Shown here: positions 1 to 64,000 of the stretch, piece by piece
Layout: each line of letters opens with the position of its first letter
Position numbering within the stretch: position 1 is the stretch's first letter
Assembly: GCA_963739455.1 (NCBI GenBank)
Contig: CAVUAK010000002.1
Location: 288,001 to 352,000 of the forward strand
DNA: 64,000 nucleotides
Reading direction: 5' to 3'
Origin: an uncultured Gemmatimonadales bacterium
Lineage (GTDB): Bacteria; Gemmatimonadota; Gemmatimonadetes; Gemmatimonadales; GWC2-71-9
The notes under the pieces: model-generated
The model's database searches: none
What the model saw: the letters and a program-made list of their open reading frames with translations, nothing else
Told to the model about the DNA's origin: nothing
Program-made: the position numbers and the translations under genes

Positions 1-55
1 CGGTGGAGCCCAGCACGGCGACACCGCGCGTGCGGCCGTTCACGCCGGGACTCAT
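1..55 (-). CDS. dxr: 1-deoxy-D-xylulose 5-phosphate reductoisomerase, N-terminal fragment (runs off window)
   Basis: Manual translation from ATG at 55 (ATGA overlap with cdsA stop): MSPGVNGRTRGVAVLGST, matching the Dxr N-terminal LGSTGSIG motif; dxr is a usual neighbour of frr-uppS-cdsA. Confidence 0.75.
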   Translation of the reverse strand, partial: MSPGVNGRTRGVAVLGST

Positions 56-937
56 CCGGGAATGCCGAAGAGGGTGTAGCAGAAGGCGGCGATCGGCAGC
101 GCGAAGTACAGCGAGTCGAACCGGTCGAGCACGCCGCCGTGCCCGGGAATCAGCGTGCTCGAGTCCTTCACTCCCACCTCGCGCTTGAACAGTGACTCCG
201 CAAGGTCGCCCAGCTGACCCAGCACCGAGATCAATGCAGCGATGACGAGCAGCGCCACCATGCCGGCACTTATCCCAACGCGCGGGAAAACGAGGTACGC
301 GAAGATCGGGGCCACCAGCAGGCCGCCAAGCACGCCCACCGTGGAGCCTGAGCGCGTCTTCCCTGGACTGATCGTCGGCGCGAGCTTCGCCCCGCCGATG
401 GCACGGCCACCCGACATCGCGGCGCTGTCGCACACCCAGATCACCACCATCGGGAAGAACACCAGCCAGGTGCCGGCCCATGACTGCCCGCCGAATACGC
501 CGTGGCGGATGCTGATGAGGAACGCCGGTAGCGCGCCGGCATACAGGACACCGAACGCGGTGACCGCAACGGCCTCGAGCGGCCGCTCGGTCGGCGCGCG
601 TCGCGCCAGCGCCCACACGAGGAGCGCCAGGACCCAGAGGGCGCCGAGGTAAGGCCACCATCCGAGCAACACCGATATGGAGGCGACACCCGCGAGTGGC
701 CCGCGCGGGCTCGCCAGCAGCGCGAGCGGGCCGCATAGCGCGGCGCTCGCGATGCCGAAGCGCCGCGCGGCATCGATGTTGTTCTTGAGGGCGAGGTCGT
801 AGAACTCACGGGTGCCCAAGCGCACTCACCAGCGACACGGTGATGGCGAGCGGCCAGCCCCCGAACCAGACGATGCCAAGGGCGAGCGGAATGGCGACGG
901 CGGCGAACGCCACCCGTCGCACCATGTTGGAATCCAT
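52..937 (-). CDS. cdsA: Phosphatidate cytidylyltransferase (frameshift near 815)
   Basis: KLAPTISPGKT, GDLAESLFKREVGVKDS, PGHGGVLDRFDS motifs; N-terminus MDSNMVRRV in another frame starting at ATG 937. Confidence 0.92.
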
Positions 938-1680
938 CAGACCGGGACGCGACCGAAGCGGCGATCGCGCCGTTGAAAGTCGAGGATCGCCTCGAAGAAA
1001 TGCTGGCGGGTAAAGTCGGGCCACAGGACCGACGACACATGGAACTCGGCGTACGCGAGCTGCCAGAGGAGGAAATTCGAGATGCGCTGCTCGCCGGAGG
1101 TGCGGATGAGGAGGTCGGGATCCGGCCATTCGGCGGTGTACAGGCGGCGCGCGAGCGCCTCCTCGTCAACCTGGTCGGCGACGATCCGGCCCGCAACGGC
1201 ATCCTGGGCCAGGATACGCGCCGCGCGCGTGATCTCGGCCCGCGACCCGTATGACACGCAGATGTTGAGGGCGAGCGCGTCGCCACCGGCGGTGGTCGCC
1301 ACGATCCGGTCCACCGCCTCGCGCGCCGACGGCACCAGCCGGTCGAGTTCACCGAGGAACCGGACGGCTACGCGCCGAGCCCGAAGGTCGGACATTTCCT
1401 TCTCGATGTACTCCTCGAGCAGGCTCATCAGTGCGGCGATCTCGTCGGCCGGGCGCTGCCAGTTCTCCTGGCTGAAGGCGAACAGCGTCAGCACCTCGAC
1501 GCCGGTGGCCAGGCATGCCTCGACCGCCTCACGCACCGCCGCCATGCCCGCCGCATGCCCCAGTGGGCGCGGCAGCGACCGGCCCTGCGCCCATCGCCCA
1601 TTGCCGTCCATGATGATGGCGACATGTGCCGGGATCGCCCCGTTCAGGCGAATGCGCTGCAGGAGCGCGTCATCGCTCAC
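937..1680 (-). CDS. uppS: Undecaprenyl diphosphate synthase (isoprenyl transferase)
   Basis: PAHVAIIMDGNGRWA, FSQENWQRP, DLLIRTSGEQRISNFLLWQ; probable GTG start at 1680. Confidence 0.95.
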   Translation of the reverse strand: MSDDALLQRIRLNGAIPAHVAIIMDGNGRWAQGRSLPRPLGHAAGMAAVREAVEACLATGVEVLTLFAFSQENWQRPADEIAALMSLLEEYIEKEMSDLRARRVAVRFLGELDRLVPSAREAVDRIVATTAGGDALALNICVSYGSRAEITRAARILAQDAVAGRIVADQVDEEALARRLYTAEWPDPDLLIRTSGEQRISNFLLWQLAYAEFHVSSVLWPDFTRQHFFEAILDFQRRDRRFGRVPV

Positions 1681-1681
1681 G

Positions 1682-2236
1682 TCACACTTCCATGATCTCC
1701 GCTTCCTTCGACTTGATGATCTCGTCGATCTGGCGGATGTGCTCATCGGTGAGCTTCTGGACGTCCTTCTCGGCCCGCGTCTTGTCGTCTTCCGAGATGT
1801 GCTCGAGCTTCTTGATCTTCGTCAGCGTGTCCGTGCGGCCATGCCGCACCGCGACGCGTCCTTCCTCGGCCAGCTTGTGGACGATCTTCACCAGGTCCCG
1901 CCGGCGCTCCTCCGAGAGCGGCGGCAGCGGGATGCGGATCAGGTTGCCCTGCGTCGAGGGGTTCAGGCCAAGGTCACCATCGCGAATCGCCTTGTCGATG
2001 GCCTGCGTGAGGCCCTTGTCGAAGGGCTGCACCGTGAGCAGTCGCGGCTCGGGCGCGGCGACCATGGCCACCTGGTTGAGCGGCACCTGCGACCCATAGG
2101 CATCCACCCGGACCAGGTCGAGCAGGCTGGTGCTGGCCTTGCCGCTGCGGATGGTGCTCAACTCGCGGCGCGTGGCGTCGACCGCCTTCGCCATGAGTTC
2201 GCGCCCGTGCTTGGTGATTTCGGGAATGGTCTTCAT
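1682..2236 (-). CDS. frr: Ribosome recycling factor
   Basis: [41 protein letters not shown] at 2236. Confidence 0.97.
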
Positions 2237-2943
2237 TGGACGATGGTTCCCTCGGTGTCTCCGCGGATTACGCGGGCCAGGGCGCCGGGCCGGTTGATGT
2301 TGAAGACGATGATCGGCAGCTGGTTTGCCTTGCACAAGCCGAAGGCATTGGCGTCCATGACCGCGTAATTCTTGACGATGGCTTCCTGGAACGTCAGCTG
2401 CGGGATGAACTCGGCCTTGCTGTCCTTCTTCGGGTCGGCGGTGTAGATGCCGTCCACATTGGTGCCCTTGAGCACCACCTCGGCCTCCATCTCCAGCGCC
2501 CGCAGCACGCCGGCGGTGTCAGTGGAGAAGAAGGGGTTGCCGGTGCCGGCGGCGAAGATCACGATGCGACCCTTTTCCAGGTGCCGCATGGCACGGCGGC
2601 GGATGTACGGCTCCGCCACCGATTCCATCCGGATCGCCGTCATGACCCGCGTCTGCATGCCGAACTGCTCGAGCACGCCCTGCAGCGCCAGCGCATTGAT
2701 GACCGTGCCCAGCATGCCCATGTAGTCGGCGGACACGCGGTCGAGTCCCTCACTGCTGGCGGTTGCACCGCGAATGATGTTGCCGCCGCCAATGACCAGC
2801 GACAGGCGGGCGCCGAGCGCATGCACCGAACGGATCTCCTCGGCGAGGTTCTCGAGGATCTGTGAGTCGAAGCCAAAGCCACGCTCCCCGGCGAGTGCCT
2901 CGCCGGAGAGCTTGAGCAGTGCGCTCTGGTACTTCAGCGCCAT
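2233..2943 (-). CDS. pyrH: UMP kinase
   Basis: [41 protein letters not shown]. Confidence 0.97.
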
Positions 2944-3806
2944 CAGGCTTCGCCGACCTTGAACCGCGCGAACCGGACGACGCGCGCCCCGGACACCGCG
3001 GCCACCAGCTGGCCGACGTTCTTCGTCTCGTCCTTGATGAAGATCTGCTCGAGCAGGGCACGCTCGCTCGCGAACTTCTTGAGCTTCCCCTCGACGATCT
3101 TCGCCCGGATGTTCTCGGGCTTTCCCTCGGCCGCGACCTGCTCCTCGGCAATACGACGCTCGCGCTCGAGCAGCTCCGCATCGATGTCGGCAGCCGCCAC
3201 CGCGAGCGGATCGGCAGACGCGACATGCAGCGCCAGGTCCTTCGCGAGCGCGACGGCCGCCTCGCCCGTGGCGCCCTCGATTTCCACCAGCGTGCCGACC
3301 TGCTCGTTGTGATGCAGGTAGTGGCCGACGACACCGTTGGCCGGCGCGAACCGCGCGATCCGGCGCAGCTGCACCGCCTCGCCGGTCTTGGCACTGGTGG
3401 CCTTCACGACCTCGTCCACCGTCGACCCGGCGTACGGCGTCTTGAGGAAAGCGCCATCAGCGCCCACCTCGGTGACGCCCGTCGGGCGCCGACTTGGCGA
3501 CCAGCGAGGTCAGGCCGTTGAGCACGGCGTGATACTCCTCGGTCCGCGCGACGAAGTCCGTCTCGCAGTCGAGCTCGATCATGCCGGCCGAGGTGCCGCC
3601 CAGGACCTCGATGCCAATGAGGCCCTGCGACGCGCTGCGGCCGGCCCGCTTCTCGGCCTTGGCGATGCCCTTGGCGCGCAGCAGCTCGCCGCCTTCGCCA
3701 TGTCGCCGCCCGCTTCCTCGAGGGCCTTCTTGCAGTCGCCGATGCCCGCCCCGGTCCGCGCACGGAGCTCGCTGATGTCCTTCGTCGAGATCGTCATTCC
3801 CGTCAT
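2943..3806 (-). CDS. tsf: Elongation factor Ts (several frameshifts)
   Basis: [17 protein letters not shown] (ORF 3579..3806) and [15 protein letters not shown]...FARFKVGE (ORF 2943..3467); located between rpsB and pyrH. Confidence 0.93.
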
Positions 3807-3899
3807 TTTTCCAGTTCCCTGTTGTGTATGCGAAAGCCGCCGTTCCGCGCCCGCACGGGCCCGAAGCGGCGGCTCAAGTTCCGAAGCTACCGTCCTCGC

Positions 3900-4787
3900 T
3901 TACGCGCCCGTCGTCTCGCCGGCAACCGCCTCAGCCGTTTCCGGCGTGCCGTCGGTCTTCAGCCGTGCGGCAATGGCCTCCGGCTTCGGCCGGCGCTTGC
4001 GGCGCGGCCGGCGACGGCGACGCTCGGCGTCGGTGTCACCCTCACCACCGGTGTCGCTGCTGTACGTCTCGGCCTCGACATCCTCGCCCGACGTCGCGCG
4101 TCGGCGCGCTCGCACGGGCCTCGCGGATCTCGTCGCACAGCGCCTGCGTGATCAGGCCGACCGACCGGATCGCGTCGTCGTTGCCCGGCACCGGCACCGT
4201 GATGACATCGGGATCGGCGTTGGTGTCCACAATGGCCACCACCGGGATGCCGAGCTTGTTGGCCTCGCTGACCGCGATACGCTCCTTCTTCGCGTCGACC
4301 ACGAAGAGGGCGCCCGGGAGCCGGCTCATGTGCTTGATGCCCTCGAGGTTGCGCGACAGCTTCACGCGCTCACGCTCGAACAGCAGCTTTTCCTTCTTGG
4401 TGTAGTTCTCGAAGTCGCCGTCCGACGCGCCCTGCTCGAGTTCACGCAACCGGCGGATCTGCTTCTTGATCGTCGCGAAGTTGGTGAGCGTGCCGCCGAG
4501 CCAGCGCTCGGTGACGTAGAACGCGCCGCAGTTGGCGGCGTCCTCTGAAGGACACCCTTCAGCTGCTTCTTGGTGCAGACGAAGAGCACGTTCTCGCCCT
4601 TCTGCACCACGCCACGGAGGAGCTCCTGCGCCTTGGCGATCTGGCGGAGCGTCTTCTGCAGGTCGATGATGTAGATGCCGGAACGCTCGGCGAAGATGAA
4701 CCGGCGCATCTTCGGGTTCCAGCGGCGGGTCTGGTGCCCGAAATGGACACCGGCTTCGAGCAGGTCCTGGAGCTGAGGCTGCGACAT
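3900..4787 (-). CDS. rpsB: 30S ribosomal protein S2 (frameshifted)
   Basis: [46 protein letters not shown] spread over three frames; ATG at 4787. Confidence 0.95.
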
Positions 4788-4812
4788 GCGGAGTGGTGCG
4801 TCCTTCCTTCGT

Positions 4813-4924
4813 TGGGGTTGATCGTCCATCGCGTTCATCGGCGGCTGGATCCCTCGCCCTGGCGACCTCGCGGGCCGCAACTCGAGCTCTGGACACCCCG
4901 GCCTGCCTCCAGCGATGTGCGTGA
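4813..4924 (-). ncRNA. Putative S2-binding rpsB leader (t44-like cis-regulatory RNA)
   Basis: Minus strand reads CACGCACATCGC...GGGGTGTCC...GCGATGGACGATCAACCCC just upstream of rpsB; CATCGC/GCGATG can pair; resembles known rpsB leader features. Confidence 0.55.
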
Positions 4925-4980
4925 TGCGCGGAAACCTTCCCGCGCGTCGGGCGGCCGAATAGTGGCCGCCCGAAAATCGA

Positions 4981-5386
4981 CTACCGCTTGCTGAACTGGA
5001 ACCGCTTGCGGGCACCAGCGCGGCCCGGCTTCTTGCGCTCGACGGCGCGCGGATCGCGCGTCATCAGGCCCGCGGCACGGAGCTTCGTGCGGTGCTGGCC
5101 GTCGGCCTCCACCAGCGCGCGCGCGATCGCGTGGCGCAGTGCACCGGCCTGGCCGGTCATGCCGCCGCCATTCACGATGCGCCCGCACGTCGAACGCGCC
5201 GAGCGTGTCCGTCGTGGTGAACGACTGCTGGATGTGCTGCACCAGCGAGGGCCGCGGGAAGTAGTCGCCCAGCGTGCGGCCGTTCACGTCCCACTTGCCG
5301 GTGCCCGGCGTGAGATAGACCCGGGCCACGCTCGTCTTGCGTCGGCCAACAGCCTGCCAGCGGAACTGATCGAGCGTGGCGCTCAT
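4981..5386 (-). CDS. rpsI: 30S ribosomal protein S9 (frameshift near 5180)
   Basis: [12 protein letters not shown] at the N-terminus; [19 protein letters not shown]...RKRFQFSKR at the C-terminus. Confidence 0.96.
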
Positions 5387-5838
5387 GCGGTCGCCTTCTT
5401 GTACGCGGTAACGGTGAACGGCTTCGGCTGCTGCGCGACGTGCGGATGCTCGGCACCAGCGTAGACCTTGAGCTTGCCCCGCATGTGCTGCTTCGCCAGC
5501 GAGTTCTTCGGCAGCATGCCGAACACGGCCTTCTCGATGACGCGGTCCGGATGCGTGTCCATCATGTCACGCGCCACCGTGTGGCTCTCGTGACCCATGT
5601 ACCCGGTGTGCTTGAAGTACGTCTTCTGGGTCAGCTTGCGGCCGGTGAACTTCACCTTGGCCGCATTGAGCACGATGACGAAGTCGCCACCGTCCATGTG
5701 CGGCGTGAACGTCGGCTTGTGCTTGCCGCGAATCAGCTGCGCCACGACGCTGGCGAGTCGGCCGAGGGGAACGCCCGCGGCGTCAACCACATGCCAGTCG
5801 TGCGAGATGTCGCTTGGCGTGGCGGAAAAGGTCTTCAT
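5383..5838 (-). CDS. rplM: 50S ribosomal protein L13
   Basis: WHVVDA, LGRLAS, RGKHKPTFTPHMDGGDFV, GMLPKN, HPHVAQQP. Confidence 0.98.
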   Translation of the reverse strand: MKTFSATPSDISHDWHVVDAAGVPLGRLASVVAQLIRGKHKPTFTPHMDGGDFVIVLNAAKVKFTGRKLTQKTYFKHTGYMGHESHTVARDMMDTHPDRVIEKAVFGMLPKNSLAKQHMRGKLKVYAGAEHPHVAQQPKPFTVTAYKKATA

Positions 5839-5890
5839 TGTCCACTACTCTCGAGAGTCTGGTAATCGAGCCAAATCAAGACAGACTCAC

Positions 5891-5920
5891 AAGATACCTC
5901 GAAATCAGAGCTCGGGTCAA
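5891..5920 (-). promoter_or_regulatory. Putative sigma70 promoter for the rplM operon
   Basis: Minus strand TTGACC-18 nt-TATCTT about 53 nt upstream of the rplM start. Confidence 0.55.
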
Positions 5921-6430
5921 GCCCCGGGCACGGGGCCCAATTGGAGGAGGACCTGCCCCTTCTCGACCGCCTGACCCGGCTGGACCGGAATGGCCGTCAC
6001 TACCCCCGGCGCGGACGCCTTGATCTCGTTTTCCATCTTCATCGCCTCGAGCACCAGGACCCCCTGCCCCGGCGCCACCGGTCTGCCCCACCGTCGCCAG
6101 GATCCGGAGCACCAGGCCCGGCATCGGCGCCCGGATGACACCCCCCTGAGAGGGCGCTTCGGCCTGCCGGACCAGGCCCTGAATGTGGCGCGCCCGCTCA
6201 TCCAGCACCGTCGCGTCGGTCCGCTCCCCCCAGGCCGTCACCGACCAGCGCCCGGCTCCCAGGCGCTCGAGCGGCACCAGCAGGGCCCGGCCATCGATCG
6301 TGACCTGGCGCAGCGGAGTTCCCGGGATGGCCGACTGGCGCACTGCGACCGTCCGTCCGTCTACCGTGACCCGCTCACCGTCGATGACCACCTCGAGCTC
6401 CCGGCCGCCAATCGTCACGAAGTACTTCAT
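5917..6430 (-). CDS. Biotin carboxyl carrier protein (BT plus biotinyl domain; frameshift)
   Basis: MKYFVTIGGRELEV N-terminus, IRAPMPGLV, VLEAMKMENEI biotinylation motif. Confidence 0.9.
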
Positions 6431-7686
6431 GCGCGTTCCAGGACGGCGACGGTTTCGACGTGCGCCGTCTGGGGAAAGAGGTCGAAGGCCCTGGAGGTCG
6501 GTGAGCCGCCAGCCCTCGCCCAGGCCCCGGAGATCGCGCCCGAGCGTGGCCGGATCGCAGGAGACGTAGACGAGGCGACGCGCGGACGAGGCGCCGATCG
6601 CCTGCACGACGCGCGCATCCATGCCGGTCCGCGGCGGGTTGGTGATCACGAAATCGGGCGGTCGCATCGTGTCGATGACATTCTCCACCTTCGCGGCGTG
6701 CGCACGCAGGTCACCCCGTCGCCCCGCTCGACTCGGCGAGACGAACCGCCCTCGACGTCCGACTCGACGCTCTCGACTCGCGCGCCGCGCTCCAGCAGCA
6801 TCCGGCTGGTCTCGCCGATACCGGCGTAGAGGTCCCATCCTGCCTGATCGCGCACGTCCCCCAGCGCATTCACCGCCCACGCGCGAACGCGGTCGCCCAT
6901 CGACGGATTCACCTGCTCGAACACCGTCGCCGGAAAAGCCACGCTCTCGCCCACGACGCGGGCCGCACCCTCGGGTGGCTGCCACCAGACCGTGACATTG
7001 GGCAACCGCGCCCGCAACGTGTCCACCAGCCGCCTGGCGTCGGGCCAGGCGGGGTCACGCCACGCACCATGACGTGCCGGGCCCCACCGCGCTCGAGCCG
7101 GAGCGTCAGGGAGTCGAACCGGGCCGGGAGCAACCGGCGCAACAGGCGCACGACACTCCACAGCTCCTGCACCGACGGTTCCGTGATGTGACAGGTCTCG
7201 AGGTCGAAGATCTCGCCCGGCTGACCAAGTCGGTGGAAGCCGATGCGACGACCATCGGCGACTCTGGTGCAGCGTGATGCGCGCGCGATACCCCCAGTCG
7301 CTGGCCGCCGGTTCCAGCGACGGGTCCGCCACCTCGAGGCGACCGACCCGGCGCAGGGCATCGCCCACGATGGCGCGACGCGCCTGGCGCTGCGCTTCAG
7401 GCCCGAGATGCTGGAGCTGGCACCCGCCGCAGCGATCGCGCTCATAGTGCGGACAGCGCGGCGCCACGCGACCGGGTCCCGGCTCCACGATCCGGCCGAT
7501 GCGGGCCCGCGCGAAGGAGCGCTGCCGCGTCACCTGCGCGAGTTCAAGGAGGTCACCCGGCGCACTGCGCGGCACGAACACCGCCCGCCCATCCTGGAGG
7601 TGACCGATGCCGTCGCCACCGGCCGCGATCCGCTCGATGCGCACCGACTCGACGGCGCCATCGTCCGGCGCCGCGCCGCGCGTCAG
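6427..7686 (-). CDS. RlmD/TrmA-family RNA uracil-5-methyltransferase with TRAM domain (several frameshifts; start approximate)
   Basis: CPHYERDRCGGCQLQH Fe-S motif, FEQVN, WDLYAGIG, NPPRTG, YVSCDPATLGRD, FDLFPQTAHVE. Confidence 0.88.
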
Positions 7687-9178
7687 CGGACGCTGGTCGC
7701 GTCTGGCGGCGTCGAGCCATGCGCTGCGCTGCGTCGCGACGTCCGCCGCCGCCGGGGCCCGACTCTCGCGAGCCTCGTCCTCGGCCACGGCGATTGCGAC
7801 CGCGAGATCGGCGACGAGGTCACCATCCGCTGACGCCGCCAGCAGGTCCGGCCGGCGTTCCAGCAACTGAATGTCGAACTGGCCCTCGCGGAAGGCATCA
7901 TCGGCCATCAGGCGCCGATGGAACGACTGGTTCGTCGCCACACCGGCGATGAGCAGCTCATCGAGCGCGCGCCCCATGCGCGCGATCGCATCCGCCCGGT
8001 TCGGCGCCCACACAATCAGCTTGGCGAGAAGCGAGTCGTAGTAGAGCGTCACCTCGTTGCCGACCTCGACGCCCGAGTCCCAGCGAACCCCCGGTCCGCC
8101 GGGGACCCGGAGGGCCGTGATGCGGCCCGTCGACGGGAGAAATCCCGTCGCCGGATCCTCGCTCGTGATGCGGCACTCGATCGCCCAGCCGCGCGGATGC
8201 AGGTAGGTGCTCGGCACCGCCATCGGGAGACCCTGCGCAATGCGAAGCTGTTCCCGCACCAGGTCGACACCGAAGACCAGTTCGGTGACCGGATGCTCCA
8301 CCTGGATGCGCGTGTTCATCTCCAGGAAGTAGAACGAACCACCCGGGCGCGAGCAGGAATTCCACCGTGCCGGCACCGCGATATCCCACCGCCTCGGCGG
8401 CGGAGACGGCGGCCTGGCCCATCCACTCGCGCAGCTCCGAGGAGACCGCCACCGACGGCGCCTCCTCGACGAGCTTCTGGTGCCGACGCTGGATGGAGCA
8501 CTCGCGTTCACCGAGGTGCACCGTCCGGGCCTCGTCGGCCAGCACCTGGATCTCGATGTGCCGCGGCCGCTCGATGTACTTCTCGAGATAGACACGCGGA
8601 TCGCCGAACGCCTTCTCCGCCTCCGAGGCCGCAGTCTCCAGTGCCGCGCGCAACTCACCTGGTGCGCGCACCACGCGCATGCCGCGCCCACCGCCACCCG
8701 CCGAAGCCTTCACCATCAGCGGGAACCCGATTTCCTCGGCCACCAGCCGCGCGCTCTTGAGGTCGGCGACCGGGGTGACGGCTCCCGGCACCACCGGCAC
8801 GTTGGCGAGCTGCATCCGTCGGCGCGCCTCGGTCTTGTCGCCCATGGCGCGGATGGCGTCAGCCGGCGGCCCGATCCATGTCAGGCCGGCGCCGGTCACG
8901 GCATCGGCGAACGTCGCCCGCTCCGCGAGGAATCCGTACCCGGGATGGATCGCATCAGCGCCACTCGAAGCCGCCGCCTCGAGCAGGCGCGCCACATTGA
9001 GGTAGCTCTCGGATGCGGGCGAGGCGCCGATATGGATGGCGCGATCGGCCGCCTGCACATGAGGACTCGTGCGGTCGGCGTCCGAGTACACGGCGACGGC
9101 CTCGATGCCATCCTCGTGACAGGCGCGCACGATCCGCAGGGCGATCTCCCCGCGGTTCGCAACCAGGACTCTTTTCAC
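7683..9178 (-). CDS. accC: Biotin carboxylase subunit of acyl-CoA carboxylase (frameshifted)
   Basis: KRVLVANRGEIA, HPGYGFLAE, GGGGRGMR, ERECSIQRRHQK, EMNTRIQVEHPVTE, YYDSLLAKLIV. Confidence 0.93.
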
Positions 9179-9194
9179 GATGGCTTGGGCGTCG

Positions 9195-10166
9195 TCAGGG
9201 GCGACAGGCGGCCGGCGGGGAGTTTGCGAAGACGGGCTGGAGCACGGGGCACAGGAGCACGTTGTAGCGGGAAGCCCCGTCATAGACTTCGCGCACGTCG
9301 GCAACCCACGCGGATGCGTCGCCCTTGCTGGCCTCGAGTACGGCGGTAAAGGCGAGCGCATCGCCAGCCGGGGCGTCGTCGCGATTCACCCGCACGAGGC
9401 GGCTCGCGTGCCAGGGCATGTCGGGAATGGCCGCCGCGTCGGTGGCCGGGGCAATGCAGATCGGGCGCCGACTCGCAGCATCGGCAAGCGCGCTCCGCAG
9501 AGACAGCGCGGGATCGACCTGCAGCAGTTCCGCCGCGCGCTTGCGATACACCGCGTCGGAGACGTACAGGTCGGGACGAATCGGGACCACATCGGCGCGC
9601 TCGCGGGACGAAAGCGCTGCCTGCCATACCGCTACGGCTTCGATATCGCCCCCGGTAACCAGCACGCCACCGGAGGGACAGGAGCGGAGCAGGTTCTGCC
9701 CCAGTTCGGCGAGCTCAGGCGGAAGCTGCGTGTGTGACACACGCTGCCACTGGGCACGGGCGGTGGCCCATCCCAACACCTCGAAGACAACGAGCGCGCG
9801 GTCGATCTCCACCTCGGTGTGCAGCACGGAACTCGAGTCGGGCACCAGCCGCTCCGCCTGGTCGAATGCCGCCTGTGCAAAATCGAGCAGCAGCGCACCA
9901 TCAGGTTCACCCTGATGCCGAGCGTGCCATTCACTGATTTCGATGAGGTAGAGACGACCGAGTTGCAGCCAGGCATGACCATCGTCGGGCGCCACGGCGA
10001 GGTAGCGGCCCAGCATGTCGGTGGCCACGCTCCGCTCGCCCTGGCGTACCAACTCGGCCGCGCGTACTGGCATTCGCGGGTCGATGGCGCCTTGTGCCGC
10101 AAGCAGCGTAGGAACACCCGACAGGCAGAAACCGAGCAGGAGTCGGCTCGTTACAAGTCGAGGCAT
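9195..10166 (-). CDS. Exported hypothetical protein; TPR-like N-terminus, C-terminal half resembling the DUF2723/TMEM260 soluble domain
   Basis: 323-aa intact ORF, signal-peptide-like N-terminus, NLLRSCPSGGVLVTGGDIEAVAVW...RADV segment. Confidence 0.7.
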   Translation of the reverse strand: MPRLVTSRLLLGFCLSGVPTLLAAQGAIDPRMPVRAAELVRQGERSVATDMLGRYLAVAPDDGHAWLQLGRLYLIEISEWHARHQGEPDGALLLDFAQAAFDQAERLVPDSSSVLHTEVEIDRALVVFEVLGWATARAQWQRVSHTQLPPELAELGQNLLRSCPSGGVLVTGGDIEAVAVWQAALSSRERADVVPIRPDLYVSDAVYRKRAAELLQVDPALSLRSALADAASRRPICIAPATDAAAIPDMPWHASRLVRVNRDDAPAGDALAFTAVLEASKGDASAWVADVREVYDGASRYNVLLCPVLQPVFANSPPAACRP

Positions 10167-10234
10167 CGCTTGAAGATGGCCTCCGGACCGCCGGGGTGCA
10201 AGGCTCGGCGGTTACCGCCTCCGGCCGAGGGGCG

Positions 10235-11789
10235 CTAGAGGGGGATGTTTCCGTGCTTCCGGGACGGGTTCCGGTCCCGCTTTGTACGCAGGGTCTGGAG
10301 CGCCTCGATGAGGCGGGCGCGGGTCTCCCGGGGGTCGATCACGTCGTCCACGTAGCCCCGGGCAGCGGCAGCATAGGGGTGCGCAAACCGGGCCTGATAC
10401 TCCTCGCGTGAAGCGCGCCAGGGCGGCTGCGGGATCGGCCGCCTTGGCGATCTCGTCCCGGAAAAGGATCTCGACCGCGCCCTTGGCCCCCATCACCGCG
10501 ATCTCGGCAGTGGGCCAGGCGAGGTTCAGGTCGCCCCGGATGTGCTTCGAGCTCATCACGTCGTACGCACCGCCGTAGGCCTTCCGGGTGATGACCGTCA
10601 GCTTCGGCACCGTGGCTTCGCAGTAGGCATAGAGCAGCTTGGCACCGTGGCGGATGATGCCGCCATGCTCCTGTGCGACGCCGGGCAGGAACCCGGGCAC
10701 GTCCACGAAGGTGACGATCGGGATGTTGAAGCAGTCGCAGAAGCGGATGAAGCGCGCCGCCTTTGAGCTGGCGTTGATGTCGAGGACACCGGCGAGCACG
10801 GCCGGCTGGTTGGCGACGACGCCGACCGGACGCCCACCCAGCCGCGCGAAGCCGACGACGATGTTGTCGGCGAATCCCTTGTGCACCTCGAGGAAGTTTC
10901 CCTCGTCGGCGATGCGGTGAACCACGTCCAGCATGTCATACGGGCGCGTGGCACTGTCCGGGACGGCATCGAGCAGCGCCTCGTCGGCGCGGTCAGCCGG
11001 GTCGTCGGTGCCGCGCACCGGGGGATCATCGAGGTTGTTCGCCGGAAGGAAGCCGACGAGCTCGCGCACCGCACCCAGGCAGGCAGGCTCGGAGTCGAAG
11101 CTGAAGTGGGAGACACCGGACACGGTGCCATGGACGTCGGCACCGCCGAGGTCGTTGAAGGTCACGTCCTCGTGCGTCACCGTCTTCACGACGTTGGGCC
11201 CGGTGACGAACATGTAGCTCACGTCGCGCACCATGAACACGAAATCGGTGATGGCGGGACTGTACACGGCACCACCGGCGCAGGGCCCGAGGATGACGGA
11301 GATCTGTGGCACCACGCCCGATGCGAGCGTGTTGCGCAGGAAGATCTCGGCATAACCGCCGAGCGAGACGACGCCCTCCTGGATCCGCGCGCCGCCGGAA
11401 TCGTTCAGCCCGATGATCGGCGCGCCATTCCGCACCGCGAGGTCCATCACCTTGCAGATCTTCTCGGCGTGTGCCTCGGAGAGCGAGCCGCCAAAGACCG
11501 TGAAGTCCTGCGAGTAGACGTAGACGAGCCGCCCGTCGATGCGGCCCCACCCGGCCACGACACCGTCCCCGGGGTAGACCTGCTCCGCCAGACCGAAATC
11601 AGTCGACCGGTGGGTCACGAAGCGATCGAGTTCCGTGAAGGTGCCCGGATCAAGCAGCAGGTCGAGCCGCTCCCGCGCCGTGAGCTTGCCCTTCTTGTGC
11701 TGCTGCGCCACGCGCGCCGGCCCCCCGCCCTGCTCGGCGGCGGCGCGGCGATGGTGCAGGTCGTCGAGAAGGTCGCGAGGTGAGGGCAT
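10235..11789 (-). CDS. pccB: Acyl-CoA (propionyl-CoA-like) carboxylase carboxyltransferase beta subunit (frameshift near C-terminus)
   Basis: [47 protein letters not shown]; true end [12 protein letters not shown] at 10235. Confidence 0.92.
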
Positions 11790-11841
11790 TGGGGAGGGGA
11801 CGGGGGAAAGGTGAGTGCCGGAAGCGGAAGTTACTCCCCCC

Positions 11842-11973
11842 GGCGAGTTCCTCAAGACGCTCAAGGACTTCCCGCCTCGACCGAAGCCGACCAGTTTCAG
11901 CATCAGAAGCGCACCGCATCTGGCAACCCGGCATCGCATCAGATGGCATCAGCCGCGAGCAAGGAGCGAATAG
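11842..11973 (+). pseudogene. Arylsulfatase C-terminal remnant
   Basis: Manual translation [21 protein letters not shown]...TAG, resembling the arylsulfatase tail FLxTFKEFPPRQKPASFSI; abuts the FGE gene; no upstream body. Confidence 0.6.
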
Positions 11974-11975
11974 AC

Positions 11976-12935
11976 GTGACAGGTTCGAACCTGATGAACG
12001 ACGCGCCCCCGGCGCCGGGCATGAACTGGGTCCCCGGTGGCACGTTCCGCATGGGGTCGGATGCCCACTACCCGGAGGAGCGGCCTGCGCATCCGGCGTC
12101 GGTGGATGGATTCTGGATCGACGAGCGTCCGGTGACCAACGCGCTCTTCCGGGCATTCGTGGAAGCGACCGGGCACGTCACGTCGGCGGAGGTCGTGCCC
12201 GACCCTGCCGACTATCCCGGTGCACTGCCGGAGATGCTGTACGCCGGGTCGATGGTCTTTATCCGGCCTCCCACGAAGGTGGACCGGCGCAACATCGGCA
12301 ACTGGTGGCACTTCCTGAAGGGAGCCAACTGGCGCGAGCCGCAGGGACCGGGAAGCTCTATCGAGGGGAAGGATCAGCACCCCGTGGTGCACGTGGCGTT
12401 CGCCGACGCAGAGGCCTTCGCGCGCTGGGCGGGCAAGGAGTTGCCGACGGAGGCGGAGTGGGAATTCGCGGCGCGAGGTGGCCTCGACGGTGCCGCCTAC
12501 GCCTGGGGTGACGAGTTCATGCCGGGCGGGCGCTACATGGCCAATACCTGGCAGGGCGAGTTTCCCTGGGAAGCCCTCGGGAGCGATGGGTTCGAGGGTA
12601 CCTCTCCGATAGGCGCATTCGACCCGAATGGCTACGGGCTGTACGACATGATCGGCAACGTATGGGAGTGGACCACGGACTGGTACTCGACCCGGCATCC
12701 TGAGGCGCCAGGCCATGCGTGCTGCGCGCCGCGGAACCCTCGAGGCGGTCCAGTGGAGGAGAGCCTCGACCCGAACCTGCCGGCCATCAAGATCCCTCGC
12801 AAGGTGATCAAGGGTGGCTCGCACCTCTGCGCGCCGAACTACTGCCGCCGCTACAGGCCGGCCGCGCGCTTCCCCGAGCCGGTCGACACCTCCACCAGCC
12901 ACCTCGGCTTTCGGTGCATCGTGCGACCGGCCTGA
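11976..12935 (+). CDS. Formylglycine-generating enzyme (sulfatase-modifying factor)
   Basis: FRMGSD, HPVVHVAF, LPTEAEWEFAARGG, NGYGLYDMIGNVWEW, KGGSHLCAPNYCRRYRPAAR with both catalytic Cys, HLGFRC; AAGGAG then GTG at 11976. Confidence 0.93.
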   Translation: MTGSNLMNDAPPAPGMNWVPGGTFRMGSDAHYPEERPAHPASVDGFWIDERPVTNALFRAFVEATGHVTSAEVVPDPADYPGALPEMLYAGSMVFIRPPTKVDRRNIGNWWHFLKGANWREPQGPGSSIEGKDQHPVVHVAFADAEAFARWAGKELPTEAEWEFAARGGLDGAAYAWGDEFMPGGRYMANTWQGEFPWEALGSDGFEGTSPIGAFDPNGYGLYDMIGNVWEWTTDWYSTRHPEAPGHACCAPRNPRGGPVEESLDPNLPAIKIPRKVIKGGSHLCAPNYCRRYRPAARFPEPVDTSTSHLGFRCIVRPA

Positions 12936-12973
12936 AACGGAAGCGGGAGGCCCCCATTCTGGGAACCTCCCGC
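12935..12973 (-). terminator. Intrinsic terminator between convergent rpsA and FGE
   Basis: GCGGGAGG...CCTCCCGC stem followed by TTCCGTTT on the minus strand. Confidence 0.6.
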
Positions 12974-13003
12974 TCACCGCTCACCGCGTACGCGGTAGCA
13001 GTC

Positions 13004-14710
13004 CTACATCTCGTCTGGCGGGATCTCGAGCTTCGGCACGGTGATCCACTCGCCCTCGGGATACCCGATCGCCGCGAGCACGATGCGGTGATGAATCGGG
13101 TCCACCTCGAGCACCTTCAGGTCCACCGGCTGGCCTTCCTTCACGGCATCGCCCGGGTTCTCGAGATCGGGAACGCCGAGCTGCGAGATAGGGACGAAGC
13201 CTTCGATGTCATTGCCGCAGTCCACGACGACGCCCTTGTCCATGAGGCGGACGACGTGACCCTTGAGCTCCATGCCGATCGGGTAGGTCTCGCCGATCTT
13301 GAGCCACGGATCCTCTTCCGCCTGCTTGAGGCCGAGGGAAATCCGCTTGTTGTCGGCGTCGATGTTCAGGATCACGACGTCGACTGCGTCGCCCTTCTTC
13401 ACCACTTCCGACGGGTGCTGGACCCGCTTGGTCCATGACATGTCGGAGATGTGGATCAGGCCGTCGATGCCCGGCTCGATTTCCACGAAGGCACCGAAGC
13501 TGGTGAGGTTCCGCACCTTGCCGGCGATGCGCGTGCCGACCGGGTACTTGAGCGGCAGCACCATCCACGGATCCTGCTCGGTCTGCTTCATGCCGAGGGA
13601 GATCTTCTCCTCGGTCTCGTCGACCTTGAGCACCACTGCCTCGATCGTCTCGCCGATGCTGACGATCTTCGACGGATGGCGCACGTTCCGCGTCCAGCTC
13701 ATCTCGGAGATGTGCACCAGGCCCTCGATGCCGGGCTCGAGCTCGACGAACGCGCCGTAGTTGGTGATGGAAACCACCTTGCCCTGCACGCGCGTGCCGA
13801 CCGGGTACTTCGCCGCGACGTTCTGCCACGGGTAGTTCTGCAGCTGCTTCATGCCGAGCGAGATCCGCTCACGCTGCCAGTCGATGTCGAGCACCTTGAC
13901 CTCGACCTCGTGGCCGATCTGCACCATCTCGGTCGGGTGCGATACGCGGCCGTATGACATGTCGGTGATGTGGAGCAGGCCGTCGACGCCGCCGAGATCG
14001 ATGAATGCACCGAAATCGGTGATGTTCTTGACGATGCCCTTCCGCACCTGCGCCACCGCCAGCTCCTTCATCAGGAACTCGCGCTTGTGCGCCCGCTCGT
14101 TCTCCAGGATGACACGGCGGCTGACGACGATGTTCCGCCGGCGCTTGTTGAGCTTGATGATCTTGAACTCGAACGACTGCCCGAGCAGGTCGTCGATGTT
14201 CGGCACCCGGCGAAGCGCGATCTGGCTGCCGGGGAGGAACGCGTCGACGCCCATGAGGTCGACCACGACGCCGCCCTTGATCTTCTTCTTGAGCGAACCC
14301 TGCACCGGCTGGTCGCTCTCGTAGGCCACGCGGATCTTCTCCCACACGCGCATGAAGTCGGCCTTCTTCTTGGAGAGCACGACCGCGCCCTCCGCATCCT
14401 CGAGGTGCTCGAGGAACACTTCGACTTCATCGCCTTCCTTCAGGTCCTGCGGATTGTTGAACTCGTCCAGCGGCACCGAGCCTTCCGACTTGAAGCCGAC
14501 GTCCAGGATGACGGCATTGTCGGTGACGCGGAGGACCTTCGACTTGACGATCTCGCCCTCGACGATGGACGCCATGGTCCCCTCGTACAGGGACAGCATC
14601 GTCTCGTAGTCGGAGTCGGAATACTCCTCGTCGTAGAGGTCCTGGCGGACGCGAAGTCCGGTCGGCGTGGCGAACTGCTTGAGGTCGGTGGTGGTGTCCT
14701 GGTCAATCAT
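13004..14710 (-). CDS. rpsA: 30S ribosomal protein S1
   Basis: Repeated S1 domains (DVGFKSEG, AFLPGSQ, FGAFIDLGGVDGLLHITDMS, YGAFVELEPGIEGLVHISEMSW); ATG at 14710. Confidence 0.98.
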   Translation of the reverse strand: MIDQDTTTDLKQFATPTGLRVRQDLYDEEYSDSDYETMLSLYEGTMASIVEGEIVKSKVLRVTDNAVILDVGFKSEGSVPLDEFNNPQDLKEGDEVEVFLEHLEDAEGAVVLSKKKADFMRVWEKIRVAYESDQPVQGSLKKKIKGGVVVDLMGVDAFLPGSQIALRRVPNIDDLLGQSFEFKIIKLNKRRRNIVVSRRVILENERAHKREFLMKELAVAQVRKGIVKNITDFGAFIDLGGVDGLLHITDMSYGRVSHPTEMVQIGHEVEVKVLDIDWQRERISLGMKQLQNYPWQNVAAKYPVGTRVQGKVVSITNYGAFVELEPGIEGLVHISEMSWTRNVRHPSKIVSIGETIEAVVLKVDETEEKISLGMKQTEQDPWMVLPLKYPVGTRIAGKVRNLTSFGAFVEIEPGIDGLIHISDMSWTKRVQHPSEVVKKGDAVDVVILNIDADNKRISLGLKQAEEDPWLKIGETYPIGMELKGHVVRLMDKGVVVDCGNDIEGFVPISQLGVPDLENPGDAVKEGQPVDLKVLEVDPIHHRIVLAAIGYPEGEWITVPKLEIPPDEM

Positions 14711-14854
14711 TGCGGATTCAGTTCCTTGCTGTCGTCCGCGGCACCCCGGGAGGGCGGGCGCAACGGGCTGGGGTGAAAAAGGCCCTGAACGCGGAAGTGC
14801 GCCCAGAGCCCTAGAAGCTACCAGCGTTTCAGCCCGTTCGGAAGCCACCTGATG

Positions 14855-16026
14855 CTACATCAGCATGTGCTTTGCAACGTCGACCAGGTCCGCGAACGAC
14901 ACCTGCCGCAGGATGATGGGAAGGAAGGGCAGGACCGTCGCCACCAGCAGGGGCAGGAAGTCCTTGATCTCGATGGGGATCGGGCGCATTTCCACCACGT
15001 GGCCCACCACGCTGAACAGGTCCGCGGTCGTCGAGAAGTCGGGAACGGCGAGGGCGTCCGGGGTCAGGTCACCCGCCTTGGCGAGCCAGCGCTCCTCCAG
15101 GCGGGAGCCAAGCTGAGGTAGCGAGGGCGCCATAGGTCAGTTCCGCATCGTCTTGGGCGTCCCGCATCGGCTTCACGAAAGCCAGGAGCGGGCCGGCACA
15201 AATCAGGAGAATGAAGACCATTGTTGCCACGACGACCGGCGTCAACGTCGTCGTGCTGCGGCTGTCGTAGATCACCAGGTTGGCCAGCGTGCCGGCGATG
15301 GCGCTGCCGAACGCCAGGGCAAGCAGTGGAAAGGCCCGCAGTGATTGCCCGAGAAATGCGAGACCCCCCGCCTTGTCGGGATGGGACGCGACGATCCGCA
15401 CATCCATGTGCGCAATAGCGCCGCAGGCAGCGCATCCAGAGGAACAAGCGCCAGAACCAGGTCAGCAGCAGCGACATGAACAGGGGTTGGCTCACCAGGA
15501 GGCGCCACCAGCCGGCGTACGAGACACTGCGCCCGGTTTCGCCGCCGATGAGCAGCCAGTTCGCCGCGCCATACGAGATCCATGCCCGCGCTGACGCCAG
15601 TGTCATCGTGTAGGCCAGGACGAGGACGGCCAGCAACACCAGCTTCGAGCCGAGCAGGTTCCGGGTAGAGGTGAGGAGCGCGGTGAAGTCCGCCTGTCGG
15701 GAGGGCGGAATAAGCCGCGCCTCAATGAAATGACCCAGCACCCGGGTGAGCCACAGCCGGGCCGGCGCTTCAGCGATGACGAGCAGTGGAACCGCCACAA
15801 GGAAGCGGGTGTACGCCGCGAAATCCTGCAGCAGCGACGCCTGGCCCGTCCCGATCGCCAACCCCTGCAGCTGGGCGAGCACGGCCAGGGGAACCCAGGC
15901 CACGAGCACTGCAAGCAATGCCCGGCGCAGGACCGCCTTGTCCGCACCCGCAGGCAGGCGCAGGGCGTGCAGGAGGGACTGGAAGGGACCGGTGCCGAAC
16001 GGATCTGCGGTACCGGGATCAGTCAC
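14855..16026 (-). CDS. Multi-pass inner-membrane hypothetical protein (two frameshifts)
   Basis: Hydrophobic segments across ORFs 15064..16209, 15069..15407 and 14855..15133; HPDKAGGLAFLG and MRPIPI motifs. Confidence 0.7.
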
Positions 16027-16028
16027 GG

Positions 16029-16862
16029 CTACTTCTTCTCCTCGGGCTTGTGCGCATTCGGGTACAGCAGGGCGAAGATGATGCGGAGCTGGCTCGACGG
16101 ACCGTTGTCGGGATGCACCACATTGTAGTAGTACTGGACGCCGAGGTTGATGGGCCGCCGGCCCAACACCTGGGTTCGCGTAATACCGAGGCCGAGCGGA
16201 ACGGTCCATTCCTGGCCCGACGGCGCCGACCAGTTGGCCGTGATGATCGGCCCGGTGGCGATGGCCCAGCCCTTCCCGAAGTTGTAGTTGATGAAGGGCT
16301 GGATCAGGAGTTGGTTCACCTCAGGGTCCCCGCCAGCGTCGGCAAAGGTCCACAGCTGATTGGCCAGAAGGCCAATTACCCAACTGCCCCTCATCGTGAG
16401 GGCGACGGCCGTCGGGCCCACAGCCCACGAGCCGGTGCGGAAGAGCGGGTTCGTCGCAGCAGGCACCGAGAACTCCGGACCAATACCCCAAATGATCTTC
16501 CCTGGATGGGCCGGCGACAGAAATGTCTGGAAGATGATGTCTCCGATGCCGCCGACCTGTCCGCCATCCGGCGTGGGACTGCTGAGGTAGGGAACGATGG
16601 TCCGCGCGATCACGGTCCAGTCGGGCGTCACCTTGATCGGGATGACAGGCTGGATATTCAGGTTGAACAGGGTGCCATCCCCGAGACCTCCACCAGTGTT
16701 GAAGTTGAACTGGAACGGAACCGTGATCAGGTCGGCCACCGGGTTCTGCGTTTGCATGGCCAGTGCCGTGGCGTCAATGGCTGGCTTCTGCTGCGCCGCC
16801 AGCGCACTCGCCGCGAGGAGCATGCAGCCGGTGAATACTGTCGCACTCCGCACAATCCGCAT
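16029..16862 (-). CDS. Outer-membrane beta-barrel, MetA-pathway/'neuromedin U'-annotated transporter-like family
   Basis: Signal peptide, QNPVADLITVPFQFN, LNIQPVIP, QPFINYN, WTVPLG; alternating beta-strand pattern; GGAGG RBS. Confidence 0.8.
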   Translation of the reverse strand: MRIVRSATVFTGCMLLAASALAAQQKPAIDATALAMQTQNPVADLITVPFQFNFNTGGGLGDGTLFNLNIQPVIPIKVTPDWTVIARTIVPYLSSPTPDGGQVGGIGDIIFQTFLSPAHPGKIIWGIGPEFSVPAATNPLFRTGSWAVGPTAVALTMRGSWVIGLLANQLWTFADAGGDPEVNQLLIQPFINYNFGKGWAIATGPIITANWSAPSGQEWTVPLGLGITRTQVLGRRPINLGVQYYYNVVHPDNGPSSQLRIIFALLYPNAHKPEEKK

Positions 16863-16964
16863 TACTGCCTCCCATGAATCCCGTGCCGTGACGCAGGCAA
16901 CGCGCCCCCGAATGACCGCGGATGATGCACCTGCACGGCTCGCTTGTCGAGTGATACCAAGGAC

Positions 16965-17666
16965 CTACTCGGAAAGCACGCGCCGCGCGGCCGCGACGAT
17001 CTCGCGCACCTGCTCCGAGAACGTGAGGGAGGTCGTGTCAACTTCCACCGCGTCCTCTGCCCGGCGAAGCGGCGCCACCGACCGGGAGGCGTCGGCGCGG
17101 TCGCGGAGCGCGAGCCGCTCCGCCTCGCGCGCGAGCTCCTCAGCGTCGACCGCGGTGCCGCGCTGCTCAAGCCGGCGCCTCGCCCGCGCTTCCGGGCTCG
17201 CGGTGAGGAACACCTTGAGGTCGGCATCGGGAAAGACGACGGTGCCGATGTCGCGACCATCCACCACGACGCCGACGCCGGCGCGCGCCAGCTCGCGAAG
17301 TTTCGCGTTGATCCACTCCCGCACCACCGGCACCGCTGATACCGCCGACACGTGCGAGGTGACGAGCGTTGTTCGCAAGTCGGCGTCGGCTGGGGCGCCA
17401 TCGAGATAGGCGGCGAAACCGGCGCCGTCTGGCTGCAGCATCAGGCCGCGGTCCTCTGCGCGGCGCAGCACCGAGTCGAAGGCCAGCGCGAGCGGATTGT
17501 CCACGCCGGCCCGAGCCGCTTCCTCGAGCGCCACGTGGGTAATGGCGCGATAGAGCGCGCCCGAATCGAGGTGCCCGAACCCCAGTGCTTCGGCCACCGC
17601 GCGCGCGGTGCTCGATTTCCCCGATGCCGCCGGGCCATCGATGGCGACGATGCCGCGGCGCATCAT
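16965..17666 (-). CDS. cmk: Cytidylate kinase
   Basis: AIDGPAASGKSS, LDSGALYR, DGRDIGTVVFPDA, FLTASPEARARRR. Confidence 0.97.
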   Translation of the reverse strand: MMRRGIVAIDGPAASGKSSTARAVAEALGFGHLDSGALYRAITHVALEEAARAGVDNPLALAFDSVLRRAEDRGLMLQPDGAGFAAYLDGAPADADLRTTLVTSHVSAVSAVPVVREWINAKLRELARAGVGVVVDGRDIGTVVFPDADLKVFLTASPEARARRRLEQRGTAVDAEELAREAERLALRDRADASRSVAPLRRAEDAVEVDTTSLTFSEQVREIVAAARRVLSE

Positions 17667-18934
17667 GTCCCGCGCACCCTGATACTCGCGAGGGTCTCGC
17701 GGAACCGGGGGAAGCTCACGTCGGCGCAGCGCATGTCGTCGATGGCAATGCGCGCCCCGGGAACGGTGCCGAGCACCGCGAACGCCATGGCAAGGCGGTG
17801 GTCTCCCTCCGTGCGCACCCGTCCCGATGGCACCTGGTCAGACCCGCTGACATGCAGGTCATCACCCTGCACTTCGGCCTGTACACCCACGGCGCGGAGG
17901 TTCGTCGCCATCAGGCCGAGTCGGTCGCTCTCCTTTACCCGGAGCTCGCCGACATCGTGAAATACCGTGGTGCCGGCCGCCCTCGAGGCCACCACGGCGA
18001 GCAATGGAATTTCGTCAATCAATCCGGGAATCTCTCCCGCACTCACGTCGGTCCCGCGAAGCGAGCCCGGTGCCACCACCAGGTCACCCACCGGTTCGTC
18101 GAACTCCGTCGTCACCGACTCGATGCGTGGCGTTGCACCCATGCGCTGCAGCACCGCCAGGAACCCGATCCGTGTCGGGTTGATTCCCACGCCGGTAATG
18201 CGGAGTTCCCCGCCCTCGGCGATCAGTGCGGCACCCGCCAGGAAGGCGGCTGACGACGGATCGCCGGGCACCTGGAGGTCGAATGGCTCGATCCTGCCCG
18301 TCGGTGACATCTCGATCCACCCGTCGGCTGCGTCGTCGACCCTGTACCCGAACGCGCGCAGCAGGCGCTCGGTATGGTCGCGGGAGCGGCCGAATGGCTC
18401 GCGAATCGCAACCTCTACACTTCCAGTCACGCCAGCGAGCAGAAGGCAGCTCTTGATCTGGGCACTCGAGACCGGCTGTTCGTACCGGATGGCCCGAAGT
18501 GAACCGCCCTTGATGGTGAGTGGCAGTCCATCATCGTGCATCTCGGAGAAGCGCGCCCCCATCTGGGAGAGCGGAACCGTGACGCGCCGCATCGGCCGGC
18601 GCCGCAGCGAGCGGTCGCCAGTCAGGGTGGCCGCGAAACGGTGACCCGCGAGCATACCCAGGAGCAATCGCGTGGTGGTGCCGGAATTGCCGCAGTCGAG
18701 AATACCCTCAGCACGACGGAGGCGGCCGCGCCCCTGGATTTCGATGACACTTCCGGCGCGGAGTGCGGAGATACCGACGCCGAGCTGGCGCAGTACCCGC
18801 GCGCTCGAGCGGGCGTCAAGCGACGTCAGCGCGCCGCCGACATGGCTTCGCCCCTTCGCGAGCGCGCCGAAGAGGAGCGCGCGATGCGTAATGCTCTTGT
18901 CGCCGGGGACTCGTACGCTACCGTGCACCCTCAT
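17663..18934 (-). CDS. aroA: EPSP synthase (class II)
   Basis: VPGDKSITHR, CGNSGTTTR, SAQIKS, RDHTER, ELRVKESDR, DHRLAM; ATG at 18934. Confidence 0.96.
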   Translation of the reverse strand: MRVHGSVRVPGDKSITHRALLFGALAKGRSHVGGALTSLDARSSARVLRQLGVGISALRAGSVIEIQGRGRLRRAEGILDCGNSGTTTRLLLGMLAGHRFAATLTGDRSLRRRPMRRVTVPLSQMGARFSEMHDDGLPLTIKGGSLRAIRYEQPVSSAQIKSCLLLAGVTGSVEVAIREPFGRSRDHTERLLRAFGYRVDDAADGWIEMSPTGRIEPFDLQVPGDPSSAAFLAGAALIAEGGELRITGVGINPTRIGFLAVLQRMGATPRIESVTTEFDEPVGDLVVAPGSLRGTDVSAGEIPGLIDEIPLLAVVASRAAGTTVFHDVGELRVKESDRLGLMATNLRAVGVQAEVQGDDLHVSGSDQVPSGRVRTEGDHRLAMAFAVLGTVPGARIAIDDMRCADVSFPRFRETLASIRVRGT

Positions 18935-19801
18935 CGATCCAGGCCCTTCCGGAACGCGACGCCCCGCGCCAGGAAATCCTTGACGCCGGCCGCGTCGCGT
19001 GAAGCGACCAGGGCGCGAAGTTGTTCCAGCGCCGCGCCAGCCTGCGCCAGCGCCTCGGCTACCGGGCCACTGTTCGCCAGGAAGATCTCGGCCCACAGCT
19101 CGGGATCGCTCGCCGCGAGCCGGGTGGTGTCGCGCCCCCCTGAGCCGAACGACACGCCACCAAGTGCGCGCGCGCCAAGTGCCACGGCCAGTGCGGATGA
19201 CACTGCCTGCGGAAGGTGACTTGTCCAGGCAAGCTGGATGTCGTGCGCGGCGGCATCGATGGTCACCACCTGCGATTCACCCACGAGCTTCCAGAAGCTG
19301 GCCACAGCCCGCGCGACACCGTCACCCTCGAGCGTCCCGGTGGGGCACACGTAGACGACGGCATTGCGGAAGAGGTCCGCACGCGCCGCGGCAAATCCGG
19401 TTTCATGCGTGCCGGCGAGCGGGTGTGCCCCGGCGAACCGGGCGGCGAGGCCCGCCGCCCGGGCCTGCTCGATCACCGGCGCCTTGATGCTTGCCACATC
19501 GGAGAGGATGGCGCCGGGCGCGAGCCATGACGATGCCCGCGCGATAAGTTCCAGCGTGGCCGACGGCGGGGTGGCGAGGACGACGAACGCGACACCGCGC
19601 GCCGCTCCCTGGGGGGAGTCCGCGCCCTCGGAGATTGCGCCGCGCTTGAGGGCCTCGATGACGTCCGCGGTCGAACGGGAGTAGCCGACCACGCGCTTGA
19701 CGCCCGCTTGCGTGGCACGCCATGCGAGCGACCCGCCAATGGCGCCGAGTCCGATGATGCCGATCGAGTCGGGAAGGATGGCAAAAATCCCGGGGTCGCA
19801 C
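18931..19801 (-). CDS. tyrA: Prephenate/arogenate dehydrogenase
   Basis: IGIIGLGAIGGSLA in frame upstream of ORF 18931..19692, DVASIK, HPLAGT, SHLPQ, RDTTRLA; probable GTG at 19801 with a homopolymer indel. Confidence 0.9.
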
Positions 19802-20004
19802 GTGTTGTGAGGTCACTGCCGACAGGTCCGAGCGGCAGTTGCCGCCGGACCGGAAGCATTGTAGCTATCGGCAGTTGCAGGCACAACGCGCAGCCCAATA
19901 TCGGTAATGGGAGATGGCCGGACAGCCGGGCCAGGATCTTGCTGACTCTGGGCCGGCTGGAGCATAGTCTGCAGCGCGACGTCCCCTTCGACACCAGAGA
20001 CCGA

Positions 20005-20505
20005 ATGACTGGATCAGCCAGCCGGCCGCAGTCCTCACGCAGTGCGCTCGCCGAGGCCTACGAGCAAGCCGTGAAGTCGGAGGCGGAAAAGAAGGCCCAG
20101 AGTCTCGCCGTACAACGCAAACGCTTCCGTACCCGGGTCGTCCTCCTCAGCCTGGCCTGGGTCATCATTGTTGGGTGTCTCGCGACTGTTGCATTGCACC
20201 CGGAGTGGTTCGGGCTCGGTGATGTCGCGGAAACGCCGAACGAGCGCGACGCGAACCTGCGGCTCACGCTGTATGTGGCCGGCCAGCAACTGGCGGCGTT
20301 CAAGAAACAGCGCGGCACGTTCCCGGATCGCCTGGCGGACGCCGGTACGTTTGCCCCGGGCCTGGTGTACGTGAAGACGCCGGACGGCGGCTATGTCCTC
20401 AAGCTCTCGCGCGGGGAGGACAGGGTCACGCTGACCTCCAAGGACTCGTTGAGCGCCTTCCTCAGTCCCAGCCTCACGCGCCTTGTGCAGCGCAGGGGGA
20501 AGTGA
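20005..20505 (+). CDS. Single-pass membrane protein with pilin/GspG-like globular domain
   Basis: ATG at 20005; basic stretch, one TM helix, then LAAFKKQRGTFPDRL; GTGA overlap with the next gene. Confidence 0.7.
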   Translation: MTGSASRPQSSRSALAEAYEQAVKSEAEKKAQSLAVQRKRFRTRVVLLSLAWVIIVGCLATVALHPEWFGLGDVAETPNERDANLRLTLYVAGQQLAAFKKQRGTFPDRLADAGTFAPGLVYVKTPDGGYVLKLSRGEDRVTLTSKDSLSAFLSPSLTRLVQRRGK

Positions 20506-20954
20506 CCATGTCGCTACGCGATCGGCGTGGTTTCACCCTCATCGAGTTGCTGACGGTGGTCACCATTCTGGGAGTGCTGGCCGCGATCTCCACCATGCGG
20601 TACCTCTCACTCGAGAACGATGGCCTCGCCGCGAAGGTGGGCTCCGAGATGCAGGAGATCCGGCTCGCCAGCATCAACTATTTCTCGGAACACGAGATCT
20701 GGCCCGGCCCCGCAGGCGCGGGCACCATTCCCGTTGAGCTTGTGCCGCTCCTCTCCGGTGCCACGCAGTTCGACACGCCGAACTACACCCTGGAGTGGGT
20801 GAACGCGGGTGATGGCCTCATCGGCGTGATTGTGCGGGGCACGCGACCCGGCCTCTCGCAGAAACTGGTGCAGCGCCTGGTGTACGGAAGCCCGTACGTG
20901 CCCTACGGCAGCGACGTGATGTACATCATCAAGGCGCCCGGGATCGATATGTAG
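20502..20954 (+). CDS. Type IV pilin/pseudopilin-like protein
   Basis: RRG|FTLIELLTVVTILGVLAAI class III signal with E5. Confidence 0.9.
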   Translation: MTMSLRDRRGFTLIELLTVVTILGVLAAISTMRYLSLENDGLAAKVGSEMQEIRLASINYFSEHEIWPGPAGAGTIPVELVPLLSGATQFDTPNYTLEWVNAGDGLIGVIVRGTRPGLSQKLVQRLVYGSPYVPYGSDVMYIIKAPGIDM

Positions 20955-23027
20955 CCTGCTCCTCGAGCAGGACGACAGCGAAGCCCTGCAACTCCACCGC
21001 CCCGGTCATCGACTCACCCTCGATACCGGGGCGAGTCGTATCCAGCATCAGGCGCCAGGGACCCGGGGGCAGGTGCTGGTGTACCGTTGCCTCGCCCCCG
21101 TTCATCAGCAGCACAATGCGAGTGGTGAGGTCCGGGGATTCTCCTGCCTCGACAGCACCCTGCACCTCCGTGTCGAGCAGGACCGCGCACGGATCGCGTG
21201 CTCGATCGTGCCAGTCGGCCTCGGACATGGCGCCGCCGGAAGCCCGCAGCCAGTGCGCCGCACCACCAGCGGCCCCCTGGCCGGGCAGGAACGTGGAAGT
21301 CCGGAACACGGTGTATCGCCGCCGCAGCGCGAGTACGCGGCGGGTGAACGCAAGCATGTCCCCGGATGCCGGTGAGGCAATCCAGGGCAACCAGCTCAGC
21401 GCGGAGTCCTGGCACCAGGGATTGTTGTTCCCCTGCTGGGTGCGGGCCAGCTCATCGCCCTGGCCCAGCATCGGGACGCCGAGTGAGAACGCGAGCGTCG
21501 CCATCATGCCCCGCGTGGCACGTTCACGGTGCTCGGCGTACGCGCGGATCGGCGGTGGGACCCTCTACTCCCCAGTTGCGGCTCTCGTTCCATTCGGAGC
21601 CGTCCCGATTGCGCTCACCATTGGCCAGGTTGTGCTTGCGCTCATAGGAGACGAGGTCCTGCAGCGTGAACCCGTCGTGGCACGCGATGAAGTTGATGCT
21701 CGCTTGCGGGGATCGCGCGTGCGAGAAGAGGTCACTCGAGCCGCTCAGGCGGGTGGCGAGCTCGCCCATATCGCCCGTACCGCGCCAGAAGCGCCGGACG
21801 GTGTCGCGGTAGCGGCCATTCCATTCGGCAAATCCTGCGGGAAACGCGCCTTGCTGATAGCCACCGGGACCGAGGTCCCACGGTTCAGCGATGAGCTTCA
21901 CGTGCTGGAGGTGCGGATCCGCCAGGATTTCCCGGAGGAGGGTCGCGCCGGCATCAAACGCCAGCGGATCCCGCCCGAGCACCGGGGCCAGGTCGAAGCG
22001 GAATCCGTCAACGTGCATCTCATTCACCCAGAACCGAAGGCTGTCGAGGATGAGCCGGCGCACCATCGGGTGGCGCGCGTCGAGTGTATTGCCGCACCCG
22101 GTGAAGTCCTCGTACATGGCGCCCGAGCCGTCGTGCTGCAGCCGGTAGTAGGCGGCGTTGTCGAGCCCGCGGAACGCCAGCGTCGGCCCGTCCACCGCGC
22201 CCTCTCCCGTGTGGTTGTACACGACATCCAGCAACACCTCGATGCCGGCGGCATGAAGCCGTCGCACCATCTCCCGGAATTCATGGCGCTCGCGGCCAGC
22301 GACGCTCGCGAAGCGGCGGTCGGGGGCAAAGAACCCGACCGTGGCATATCCCCAGTAGTTCGTGAGGCCGTTTCGCGCGAGCAGCGCGCTGTCGGCTGCG
22401 GGTTGAACGGGCAGGAGTTCCACCGCGGTGACGCCGAGGCCCTTGAGGTGCTCGACAACAGGCTCCGCAGACAGGCCAAGCCAGGTGCCCCGCAATGCCG
22501 GCGGCACGGCGGGATGCAGCGCCGTCATTCCCTTCACGTGGCACTCGTAGATCACGCTCTCGGACCAGGACACCGCCGGCGGACGATCACCCTGCCAGTC
22601 GAAATCGTCCGCGACAACCACACTGCGGGGAAGGTGCGCCGATGAATCAGTGGTGTCAGGATGCAGGGGTCCACTGGTTCCGGCTCGATGCGCGACGCGA
22701 AGACTCTCATGCCACCGGATTGCTCCGTCGATGACGCGCGCGTAGGGATCGAGCAGCAGCTTGGCGGGATTGAACAGGTGTCCCGCACCTGGATTCCACG
22801 GGCCATACGCGCGGAAACCATAGCGTGAGCCCGGGCGGGCCACCGCGCTGCGGAGGTGCCACATTCCATCGCCATCCCGCTCCATCGGAAGGCGTGTGGC
22901 GGTCATCGTCGAGCACCAGCTCGATCGACGTCGCGTGGCCGGAAAAGAGCCTGAAGGTGGTGGCGCTGCCGTCCCATGTCGCGCCGAGTGGCGGGTGTCC
23001 GGTGCCGTCGCCCACAGCTGGTGTCAT
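20929..23027 (-). CDS. glgX: Glycogen debranching enzyme, GH13 (frameshifted)
   Basis: PLGATWDG, NPAKLLLDPYAR, NYWGY, DVVYNHTGEG, GFRFDLA, IAEPWD, CHDGFTL, QQGNNNPWCQD. Confidence 0.92.
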
Positions 23028-23329
23028 GCGCGGAACGATAACAAGCGAGCCGGTGCGTTGTGGGGTGACCGAGAATCGTCAGGGGATGCGACACCATGCA
23101 CCGAACTGCGCGCGCCCGGGATCGAAGCGGCCAGGAAGCGATTCTGTCGTCGTCCTGATACAGCCTCGGTCCACGAGGCTCGGATATGGGTCGAACGGCC
23201 TACGTGCAAGGGGCTGCACCCGCCTCTGCATACTGTTATTGCTGAATGGCTTACCGAAGGACCGATGTGGGCGGAGTCGATGGCACGACTCCGGTATTAC
23301 CAAGGGCAACCTCAACAGAAGGCTGCCCC

Positions 23330-23539
23330 ATGTCGTTGCTCGAGTACGTGACGCCGCGCAAGCTTGAGGACCCGGCTGACTACACGACGTCCAAGGCCAT
23401 GCTCGTCAAGGAACGGCGCACCTGGCTCACCAGCGGAGCCAACGTCATCGAGGGGCGCGTGTGGCGCCACGCCGAGATCGTGATCGAGGCGAAGCACTCG
23501 CAGTGGGACCGCGAGAACTGCCGCCAGCGGGTCGCCTAG
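23330..23539 (+). CDS. Small hypothetical protein (69 aa)
   Basis: ATG at 23330; mostly G/C third positions; converges on the rpsD stop; no recognised motif. Confidence 0.5.
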   Translation: MSLLEYVTPRKLEDPADYTTSKAMLVKERRTWLTSGANVIEGRVWRHAEIVIEAKHSQWDRENCRQRVA

Positions 23540-23545
23540 GCTCGG

Positions 23546-24142
23546 CTAGCGCGAGTAGAACTCCACGACGAGCGGCAGCTGACAGATCACGGGGATCTGG
23601 GTTGCCTCGGGAAGCTCGCGCAGCCGGGCGCCGTCACCCCGAAGTTCCAGATATGACGGTGCACGGGTGGCCTCCATGGCCATCACCACCTGCGGAATGG
23701 CGCGAGCCTTCTCCGTGAGCGCCACCTCGTCGCCCGGCTTCACCGCGTGGCTCGGGAAGGAAACCCGCCGCCCGTTCAGCTTCACGTGCCCGTGCACCAC
23801 CAGCTGGCGCGCAGCGAAGATGGTGCGCGCGTAGCCGGCGCGAAGCACGAGCGCGTCGATGCGCGTCTCCAGCAACTGCAGGAGGGCCGCGCCCACGTTA
23901 CCACCCCGTCGTGACGCTTCCTCGAAGTAATTCCTGAGCTGCCGCTCACCAACATTGTACTGCGCCCGCAGCCGCTGCTTCTCCATGAGCTGCCGCTTGT
24001 AGTTGGACATCTTGCCCGGCCGTTGGTTCTGGCCGTGCTGCCCCGGCGTGCCAGGACGCCGGTCCAGGTGCTTCTGCGCCTTGGGCGTGAGGGGAATGCC
24101 GAGCTGGCGCGAGATGCGCACCTTGGGACCGCGGAGATTCAT
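23546..24142 (-). CDS. rpsD: 30S ribosomal protein S4, stand-alone, zinc-ligand-free form
   Basis: GPKVRISRQLG, PGQHG, QLMEKQRLRAQY, LETRIDALVLRAG, ARQLVVHGH, VVEFYSR; no N-terminal Cys cluster; no rpsK or rpoA neighbours. Confidence 0.95.
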   Translation of the reverse strand: MNLRGPKVRISRQLGIPLTPKAQKHLDRRPGTPGQHGQNQRPGKMSNYKRQLMEKQRLRAQYNVGERQLRNYFEEASRRGGNVGAALLQLLETRIDALVLRAGYARTIFAARQLVVHGHVKLNGRRVSFPSHAVKPGDEVALTEKARAIPQVVMAMEATRAPSYLELRGDGARLRELPEATQIPVICQLPLVVEFYSR

Positions 24143-24381
24143 GCGTCGCTTCCTTCAAAGCGGATGCCGAGTGACTGCTCGAGAGAACGGTAGATCTGCT
24201 GGAGGTTCGTGTTGGCCTCACCCAGTGCCGAGGCCAGCGCACCGAGACCCTCATCGGTGACGTGCGCGGTAATGCCGCCCACCGAGATATGGATGGAGCC
24301 ACAGCTGCACCGCTCCACTGCCACGAAGTCATTGGCTGCGAGCAGCTGGAGGGAGCCGCACTGGACTGAACGCGGTGTCAT
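24139..24381 (-). CDS. Small hypothetical protein with CxCGxxH motif
   Basis: 80 aa, VERCSCGSIHISVG; GGAG upstream; stop overlaps the rpsD ATG (ATGA). Confidence 0.7.
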   Translation of the reverse strand: MTPRSVQCGSLQLLAANDFVAVERCSCGSIHISVGGITAHVTDEGLGALASALGEANTNLQQIYRSLEQSLGIRFEGSDA

Positions 24382-24400
24382 CGGGTCTCCGGGTCAGGCA

Positions 24401-24437
24401 TTGAGAATGACGCGCCACGGTTGAGAATGAATGTCAA
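24401..24437. promoter_or_regulatory. Fur/Zur-family operator-like site plus a repeated half-site
   Basis: TTGAGAATGAATGTCAA (24421-24437), an imperfect 8-1-8 palindrome; TTGAGAATGA repeated at 24401-24410. Confidence 0.6.
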
Positions 24438-24474
24438 CCGATATTTCCAGCGCCAACAATGTAACCCGAAGCAA

Positions 24475-24948
24475 TTACTCGGCAATAGGAAATCCTACGG
24501 AGGCCAGCCGATCGGCCGGCACGGCAAGCAGCAGGTCGATTCGCCGCGAAAGGAGGTTCCGCGCCCCCTCGAATGCGCGCTGCTTCACCTCATTCGATCC
24601 CTCCACCTCGGCGGGGTCGTCCATGCCCCAATGGGCGAATGTTGGCTGACCAGGAAAGACCGGGCACGCTTCCTTCGCATTGTCACAGACAGTGATGATC
24701 AGGTCCCAGTGCTGGTTCACGAGCCCGTCGATCCCGCGCGGTTGCCTGCCCTCCCAGGAAATGCCGATGTCGGCAAGTGCCTGAATGGCGTATGGATTGA
24801 CTCGCGCCGCCGGCCGGGAGCCGGCGCTCTCGGCGTGAAAGCGGCCCTGCCCCTTCCGGTTGAGGAGTGCCTCAGCCATCTGGCTGCGCGCCGAATTGCC
24901 GGTGCAGAGGAACAGCACGCGATACGGCTGCCTCGCCAGACTAGACAT
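24475..24948 (-). CDS. arsC: Arsenate reductase, thioredoxin-coupled LMW-PTPase type
   Basis: VLFLCTGNSARSQMAE, ITVCDNAKEACP, HWGMDDPA. Confidence 0.92.
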   Translation of the reverse strand: MSSLARQPYRVLFLCTGNSARSQMAEALLNRKGQGRFHAESAGSRPAARVNPYAIQALADIGISWEGRQPRGIDGLVNQHWDLIITVCDNAKEACPVFPGQPTFAHWGMDDPAEVEGSNEVKQRAFEGARNLLSRRIDLLLAVPADRLASVGFPIAE

Positions 24949-25600
24949 GCTTCGTTCCCTTTCTGAGATAGTCATATGCGACGACGGCGAGGCCCGCGCC
25001 GACCATCGGGCCAACCCAGTAGATCCACTGCTCCTGCCAAATGTCATTCGCGAAGGCTGGTCCGAAGCTGCGCGCCGGATTCATGCTCGCCCCTGTCAGC
25101 GGCCCCGCCATGAGTGCCTCGCCTCCCACCGTCGCGCCGATGGCGAGGCCGGCCACCGCGCCCGCCACGCGTGCGTCGGTCGCCACGGCCATGATCACGA
25201 GCATGAGGAAAAATGTCAGGACACCCTCGAGGGCGACGGCGGATCCGGGAGGCAGGATGGTGGTCGTCATGCTCCCGCGAGCTGACGCACCGAGTAGCAC
25301 GCGCAGGAAGAGGGCGGCGACGGTGGCACCGGTGAGTTGCGCGCCGACATAAGGGACCACGTCAGCTCGGGGGAAGCGTCGGGCCAGCCAGAAGCCGAGT
25401 GTCACGGCGGGATTGAGGTGCGCGCCCGAGATATGGCCAAGGGCATACACTGCGGCGATGAGGACAAAGGCGAATGCCAACGCGACGCCGGTGTGGGTTA
25501 CCGAATCAGGCACGAGACGATCAACCGCCGCTGCCCCCGGGCCAACCAGGACGAGCATGAAGGTGCCGACTGCTTCTGCGGCAAGCCGCGCGCCTTTCAC
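24941..25600 (-). CDS. MIP-family channel (aquaporin/aquaglyceroporin) in the ars operon
   Basis: ISGAHLNPAVT and GASMNPARSFGPA; GTG at 25600 overlaps the arsN2 stop. Confidence 0.92.
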   Translation of the reverse strand: MKGARLAAEAVGTFMLVLVGPGAAAVDRLVPDSVTHTGVALAFAFVLIAAVYALGHISGAHLNPAVTLGFWLARRFPRADVVPYVGAQLTGATVAALFLRVLLGASARGSMTTTILPPGSAVALEGVLTFFLMLVIMAVATDARVAGAVAGLAIGATVGGEALMAGPLTGASMNPARSFGPAFANDIWQEQWIYWVGPMVGAGLAVVAYDYLRKGTKHV

Positions 25601-26046
25601 TTCGACCCTGCCATCCGACGCATGACCACCGCCGAAGCCGGACAAGCCACGGCGAACTCCACGGAATTGCGGATCCCATGCGGCACGTCGCTGCGCGCCG
25701 TCACCTCGAAACCACGGCGATGGAAGAATGCCTCGGCGGTGTCGGTAAGAAGGAAAGTGTGGCGAGCGCCGAGTTCCCAGGCCATCGCGAGGGCGGCGTC
25801 CGAAAGGAGCGCCCCGAGACCGCCACCACGGTGTGAAGGCGCCACGACCACCGACCGCAGCAGTGCGGCGTCACCATAGAGCTCGAGGCCTGCCGCCCCC
25901 ACAACGAGATCGTCGTCCTCGGCGACCAGAAAGTGCTCGAGCTCCTCAGAGAGGCCATCGAGCGGCAGCCTGGCCGCAGCAAGGAGCTCGCAGACGCCAC
26001 GACGATCGGCGGCGCCTGCGATGCGAATGGCGGCTCTCGTGCTCAC
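25597..26046 (-). CDS. arsN2: GNAT N-acetyltransferase, ArsN2-like
   Basis: [47 protein letters not shown]; ars operon context. Confidence 0.85.
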
Positions 26047-26867
26047 GCAGCCGGCTTCCGCGCCCGGATGAATGCCCCCATGACGCGGCCGCCCACTTCG
26101 CGCGCCAGGACTTCGGTATCGAGGCCCGCCCCGCCAAGGAACGCCGCGGCGTCCTCAAACTCGTAGACTCGCGTCGGCTCGATGGAGACGTCGGTGAAGC
26201 CAGTCGCCTCCAGCATCGAGATGAACTGCCTGCTCCTCGAGCGCGCCTGCCACGCAGCCGACCCAGAGTTCCATGCTGTGGCGCACCGCGGGCGGTACAT
26301 CGCCCCGGATCACCACGTCCGACACCGCCAGCCTGCCACCCGGCTTGAGCACCCGAAAGGCCTCGGCGAAGACCTGGCGCTTGTCCACCGACAGGTTGAT
26401 GACGCAGTTCGAGATGATCACGTCCACCGTATTGGCAGGCAGCGGGATCTCCTCGATGGTGCCCTTGAGGAACTCGACGTTTGTGGCGCCGGCCTTCAGG
26501 CTTGTTCGACCGGGCGAGGGCCAGCATCTCGTCAGTCATGTCCAGGCCATACGCCTTGCCGGTGGGCCCGACGCGCTGCGCCGAGAGCAGCACGTCGATG
26601 CCGCCGCCGCTGCCGAGGTCGAGTACGACTTCGCCTGCGTGCAGGTCCGCGAGGGCGGTGGGGTTGCCGCACCCGAGCGACGCGAGGACTGCGGTCTCGG
26701 GCAAGGGTCGCCGTCTGCTCGGCGCTGTAGAGGTTGGCAGTGATCGGGTCATCGGATCCGGCGCCGCAGGATCCGCCGCAGCAACTGTTCGACTGCCCCT
26801 GCACTACCCTCAGGGCGGCGCCGGCGTAGGCCTGGCGCACCGCTTCCCTCGTGTCGGTGTTGCTCAT
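26043..26867 (-). CDS. arsM: Arsenite S-adenosylmethionine methyltransferase (frameshifted)
   Basis: [52 protein letters not shown]. Confidence 0.93.
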
Positions 26868-26877
26868 TGCAGTGCTC

Positions 26878-26895
26878 CATCAAGAATGGTTGATG
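26878..26895. promoter_or_regulatory. ArsR operator upstream of arsM
   Basis: Inverted repeat CATCAA-GAATGG-TTGATG. Confidence 0.7.
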
Positions 26896-26912
26896 CATTA
26901 GAGCCGAACAAT

Positions 26913-27231
26913 TCAGCCACAGCAGCGGGCCGCCTTCCTCCAGCCGCTGGATGGCGCACTGGTGAGGAAAGGTCGCGACCTCGTCGACCGCTTCGTCGAC
27001 CAGGGTGTAGTAGACCCAACGTCCGTCGCGCCGGTCGGTGACCAGGCCGGCGTCCTTGAGGACCTTGAGATGGAAGGACAGGCGCGACTGGGCGGCGTCG
27101 AGGGCGCTTGTCAACTCGCACACGCACTGCTCGCCCGGCTTGAGCAGGGCGATGATCTCCAGGCGAGTCGGGTCGGACAGGGCCCGGAGGCGCTGCACGG
27201 TGCGGGTGAGGTCGACGGTCGGTTGGGCCAT
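26913..27231 (-). CDS. arsR: ArsR/SmtB transcriptional repressor (1-nt indel near C-terminus)
   Basis: [41 protein letters not shown]; corrected tail KAARCCG-stop at 26913. Confidence 0.92.
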
Positions 27232-27242
27232 GACGTAGTATA

Positions 27243-27260
27243 CATCAAGTTGTATTGATA
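27243..27260. promoter_or_regulatory. ArsR operator upstream of arsR
   Basis: CATCAA-GTTGTA-TTGATA, same ATCAA-N6-TTGAT architecture as the site at 26878. Confidence 0.7.
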
Positions 27261-27331
27261 TGTCAAGCGGGGCCACGACCGAATGACCGGCCCCGGATTG
27301 CGTCGGCGCGACCGACTTGCTAGCCTGCCGC

Positions 27332-27947
27332 ATGACCGACTCAACTCCCAAGGGAACGCCGCTCGGCGCCGGCCGACTGGAAGCGTTCAGCGACGGCGTC
27401 CTCGCCATCATCATCACGATCATGGTGCTCGAGCTGAAGGTGCCGCACGACGACTCGGTCGCGGCGCTTGCTCCCCTGATACCGGTGTTACTGAGCTACC
27501 TGCTCAGCTTCGTGTACGTCGGCATCTACTGGACCAACCACCACCACATGATGCATACCTGCGCCAGGGTGACGGGCCCGATACTCTGGGCCAATCTTCA
27601 CCTGCTCTTCTGGCTGTCGCTGGTGCCGTTCGTCACCGGATGGATGGGCGAGAATCACTTCGCGTCGATCCCGACAGCCTTGTACGGCGTGGTGCTCTTC
27701 ATGGCAGGGATGGCCTACGTGATCCTGCAGCAGCAGATCATCGCGTCGCAGGGTCCGGACTCGTTGCTGACAGCGCGCCGTGCAGGGCGACCGGAAGGGG
27801 AAGGCATCCGAACTGCTGTATCTGGTGGCGATCCTGCTGGCATTTCGGTGGCGGTGGGCCGCGCAGGCGATCTACGTCTTCGTGGCGCTGATGTGGCTGG
27901 TGCCCGACAAGCGCATCGAGGAGACACTCGCCAGCCGGGGGAGCTGA
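27332..27947 (+). CDS. TMEM175/DUF1211 family potassium channel (frameshifted)
   Basis: RLEAFSDGVLAIIITIMVLEL signature, YWTNHHH, NLHLLFWLSLVPF; C-terminus WLVPDKRIE in a shifted frame. Confidence 0.9.
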
Positions 27948-27975
27948 CCAGTGAGAAGCCTGGTTTTGTATCAAG

Positions 27976-28061
27976 TGCCCGGAGCAGGACTCGAACCTGC
28001 ACGAGGATTGCTCCTCAACGGATTTTAAGTCCGCGACGTCTACCAGTTTCGCCATCCGGGC
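27976..28061 (-). tRNA. tRNA-Leu(TAA)
   Basis: GCCCGGATGGCGAAACTGGTAGACG...GCGGA-CTTAAAA-TCCGT, long variable arm, GGTTCGAGTCC T-loop, acceptor TCCGGGC-A; CCA not encoded. Confidence 0.95.
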
Positions 28062-28075
28062 CTACCACCTGTAAC

Positions 28076-29234
28076 CTACACCGGCTGCGTCAGCGGTCGA
28101 TCTTCACACCGCCGCTCGCCCGACCTTCCCACACCTGCGGCGTGCGGCCGTACTTCCGGCGCAAATCCCTCCTGGATCCGCGCCACCACTGCATCCGCCG
28201 ACCGCTCCGGCGCGAGGACGATCACGACGCCACCCCACCCTGCCCCGGTCAACCGCGCGCCCGTGGCACCCGCTTTTCGCGCCAACGCGACGATGGCGTC
28301 GGCCTCATCGCACGACGACTCGAAATCGCGACGCAGCGAGTCGTGACCGGCGTAGAGAAGTTCGCCAAACCGAGTCCGTCGACCGCGGCGGAGCGCGTCC
28401 ACCCCTTCGTGCACTCGCGCCGTCTCCGTCACCACGTGCCGGACCCGTCGCGCCAGCGTTCTCGGCAGTTCGCGCCCGACCCTCGGCAGCGCCCGAACGG
28501 GGATCTCGGCGAGCGAGTTCAGTTCCGGGCATGAAGCGACGGCATCGTCGCAGTGCCTCCTCGCACTCGATGCGGCGGTGCTCGTACTCCCCGGCCACCA
28601 GCGCGTGGCGAAGCCCGCTGTCGATCATGCGCACGCTGCCTGTGAACGGCGCCTGGCGTCGTTCGCCCGTTGCGGCGTCGAACTCGAGCGCCTTCCCCGC
28701 CCGCCCGAACACCGCGATGGTCTGGTCCATCCGGCCACAGCGCACGCCGGCATAGCCGGTTTCGGCGCGCCAGGCGACGTCGACCAGTGCGTCGGGGGCG
28801 AGGCGCCGGCCGGCCAGCGTCGACAGGGCCGCCGCCGCGCTCACGGTGAGTGCCGCCGACGACGAGAGCCCCGCGCCCGCCGGCACCGTACTCGCCACCG
28901 TGACGTCGGCACCGGACAGGTCGACGCCCAGGGCACCGAGCTCGCGCACCACCCCGACCAGGTAGTCGGACCAATGACCGCGTGGCCCGTCCTCGATGCG
29001 CCGCTCCACCACGCCCGGCTCGAGCGTCGACGCAAAGCGAAAGCCGTGCGCCGGCCGTGCATGGACGACGGTGCGGAGGTCGAGGGCAATCGGGAGGACG
29101 GGCCCCCCGTTATAATCGGTGTGCTCACCCAGCAGGTTGACGCGGCCGGGCGCCGACGCGGATACCTCCGGCGCCGTGCCGAAGAGTTCGCGAAAGAGTG
29201 CATTCCCGGCTTGTCGCGGTCCCTGTTTCGCCAT
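28076..29234 (-). CDS. galK: Galactokinase (GHMP kinase; frameshifted)
   Basis: APGRVNLLGEHTDYNGG, GAGLSSSAA, CGRMDQ, GARLTGAGWGG. Confidence 0.88.
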
Positions 29235-29261
29235 TCCGCAGTGCCCGTCGGAGGAAACCTG

Positions 29262-30825
29262 GTGCGGCTTGTCTGGTGCGCGCTGCTGACGACCCTGTTG
29301 CTGCCGGCTGCGAGCGAGGCCCAGCTGGCGCCGATCGGCATCCCCCGCGGACTGCTGCGGTTCGGGATCGATGGCTCGTTCGCGTATGCGAACGAGCGCT
29401 TCAACGACGGCACGCGCGAGAACCTCGGCGCCAACTTCACGTCACCCGCGCTTGGGTCGGACCAGATTCCGACGCTCGCCGAGGCCGACCAGCGCATCGC
29501 GGTACTGCTGAACCAGCCCGGCTACAAGCTGAATCTCGGCGCCTCGATCGGAACGGCGCAGGTGTCGAGCGGCACCGGCGCGTTCAGCATTGGCCTCGGC
29601 ATTACCCGTGGCCTCGCGATCTACGGCCGGCTTCCCATCGTCAGCACCTGGTGGAGGCAGGGCGTCTCCATTGATACCGCCACATCCACGGCCGGTGTCA
29701 ACCAGGCCGATCCGGTGATCGGGAACACCACCGGTGCCTCGGTGGCGGAGTCGTTCTTCACCGAGTTCAACACCTCACTGGCGGGACTGGAGCAGCGCAT
29801 CGCCTCTGGCGTCGTACGATGGCGATCCCACGCAAAAGGCGCTCGCCATCCAGACGCTCGCCTCGGGCACGGCCCTGTCGGACAGCCTCAGCGCGTTGAT
29901 CACCAACGCCGGCACGGCGTCGCCATTCCTGCCGTTGGCCTCGAGCAGCGCCGGCCAGACGCTGAGTGGGCAGGTCACCTCGGTGCAGCAGGCCCTCGAC
30001 GGCTCTAGGCGCGGGCGGGTTCACTGCCGCGCTGCCGTTGCCCACGGACCCGGCACAGGCAACCGACCTCAATAGCTACGCCACCGCGGCATCAGGCTCC
30101 ATCGGGTATTCGTCGCTCACCAACAGCAAGCGCACCGGCATCGGCGATGTGGAAGTTGGCGCGGTGTACACCGCGATCGATCACTGGAATGCCGATGCCG
30201 CGCGCGGCGTGCGCCTCGCTGCCATCGGCACGGTCCGCTTCCCGACCGGTGCGGTGGCCCTGCCGACTGACCCCTATGGCGTTTCCCTCGGGGCCGGCAC
30301 TCCCGCCGATCGGATTCGGCCTGGCGCTCGATCTCGGCGGAGGCACGTTCGGGGCCCGGATCAGCGGCGGATACCTGCTCCAGCTTTCAGGGGACTTCAC
30401 GCGCCGGGTGGGCAGTCCCCTGACGGCGATCGTGCCGCGCAGTGCCACCGCCGACGTGACCGTGAACCCTGGCGACCAGGTCCGTATCGGCATTGCACCG
30501 TTTGTCCGCCTGGCGCGCGCGTTCGGCGTCGTGGGTTCGGCGGTGTGGCTCAACCAGGGCACGGACGACGTGCGCTACGCCACCGCCGCCGACTCGGTGC
30601 CCGGCGTACCGGCCTCCCTCCTGGCGGAGGGGACGGGAGCATCGCGGTTCCTGCTGTCGATCGGGGTGACATACTCTTCACCGGGCACGCGCGCAGATGG
30701 TACCGGCCGGCATGCCGATCGACGCCGGCTGGCGCTGGGAAACGACGGTGGCTTCGTCCGGGGGCATCGCCACGAGCTGGTCGGCGATCGTGTTCTTCGC
30801 CCAGATCTACGCGCGGATCTGGTAG
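29262..30825 (+). CDS. Exported, probably outer-membrane beta-barrel protein (frameshifted)
   Basis: Signal peptide ending ASEA-Q; GIGDVEVGA and VRFPTG segments; C-terminus FFAQIYARIW-stop. Confidence 0.65.
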
Positions 30826-30834
30826 GGCCCCGGT

Positions 30835-31234
30835 TCAGCTTATCGTCGTTGCGAAGGCGTTCGATAGCCCGCCGATCTCGCTTGGTGGGACGGCCGCCTT
30901 CGTAGAACGACCGGCGGTGGCGCGCTTCGAAGTCGCTCGGCGGTACGCTCCCGCGCTGCAATGCTCTCGGCGGTCTCCTCGTACAGTTCCCTCGCCACCG
31001 CACGCCGGTCCCCGACGCCCCGACAACCCGCGCACCACCACGATGATGCTGGTAGGGCCCGAGCCGGATCGAGAGCCGGTCGCCGACATGCACGGCGCGC
31101 CCCCGCTTCGGCCGGTCGTCGTTGACGTCGATCTTGCCACTCTCGATCGCGTCCGCGGCCAGGGCGCGTGTCTTGAAGAAGCGCGCGGCCCAGAGCCACT
31201 TGTCGAGCCGGGTCTTTTCGTCGTGCTCTGTCAC
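30835..31234 (-). CDS. hslR: Ribosome-associated heat shock protein Hsp15 (S4 domain; frameshifted, end approximate)
   Basis: RLDKWLWAARFFKTRALA, RRGPA, ELYEET, GRPTKRDRR. Confidence 0.88.
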
Positions 31235-32924
31235 GGGACGTGAGGACGTGAAGACGTGAGGACCTGATGTGTCGCCAGCAACTCGCGAGCGTGCTTCCGC
31301 ACGGTGTCACTCTCCGGCGCCGCCGAGCATCCGCGCCACTTCGAGCACCCGGTCCTCGCCGTGAATCGTCGCGACATCACTCGTTGCGACGCCGCGCTTC
31401 GCCGCCTTGGAGACGACGAGATGCTGGTCGGCGCGAGCGGCGATCTGCGGCAGGTGCGTGATGACCAGCACCTGGTGACGTTCGGCCACCTCAGCGAGGG
31501 CCTCACCGACCTGGACGCCGATCTCGCCACCAATGCCCTGGTCGACTTCGTCGAAGACCAGCGTCGGTACGTGGTCCTGTTTCGCCAGCACGACCTTGAG
31601 CGCGAGCATGAGACGTGAGAGTTCGCCGCCGGACGCGACCTTGGCGAGCAGTCGCTCCTCGAGGCCGGCGTTGAGCTGCACCATGAACGCCGCGGTCTCC
31701 TGCCCGAATGCGTGCGGCACCGAGAGTCGCTCGAGCGCCGCCCGGAAGCGGCCGCCCAGGAAGTCCGAGGCGCGGAAGCCATTTGTTCACCGCGCGCGCC
31801 AACCGGTCGGTGGCCGCGGTACGCCGCGCCGACAGCTGCTCCACGGCGTCATGGCAGCGCCGCCTCGGCCGCCAGGCGCCGCGCAGCCAAGGGCGCGCAG
31901 GTCGAGTTCGGCCGTGTCGAGCAGGTCCAGTTCTGCGGCCGCGGCGGCGCGCGTGTCGAGGACGGCCGCCGAGTCGGCGCCATGCTTCTGGAAGAGCCCG
32001 AAGAGCTGGTCGCGGCGCCGTTCCAGTTCGGCGAGCCGCGCCGGATCATCCTGAACCTCCTGGGCATAGTCCGCCGCAAGCCGAGCCAGTTCGTCGAGGT
32101 TGGCGAACGCGGCGTCGAGCAACTCGCGCCACGGTGCCACGGTGGGGTCGGCCCGCTCGAGTGTGGTCAGCGCGCGGTCTGCCTGGGCCAGCGCGGCGAG
32201 CGCGCCGTCGTCTCCCGACCCGGCCGCCTCACTGACCCGTGACGCATGGCCACTCAGCGTACCGGCCTGTGAGAGGCGGCGCACCTCCAGCTCGAGCGCC
32301 TCCTCCTCATTGGGCTTGAGCTTCGCGCGATCGATCTCGGCGACCACGTGGCGCAGGTAGTCGGCCCGCCGGCGCACCTCGTCCCGCCGCTGGGTGAGCG
32401 CTGATTCTTCCGCCCGCACCGACTCGGTGGCGAGGTGCGCCTCGGCCACGGCGCCGCGCTCCCGTTCGGCGCCGGCGAAGGCATCGAGCATGTCGCGCTG
32501 GGCCTCGGGGCGCAGGAGCGACTCGGTCTCATGCTGTCCGTGGAGGTCCACCAGGATCGCGCCGAGCTCGCCCAGCACGGTAGCAGTGGTCGGGCTGCCG
32601 TTCACCCAGGCACGCGACCGCCCCTCGGTCGACACTTCGCGCCGGACCACGATGCGTCCGTCGTCCAGGTCGAGCCCCAGTGCCTCGACGCGCTTTCGCA
32701 AGCCGGCGCCAGGAACATCGAACGCGCCTTCCACCACCGCGCGTGAGCGCACCGGGACGGACGAGGCCGCTATCCGCGCGTCCACCAAGCAAGAGGGCGA
32801 GGGCATCGACGAGCATCGACTTCCCCGCCCCGGTCTCGCCGCTCAGGACATTCAGTCCCGGTGCGAGTTGCAGCGTCACGTCCGCGATCGTGGCAAGGTC
32901 GCGAACCCTGAGCTCGGCGATCAT
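31231..32924 (-). CDS. recN: DNA repair protein RecN (frameshifted)
   Basis: LSGETGAGKSMLVDAL, VDLHGQHE, ASGGELSR, VFDEVDQG, QVLVITHLPQIAA. Confidence 0.93.
31236..31267 (+). repeat. Four-unit octamer tandem repeat (GGACGTGA)
   Basis: GGACGTGA GGACGTGA AGACGTGA GGACCTGA at the recN/hslR junction. Confidence 0.85.
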
Positions 32925-33790
32925 CGCTCGATCTCGCGCTCGGAGAGGTCGCCCCAGTGGAGCTTGTCGCGCAGCAGCGAGAAGTACCCGAGCGGGTCGA
33001 GCCGGACGAGGCAGACCGCCGTGTTGCACCGCTGCACTTCCACCCGGGCGCCCTCGGCCAGGATGATGCCGGTCTGGCCGTCGAACGACACGAGCAGGTC
33101 CTCGGCCCATCCCTCCATCGGTTCCACCGCGATGACGCTGGTGGCCGATGCGACCAGCGGGCGCACCGTCATGGTGTGCGCGCAGATCGGCGTGATGCAG
33201 ATGGCCTCGAGGCCGGGAAGCAGGATCGGCCCGCCGGCACTGAGGGAGTAGGCGGTGGACCCGGTGGGCGTGGCGATGATGATCCCGTCGGCGCTGAACG
33301 GGCCAACGCTCTCGCCGTCCACCGTCACGTTGACCCGCACGACACGCGCGACACCGCCCTTGTGCACCACGACATCATTCAGCGCCCGCTGGCTCTGGAC
33401 CGTCGTGCCGTCACCGAGCGATACCGTTGCGGTGAGCGTGAGGCGCCGCTCGACGTGGTAGTCACGCCGGACCAGCGCCTCGACGGCACGCTTCAGGTCG
33501 GAGCGCTGGACGCCGGTGAGGAACCCGACACGGCCGAGGTTGACGCCGAGTATGGGAACTTCCTGGCCGTTCAGGAGGCGCGCGCCGCGAAGCAGCGTGC
33601 CATCGCCGCCAAAGGTGACGAGTGCATCGAGCGGCGCGGATTCGAGGAATGGGACCGGACGGTCCCAGAATGGTTCGAGGCGGGGTTCACTGAACAGCCT
33701 GACGCCGAGCGTCGGCGCCAGGCTGGCGAGGTCGCGCAGGACCGCCGCCAGGTCCGCGTACCGCGGGTTCCCGACGACGCCGAGATTCAT
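32921..33790 (-). CDS. nadK: NAD kinase
   Basis: GGDGTLL, GVNLGRVGFL, ALNDVV, DGIIIATPTGSTAYSLSAGGP. Confidence 0.96.
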   Translation of the reverse strand: MNLGVVGNPRYADLAAVLRDLASLAPTLGVRLFSEPRLEPFWDRPVPFLESAPLDALVTFGGDGTLLRGARLLNGQEVPILGVNLGRVGFLTGVQRSDLKRAVEALVRRDYHVERRLTLTATVSLGDGTTVQSQRALNDVVVHKGGVARVVRVNVTVDGESVGPFSADGIIIATPTGSTAYSLSAGGPILLPGLEAICITPICAHTMTVRPLVASATSVIAVEPMEGWAEDLLVSFDGQTGIILAEGARVEVQRCNTAVCLVRLDPLGYFSLLRDKLHWGDLSEREIER

Positions 33791-35688
33791 CGTGCTTCCA
33801 GGCTCTCCTCGCGCACGAGCGCGGAGATGCGGCGGGCGATGCCGTCGGCGGTGAGGCCGAACTCCTCCAGCTGGTCGGGGCGAGGGGCCTGCTCCACCAG
33901 CTTGTCCGGAATGCCGAGAGCCACCACGCGCACCTCGGGCCGGGTGGTCTGCAGCATCTCGGCGAGGTATGCGCCGAAGCCGTTCACCACCGTCCCCTCC
34001 TCGACCGTGACGATGGTGCGATGATCGCGCGCGATGGCCTCGAGCATGGTGGAATCGAGCGGCTTCAGGAAGCGACAGTTGACGACGGCCGCGTCGATGC
34101 CGGTCGCCGCGAGTCGCTCGGCGGCCTGCAGCGCCGGCTGGACCATGGTGCCCACAGCGAGGATGGCGAGGTCACGGCCCTCGCGCAGCGACTCCCACGT
34201 GCCGTACGGCACGGCCGGCATTTCGCTGACGGGGCGCGGCTCGACCGGCACCTTGTCGCGCGGATAGCGGGTGCAGAACGGCCCACCGGTGTGCGCCAGC
34301 GCGGTGCGCAGGAGGCCCACCAGCTCGTCGCCATCCTTCGGGGCGGTGACCGTCATGCCCGGCACCGCCAGCATGTAGGCGATGTCGTAGAGGCCCATGT
34401 GCGTCTGGCCGTCTTCGCCAACCAGCCCCGCGCGGTCCATGCAGAAGATCACGGGCAGGTGCTGCACGGCGATGTCGTGGATGATGTTGTCGTATGCGCG
34501 CTGCAGGAACGTGCTGTAGATGGCGCACGACCGGCTTGATGCCCTGCGTGGCAAGACCGCCGGCGAACGTGACGGCGTGTCCCTCGGCGATGCCCACGTC
34601 GAAGAACCGCTCCGGCCACTTCTTCTGGAAGATGGCGGTGCCCGTGCCCGAGGGCATGGCCGCCGTGATCGCGACCAGGTCCTTGTCTTCCTCGGCCAGC
34701 GCCGTCAGCGCGTCCCCGAAGACCTGCGTCCACGTTGGGTGGGCCGCTCGCCTTCTTCCGCGGCTCGCCGGTGATCGGGTCGTACGCCGCGAGGCCATGC
34801 CACTTCTCACGGTTGGATTCCGCGAAGCCGAAGCCCTTCCCCTTCTCGGTGAGCACGTGCACCACCCGGGGGCCCGTCATCGATCGCACCATCGCGAGCG
34901 TGTCGGTCAGCTTGTCGAGGTCATGGCCGTCGATGGGGCCGAAGTACCGGAAGCCGAGCTCCTCGAAGAGCATGCCCGGCGACCAGAGGTTCTTGACGCT
35001 CTCCTCGACATTCTTGGCGAAATCCACCACGCCCTGCGCCGAAGACGCCACCGAGCGCGAAGGTCATGTGCTTCACCTTCTCGCGGAGCCGGTTGGTGCG
35101 CGGATCGGCGACGATGGCACCGAGTGTCTTGTTGATCGCACCGACGTTGGGCGAGATCGACATGCCGTTGTCGTTGACGATGAGCATGATGTCGCGATCG
35201 GAGTGCCCCGCGTTGTTCATGCCCTCGTACGACAGGCCGCACGTCAGGGCGCCGTCGCCCACCACGGCCACGACCTTGTGCTGCTGGCGCCGGAGGTCGC
35301 GCGCGGTGGCCATGCCCAGCGCCGCCGACATCGCCGTGCCGGCGTGCCCGGCACCGAACTGGTCGTGCTCACTCTCACTGCGCTTGAGGAAGCCGGAAAT
35401 ACCATCGGTCTGGCGCAGCGTGGGGAATCCCTCGTTGCGCCCCGTGAGGAGCTTCCAGGCGTAGGCCTGGTGACCGACGTCCCAGAGAATCTTGTCGGTC
35501 GGGGAGTCGAACTCGTACAGGAGCGCGATGGTGAGCTCCACAACGCCGAGGCTCGCCCCGATGTGGCCCCCGGTCTGCGAGCAGCACTCGATCAGGCGCT
35601 CGCGGATATCCGCGGCCAGCTGCGGCAGCTGGTCGCGCCGCAGGCGCTTGAGGTCGGCGGGGCCGTGGATGGAATCGAGGAGAGACAT
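33787..35688 (-). CDS. dxs: 1-deoxy-D-xylulose-5-phosphate synthase (frameshifted)
   Basis: [67 protein letters not shown]. Confidence 0.95.
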
Positions 35689-35691
35689 GGG

Positions 35692-36610
35692 TCAGGAGTT
35701 CCTTGTCACAATATAGTGCGCCAATGCCCCGAGGGCGGGCGTGGACAGCCCTGCCCGCTCCAGGTGACTGATCGCCGAGCGTGCCAGCCGCTCCGCCTCC
35801 GCCCGCGCGCCATCGATTCCCAGCAGCTGCGCGTAGGTGGACTTGCTGAGCGCCTCATCCTTGCCTGCGGTCTTGCCCAGCTGATCGCTGGTTCCAGTGA
35901 CGTCGAGCACGTCATCGGCGACCTGGAACGCGAGCCCGATGTCGGCACCGTAGCGCTGCAACGCGAGCAGGCCCTCGTCCGAGGCTCGCGCAGCCAGGCC
36001 GCCGAGCACGCAGGACGCCTGGATCAGCGCGCCCGTCTTTCCCCGATGCACGGTGATGAGCTCGGGCAGGTCGAGGCGCCGGCACTCCGCCTCGAGATCG
36101 AGCCATTGCCCGCCCACCATGCCCTCGATGCCACCCGCCTCGAACAGGGTGCAGGCCATCGTGCCGAGCAGTGACGACTCGAGGCCGAGTTCCTGCGCGG
36201 CCTCGACCAGCACCCTGGCTGCCACTGGCACCAGGAGGAAACCTACCCGCGTGGCGGTCGGTACATCGAACTGCCGGTGCATCGTGGCGCGCCCGCGCCG
36301 CAGGTCGTCGTTGTCCATGCACGGCAGGTCGTCGTGCACCAGTGAGTAGGTGTGGACGATCTCCACCGCCGCAGCCACACCGGCCACCGCCTGCGTTGTG
36401 ACCGCCGGCCGCGCGATACGCACCGAGCACCAATGCCGGGCGGACCCGCTTCCCCGGGCTCTGGAGCGCATACCCGAAGGCGGCGCCGAGCGGGCCAGGC
36501 ACCATCGCGGTCAGTTGATCCGCTACCTGGCGAAGTCGCCGGTCGGTATCCTCGCGTGCCTCGGCAAGCAGTGCCTCCGCCGACGCCGGTGGTGCCTCAG
36601 AGATCGACAC
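35692..36610 (-). CDS. ispA: Farnesyl/geranylgeranyl diphosphate synthase (frameshifted)
   Basis: GKRVRP, HTYSLVHDDLPCMDNDDLRRG, GQWLD, KTGAL, FQVADDVLD. Confidence 0.92.
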
Positions 36611-36821
36611 GAGTGCTCCGCAACGTGCCCGACGCATCGGCCAGCACCGACTGCACCGTCTGCTCCGCCCCGGCCAGGGTTTCGCGCGCGCGCCGCAGCC
36701 GGGCGATGCCCTCCTCGAACAGCGTGAGGGCGGCGTCGAGGTCCACATCCTCCTGCTCGAGGCGGCGCACGATCTCCTCGAGGGCCCGCACTTCCTCGGC
36801 GAGTGACGGGGTGTCAGCCAT
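36597..36821 (-). CDS. xseB: Exodeoxyribonuclease VII small subunit
   Basis: LEEIVRRLE...LDAALTLFEEG; located between xseA and ispA. Confidence 0.92.
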   Translation of the reverse strand: MADTPSLAEEVRALEEIVRRLEQEDVDLDAALTLFEEGIARLRRARETLAGAEQTVQSVLADASGTLRSTRVDL

Positions 36822-37980
36822 CAGCCCTCCTCCACCCGCGACGGGACGTCGCCGTCGCGCACGCGCAGGCGGTAGCGAAGCCCGGGACTGAATTCGGCCC
36901 GTCGACGCAGCACCCGTCCATCGAGCGACACCGGCACCGCGAAGCCACGGTCGAGCACGCGCAGCGGACTCAGCGCATCCAGCTGCGCGCCGATGCGATC
37001 GAGCCGGTGGCGATGCTGTCGCACCGCACCCTCCATTCCCGACTCCAGCCGGTCGGCGGTGCGCGCCAGCCGTTCGCCCAGGAGGCGCGTGCGCCGCGAG
37101 AGTCCACCTGCGAGGCGCAGCGCGAGTGGCGTCAACGGCACGCGCGCACCTCACGCTGGTCCGCCACCGCCAACTCGGCGGCATTGGACGGCGTCGCCGC
37201 CCGCACATCGGCGACAAGGTCACAGAGGGTGATGTCGCTCTCGTGGCCCACCGCCGAGATGGTCGGGATCTTCACCGCCGCAAGCGCCCGGCACACCTTC
37301 TCCTCGTTGAAGGCGCTCAGGTCCTCACGCGCCCCACCACCGCGGCCCACGATGCACACGTCGGCATCGAGCAGGTTGACCGTGCGGAGCGCGCGCACCA
37401 GTTCCGGCACCGCATCCCCACCCTGCACCCGTGCGCCGACCACCAGGATGCGCACCGCCGGCCAGCGGCTTCGCGCCACCGTGACGATATCGTGCAGTGC
37501 CGCGCCCTCGAGGCTCGTCACCACGGCAAGGGTCGAGGCATACCGCGGCAGCGGCCGCTTGCGTGACGGGTCGAGCAGGCCGTCGCGGGTGAGCGCAGCG
37601 CGCGTCGCCTCGAGCTGCTGCTGCTGCTGGCCAAGCTGGTCGCTGCGAAGCAGCACCGTCGCGGTGAAGCGGAATTCGCCCTTTTCCTCCCACAGGCCTG
37701 GCGTGCCGAAGACGTGCACCTCGGCGCCCTCCTCCGGCTTGCTCTTCGCGCGCTGCACCCAGGTGCGCCACATGACGCAGCGCACCTGCGCGTTGCCGTC
37801 CTGCAGCGTGAAGTACCAGTGCCCGCTCGCATACTTCTTGAAGCTGGTAACCTCACCCCGCACCCACACCGGCGGCATGTTCTGCTCGAGCAGTCCGCGC
37901 GCCGCCTGGTTGAGGTCACTCACCGACCAGACCTCGGCGGGATCGAGCCCCGCCGGCCCGAACGGCAACGGCAAGGTCAC
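36821..37980 (-). CDS. xseA: Exodeoxyribonuclease VII large subunit (frameshifted)
   Basis: [49 protein letters not shown]. Confidence 0.94.
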
Positions 37981-38861
37981 CGCGTGGCCTGCCGCATGGC
38001 CTGCAGCGTGTTCTGCATCAGCATGGCAATCGTCATCGGGCCCACGCCGCCGGGAACCGGCGTGATCGCCGAGGCGACCTCGGCACACTCATCGTACGCC
38101 ACGTCGCCGGTGAGCCGGTAGCCGCGCGGCTTCGAGGCGTCGTCCACCCGGTTGATCCCGACGTCGATGATGACGGCACCGGGCTTCACGAAGTCACGGG
38201 TGACGAACTCGGGCTTGCCGATGGCCGCGATGATGATGTCAGCACTGCGGCACACCGCCGGCAGGTCGCGCGTCTTCGAGTGACACACCGTGACGGTGGC
38301 GTCGCCGCCGGCGCCCGTCTGGATGAGCAGGTTCGCCATCGGCTTCCCGACGATGGTGCTGCGGCCGACGACGACGGCGTGCGCGCCCTTCGTCTCGATA
38401 CCCGAGCGGATGAGCATCTGCTGCACGCCGTATGGGGTGCACGGCCGGAGGGCGGTCGGGTCGCCGATGACAAGCTTGCCGACGTTCTGCGGATGGAAGC
38501 CGTCCACGTCCTTCGCCGGGTTGACCCGGTTGAGGACTTTTTCCGTATCGATGTGCTTCGGCAGCGGAAGCTGGACGAGGATGCCGTGCACTGCCGCATC
38601 GGCATTGAGCTGGTCCACGATCTCCAGGACTTCGGCCTCGGACGCCGTCGCCGGGCGCGTGATCTTGACGGAGTACATGCCGGCCTCGATGCAGGCCTTC
38701 TCCTTGCTGCCGACATACGCCTTGCTGGCGGGGTCCTCTCCGATCAGCACCACGGCGAGTCCCGGCTTCATGCCCAGCGCCGCAAACCTGGCCGCCTCCA
38801 CGGCGACCTCGTCGCGGATGGTCCGGGCGAGCGCGACGCCATCGATGATGCGCGCGGTCAC
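37977..38861 (-). CDS. folD: Methylenetetrahydrofolate dehydrogenase/cyclohydrolase
   Basis: [43 protein letters not shown]. Confidence 0.98.
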
Positions 38862-40439
38862 CGGGCCACCCCGACGGCCCGCGTCTCCCGGATCACCACC
38901 ACCCGGATCTGCCCGGGGTACTGGAGCTCATCCTCGATGCGCTTGGCGATCTGCTCGCTCAGTGCCGCCGCGCCCGCATCGTCGATCTGGTCTGGAGTAA
39001 CCACCACCCGCACCTCCCTCCCCGCCTGGATGACATTGCACTTCTCGACACCCTTGAAGGCGTTCGCGATCTCCTCGAGACGCGTCAGCCGCTTGACGTA
39101 GCTCTCGAACGCCTCGCGGCGGGCGCCCGGGCGCGCCCCGCTGATGGCATCAGCCGCCTGCACCAGCACGGACTCGGTGGACTCGTGCGGCACGTCGTCG
39201 TGATGCGCGTGCAATGCAGTTGATGACCGCTGCGCTCTCGCCGTACTTGCGGGCCATCTCGACGCCGAGCTCGACGTGGGTGCCCTCGCTCTCGTGCGTC
39301 AGCACCTTGCCGATGTCATGCAGCAGGCCGCCCCGGCGGGCGAGCTCCGGGTCGACGTGAAGCTCGGCCGCCATGTTGCCGGCGATCCAGGCGACTTCCT
39401 TCGAGTGCTCGAGGATGTTCTGCCCATACGAGGTGCGGTACTTCATGCGCCCGATGAGCTTGATGAGCTCCGGGTGAATGCCGTGCACGTTGGCGTCGTA
39501 GGCCGCCTGCTCGCCGGCCTCTACCAGCTGCTGGTCCAGCTCACGACGGATCTTGGCCACCACTTCCTCGATGCGACCGGGATGGATCCGGCCGTCGACG
39601 ATCAGCGCCTCGAGCGACCGGCGCGCCACTTCGCGGCGGATCGGGTCGAAGCAGGAAATGACGACGGTGTCGGGCGTATCGTCGATGATGACGTCCACGC
39701 CGGTCGCGGTCTCGAAGGCCCGGATGTTCCGGCCCTCGCGACCGATGATCCGCCCCTTCATCTCGTCGCTCGGCAGCGTGACGGCGGAGACGGTGGTCTC
39801 GGCGGTATGCTCGGCGGCAATGCGCTGCGCTGCCATGGAGATGATGCGGCGCGCCTCCTTCTCGGCACCCTTCCGCGCCTGGTCCTTGATGTCGCGCGCG
39901 AGGGCCAGCGCCGCACCGCGCGCCTCGTCTTCCACCCGCTGCAATAGTTGCTGCCGGGCATCAGCGGCGGTCAGGCCCGCGATCTGTTCGAGCTTCGCCT
40001 GCTGCTCCGCGGCGAAGCGCGCCGCTTCCTGCTCCCGTCCAGCGATCTGCTTGTCGCGCGAGTCGAGCTGCTGGACGCGCTTGCCCAGTTCCTTCTGCTG
40101 GCCATCCAGCTCCGCCTGCCGCCGCTCGAGCACCTGGTTGCGCTCCTCCGCTCGGCGCTCGACCCGGCCCACCTCCTCGCGCCGGCGAACGAGCTCCTGC
40201 TCCAGCGCCTCGCGCTGCTGCACCGCCTCCATCTTGGCCGCCAGCACCGCTTCCGCCCGGGCGCGATCGACGCCCTGCGTGGCATCGGCGCGGATGCGCG
40301 CGGCCTCTGAACGCGCGTCGGCCAGGACGCCCGTTGCCGCTTTCTTCTGGGATCGGCTGTAGACAAAAAAGAAACCGGCCGCGACAATCAGGCCGGCCGT
40401 GATCCCCTCGAGGAGGGGCAGGAGCAGCGCCTGGCTCAT
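38858..40439 (-). CDS. rny: Ribonuclease Y (frameshift near 39210)
   Basis: N-terminal TM helix, coiled coil, KH ([13 protein letters not shown]), HD (LLHDIGK), [19 protein letters not shown]. Confidence 0.96.
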
Positions 40440-40497
40440 GAACTATTTTATCTCCAGGAGGTCGCCGGGGCGCCTCCGGTCAGTCAGTCGGAGCTGG

Positions 40498-40803
40498 TCA
40501 CCCCGAGGTCGCCCGGCTGCCGCGCTTGGCGGGCGGCAGCAGCGGGGCTATCTCGTCGGCCAGCGCAGTGAGCCGCGCGGCGAACTCCCGGTCGCCACGG
40601 CGGGACTGGAACAATTCATCGGTGATCGCGAGCGCCGCGAGGATCGCGGCCTTGTGCGGTTCCACGGCCGGAAGCGTCGCGCGCACCCGGGACAGTGCAG
40701 CGTCGAGATACGCCGCCACCTCACGGGTGTACTCGGGCGGTAGCTCGGACCGCACCGTGTACACCTCGCCACCGATCGTCACCGGCACCACGTTCTTGCT
40801 CAT
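40498..40803 (-). CDS. zapA: Cell division protein ZapA
   Basis: VTIGGEVYTV, VAAYLD, AILAALAITDELF; pheT-zapA-rny synteny. Confidence 0.85.
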   Translation of the reverse strand: MSKNVVPVTIGGEVYTVRSELPPEYTREVAAYLDAALSRVRATLPAVEPHKAAILAALAITDELFQSRRGDREFAARLTALADEIAPLLPPAKRGSRATSG

Positions 40804-41108
40804 GCCGGCTCCGTCATGCCTCGTTCGAGGAATGCCAGCCGGCTGGCAAGGGACGTGACTTTCTCCCTGACGGCGGCCAGCCGCTGCTGGAGGACCACGT
40901 TCTCCTGCTCGAGCTCAGCCAGCCGGGCGCGCGCCTGAACCGGATCTGGTGCCTTGCCGCCGGGCACCCTGGACCGCAGTTCCTGCAGCTCTCCCTCGGC
41001 GCGGAGACACCGGCGCCGCCACACCGTCAGTTCTTCTGTGGCGTGCCGCACCAGCGTCTCTACTTCGGCCAGCGCGCGGCGCTCGGGCCGCTCGTACGTA
41101 TCGCTCAC
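40800..41108 (-). CDS. Small coiled-coil protein (ZapB-like position)
   Basis: Heptad-rich ORF between pheT and zapA; probable GTG at 41108. Confidence 0.65.
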   Translation of the reverse strand: MSDTYERPERRALAEVETLVRHATEELTVWRRRCLRAEGELQELRSRVPGGKAPDPVQARARLAELEQENVVLQQRLAAVREKVTSLASRLAFLERGMTEPA

Positions 41109-41118
41109 CTTCAGCTCC

Positions 41119-43518
41119 TCACGCGCCACGGCGCGACAGCCCCAACTCGCGCTCGAGCGCTCCAAGGACCCCGGTCTCGATGGTGTCTACGTCGGCGTCG
41201 CGCAGGGTGCGATCGGCCGCGCGGAATGTCAGGCGGAACGTGACGCTCCGGCGCCCCTCACCTACGGCCGCGCCCCGGAACTCTGCGGTGACCCGCACGG
41301 ATTCCAGCAGGCTTCCCGCGGCCTGCCGGATTGCATCCGCCACGACGGACGATGCCACGCCATCGGCCAGGACCAGCGAAAGGTCACGCTCGACGGCCGG
41401 GTTGGTGGGAAGCGGCACCACCCTCACGGGCAGGCGCGCACCGTCGGCCACGTCGATTTCGACACCGAACAGGGCACCGCCCCACGGTGGGCTGTCCGCC
41501 TCGAGGCGGCCCGCCCATCCCACCGTCCTTCCATCCTTCACACGTGCCATGAAGTGATCACCTTCAACGTGCCACGTCGCACCGGGATGCGCCAGAGCAC
41601 CCGCCACGGAAGCGAGCTCCTTCAGGTCCCAGACGTCCACGTCGGGCACGGCGTCCGCGGTCCAATGCCCCGGTTCCCGGGCGCCCGTCACCACGAGTCC
41701 CAGGCGCAGCTGCTCCACGGGTCGGCGGCCCGGCGCTCCCCGCTCAAAGACCGTTCCGACCTCGAAGAGGCGAACGTCGCGGACATGGTTGTTCCAGTTG
41801 CGCTCCGCATGGCGCACCAGGGTGGGCAGCAGCCGGCGGCGCAGGGACGCCCCGGTGTCGGCGAGGGGATTGAGCAGGGGCACGCTGGTTTCCCCGTCGG
41901 CGCCGGTGAAGGGCAGGCTCACAACCTCGGACAGCCCCTCGGCCACGAGGCCCTGGCGGATACGATGCTTCACGGCCACGGCCGGGGCATCGGGCAGCGC
42001 GCCGACACGGAACGGCCGCAGTTCCGTCGGCACCCGGTCGTACCCGTGCATCCGTGCCACCTCCTCGACGAGGTCGATTTCCGTCGTGAGGTCGGGTCGC
42101 CATCCAGGCACGTCGACAGCAATCCGCGCGTCGTCGGGCTTCGCCACAACGGTGGCGCCGATCGCCACGAGGCACCGCTCGACTTCATGCTGCCCCAAGT
42201 CGAGACCGAGCACCTGCCTGACCCGCGCGAGACGGAGGAAGATCCGGGGCGGGTTCGCCACCAGTGGGTGCAGGTCCACCGGCGTGCCTTCGACGGTGCC
42301 GCCGGCGGTCAGCAGGATGATCTCGATGCAGCGCCGCATGGCCTCGGTGGCGTTCCAGCGATCAACACCCCGCTCGAAGCGGTAGCTCGCCTCGGTGCTC
42401 AAGCCGAGCGCACGACGGGCTCGGCGGACGCGGGCGGGCTCGAACCAGGCAGCCTCGAGGGCGAGGTCGGTTGTCGTGTCGCGCACCTCGGTTTCGGCAC
42501 CGCCCATGATCCCGCCGATGCCCACCAGCTTGACGGCGTCGGCGATCACCGTGGTGTCCGCATCGAGCGTGCGCTCCACGCCATCGAGCGTCACGAGTCT
42601 TCTCGCCCTGGACAGCGCGGCGTGCAACCAGCGCCGGGCCCTTGAGCGTGGCAAGGTCGTACGCATGCATCGGCTGGCCGAGTTCGAGCATCACGTAGTT
42701 GGTTGCGTCGACGATGTTGTTGATCGAGCGCACACCCACCGCCTCGAGCGGCTGCCGCAGCCAGGCGGGTGAAGGGCCGACCTTCACGCCGCGCACCACC
42801 GCGGCGTGAAAGCGCGCGCATCCTTCAGGATCATCGATCGCGACGCGCAGCGGGCCCGGTGACGATCTCGCGCACGCCGGTGGCGCGCTGGACCGGCGGG
42901 ACATCGGGGGCCAGTGCGGCATGCGCCAAGTTGCGGCAGGCGATACGGCACATTGAGCGACGCGGCAAGTTCGCGCGCGATGCCCTTGTGACCGAGGAGA
43001 TCGGGACGGTTCGGCGTGACATCCACCACGATCCGGTCGTCGTCCAGCGGCAGCGCCTCGAGCAGGAGCGTGCCCGGCGCGGCGTCAGTGTCGAGTTCCC
43101 AGAGCCCGTCAGCATCGACACCTACCCCAAGTTCACGCGCCGAGCAGAGCATGCCCTCGGACAGTTCGCCGCGGAGCTTCGCCTTCTCGATGCGCATCGG
43201 GGCACCGCCCTTCCCCACCGGCACCGTCGCACCCACCGGCGCAAAGGGATACTTCCGACCTGCAGTGACATTGGGCGCGCCGCACACGACCTGCCGCCGC
43301 TCGGTGCCACCGTCGTTCACGGTACAGACGCGAAGGCGATCGGCATTCGGATGCTGGCGCACCTCTTCCACCAGTGCCACGCGGATGTCACCGAGCCCCG
43401 CGTTGAGCGGCTCGATCACGTCCACGGCGGCGCCCTGTGCCGCAAGACGGACGCTGATGTCCTGGGCGTCGAGCTTCTGGCGCAGGAAACGCTCGAGCCA
43501 GCGGCGGGAGACGTTCAT
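41119..43518 (-). CDS. pheT: Phenylalanyl-tRNA synthetase beta subunit (frameshifted)
   Basis: HPNADRLRVC, VCGAPN, SEGMLCS, TPNRPD, INNIVDATNYV, SYRFERGVD, DLVEEVAR, FDX-ACB C-terminus. Confidence 0.96.
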
Positions 43519-44591
43519 GCGGGCGCGGTCCCCGGGGTGAACTGCGACAGGAAGCGCATGTCACCCTCGTACAGCAGGCGGATGTCGGGCACGCCATGAC
43601 GGAGCATGGTGATGCGTGCCGGGCCCATGCCGAAGGCGAAGCCGGTGAATCGCTCCGGATCGATGCCGCCCTGCTCCAGCACGCGCGGGTGCACCATGCC
43701 GCAGCCGAGGATCTCCATCCAGCCCGTGCCCTTGCAGGCGCCGCAGCCCGAGCCGTGACAGAGCTGGCACTCCACGTCCATCTCGGCCGACGGTTCGGTG
43801 AACGGGAAGAACGACGGCCGGAAGCGCACCGCGGTCGACGGCGAGAAGAAGCGCCGCGCGAAGTGCGTGAGCGTCGCCTTGAGGTCGACGAACGACACGC
43901 CCTCATCGATGGCCAGTCCCTCGATCTGCTCGAACGCCGGCGCGTGGGACGGATCGAATGCGTCGCTGCGATAGACCATGCCCGGCATGATCACGCGGAT
44001 CGGCGGCTCGGAGGCGTGCATGACGCGGATCTGCACCGGCGACGTGTGCGTGCGGAGCAGGAGGCGACCGGCGCCCTGTTCGTCGACCGTGGGGGGCACG
44101 TCGAGGTAGAGCGTGTCGTGCAGGTCCATCGCCGGATGATCGGCGGGAAAATTGAGCGCGAGGAAGTTGTACCAGTCGGTCTCGACCTCCGGGCCCAGGG
44201 CGATGGCGAAGCCCAGCCCGCGGAAGATCTCCGAGATCTCGTCGATGACCGCCGAGACAGGGTGCACCGCCCCGACCCACCGACGTCGCGCGGGCATGGT
44301 GAGGTCGATGGCGCGGCGCTCGGCCTCGGCCCTGGCCCGGTCGAGTTCCGCCCGCCGCTCCGCGATTGCCGCCTCGGCGCGCAGCTTGAGCGCGTTGACG
44401 GCGGCACCGAACGCGCGACGATCCTCCGGCGCGCGCGTCGCCAGCGTCTTGAGCGCCGCCGTGATCTCGCCAGCCTTCCGGCCCACGAGCGCGATTTCCT
44501 CTCGCTCGAGGGACGCCTGGTCGAGACTCGCGAGGGCCGCCACGCGTGGCAGCAGGGAGTCGAGTTCCGGATAACCGGTGGTGTCAGCCAT
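43515..44591 (-). CDS. pheS: Phenylalanyl-tRNA synthetase alpha subunit
   Basis: HPAMDLHDT, LLRTHTSPVQ, FRPSFFPFTEPS, CxxC...CxxC, GFAFGMG. Confidence 0.98.
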   Translation of the reverse strand: MADTTGYPELDSLLPRVAALASLDQASLEREEIALVGRKAGEITAALKTLATRAPEDRRAFGAAVNALKLRAEAAIAERRAELDRARAEAERRAIDLTMPARRRWVGAVHPVSAVIDEISEIFRGLGFAIALGPEVETDWYNFLALNFPADHPAMDLHDTLYLDVPPTVDEQGAGRLLLRTHTSPVQIRVMHASEPPIRVIMPGMVYRSDAFDPSHAPAFEQIEGLAIDEGVSFVDLKATLTHFARRFFSPSTAVRFRPSFFPFTEPSAEMDVECQLCHGSGCGACKGTGWMEILGCGMVHPRVLEQGGIDPERFTGFAFGMGPARITMLRHGVPDIRLLYEGDMRFLSQFTPGTAPA

Positions 44592-44615
44592 GGATGCAGG
44601 TCGGGCCGGATGAGT

Positions 44616-44647
44616 AAAGGGCCGCCCGCCGATCCGGCGAACGGCCC
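44616..44647 (-). terminator. Probable terminator hairpin after rplT
   Basis: GGGCCG...CGGCCC stem followed by TTTA on the minus strand. Confidence 0.5.
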
Positions 44648-44671
44648 GAAAAACCTGGAGGACCGTGTGGC

Positions 44672-45031
44672 TTACGCCTTCACGGCCTTCGACGCGAGCT
44701 CGGCAATCTTCGCAAAGGCTTCCGCATCGTGGACGGCGAGGTCGGCGAGCACCTTCCGGTTGATCTCCACGCCCGCATCCTTGAGCCCCGCCATGAACCG
44801 GCTGTAGCTCAGCCCGTTGAGGCGCGCGGCGGCATTGATGCGCGCGATCCAGAGCATGCGGAACTCACCCTTCTTCTTGCGGCGGTCGCGGTAGGCGTAG
44901 CGCATGCCGCGCTCGACCGTCTCCTTCGCCGACTTGTACAGCTTGCTGCGCGAGCCGCGGGCACCCTTCGCGGCTTCCATGATCTTCTTCTTGCGCGCGT
45001 GATGCGCGACCCCGTTCTTGACGCGTGGCAT
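44672..45031 (-). CDS. rplT: 50S ribosomal protein L20
   Basis: [41 protein letters not shown]. Confidence 0.98.
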
Positions 45032-45041
45032 GGTAGTCTCC

Positions 45042-45236
45042 TCAGGCCTGCAGCAGGCGGTTCACGCGCCGGAAGTCCGCGGAGCTCACGATGTCGCCCT
45101 TCTTGAGCTTGTTCTTCCGCTTGCGGGTCTTCTTGGTCAGGATGTGGCTGTGATTGGCATGCCAACGCTTGAGCTTCCCCGTACCGGTACGGGTGAAGCG
45201 CTTGGTCGCGGCGCGCCGATTCTTCATCTTGGGCAT
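45042..45236 (-). CDS. rpmI: 50S ribosomal protein L35
   Basis: [21 protein letters not shown]; located between infC and rplT. Confidence 0.97.
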
Positions 45237-45265
45237 CGTCGTTCTTTCCGTTTACCAGGTTTACT

Positions 45266-45297
45266 TCACGTCCTCACGTCCTCACGCCCTCACGTCT
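45266..45297 (-). repeat. Four-unit octamer tandem repeat (reverse complement of the array at 31236)
   Basis: TCACGTCC TCACGTCC TCACGCCC TCACGTCT at the infC stop. Confidence 0.85.
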
Positions 45298-45817
45298 ACT
45301 TCGGCGCAAGCACCATCGTCATGTTGCGTCCCTCGAGCTTCGCGTCCGACTCTACCTTGCCGATGTCGGCCACCGCAGCCGCCACGCGATCGAGGACCGC
45401 CTTGCCCAGTTCCAGGTGGGCGATCTGCCGTCCCCGGTACATGAGCGTGCACTTCACCTTGTTGCCCTCCGCCAGGAACTCGCGCGCGTGGCGGGTCTTG
45501 AACTCGAAATCGTGTTCCTCGATGCCCGGGCGGTACTTCACTTCCTTGAGCTGGATGACGTGCTGCTTCTTCTTCGCCGCCCGCGCCGCCTTGGCTTCCT
45601 CGAACTTGAACTTGCCGTAGTCCATGATCTTGACCACGGGGGGGCGCGCCGTCGGCGCCACTTCCACGAGATCGAGACCGCGTTCCGCTGCGATGGCCAG
45701 TGCCTCTTCGATGGCCAGCACACCCAACTGGCCGCCGTCATTGTCGATGACTCGCACGGGGCTGATGCGGATCATCCGGTTTACGCGGACCCGCCGCTCG
45801 CGATCACTGGTGGACAG
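45296..45817 (-). CDS. infC: Translation initiation factor IF-3 (probable CTG start)
   Basis: LDLVEVAP, PPVVKIMDYGKFKFE, KEVKYRP, RGRQ; GGAGGT-7 nt-CTG in frame gives xSTSDRERRVRVNRMIRI. Confidence 0.95.
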   Translation of the reverse strand: MSTSDRERRVRVNRMIRISPVRVIDNDGGQLGVLAIEEALAIAAERGLDLVEVAPTARPPVVKIMDYGKFKFEEAKAARAAKKKQHVIQLKEVKYRPGIEEHDFEFKTRHAREFLAEGNKVKCTLMYRGRQIAHLELGKAVLDRVAAAVADIGKVESDAKLEGRNMTMVLAPK

Positions 45818-45838
45818 TGGCAGTACCTCCCATTCTGG

Positions 45839-46000
45839 AAAACAGAAACACCCGATCGACGATCGGGTGTCTCAATCAGTCGAGTAAACGCCGCTCCGGG
45901 TGGCGTTCCTCGACAGAATCAAGACCCGCTTCGCCTGGGCGCCAAACCACGGTGGCGCGCCCGCTTGGGGTGGGGACCTATCGGCCCCTCTTTGAGTTGG
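45839..46000 (-). promoter_or_regulatory. Structured leader of infC-rpmI-rplT with terminator hairpin (putative L20 attenuator)
   Basis: GAGACACCCGATCG/CGATCGGGTGTTTC inverted repeat followed by TGTTTT just upstream of the RBS; further stems upstream. Confidence 0.6.
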
Positions 46001-46029
46001 CCAAAACGTAATGGTGACCGGTGGTTAGG

Positions 46030-46966
46030 TCAACCGGACGGCTGCGCATCCCTCAGCACGAGGCCCTTCCCCTCGGGAGTGAGCCATCCCCAGGCGACGT
46101 TCGCGTCATGCTCGAAGACAACGCGCCAACCCCCTGTCACTGCATCCTTTAGGAACGAACGCTTGCTCTCCAGCGTGCGCAGCGGCTCCAGGTCGTAGCC
46201 CATGATGTACGCGAGGGGGAGGTGCGCGGCCGTGGCGAAGAGGTCGCCCACGAACGCCGCCGTTTCCCCACGATCGGACACGAGAATCACCTGGTGCCAC
46301 GGCACATGCCCCGGCGTCACCCGGACCGAGATGCCGGGCAGTACGGCACTGTCGCCGTCCAGCAGCCGCCACCGGCCAGCCTTTGCGATGGGCTCGAAAT
46401 TGGGTGGCAGGTAGCTCGCCCTGGTTCGCTCGTTGGTGTGGCGGGCGAACTCGAGTTCACCACGCTGCACACAGTAGGTCGCATTGGGAAAGGCCAGCCG
46501 GGGCACCGTCGCCGTGGGCGAGGCGTCCGGGGCGAACCCGTCCGCCTGGTCGGCATGCTCCCCGCCAGGCTCACCCACGAGCGTGTTCCCACCGGCATGA
46601 TCGAAGTGAAGGTGGGTGTTGATGACCAGCTTCACGTCGCCCGGCGCGAAACCCGCCTCCGCGAGTGCATCCTCGCAACTGGGTAGCACCTCGCGTCCCG
46701 ATGTTCTCGATCCCGTAGATGTTCCGGAACTTGGCGTCGTCCTTGTTGCCAGCCCCGGTGTCGACGAGGACCAGGCCGTCGGGGTGCTCCATCAGCAGGC
46801 ACCGCATTGCGAGGGGAATGCGGTTCCGGTCGTCCGGGGCAATCTGTTTTTCCCAAAGGGGCTTGGGGACAACGCCGAACATCGCACCGCCATCGAGACG
46901 CTGCAGACCGGCTTCCAGGGTATGGCACCTGAGGTTCCCAACCGTGAATGAGCGCGTCAGCGCCAT
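46030..46966 (-). CDS. MBL-fold metallo-hydrolase, YtnP-like (frameshift near 46680)
   Basis: LDGGAMFGVVPKPLW, VDTGAG, THLHFDHAGG, TPGH, MGYD, FEHD. Confidence 0.9.
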
Positions 46967-47814
46967 GGCGCACCATTTCCTGTTCCCAGTTCCCCGTTCC
47001 CTGTCTTCCTGCGGCGCCGGCGCAACTGGATCTGTTCCAGGTCGGTGAGGGTCCGTGCGCCTTCCCCCCGCGCATACGACAGCAGCCGTTCGAGCAGCTG
47101 TGCCGTCACCTCGGCGTCGCCTGCCGCACGATGGCGAGCAGCGTTCTCGAAGCCGAAGTGCAGCGTCAGGTTGTCGAGTCCGCAGGATCCGACATCGCGC
47201 AGCAGCCGTCGCGCGAGTCGCACCGTGCAGAGCCGCGGCCCGGTGAGCGCCAGGCCTCGGGTCCGCCGGAACGATGCATCGAGGAAGCCCCAGTCAAAAC
47301 GCGCGTTGTGCGCCACGAAGATGCGCCCGGCGAGGACACCGAGCAGCTCGTCGGCAATCGCCTCGAAGGGAGGCGCGTGCGCCACCATCTCGTTGGTGAT
47401 GCCGGTGACCATGCTGATCATCGACGGAATGTGGCGTCCCGGGTTCACCAGGCTCTGGAACACCACCTCTCGCCGCTCACCGTGCAGCAGCACCACCGCC
47501 ACCTCGGTGATGCGGTCGTCGCCCCGCGCCCGCATGCCGGTCGTCTCGAGGTCGATGACCGCGAAGGCGCATTCCTCGATGTGTGGCGAGCCCTGCGCCT
47601 CCGCGAGCATGGCCCACCGGCCGTCGGGCAGCTGGCGCACCCGCGGATCCGCGCCGAGCACCGCGATCGCCACCCGCTCCGCCACGGCGCGCGGGGCACC
47701 CATGAGGCCGAGCACTTCAGCGCAGAGCTCGGCCGCAGCGGCCGGTCCCCCGCGCAACCGGGCGAGGGCGCGATCGACCAGTGTCAGTTCCGACACCATG
47801 GCGAGACCGGTCAC
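46957..47814 (-). CDS. DEDDh 3'-5' exonuclease (DnaQ-like) with N-terminal extension
   Basis: VIDLETTG, VAHNARFD, LCTVRLAR, HRAAGDA. Confidence 0.9.
   Translation of the reverse strand: MTGLAMVSELTLVDRALARLRGGPAAAAELCAEVLGLMGAPRAVAERVAIAVLGADPRVRQLPDGRWAMLAEAQGSPHIEECAFAVIDLETTGMRARGDDRITEVAVVLLHGERREVVFQSLVNPGRHIPSMISMVTGITNEMVAHAPPFEAIADELLGVLAGRIFVAHNARFDWGFLDASFRRTRGLALTGPRLCTVRLARRLLRDVGSCGLDNLTLHFGFENAARHRAAGDAEVTAQLLERLLSYARGEGARTLTDLEQIQLRRRRRKTGNGELGTGNGAPWR
46974..47001 (+). repeat. Heptamer tandem repeat (NGTTCCC)
   Basis: CATTTCC TGTTCCC AGTTCCC CGTTCCC. Confidence 0.7.
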
Positions 47815-49040
47815 GCGGACGCCCTCCGCACCGGCAGCGTCATGCAGCGCGGACCGCCACCGCCACGCGCCAGTTCGGTTCCATCGATGGTGATCACCGT
47901 GCGATGCTTGGCGTCATCCCAGTCATCGAACGCCAGGAAGTTGACCGAAGGGACGGCACGAAAACCGGCGCGCGCGAGTTCGTCGAGCGTCGCCTCGTTC
48001 CTTATGTAGCCGATGACGGTGCCGGGGCGCACCGCGAAGAAGTTGCACGCCGAACTCCACTGCTCCCGGTCCTGGCTGGTCCGCTGGCGACCGCCGCAGA
48101 ATACCGGCTCCAGCGGCAGGCCGACCTCGCGCAGTGCCGTGAAGAAGTCCGGCATTTCGCGCACGCCATCGACGCCCTTGCGCCGGTGCAGCACCGCCAG
48201 GCGCTCCGGCCCAACGAAGTAGGGGGGATAAATGGCGCAGAGCTCACGGTCGAGCTGGGAAAAGAGCATGTCCAGGTGGATCGCCGTCGGCGTGCGCGGC
48301 ATGACCACGACCAGGATGTCGGTGACGGTGCCGCGGGCAAAGAGCGACTCGCACAGCAGGTCGAGCGCCGCGGCGGAGGTGCGCTCGCTGAACCCCACCA
48401 CCAGCAGGTCCTGGCGGAGGACATGAACGTCCCCGCCCTCGAGGGTATAGCGGGCGCGGCGTTCGTCCGCGCCATCGAACAGCAGCCCGTCGTTGGCCAG
48501 CGCCGGGTGAAACTGGAACAGTGCCCGGATCAGCAGTTCCTCGGTCCACCGCACATCGTAGCGCATGGCACCCACGACACCGTGGCGACCGATGACCATC
48601 CCGATGTCGCGGGGAAAAAAGAGGTTGGGGAGCGGCGGCAGGGCGAAGGCGTTGTCGTTGAGCGCCCGGGCCAGCGGACCGGCCTCGCCCTCGGTGCCCT
48701 CGATGATGCGCCGCACCATCTCCACCGCCGGCAGCTCGGCGAGCTCGCGCGCCAGGGCGTCGGACGGCACCACGTCGAGCGCGCGGGTGATGAGGAACTC
48801 GCGCGCCTCGTCATTGCGCAGCATCTCGATCAGGAGGTCGCGGATCTGGTAGACCTGCGCAAAACGCCGGAGCACGCTTACGAACTGGCGGTGCTCCCGC
48901 TGGGCTATGTCGAGGGCGATGATGTCGTCGTACAGGAAGGCGGCGCGGTTTTGCGGTGTCACCGCCTCGAGCTCGGGCCCGGGCGTGTGCACCAGCACCG
49001 CTTCGAGGGCGCCAATTTCGGAGGTGATGGAGACCGACAT
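47811..49040 (-). CDS. arcA: Arginine deiminase family protein
   Basis: SEIGALEAVLVHTPGPE, LYDDI, PNLFFPRD, LEGGDV, IHLD, ELARGGGGPRCMTLP; ATG at 49040. Confidence 0.9.
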   Translation of the reverse strand: MSVSITSEIGALEAVLVHTPGPELEAVTPQNRAAFLYDDIIALDIAQREHRQFVSVLRRFAQVYQIRDLLIEMLRNDEAREFLITRALDVVPSDALARELAELPAVEMVRRIIEGTEGEAGPLARALNDNAFALPPLPNLFFPRDIGMVIGRHGVVGAMRYDVRWTEELLIRALFQFHPALANDGLLFDGADERRARYTLEGGDVHVLRQDLLVVGFSERTSAAALDLLCESLFARGTVTDILVVVMPRTPTAIHLDMLFSQLDRELCAIYPPYFVGPERLAVLHRRKGVDGVREMPDFFTALREVGLPLEPVFCGGRQRTSQDREQWSSACNFFAVRPGTVIGYIRNEATLDELARAGFRAVPSVNFLAFDDWDDAKHRTVITIDGTELARGGGGPRCMTLPVRRASA

Positions 49041-49053
49041 GAGTGAACTTAAC

Positions 49054-49109
49054 GGTGAGGGGTGAGGGGTAAGGAGTGAGGAGTTCCCCCTCACCCCTCA
49101 CTCCTCACC
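49054..49109. repeat. Inverted pair of heptamer tandem arrays (GGTGAGG)4/(CCTCACC)3
   Basis: GGTGAGG GGTGAGG GGTAAGG AGTGAGG then CCTCACC CCTCACT CCTCACC between rex and arcA. Confidence 0.85.
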
Positions 49110-49725
49110 GATTCGTCAGTGCGTAACTGAGGGTCTCGAGCTCGAGCGCCAGGTTCACCGTCTTCACCACCACGTCATCCGGCACATTGAGCTGGGCGGG
49201 GGCAAAGTTGAGGATGGCCCTGACTCCCAGTGCCACGAGCCGTTCGGTCACCGACTGGGCCGCTTCCGCTGGGGTCACAAGCACCGCCATATCGACCGGC
49301 TGGGCCCTGAGGTCCCGGTCGAGATCGTCGATCGATCGGACCGTGAGACCGTTCCACTGGGTCCCGATCTTGGCGGGATCCACGTCGAAAATGGAGACGA
49401 TATCGAAGCCGCGCTGCTGGAAGCCGCGGTACTGGACGAGTGCGCTGCCGATCTTCCCCGCGCCGATCATGGCGACGCGATAACGACGTCCGAGACCGAG
49501 GATCTGGCGAAGGCGCTGGGCGAGTTCCGGGACGAAGTAGCCCAGGCCGCGCTTGCCGAATGAGCCGAAGAAGGAGAGATCCTTCCGCACCTGCGCCGAC
49601 GTCGTGCCGCCTCGCTGGGCCAGCGCCTCGGAGCTGACCGTCTCCACACCCTGCCCCTCAAATTCGTCCAGGAAGCGGAGATAGAGCGACAGGCGACGCA
49701 CGGTGCTGTCGGCAACTTTGCGCAT
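49105..49725 (-). CDS. rex: Redox-sensing transcriptional repressor Rex
   Basis: STVRRLSLYLR, QVRKDLSFFGSFGKRGLGY, IGAGKIG, AILNFAP. Confidence 0.97.
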   Translation of the reverse strand: MRKVADSTVRRLSLYLRFLDEFEGQGVETVSSEALAQRGGTTSAQVRKDLSFFGSFGKRGLGYFVPELAQRLRQILGLGRRYRVAMIGAGKIGSALVQYRGFQQRGFDIVSIFDVDPAKIGTQWNGLTVRSIDDLDRDLRAQPVDMAVLVTPAEAAQSVTERLVALGVRAILNFAPAQLNVPDDVVVKTVNLALELETLSYALTNR

Positions 49726-49734
49726 GGGCCGCTT

Positions 49735-49752
49735 ATGTGAAATGATTCACAA
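49735..49752. promoter_or_regulatory. Rex operator
   Basis: ATGTGAA-ATGA-TTCACAA, one mismatch from TTGTGAA-N4-TTCACAA, about 10 nt upstream of the rex start. Confidence 0.85.
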
Positions 49753-50550
49753 ATCTGCCCCGGGAGACCATCCGCCGTCAACGAGCACCTTGGTGAGGCG
49801 GTAAAACGAAGCCGGGTCGAGCACCTCGGGTCGAAGGGACGGCCCTACCTCCGCCTGGGCCAACACTGCCTGCGCCCGGTCGGGTGAGTAGCCGGTCAGC
49901 TCCCGCAGGCCCCGCGCAAGCTGCTTTCGCCGAAACCCGAAGAGCCCGACAACCACTCGCCGAAATGTGGGGATGAGGGCGTCCGGCACCAGCGGCGTCG
50001 CCAAGGGCATCAGGCGAAGCACCGCGGAATCCACCTTCGGGCGAGGCATGAACGCGCCGGCGGGAACGATGAAGAGCCTCTCCCCCGTTGCCACTGCCTG
50101 GACACCTACTGACAACGCGCCATACGCTTCGCTGCCCGGTGGGGCGCTGACCCGGTCGGCGACCTCCTTCTGGACGAGGAACACGACACGGCGGGGCCGC
50201 GGGGGCGTGAGCGCCTTGTCGAGAAGTGGCGAGGTGATGTTGTAGGGGATGTTGCCGGCGATGAGCGCATTGGGACCGCCGAGCGCATGCCAGTCTTCGT
50301 CGAGCGCGTCGCCGACCAACAGGTCGAGCGCCGGCAATTGCTGCCGCAGCCTCGCCGCAAGGTCGCGGTCCTTCTCGATGGCAACGACACGCCCGGCGCG
50401 CTCCAGCAGTGCCGCGGTGAGCCCGCCGGGTCCTGGCCCGATCTCGAGCACCGTGTCGTCGCGAGTGGCGCCGACCGCATCGGCGATCCGAGCCAGGATG
50501 CGCGGGTCAGAGAGGAAGTGCTGGCCGAGGCGCTTGCGAGGGACCCCCAC
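49747..50550 (-). CDS. rsmA: 16S rRNA adenine dimethyltransferase
   Basis: KRLGQHFL, LEIGPGPG, GNIPYNIT, QKEVADR, PRPKVDSA. Confidence 0.96.
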   Translation of the reverse strand: MGVPRKRLGQHFLSDPRILARIADAVGATRDDTVLEIGPGPGGLTAALLERAGRVVAIEKDRDLAARLRQQLPALDLLVGDALDEDWHALGGPNALIAGNIPYNITSPLLDKALTPPRPRRVVFLVQKEVADRVSAPPGSEAYGALSVGVQAVATGERLFIVPAGAFMPRPKVDSAVLRLMPLATPLVPDALIPTFRRVVVGLFGFRRKQLARGLRELTGYSPDRAQAVLAQAEVGPSLRPEVLDPASFYRLTKVLVDGGWSPGADL

Positions 50551-50553
50551 TGC

Positions 50554-52080
50554 TCAGAGACGCATGACGAGCAGCGTACGGTCGTCCGCCGCCTGCGTTG
50601 TCCACGCATCGGCTTCCGCGAGCGTGCCCGCCAGGATCTCATCCACGCTCAGGCTCCGGCGGCTCGCCAGCGCGTCCAGCAGCCGGGCATCACCGTATCG
50701 TTCACCCTCGGCGTTGGTCGCATCCACCAATCCATCGGTCCAGAGACAGAGCAGGTCGCCCGAGGTGTCCCACGGAACCTGCCGCGCCTCGCTCACCCCC
50801 TGCACGGCCAGGCCGACCGGCGGGCTGGTGGCGAGCAACCGTTCCGGTTCGCCCTGCTTTGGAATGCGGAAGGCATGGGGGTGGCCGGCACTGGCGTAGC
50901 GCAGCGTGCCGGCCCGGCGGTCCAGCACGCCGTAGAACACCGTGAAATACATCTCCGCCGACCGGAGTTCATCGCCGACACTGTTGAGGAGTGCGTCGAG
51001 GGTTGCCTCGGGGCTCCCGATGGTCTCCACATGGATGCCCGCAGCCGACAGCACCAGCGCCATCACCAGCGCGGCACCGAACCCGTGCGATGACACGTCA
51101 CCGAGCATGACGGCCACGCGCCCCTGCCCCAGCCTGCTGAAGGTGTAGAAGTCACCACCCACGGAATCGACCGGTGTGCAGCGCGCCGCCACCTGGGCCT
51201 CGCCGTAGAGCACCGACGGTGAGGGCAGCAGTCGCAGCTGGAGGTCGTGTGCCAGTTCGAGTTCGCGACGAACACCCTGCTGCTGCCGGTCGCGCTCAGC
51301 CAGCCGGACGTTCTCGATGGCGGCGCCAACCTGGCTGGCGATCGCCGTCAGCAGCTTGCGGTCGCCTGGGGTGAACCGATCACCACCGGTGCGGTCGGTG
51401 AGGTTGATGACGCCAATGCAGCGGAGTGGTCCGCCCTGCGACGCATAGCAGATGGGGACGCTGAGGTAGGCCTGCCCGCGGTAGGGACGTTCGCTGGCAA
51501 TCGCCGGCGGCGGCGACAGCACCGGATCGTGGACCACGACGCGGCGCTCGCGGAACACGCGGGCCGCGACCGAGTGCGGATCGTCCACCTGCACGAAGAA
51601 CTCGTCATCGGCGGTGAAGCCGCGGGCGGCGACGGTGCGGAGCCGGTCGCGGGTGGCATCGTGCACCATGATCGACGCGCGACGCGCGCCGACCACCGCC
51701 GCCACCTCACGCACGATGACCTGCGCCGCCTCGTCGAGGCGGACGGTGCTGCCGAGTATTTCCGTAATGGTGTAGAGGAGGTCGATCTCTTCGTAGCGGC
51801 TGGCCAGTTCCTCGCCCACCCGGGCGCGGTGCCAGTCGCTTTCGAGCAGGGCTGAAAGCGCGGGCAGCAGCGCCCCCGCCTTGGCCACGAGCACCGCGGG
51901 CTCCGCGCCGCCCAGTTCAACCCACTCGTCCGACACCCAGCGTGCAGGGGCGAGCCACACCGGCCCCTCGGGAGTGGCGCACGCCCCCGCGGATGCCGGC
52001 ACGTCCAGCGTCCATGATGCCACAGGGCCCGCGAGGAATCGCAGGCACTGCCCATCATTCCGCCAGAGACGCACCCGCAA
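50554..52080 (-). CDS. GAF plus PP2C (SpoIIE/RsbU-like) phosphatase
   Basis: GAF region, VGGDFY, GDVSSHG, AGHP, WTDGLVD, DDRT; frame stays open up to 52128. Confidence 0.9.
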   Translation of the reverse strand: MRVRLWRNDGQCLRFLAGPVASWTLDVPASAGACATPEGPVWLAPARWVSDEWVELGGAEPAVLVAKAGALLPALSALLESDWHRARVGEELASRYEEIDLLYTITEILGSTVRLDEAAQVIVREVAAVVGARRASIMVHDATRDRLRTVAARGFTADDEFFVQVDDPHSVAARVFRERRVVVHDPVLSPPPAIASERPYRGQAYLSVPICYASQGGPLRCIGVINLTDRTGGDRFTPGDRKLLTAIASQVGAAIENVRLAERDRQQQGVRRELELAHDLQLRLLPSPSVLYGEAQVAARCTPVDSVGGDFYTFSRLGQGRVAVMLGDVSSHGFGAALVMALVLSAAGIHVETIGSPEATLDALLNSVGDELRSAEMYFTVFYGVLDRRAGTLRYASAGHPHAFRIPKQGEPERLLATSPPVGLAVQGVSEARQVPWDTSGDLLCLWTDGLVDATNAEGERYGDARLLDALASRRSLSVDEILAGTLAEADAWTTQAADDRTLLVMRL

Positions 52081-52124
52081 TCCGGAGAGGCGCGAAAGCC
52101 CCTCGAGGACTTCGTCGAGCCGCC

Positions 52125-52601
52125 TTACTGGCGGCGCAGCGTCATGCAGATGGAGTTGCCTTGGGTGTTGAAGTGGACGTCGTCCACCAGGTGCCGGATG
52201 AGGAACAGCCCCCGGCCGCTCGGAAGGTCGGGCGATGCCGGGTCGAGCACTTCGGTCACGCTCGCGTGATCGAAGCCGTCACCCTCATCGGTGACGTGAA
52301 TGTTGACTGCGTCGGGGTGCAGGTCCACCTCGACAAACACCTGCTTGCCGGCGTCCTCGCGATTGCCCCGCACGATGGCATTCGCCAGCGCATCGGACAG
52401 TGCCACCTGCAGGCGGAACTGGACCCGGGGAGATGCTTCGGCTCCCGCGAGGCAGTGACGCGTCAGCAGGGCCACCGCCTCCTCGATGCAGTCGACGTTA
52501 CTCGGTACCCGCAGCGCCACCCGCTCGACTGCGCGCAACTCGCCTGGTACCGGCGTGCGGCGGACACAGAGCCGGAGTGGGTGTGTGTGGGGTGCGGTCA
52601 T
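52125..52601 (-). CDS. RsbW-like anti-sigma factor serine kinase
   Basis: ALSDALANAIVRGN, VTDEGDGFD, SGRGLFLI. Confidence 0.88.
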   Translation of the reverse strand: MTAPHTHPLRLCVRRTPVPGELRAVERVALRVPSNVDCIEEAVALLTRHCLAGAEASPRVQFRLQVALSDALANAIVRGNREDAGKQVFVEVDLHPDAVNIHVTDEGDGFDHASVTEVLDPASPDLPSGRGLFLIRHLVDDVHFNTQGNSICMTLRRQ

Positions 52602-52603
52602 GG

Positions 52604-52939
52604 TCAGAAGGTGGCGAGCGCCTGGTCGGGCGTATCGCTGATCGCGAAGAGCGTATCGAGCTTGGTGAGCTCGAAGAGGGAGCGCAGGTCTTCGTTGAGC
52701 CCGGAGAGGCGGAGATCGCCGCCCTCTTCGCGGACCTTCCGGGCCAGCGCCACCAGCGCGCCCAGGCCTGACGAGTCGATGTAGCCGGTCTGGGCGAAAT
52801 CGATGAGGAAGCGACGTTCGCCCTTTTCGAGCAGCCGCTGCAGGTGCTCCTTCAGCTCGTTGCGGTTGCCCACGACGAGCTGTCCGTCCACCCGCACGAT
52901 GATCACGCCGCTGGCACTCTTCGCGTCCGACAGGCCCAT
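52604..52939 (-). CDS. STAS anti-anti-sigma factor (RsbV/SpoIIAA-like)
   Basis: YIDSSGLGALV with the phosphorylatable Ser, LFELTKLD; ATG at 52939. Confidence 0.92.
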   Translation of the reverse strand: MGLSDAKSASGVIIVRVDGQLVVGNRNELKEHLQRLLEKGERRFLIDFAQTGYIDSSGLGALVALARKVREEGGDLRLSGLNEDLRSLFELTKLDTLFAISDTPDQALATF

Positions 52940-53013
52940 GGCATCTCCGGGGAATCCCGCCACGAAGGTGGCGGAAGGGTCAATATGAACGTGGAACCGG
53001 GACGGCGGGAGGG

Positions 53014-53517
53014 TCAGGCCCCCGGGGGTGCCGTGCGGCTGGCAAACCGGCGCCGCAGCGCGTCAGCCACCGTGGGATGCACCAGCCCCGCAACGTCGCC
53101 GCCGTGACGGGCAACCTCACGCACCAGGCTCGAGCTGAGGTACGTGATGTCGACCGACGGCACCAGGAAAACCGTCTCCAGTTCCGGATACAACTGGCGG
53201 TTCATCAGCGCCATCTGGAACTCGTACTCGAAGTCACTCACGGCTCGCAGGCCCCGTACCACCAGCCGGGCGCCAACTTTCCGCGCGAACTCGGCCAGGA
53301 GGCCATCGAAGCGCTCGAAAGTGACCCGGGGGTCACCACCGACGGCGGCCCGGAGCATTTCCAGCCGGTCCTCGACGCTGAAGAGCGGCTGCTTCTGGGA
53401 GTTGGTCGCGACCGCCACGATCAGGCGGTCGCACAGCGCGAGGCTGCGGCGCGCCAGGTCCTCGTGGCCGCGGGTAGGCGGGTCGAACGAGCCGGGGTAG
53501 ATCGCGAGACGTGTCAT
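53014..53517 (-). CDS. coaD: Phosphopantetheine adenylyltransferase
   Basis: YPGSFDPPTRGH, RGLRAVSDFEYE, SSSLVRE. Confidence 0.97.
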   Translation of the reverse strand: MTRLAIYPGSFDPPTRGHEDLARRSLALCDRLIVAVATNSQKQPLFSVEDRLEMLRAAVGGDPRVTFERFDGLLAEFARKVGARLVVRGLRAVSDFEYEFQMALMNRQLYPELETVFLVPSVDITYLSSSLVREVARHGGDVAGLVHPTVADALRRRFASRTAPPGA

Positions 53518-54032
53518 GGGGCGTAGCAGAAGGTAATGGTCGTGTCGCCGTACCGCCGGGACTGGTCCCCTGCAAGGTCGGTGCTCGCCGCATGCTCCAC
53601 CGCGAGGATGCGGGCAAACGGCGTGGCGCGAAACGTCACCACCAGTTCCGTGGCCGCGGTCTCGATGGTGTACGGGGGATCGGCAAAGGCGACATCGTAT
53701 GAGAGCGGCGCGAGCCGGGCGGCGAACCGCAGTGCGTCGGCACGGTGAACGCTCGCCACGTCACCCACCCCGAGCGACTCGATGTTGCTCTTGAGCGCGG
53801 CGATCGAGCGGGGACCGATGTCAACGAAATCAATCGAGGCAGCGCCGCGGGAGAGCGCTTCCAGCCCCAGGGCGCCGCTGCCGGCAAAGAGGTCGAGCAC
53901 CCTCGCCCCAGGCAGCGCATCGGAGAGAATGCTCATCCACGCCTCACGCACCCGGTCGGCGGTGGGGCGCACCCGCGGGTCCGCTGGTGCGGTGAGCCGT
54001 CGGCCGCCGAAGCGGCCGGCGATGATCCTCAG
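53514..54032 (-). CDS. rsmD: 16S rRNA m2G966 methyltransferase
   Basis: In-frame LRIIAGRFGGRRL from CTG at 54032, RPTADRVRE, LDLFAGSGALG, DPPY. Confidence 0.92.
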   Translation of the reverse strand: MRIIAGRFGGRRLTAPADPRVRPTADRVREAWMSILSDALPGARVLDLFAGSGALGLEALSRGAASIDFVDIGPRSIAALKSNIESLGVGDVASVHRADALRFAARLAPLSYDVAFADPPYTIETAATELVVTFRATPFARILAVEHAASTDLAGDQSRRYGDTTITFCYAP

Positions 54033-55775
54033 CGGCGTGGCCCCGATGGAGTGACGGCGACCAGCTTGGCCTGTAGCAATGGCGTGCCACTCCAGTCGTC
54101 ACTTTCCAGCCGGAATGCCACATCCACCGGCGCCTCGCCCGAGCCACGGCACCCGATCGGCCCAGCTGAACCCGATGCAAGGCAGTCGCGCGGTCCCGTC
54201 CTCGAGGACCCCCTTCAAGTGGCCATTCCCGACGCGCCGCTTCTGCGCGAAGCGCACGCCGCGCACCCCGAAAACCGGGCCCGGATTGCCTGCCCCCGTG
54301 GGCTCGAGGTGGCGGCCGAGGCGCTCGAGGTCGTCGGTGGCCTCCGCCAGTGGAAGCTCGATGTCGACGCGCTGCTCAGGGCCGAGTTCCTCGGGCGACA
54401 ACTGGCCCGCGACGAGCCCGTTGAAGCGCTCGCGGAACGCCTCCAGCTGATCGCGCCGGATGGTGAGGCCCGCCGCCATGTGGTGCCCACCGAACCGCTC
54501 CAGCAGGTCGCCACACTGCTGTAGTGCGGCGTGCAGGTCGAACCGGGAGATGCTGCGCCCGCTCGCGCGTCCCGTTTCTCCATCGAACGCGACGAGGAAT
54601 GTGGGTCGCCCGAACCGCTCGACCACGCGCGACGCCACGATGCCGACGACTCCGGGATGCCATGCGTCGCCGGAGAGCACCAGGCCGGATGCGTGCGTGC
54701 CACCCTGCTCCTCAACCTGTGTGAGTGCCTCCTCGAGCATCAGCTGGTCGAGGGCCTGGCGCTCGGTGTTGAGCACCTCCAGGCGTGCCGCGATGGCGGC
54801 AGCTTCCTGCGGGTCGTCAGTGAGGAGCAGGCGCAACCCTTCCATCGGCTCTCCGACACGGCCGGCGGCGTTGAGCCTTGGGCCGACGATGAAGCCCATC
54901 TGTCCTGCGCGGAGTTCCTTGCCCAGGAGCTTGGTGGTATTGAGCAGCGCGCGGAGACCTGCCCACCGGGTGTCGGCCATGAGACGGAGGCCATGCCGGA
55001 CGATGATGCGGTTCTCGCCCACGAGCGGCACCACGTCGGCCACGGTGGCGAGTGCCACCAGGTCGAGCAGGTGGAGCGGGAAGTGCTCCGGGAGGCCGAG
55101 TCGCGGCGCCAGCGCGCGGACCATCATCCACGCGATGCCCGCACCGCACAGGACCCCAAGCCCCGATTCATCGTCCGTCCGCTGGGGATTTACCACGGCG
55201 GTGGCGGGAGGAAGCTCCGGGCCGGGAAGGTGGTGGTCGGTGACGACGACCTTGATGCCGCTTGCCTCGGCGAGCTGCACCGTCTCGCGCGCATTGATGC
55301 CGCTATCGCAGGTGATGATCAGCCCCGCGCCGGCCGCCTGCGCCGCGGCAAGCCCGGACGGACCGAAGTCGTAGCCGTCGCGCAGCCGGTGCGGGATGAA
55401 GGGCACCACGGTGGCACCGGCAACCCGGAGCGTGCGTACCAGGATGGCGGTGGAGCACTGGCCGTCCACGTCATAGTCGCCGTTGACTGCGATCACCGTC
55501 CCGGCTTTCACTGCCGCGACGATGGCGTCCACCGCGCGATCCATGTCCTTGAGCCGGAACGGATCGGTGAGCTGGTCGAGCGACGGCCGGAGGAAATTCC
55601 GCGCCGCGTCCACCGTGGTGAAGCCGCGCTGCACCAGGAGTGCGGCAAGCGGCCGCGGCAGGTTGGTCGCGCCCGCCAGCGCGGAGACGAGTTCCGGTGC
55701 CGGTGGCGGCGTCACCACCCATCGCGGCGCGAGCTGCGGTGTCGCCAGTGCAGAACCGGCCCCGACGGCGGTCAC
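54029..55775 (-). CDS. recJ: Single-stranded DNA exonuclease RecJ (frameshift near C-terminus)
   Basis: GDYDVDG, TDHH, ATVADVVPL, GPRLNAAGR, GGHHMAAG. Confidence 0.95.
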
Positions 55776-56494
55776 GCTGTTCCTTCGACCGGCGCTGGCA
55801 GGTAGAGGATCGCGCCACACACCTCACAGCCGTCGAGCAGGAGACGGTCGCGGATGTGCGCACGACGGCTGATGGGCACAGCGGTGAAGCAGACACTGCA
55901 GGAAAAGCCGGTGAGCGGCACGAGTGCGTTCGACGACTTCGAGTTGTGCAGGCGATCGTAGCGCGTGCGAAGGGGCCGGTCCAGCCGGGTGGCGCTCTCG
56001 CTCCGGGCGGCGAAGGCCACGCTCCGTTCCGCCTGCAGCTCGGCCCGCCGCGCGCCCAGCGCGGTCCGCTCGGCCTCCTGTGCTGCTCGGGCTTCCGCGA
56101 GTACCTGCTCCGCCGCGGCCTGCCTTGTGTCAAGCCGGCCGAGCTCCTCCGCCACTTGCAGCCAGTCCCCTTCCTCGCGCGCCAGCACCTGGCGCCCCAG
56201 GTCGATCTCGGCCGTCACCGCATTGGCCTCCTTCATGTTCTTCACCTGGTCAAGCCGCTGCTGCCGGCGCTGTTGCTGGAGCTTGGACTCCTCCACTCGC
56301 CGCATCAGCTCGTCTCGCCTGGCCGCTGCCTCGGCGGCCAGCCGTGTGCTCGTCTCCACCTCGAGGCCGGCACGCTTGAGGCGATCATCGAGCGCCGTTT
56401 CCGCCGCGAGAACGTCGGCGAGGGCGGTATCCACCGCCTTGAGGGCGAGATCCTTGGACTGAAGGTCCAGGAGCTTTTCCAGGTCAGGGTGCAT
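55772..56494 (-). CDS. Coiled-coil C4-type zinc ribbon protein (DUF164-like)
   Basis: Long coiled coil then CSVC...CEVCGAILY; ATG at 56494. Confidence 0.85.
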   Translation of the reverse strand: MHPDLEKLLDLQSKDLALKAVDTALADVLAAETALDDRLKRAGLEVETSTRLAAEAAARRDELMRRVEESKLQQQRRQQRLDQVKNMKEANAVTAEIDLGRQVLAREEGDWLQVAEELGRLDTRQAAAEQVLAEARAAQEAERTALGARRAELQAERSVAFAARSESATRLDRPLRTRYDRLHNSKSSNALVPLTGFSCSVCFTAVPISRRAHIRDRLLLDGCEVCGAILYLPAPVEGTA

Positions 56495-58308
56495 TCGATC
56501 TCCTTGGGGGCCGCGGGCCAATCCTGCCCGTCGTCCTGGTACGCATGATGTACTGCTTCCATTGTTTCGGGTACTTTGCGGCCAGCTCCTTCTTCAGTAC
56601 CAGTCGTTCCGACTCCAATGCCTCGGCGCCTGCCTCGTCGTCGGCACGCGACCCGCGCAGCGCGTGATACGCCATCAGCAGCGGCCGCGCCTCGAGGTCA
56701 AGGAGTGCCTCCGCATAGGTCGCATCAGCGTCGAGGCCGGCGGTATCCTCGGCGTTGAGCAGTTCCTGCGTCAGGCTCGCCGCGTCGGGGCTGATTCGCT
56801 GGAAGAGCTCCGACACAGGCGTGCCGTCGAGCAAGGCACCGAACACCTCGATGACCAGCGGATCGCGCAGCCAGGCAAGCTGTACCTCGGTACGCGCGCG
56901 CATCACGAGGTCCGGGTGCGCGAGCAGGAGACGGAGCATCGTGCGCTCCCCCACGTTGCCGCGCTTGCGGAGTCGCGGTTGCTGCTCGCGCGGTGGCGCC
57001 GCTTCGGGCGACGGATGGGTCACGACGGACGGCCCCGAGAGCAATTCGCGCTCGAGTACCTCCCGGCTCACACCGGAACGCTCGGCAACGAGGCCGAGGT
57101 ACAACTCACGCGTAATGGGATCGGTGGCCGCCCGCACCGTGGGCAGCAGCTTGTCGAGCGCTTCCCGTCGATGCTCCACGTCCCGGAACCAGCCGCGCCG
57201 GTCAAGCTCGAGGATCTTCCGCTCCAGCACGTCGATCGCATCGCGCAGGATCGGAGCGAGGGCCACCGCGCCGCCCTTCTGCACGATGGTGTCGGGATCC
57301 TCACCCGGCGGCAGCGTGGCTACGCGCACACGAGCGCCGTGCCGCAGGAGTTCGTCGCCCGCCCGGAAGGTGGCCCGCAGCCCGGCCGAATCGCTGTCGT
57401 ACAGGAGGATCGCCGCCGGCGCCACCCGCTTAAGGAGCGCCGCCTGCTCCGGCGTCAGTGCCGTCCCGAGCGGGGCCACCACGTGGTCGATGCCCGCCAG
57501 CACCAAGCGCAGCACATCGAAGTATCCCTCGACGACAATGACGACCTGCTCCTGGCGGATGGCCTGCCTGGCATGGTGCAGGTTGTAGAGCTGCCGGCCC
57601 TTGTGGAAGATTGGCGTCTCGGGTGAGTTGAGGTACTTCGGCTCACCAGGTCCAAGCAGCCTGCCACCGAAGTCCTACCGCCCGTCCACGAATGTCATGG
57701 ATCGGGAACAACAGCCGGTCACGGAAGCGCGCGTGCACCCGCCCGTCGTCACGCTGCACGGCCAGGCCCGACTCCACCAGCACCTGGTCCTTGATGCCGA
57801 GGCCGCGCATCGCATCCAAGAATGCTCCGCCACTGGGTGCGTAGCCGAGCCCGTGCGGCGCCGCGACCTCGAGGGCGATATCGCGCTTCTCGAGATACGC
57901 GCGCGCCCCGCCCGCATCGCCCGACTCGAGCAGCCTGTGGGCGAACCACTCCTGCGCGCTCGCCACCGCCCCGTAGAGCGGCTCGTTGGGGTCCGGTCCG
58001 ACCCGCTGCTGCTTCTCCGGCACGACGATCCCGGCCTTCCGCGCCAGTTCGCGCACCGCCGTCGGGTAGTCCATCCCGAAGCGCTTGATCATGTAGGAGA
58101 AGACGTCACCTGCTTCATGACAGACGTAGCAGTAGAAGAGCCCCTTCCGCGGAATGACGGCGAAGTTGCGATGGGTGCCTCCGTGGAACGGACAGCAACC
58201 GCGCCAGTCACTGCCGGTCCGCTTCAGGTCCACCGATTCTCCCACCAGGGCGAGAATATCCGTGGCGTCCTTCACCTGCTCGATGATCTCGTCGGGAATG
58301 AGGCTCAC
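56484..58308 (-). CDS. dnaG: DNA primase (frameshifted)
   Basis: CPFH...CYVC zinc finger, RFRDRLLFPI, KYLNSPET, GTALT, YDSDSAG, EDPD. Confidence 0.95.
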
Positions 58309-60759
58309 GGCGAGAACTCCGCGATGGTGACGCCGGTGCCGCCCTGCTGCCGCGGGGCAAAGTCGAACTTTGCCACGCGGCGGTCGCGCTGCAGCACGCG
58401 ACGCACCCGCTCCCGTACCACGCCGGTTCCCATGCCATGAATGATGCGCAGGAAGGGCAACTCCGCCAGCACCGCGGAGTCAACCGCGGCGAGCGTGGCG
58501 CCTTCCGCCTCGTCTCCGGTCATTCCCCTCAGGTCCACCTCTACTGCCGCATCATGACTCGGCGCATCGCCCGAGGCCTGCGCGGCGCGGTCGCGACGCT
58601 CTTCGCGCCGACCAAGCAGCTGTACGCCGTCGGGATCGGCCACCATGCGCATGGAGCCCACGGCAACCACCAGCTTGCCGTCCGGCCGGATCTCCAGCAC
58701 ATCACCCACAGGTCCCGTTGCAAGACGCACCCGCTGCCCCGCCGACAGCGCTGAGGGCAATCCACCTCCCGCCGACGCAGGAACCACATCTTCGGTGCGC
58801 TGGAGTGACGCAGCCGCCTCTTCCAGCGCGCGGCGCGCGGCGCGCGCCGATTCGTCATCCGCTGATGCCCTGGCGGCCGCGATCGCCGACTCTACTTCCT
58901 TGCGGGCATCGAGCAGGTAGCGCTTCGCCTCGGCGCGCGCCCGTCTGTCGGCATCCTTCTCTCGAGCTGACAGGTCCTTCTCCCGAACGGCCTGACTCTC
59001 CGCCTGCACACCCAGCTTCGCCTGCAACGCTTCCACCACCGACTCGAGCTCGGCCATGGCCGCGGTGCGCCGCTCCAGTTCTCCTTCGCGTTCCTCGGCG
59101 CGGGCCAGCAGACTGTCCAGCCGGCGGACCTCATCTGACACACGACTCTCTGCGTCCGACAGGACCGTGGCGTCGAGCCCGAGCTTCCGGGCTATGGACA
59201 ACCCATACGACCTGCCGGGAACGCCCTTTCGGAAACGATAGGTCGGGCTCAGCGTCTCGGTGTCGAACTGGAGCGACCCGTTCACGATGCCCGGCACTTC
59301 CGCGGCGAGCGACTTGAGTGCGCCAAGGTGCGTCGTCGCCAGCGTGAGCGCCCCGCGACGGGTGAGCTCGAGCAGGACGGCTGCGGCGAGCGCGGCTCCC
59401 TCGGCGGGATCGGTACCGCTCCCCACCTCATCCAGTAGCACCAGCGTGCCGCGGTCGGCCCGGGCGAGCATGGTGCGAAGCGAGGCCAGGTGGCCACTGA
59501 AAGTCGAGAGACTCTCTGCGAGCGACTGACGGTCGCCGATGTCGGTGAACACCTGCGTGAAGAGCGGAACCGCGGTACCGCGACCGGCAGGCGGTACGAT
59601 GCCGCTCTGTGCCAGCAGTGCCACGAGCGCGGTGGTCTTGAGCATTACCGTCTTGCCACCGGTGTTCGGGCCGCTGATCAGCAGGGTGCGCTCGCCGCCA
59701 TGCATTTCGAGCGAGAATGGGATCACCACAACGCCGCGCGCCAGGAGGAGCGGGATGTCGCGCGTCGAGCAGCTGCAGCGGCTCGCCCGCCGCCACCATT
59801 TCTGGCACCTCGCCCAGCACCGCCACGGCGTACCGGGCGCGCGCAACGAGGTCATCCACCTGGATGCACATCTCCAGCGCATCGGTGAGCACCTCTCGCG
59901 CCGGCCGGAGGATTGCGGTGAGCTCGCGCAATACGCGCAGCACCTCACGCTCTTCCTCCGCCTGCGCCTCCCGATAGGCGTTCCCCAGTTCCACCGCCTC
60001 GGAGGGTTCGACGAAGAGCGTCCCGGCGCTGGCCGACTCATCGTGAACGATGCCACCGGGGCGCGAGCGCGAGTCGCGCCGCACCGGGATCACGTAGCGG
60101 CCACCGCGGACGGTGACGCCGGCATCCTTGATGGTGGCCTGCGCGTCGAGCCCGCGAAGGATTCCCTCCAGCTTCCGCACCAGCCGCTGCCGGGCCGCCT
60201 GGATCTCCCGGCGCGCGGCAGCGAGCGCGGGGCTCGCCGTGTCGAGCAGTTCCCCGTCGTCGCCTACCGAGAGCTCGAGTCGGCGATCGATCGCCTTGTC
60301 GGGTAGTGGCACTGCCAGTGCCGCGGCGCGCGGTGCCTGGTCCGCGACCCGACGGAGCTCCGCATCCACCAGCCGGGATGCACTGAGCACGACTCGCAGG
60401 TCGCGCAGTTCAGCGAGCTCGAGCACTGAACCCTCGATGCGAAGGCGCGCGAGGGCGCGGCCGAGGTCGGGCACCGGCTCAGCGACCAGCTTGTCGCCGC
60501 GACGGAACACCGCCGCCACCTCACCGACCAGCGCCAGCTCTTCCCTGATCCAGTGGAGATCCGCCGTGGGACGCCGGTCGCGTACCCGGGCCGCACCGAG
60601 TGGCCCCGCGGCGTGGCCCGCCACTGCACCGAGGACTTCGTCAAACTCGAGATCGGCCAGCGCCGCGTCGATGGCGGCCCCGGGTAAGCGCGAAGGGGTG
60701 CCCGCCGATGTCCGGCTGGGCACCCCATCGGTAGCCGACTGCACCTGCGAGTGGCTCAC
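58305..60759 (-). CDS. mutS2: MutS2 (Smr-domain endonuclease; frameshift near 59750)
   Basis: GIVHDESASAGTLFVEP, SGPNTGGKT, SLSTFSGH, LDEVGSGTDP, TTH, Smr VDLRGM...IIHGMGTG. Confidence 0.94.
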
Positions 60760-61196
60760 GCGCGCTGCAGCTCCTCGCGCACAATCTGGTTGATCACCTT
60801 GCCATCGGCCTTTCCACGGAAGGCCGGCATCACCACCGCCATGACCTTGCCGATGTCGGCAGCACCACCCGCAATGGCCGCGCGCACCGCCACCCTGATC
60901 TCTTCAGGGTCAGCCTCGGCGGGAAGGAACTCTTCGATGACCGTGATCTGCCCCTGCTCCACCGCGACGAGGTCGAGACGCCCCGCCTTCTCGTATTGCT
61001 CGATCGACTCGCGACGGGTCTTCACGCCCTTCCGGAGCACATCGACCGCGTCCTCGTCGGTCAGCGCCCGGTTCAGCTCGATCTCGCGATTCTTGAGGTT
61101 GGACAGGATCGTGCCGAGAAGCAGGGTGCGGTCCTTCGACTGCGCCTTGCGCGAGGCGGTCATCGCGGACTGGACCCGCGCGAGGAGATCAGGCAT
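60756..61196 (-). CDS. GatB/YqeY domain protein
   Basis: KTRRESIEQYEKAGR, IGKVMAVVM, GKADGK. Confidence 0.9.
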   Translation of the reverse strand: MPDLLARVQSAMTASRKAQSKDRTLLLGTILSNLKNREIELNRALTDEDAVDVLRKGVKTRRESIEQYEKAGRLDLVAVEQGQITVIEEFLPAEADPEEIRVAVRAAIAGGAADIGKVMAVVMPAFRGKADGKVINQIVREELQRA

Positions 61197-61250
61197 GGAA
61201 GGAATATCGGAGTTTAGCCGTGGTCGGAACGGGAGACAAGCGAACGCCGG

Positions 61251-61598
61251 TCAGCCCGGCGGCCAGTGCAGCTGGCGCCCGCCGAGCAGGTGCAAGTGCA
61301 GGTGGTGTACGCTCTGGCCGCCATGGTCGCCGGTGTTGGTGACGATCCGGTAGCCGCCGGCATCCAGCCCAAGGTTGCTGGCCACCTTCGCGGTGAACGC
61401 CAGCATGCGGCCGAGCAGCGCCTCACCGTCCGCGCCGGATGCGTCGCGCACCGACTCGAGATGCTTTGCTGGAATCACGAGCACATGGGTCGGTGCCTGG
61501 GGCTGGATGTCCCGGAAAGCGATCATCTCGCTGTTGCGCTCGACGATGCTGGCTGGAATGTCGCCCTGGGCAATACGACAGAAAATGCAGTCGGGCAT
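61251..61598 (-). CDS. HIT family nucleotide hydrolase
   Basis: DCIFCRI, PQAPTHVLVIP, GQSVHHLHLHLLGGR, WPPG. Confidence 0.95.
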   Translation of the reverse strand: MPDCIFCRIAQGDIPASIVERNSEMIAFRDIQPQAPTHVLVIPAKHLESVRDASGADGEALLGRMLAFTAKVASNLGLDAGGYRIVTNTGDHGGQSVHHLHLHLLGGRQLHWPPG

Positions 61599-61615
61599 GA
61601 AAGCTCCGGGAAGAT

Positions 61616-62317
61616 TCAGCGGTGGCGTGCGGTCTGGATCAGCACGGCAGCGGCGATCGCCGCGGTCTCAAAGCGCAGTGTCAACGGCCCGGCGGAGACG
61701 GGCACGAAGCGCTGGGACAGCACCGCCGACCGCTCGGCGTCGCTCAGGCCACCTTCTGGTCCTATGAGCGCGCAGGCGGGGGACGTGGCGTCGATCGCCG
61801 GCGCGGATGTCCCGGCGGCATCGAGCACCCAGCGGGCACCGGCACCTGCCCCCCGGAGGAACGCGTCGAGCGATTGCGCCTCGCGCAGCAGCGGCACCCA
61901 GGCACCACCACATTGCTTCAGTACTTCACGAGCACGCCGCCTGAGCTTGTCCAACTGCTCCGGCTTGAGCCCTGTCGCAACGCCGCGCGTACGCTCCGTC
62001 TCCAGCGGAATGATCTCGGTAACGCCGAGCTCAGTGCCCTTCTCCACCAGCCATGCGAACCGGTCGCGATCGCCAGCGCCAACCCCAAGCACGATGGGCA
62101 GCGGCGCCGGTACCCGCTCCAACGCGGAGACGGCAAGGTCGAACCCGCGGCCCCGGGCCTCGAGGTGGCCAGTGCCACGCGTGCCGGCGCCGTCGGTGAA
62201 TGCGACGTCGGCTCCGGCGGCAACCCGCCGCACCTTCAAGTGATGCTGTTCGTCGTCGTCGAGGGCTACCATGTCGCCAACCACCGCGACACCAGGAGGA
62301 ACCAGGACCAGCGTCAC
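61616..62317 (-). CDS. rsmE: 16S rRNA m3U1498 methyltransferase
   Basis: EKGTELGV, KQCG, IGPEGG, LRFETAA. Confidence 0.9.
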   Translation of the reverse strand: MTLVLVPPGVAVVGDMVALDDDEQHHLKVRRVAAGADVAFTDGAGTRGTGHLEARGRGFDLAVSALERVPAPLPIVLGVGAGDRDRFAWLVEKGTELGVTEIIPLETERTRGVATGLKPEQLDKLRRRAREVLKQCGGAWVPLLREAQSLDAFLRGAGAGARWVLDAAGTSAPAIDATSPACALIGPEGGLSDAERSAVLSQRFVPVSAGPLTLRFETAAIAAAVLIQTARHR

Positions 62318-63145
62318 TCAGCGACGGGCGGCGACCGCCCACCAGCCGGCGTCGCGCGCTTCGTCAACGACGCTGAATCCGGCGGCGGAGAGTTCGGGGA
62401 GAAACAATGGCTCCTCAGGCTCTTCCATGCCGGAGAAGATCGCAATGCCGCCGGGGCGGAGCGACGCGAGGATCTCGGGAAGGAGCGCCACATTGACGAC
62501 GCGCAGGATGTTGGAGAGGACGAGATCCACCGGCGCAAAGAGCGGTGCGACATCGGCGGCATCGCCGTGAATGAACTGCACCTGGTCGGTGACACCGTTG
62601 TGCTCGGCGTTCCGCTCCGCCACGGGGACCGACTCCTCATCCACTTCCACCCCGACGGCCCATGCCGCGCCCAGCTTCACCGCCCCGATGCTGAGGATCC
62701 CGCTCCCGCTGCCAAGATCGAGCACGCGATCCTTGAGCTTCACGTGGCGATCGAGCAGCGTGAGCGCCGCTCTTGTCGAGCCGTGCTCCCCGCTGCCAAA
62801 AGCCGTCTCGGGGTCGAGGATGACGCGGGGCCCGCTGCCGGCCGACTCGGCGAGCCAGGTGGGTGATAGCGTGAGCCGGCCGAATTGCCGCACGATGATG
62901 CCGTCGCGCCACGACGTGCTCCAGTCCACCTCGGGCACGACACGATGGACCACCGTCAACGGTGACTCGGCAAAGCCGCGCAGCGCACGATCGAGCATGC
63001 CGGCCGCTTCGGTGGTACCCGCGTAAGCCACGAGGGTGCCATCGTCACGCTCCTCGATGGCGTGACCAGTCTGCTCGACCAGCCATGCGCCGAGCCGAAC
63101 GCGCGACTCCGGTGCGGTATTCACCTCGATGGCAACCCAGCTCAT
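62318..63145 (-). CDS. prmA: Ribosomal protein L11 methyltransferase
   Basis: AFGSGEHGSTR, VLDLGSGSGIL, NIL, FSG; dnaJ-prmA-rsmE synteny. Confidence 0.9.
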   Translation of the reverse strand: MSWVAIEVNTAPESRVRLGAWLVEQTGHAIEERDDGTLVAYAGTTEAAGMLDRALRGFAESPLTVVHRVVPEVDWSTSWRDGIIVRQFGRLTLSPTWLAESAGSGPRVILDPETAFGSGEHGSTRAALTLLDRHVKLKDRVLDLGSGSGILSIGAVKLGAAWAVGVEVDEESVPVAERNAEHNGVTDQVQFIHGDAADVAPLFAPVDLVLSNILRVVNVALLPEILASLRPGGIAIFSGMEEPEEPLFLPELSAAGFSVVDEARDAGWWAVAARR

Positions 63146-64000
63146 GCCCCCAGTACCTCCTTGATCTTCGACCAGAGCCCGCTCGAACGGCTCGGCGGCT
63201 CCCCTTCATGCGCTGCCAGCTCACGGAACAGGCGGCCCTGCTCATCGGTCAGGCTGTCGGGCGTCCACACATGCACACGCACATGAAGGTCGCCGCTGCC
63301 GCTCTGCCCAAGCCGCGGTAGTCCCTTGCCCTTGAGGCGCACGACGGTGCCCGACTGGGTCCCCGCCGGCACCGCAACGACAGCCTCGTCGGTTGCTGTC
63401 GGCACCCTGAACTCCGCCCCCAGTGCCGCCTGCGAGAACGAAACGGGCAACTCGACCAGCAGGTCGTCGCCCTGTCGCTCGAACCGCTCGTCGTCCTTCA
63501 CCTCGAGCATGACGATGAGGTCGCCGGCCGGACCACCACGCACGCCTGCCGGCCCCTGGCCACGGAGCGTGATGTAGTTGTTTGACGACACGCCGGGCGG
63601 AATTTCGACCGTGACCGATCGATCAGCCCGCACACGACCGTCGCCCCGACACACCTCGCACCCTTCCTTGATGATCTCGCCCTCACCACCGCACGTGGGA
63701 CAGGGGCTCACCGACACGAACTGGCCAAACACACTGCGCGCCTCGCGGCGGACCTCGCCTGCGCCGGAACAGGTGGGGCACCGCTGCGGCTTGCTTCCCT
63801 TCCGCGCGCCCGTGCCGTTGCAGTTACTACACCGATCGAGCGTCTTGAGCTTCACCGCTCGCTTGGCGCCCCGGGCCACTTCCTCGAGCGTGAGCCGCAC
63901 CGTCACGCGCATGTCCTGGCCGCGCCGACCATCGCCGGGTGCGCGACGCTCTCCCCCACCGAACATCGACTCGAAGCCGCCCATGCCCCCGAAGTCGCGC
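63142..64000 (-). CDS. dnaJ: Chaperone DnaJ, C-terminal part (N-terminus outside window)
   Basis: Four CxxCxGxG repeats, GPAGDL, QAALG, GTQSG, GDLHV. Confidence 0.96.
   Translation of the reverse strand, partial: RDFGGMGGFESMFGGGERRAPGDGRRGQDMRVTVRLTLEEVARGAKRAVKLKTLDRCSNCNGTGARKGSKPQRCPTCSGAGEVRREARSVFGQFVSVSPCPTCGGEGEIIKEGCEVCRGDGRVRADRSVTVEIPPGVSSNNYITLRGQGPAGVRGGPAGDLIVMLEVKDDERFERQGDDLLVELPVSFSQAALGAEFRVPTATDEAVVAVPAGTQSGTVVRLKGKGLPRLGQSGSGDLHVRVHVWTPDSLTDEQGRLFRELAAHEGEPPSRSSGLWSKIKEVLGA

Follow-up and report, generated by a model that had tools for sequence, protein, structure and literature searches.

The window, the whole 64,000-nt stretch of Gemmatimonadales DNA analyzed here, carries on its minus strand a compact unit of two translationally coupled genes behind a putative promoter and operator. 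The distal gene is a 198-aa S4 ORF (23546-24142, minus strand) that scores 196.7 bits with the rpsD model TIGR01017, against a cut-off of 177.2, and passes PRK05327 over its full length; profile and sequence comparison identify its product as a second, Cys-free ribosomal protein uS4. The proximal gene (24139-24381, minus strand) encodes an 80-aa protein with the motif CSCGSIH, and its stop codon and the start codon of S4 overlap in the tetranucleotide ATGA (24139-24142). A Shine-Dalgarno-like GGAG precedes the small ORF (24385-24392, minus strand), and further upstream lies a Fur-type palindrome of 23 bp (24418-24440), with a 17-bp core at 24421-24437 that sits 40-56 nt before the small-ORF ATG. 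The palindrome follows, by about 20 nt, a promoter that we infer from conservation only: a -35 hexamer TTGCCG (24480-24485, minus strand; retained in 9/9 aligned sequences reaching it) and a -10 hexamer TACATT (24458-24463, minus strand), which is separated from the -35 by 16 nt and reads TAGATT in some of the relatives. A consensus promoter scan returned just a chance-level site on the plus strand and does not list the putative -35. A partly conserved second half-site (24401-24410), 20 nt from the first, may serve as a second repressor dimer site. The initial annotation had described an intact S4 gene without N-terminal Cys, ATGA-coupled to an 80-aa Cys/His ORF and placed behind a palindrome, and all of this is borne out by the sequence and the rpsD models.

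The N-terminal domain of the window S4 is free of Cys and, in alignment, lacks the short insertion that bears the second Cys pair. With no N-terminal Cys pairs, the insertion missing (seven residues as defined by Chen 2009, a gap of 6 residues in the alignment used here) and PGxHG retained, the protein belongs to the C-(IV) type of that study (PMC3087516). The four-Cys motif is present in 0/92 of its closest homologues, and the closest named ones are from Gemmatimonadales. The initial annotation had proposed looking for a second rpsD with four Cys in the alpha operon; a copy with CxxC and CxxxxC is found there in the same genome, so the window gene is a second copy. The two proteins are ~41% identical. 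In a 72-row S4 tree with a midpoint root, all 17 four-Cys rows are set apart (support 100/99) from the window S4, whose own clade consists of 15 Cys-free rows drawn from this family and related metagenome contigs (support 98/95). Nine metagenome matches (distant S4s), the second match in G036 (E 6.9e-4) and P0015/P0017 (repeat proteins) were left out. Synonymous:non-synonymous codon changes against relatives number 63:6 and 73:10 for S4 and 28:5 and 28:11 for the small ORF; both genes are under purifying selection, which is strong on S4. The contigs of one RNA run (0.05 share) reach S4 only by a diverged piece and leave the promoter and small ORF uncovered. Second copies of other C+/C- ribosomal proteins were not found in the 3.6-Mb genome by a crude motif search, which missed L31, L33 and L28 altogether. 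Convergent with S4 lies a 69-aa ORF (23330-23539, plus strand) with no Pfam or NCBIfam match; it is 84-93% identical in 9/12 related loci, and one RNA-run contig matches it closely.

Upstream of the module, beside a tRNA-Leu (27975-28061), stands an ars cluster whose last gene is an arsC-type reductase (24475-25047, minus strand; Pfam/NCBIfam); further upstream come the genes of a MIP channel, arsN2, a methyltransferase with a frameshift, and arsR. Because arsC ends inside the putative promoter, overlapping its -35, and a scan of the stretch between arsC and the module found no terminator, read-through is possible. The promoter is retained with different upstream DNA and no ars genes in G007 and L052, which argues that the module is self-contained, and we rejected arsenic as its main purpose since promoter and box persist without ars genes. 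The description of the surroundings as an accessory patch following a metalloid-resistance operon stands in part: presence is indeed patchy, with the paralog in 3/11 other same-genus genomes, but GC content is unremarkable and the ars neighbor is confined to this lineage. L050 and L051 lack the MIP channel gene (24941-25645) and a TMEM175-type channel gene (~27270-27975) at these positions, which shows gene gain and loss in the ars patch next to the tRNA-Leu. Apparent frameshifts at 14855-16209 (membrane protein), 21524-23097 (glgX-like) and 25946-26867 (the methyltransferase) are of the kind that decay or errors in long-read assembly would produce.

In a pattern scan of the genome, the best of the similar sites lies at C1:1479996, immediately upstream of a gene for a cytochrome c/FTR1 iron permease. 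Two matrices agree on the rank of the window box. The first, made from 10 boxes ahead of distant small-ORF homologues that were chosen by likeness to the Fur consensus and include the G417/L046 box, puts the FTR1 site first in the whole genome (21.5 bits) and the window box second (13.6 bits). The same motif precedes FTR1 in 15/24 loci of relatives, and the second matrix, built from these sites as picked by the first, again ranks the window box second, at 16.8 bits; neither matrix contains the window site, and both are not fully independent of the Fur consensus. Its score was equalled by 1/1000 Markov shuffles of the intergenic stretch. The window box, the Fur-family palindrome of the initial annotation at 40-56 nt, is beyond chance, and it is degenerate against the FTR1 site (13.6 vs 21.5 bits). 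Its resemblance to the operators of iron-uptake genes and its place just behind the putative promoter are as in operators of a Fur regulon. It is retained in L048, L052 and L053 and weakened in L050 and G007.

Boxes recognized by Fur, by PerR and in some cases by Zur resemble one another. One Fur-family gene is found in the genome, in the C1:1964332 region (locus L004), and a second, weak match is another kind of regulator; since the genome is 84% complete, a Zur or PerR gene may be missing. The gene found reaches E 6.6e-29 to Fur vs 6e-18 to a Zur/FurB in the PDB and scores 112 bits with the NCBIfam model of Fur, 88.8 with PerR and 50.1 with Zur. Within 1.5 kb on each side of znuA, which sits inside an operon with a start possibly further upstream, no site exceeds 6.8 and 3.0 bits with the two matrices, and no znuA-near site is among the top genome-wide sites; a 10.9-bit site lies downstream of znuA at C3:458594. 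We read the window box as a predicted Fur operator, with PerR as the main alternative within the family. Iron- and Fur-dependent control of the unit is, in our judgment, quite likely, and the switch on the spare S4 looks iron-sensing, not zinc-sensing as expected.

A comparison across Myxococcota, the phylum of G415, links the box to copy number. Cys-free S4 is matched at E<=1e-55 in 64/301 genomes, and among the best 30 of these 64, a box of at least 12 bits lies within 1.5 kb upstream in 1/30 and downstream in 0/30 (shuffles, 0/600). The proposition that all Cys-free Myxococcota S4 genes are Fur-controlled therefore failed, and a signal emerged only after sorting by copy number. A family search finds no other S4 in 28 of these best 30 genomes and a C+ copy in 2, and none of the 28 sole-copy genomes has a box of at least 12 bits within 1.5 kb. 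Two S4 matches occur in 5/301 genomes, one of which (G818) was left out as a split alpha-operon gene, leaving four true two-copy genomes, and all four of these found among the 301 have a Fur-type box at the spare S4 gene or at the operon that contains it. The boxes of G621 and G658 score 16.2 bits, each equalled by 1/1000 shuffles, and that of G650 scores 24.3 bits (0/1000 shuffles); in G700 a 14.1-bit box 3.1 kb upstream heads a TonB receptor-HmuY-small ORF-S4 series, with HemS nearby. Under the same 1.5-kb rule, the contrast is 3/4 two-copy vs 0/28 sole-copy genomes, with a Fisher p of 0.0008 that is overstated because kin are not independent. Two further two-copy genomes, reached via the small ORF, are G416 (20.0 bits at -40) and G419 (26.7 bits, with ahpC-S4 behind the box). 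S4 and the small ORF form a divergent pair with one common box in G417. Downstream of the boxed Cys-free S4 there (L046, 2383-3756, for both genes) comes a gene resembling L3 (Pfam Ribosomal_L3, E 4.7e-11), among short-chain hydrolase neighbors; it may be a second ribosomal paralog of this unit.

Expression data from Myxococcus xanthus point in the same direction. The supplement of PMC9548883 lists MXAN_6805 as a second rpsD, with a putative Fur box in the table comment. It rises with iron-uptake genes in predation (log2FC 2.2 and 1.8), and its profile (947/1127, then 189-230, then 557-1103) follows that of the Fur-box receptor MXAN_6911 (99/94, 10-16, 69-128), unlike that of MXAN_3325 (PMC9548883). 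The main text of that paper names MXAN_6908 as the S4 paralog and calls its role unexplored. We rejected MXAN_6908, a glucose-6-phosphate isomerase in the supplement, where rpsD is MXAN_6805, and also MXAN_6608, a different enzyme there. Judging from Table 1 of Chen, MXAN_6805 would be the Cys-free copy. Both S4 genes are at similar expression during growth in the data of PMC6791715, so the paralog is not silent.

The paralog is rare in the window's own class, with matches in 14/401 genomes at E<=1e-42 (a tally that includes the unpublished G086), and the contrast between box and copy number is poor in this phylum. Among the two-copy Gemmatimonadota (G000, G007, G009, G010, G037 and G094), only G000 has a box of at least 12 bits (1/6): the G007 box scores 7.9 bits, that of G009 is lost, and G010, with an intact pair, and G037 have none. 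Boxes are found in 2/11 sole-copy genomes (G170, 12.4 bits at -57; G172, 26.7 bits at -1052). In G094 the spare S4, of the same paralog clade, stands behind an MntR/DtxR-type gene and an NRAMP-like transporter as third gene of the unit (L148, 4835-7620), a wiring of this clade to another metal regulator, and the palindrome upstream is presumably a DtxR-type motif. The window S4 clade provides the only S4 found in 8 same-family genomes, with rpsK abutting rpoA in 3/3 of those where rpsK was found; among the sole-copy genomes tested, rpsK abuts rpoA in 4/5, and rpsK was not found in the fifth. By this gene order, the Cys-free gene has taken the place of the original S4. In G170, G172 and G179 (L191-L193), of the same family, the alpha operon is without rpsD and the paralog is the only S4 found, a replacement that matters for ribosomal-protein phylogenies.

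The small protein belongs to an unnamed family of iron regulons with the pattern C-x(16)-CxCGxxH. Pfam and NCBIfam searches with it return nothing at E<=0.1, Foldseek gives no match at E<=0.001, the ESM Atlas holds neither the protein nor a homologue, and a plasmid search with one family member found no match. The family comprises 34 matches among 50% representatives and 66 by profile. In a set selected by motif, CxC, G and H are retained in 86/87 collected members and the third, upstream Cys in 79/82 members long enough to show the position. Because these residues are conserved, the protein is probably metal-binding via C8, C25, C27 and H31. Its structure model (pLDDT 90.5) has four strands and a long helix; a wide structural search gives weak matches to PC4/PUR/COMM folds (Z 4.7-5.5, within the range of common arrangements), the best at Z 5.5 with rmsd 2.5 over 60 aligned residues.

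A Fur-type box lies just upstream of the small ORF in 10/10 loci of the genome collection. Myxococcota contribute 24 further matches in 22/301 genomes. A scan of these 24 loci that took in at most three ORFs of each finds a box of at least 12 bits within 250 nt in 9 (one of which served in matrix training) and TonB, HmuY, HemS, FTR1 or ExbD genes next to another 7, 16/24 in total. One boxed small-ORF locus (L097) is beside a CobW/COG0523 gene, and such genes are usually zinc-linked. In the window's phylum, the protein is present in 2/401 genomes, with one more weak match; G063 was left out as a weak match inside a 633-aa frame. The small ORF is whole in 4 of 11 near relatives, has lesions in 6 and is cut by a contig end in 1; some of the lesions may stem from misassembly of short metagenome contigs. 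The small protein is a member of an iron-regulon family that is sometimes carried on the S4 transcript. In G037 (L009, 1498-2488), a DUF6686-like CxxCG ORF (Pfam E 1.1e-4) directly precedes a different Cys-free S4 and may be distantly analogous to the small protein; hhalign compares the two at a probability of 4.5%.

The alpha-operon S4 aligns with its best PDB match, which we take to be the Thermus protein, at E 1.1e-71 with all four Cys in register. Thermus thermophilus uS4 binds a [4Fe-4S] cluster whose function is called poorly understood, and the available text of the papers reports Fe-S in S4 for Thermus only (PMC10450194, PMC11791143). By analogy, the alpha-operon S4 of this genome probably carries a [4Fe-4S] cluster as well, and the "zinc-free" frame first placed on the window S4 is probably wrong, given that in the only solved example these papers report, the Cys bind an Fe-S cluster. 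The more general proposal of a metal-regulated replacement S4 remains the best reading, based on a Cys-free second copy, a four-Cys S4 in the alpha operon and a real Fur-family box.

We lean toward a two-gene unit under Fur repression, whose role would be to provide S4 without iron at times of iron shortage. When Fe(II) is sufficient, Fur would sit on the operator just behind the promoter and keep the unit off, and ribosomes would use the alpha-operon S4, its four Cys probably with a [4Fe-4S] cluster as in Thermus. As iron falls, Fur would leave and the Cys-free S4 would be made. We expect that this S4 enters ribosomes, where it would bind early and let 30S assembly continue without a supply of clusters, sparing up to four Fe per new ribosome. 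The small protein, a general member of iron regulons and probably metal-binding, would lead the transcript and couple S4 translation while being dispensable for S4. A Fur-controlled Cys-free copy beside a four-Cys S4 with Fe-S is what iron sparing would predict, and we give Fe-S sparing as the reason for the switch a slight preference.

An unlikely alternative is that the spare S4 is a general insurance against metal and oxidation stress, in which thiol-bound cofactors fail under low Fe, low Mn, peroxide or arsenite; each lineage would place the gene under a regulator that it happens to have available (Fur, PerR, MntR, or ArsR by read-through), and iron saving would be incidental. The MntR/DtxR-NRAMP-S4 unit of G094 with its presumed DtxR-type palindrome, the ahpC-S4 pair of G419, the terminator not found in the scan behind arsC and the PerR models that also score on the regulator are consistent with such wiring. 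The informative neighbors are, however, mostly iron or heme uptake genes, in G007 and L052, which are without the ars genes, the module still has a promoter and box of its own, and the paralog of M. xanthus follows an iron receptor in the supplement of PMC9548883.

We consider it rather unlikely that the window S4 is a horizontally acquired gene in transit, brought in together with a promoter from an iron regulon, without a special role, and on its way either to decay or to becoming the sole S4. Such a course would fit the patchy same-genus presence (3/11), the module lesions in 6/11 near relatives and the 8 same-family genomes in which this clade is the sole S4, with rpsK abutting rpoA wherever rpsK was found (3/3). 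Strong purifying selection on S4 speaks against it, as do the Myxococcota, where the box is kept beside a C+ copy and absent in 28 sole-copy genomes, and the lesions that may be assembly errors reduce its support from near relatives.

The initial annotation gave the small protein a more specific part, as a dedicated partner of S4. In such a role it could act as a chaperone or exchange factor, taking the cluster-bearing S4 out or putting the spare one in. The order small ORF then S4 recurs in the window's lineage, G010 and G700, the pair shares a box in G417, the weakly similar DUF6686-like ORF precedes the spare S4 in G037, and the Cys are retained almost throughout the family. Against this, S4 adjoins the small ORF in 1/24 Myxococcota loci and 2/10 other loci; G415 and G418 hold the small protein with a C+ copy as their only S4; the small ORF is deleted while S4 stays open in 4 near relatives, once in frame with the coupling preserved (L050); and it is missing upstream of 13 other class-level S4 homologues examined (including the unpublished G086). 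A dedicated partner is therefore improbable. Zinc control through Zur, which the initial annotation allowed for and which governs the C- paralogs of L31, L33, L36, S14, S18, L28 and L32 (PMC11672702 section 4.2.1), could draw on the incomplete genome and the one small-ORF locus beside CobW, but it is very improbable, because the box matches the FTR1 motif and znuA is without a site, the sole Fur-family gene found is nearest Fur, the neighbors are heme, siderophore and ferritin genes, and Chen 2009 reports no Zur sites near S4 paralogs in the text available (PMC3087516).

Returning to the Fur-repressed, iron-sparing unit, part of what it assembles is already known: Cys-free S4 paralogs, and a putative Fur box on one of them in a supplementary table (PMC9548883). 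In the open literature we found nothing that connects the Fe-S cluster of uS4 with paralogs under Fur control; subscription papers, theses, bioRxiv supplements and regulon databases may hold such a link. The accessible parts of PMC3050691, PMC13689440 and PMC8141631 have nothing on S4 and iron, and those of the 2024 review PMC11672702 do not mention uS4 or rpsD. The small CxCGxxH family was likewise not found described in the open literature that we covered.

A broader generalization is tentative, and we place it somewhat below an even chance: four-Cys uS4 would carry Fe-S across many bacteria and make the ribosome a sizeable iron sink, Cys-free paralogs would be the first iron-sparing ribosomal paralogs, with Fur switching cells to a cluster-free 30S, CxCGxxH proteins would handle the released iron or cluster, and loss of the C+ copy would leave the spare constitutive and its box to decay. 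If true, C+ loss and box decay would explain the scattered C- S4 lineages, and ribosome remodeling would respond to iron besides zinc, at a protein with which 30S assembly begins and by which decoding accuracy is set. The proposal offers an answer to a question raised in 2009, why S4 paralogs are without Zur sites (PMC3087516), and a physiological meaning for the Fe-S cluster of Thermus S4. Cells short of iron may swap out an Fe-S-bearing part of the ribosome, and M. xanthus has both S4 genes as well as a furA mutant. A further outcome of the analysis is a family of small iron-regulon proteins that has no name.

Among known systems, HemP is a small protein at the head of iron-regulated units. 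The window's small protein would head such a unit in the same way and resembles HemP/HmuP and DUF6686 proteins in being small, but among 30 members of its family none has a Pfam match to HemP or DUF6686; HemP was not found in 5/5 genomes tried, nor DUF6686 in the window's genome. MXAN_6805 is, like the window S4, a second S4 with a putative Fur box, and differs in that no small-ORF partner is evident in the flanking rows of the supplement (PMC9548883). With Thermus uS4, this genome's alpha-operon S4 shares the CxxC...CxxxxC motif, whereas the papers, in the text available, draw no link from the cluster to paralogs or Fur (PMC10450194, PMC11791143). Chen 2009, as far as its available text goes, classes S4 as zinc-binding, lists 26 two-copy genomes, leaves paralog regulation open and does not use the word "iron" (PMC3087516). 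The arrangement of its C-(IV) paralogs is that of the window genome, with a C+ copy in the alpha operon and elsewhere a Cys-free copy that has no Cys-pair insertion and keeps PGxHG; the window copy is set apart by its Fur-type box and coupled small ORF. The closest functional parallel is with the Zur-repressed C- paralogs, in which a metal-free protein likewise replaces a Cys-liganded one under a Fur-family repressor. The unit would be the iron counterpart of the Zur-controlled L31/L33/S14 paralogs, with iron and Fur probably in place of zinc and Zur, and unlike those proteins, S4 is an early assembly protein, so its replacement would take place in new ribosomes.
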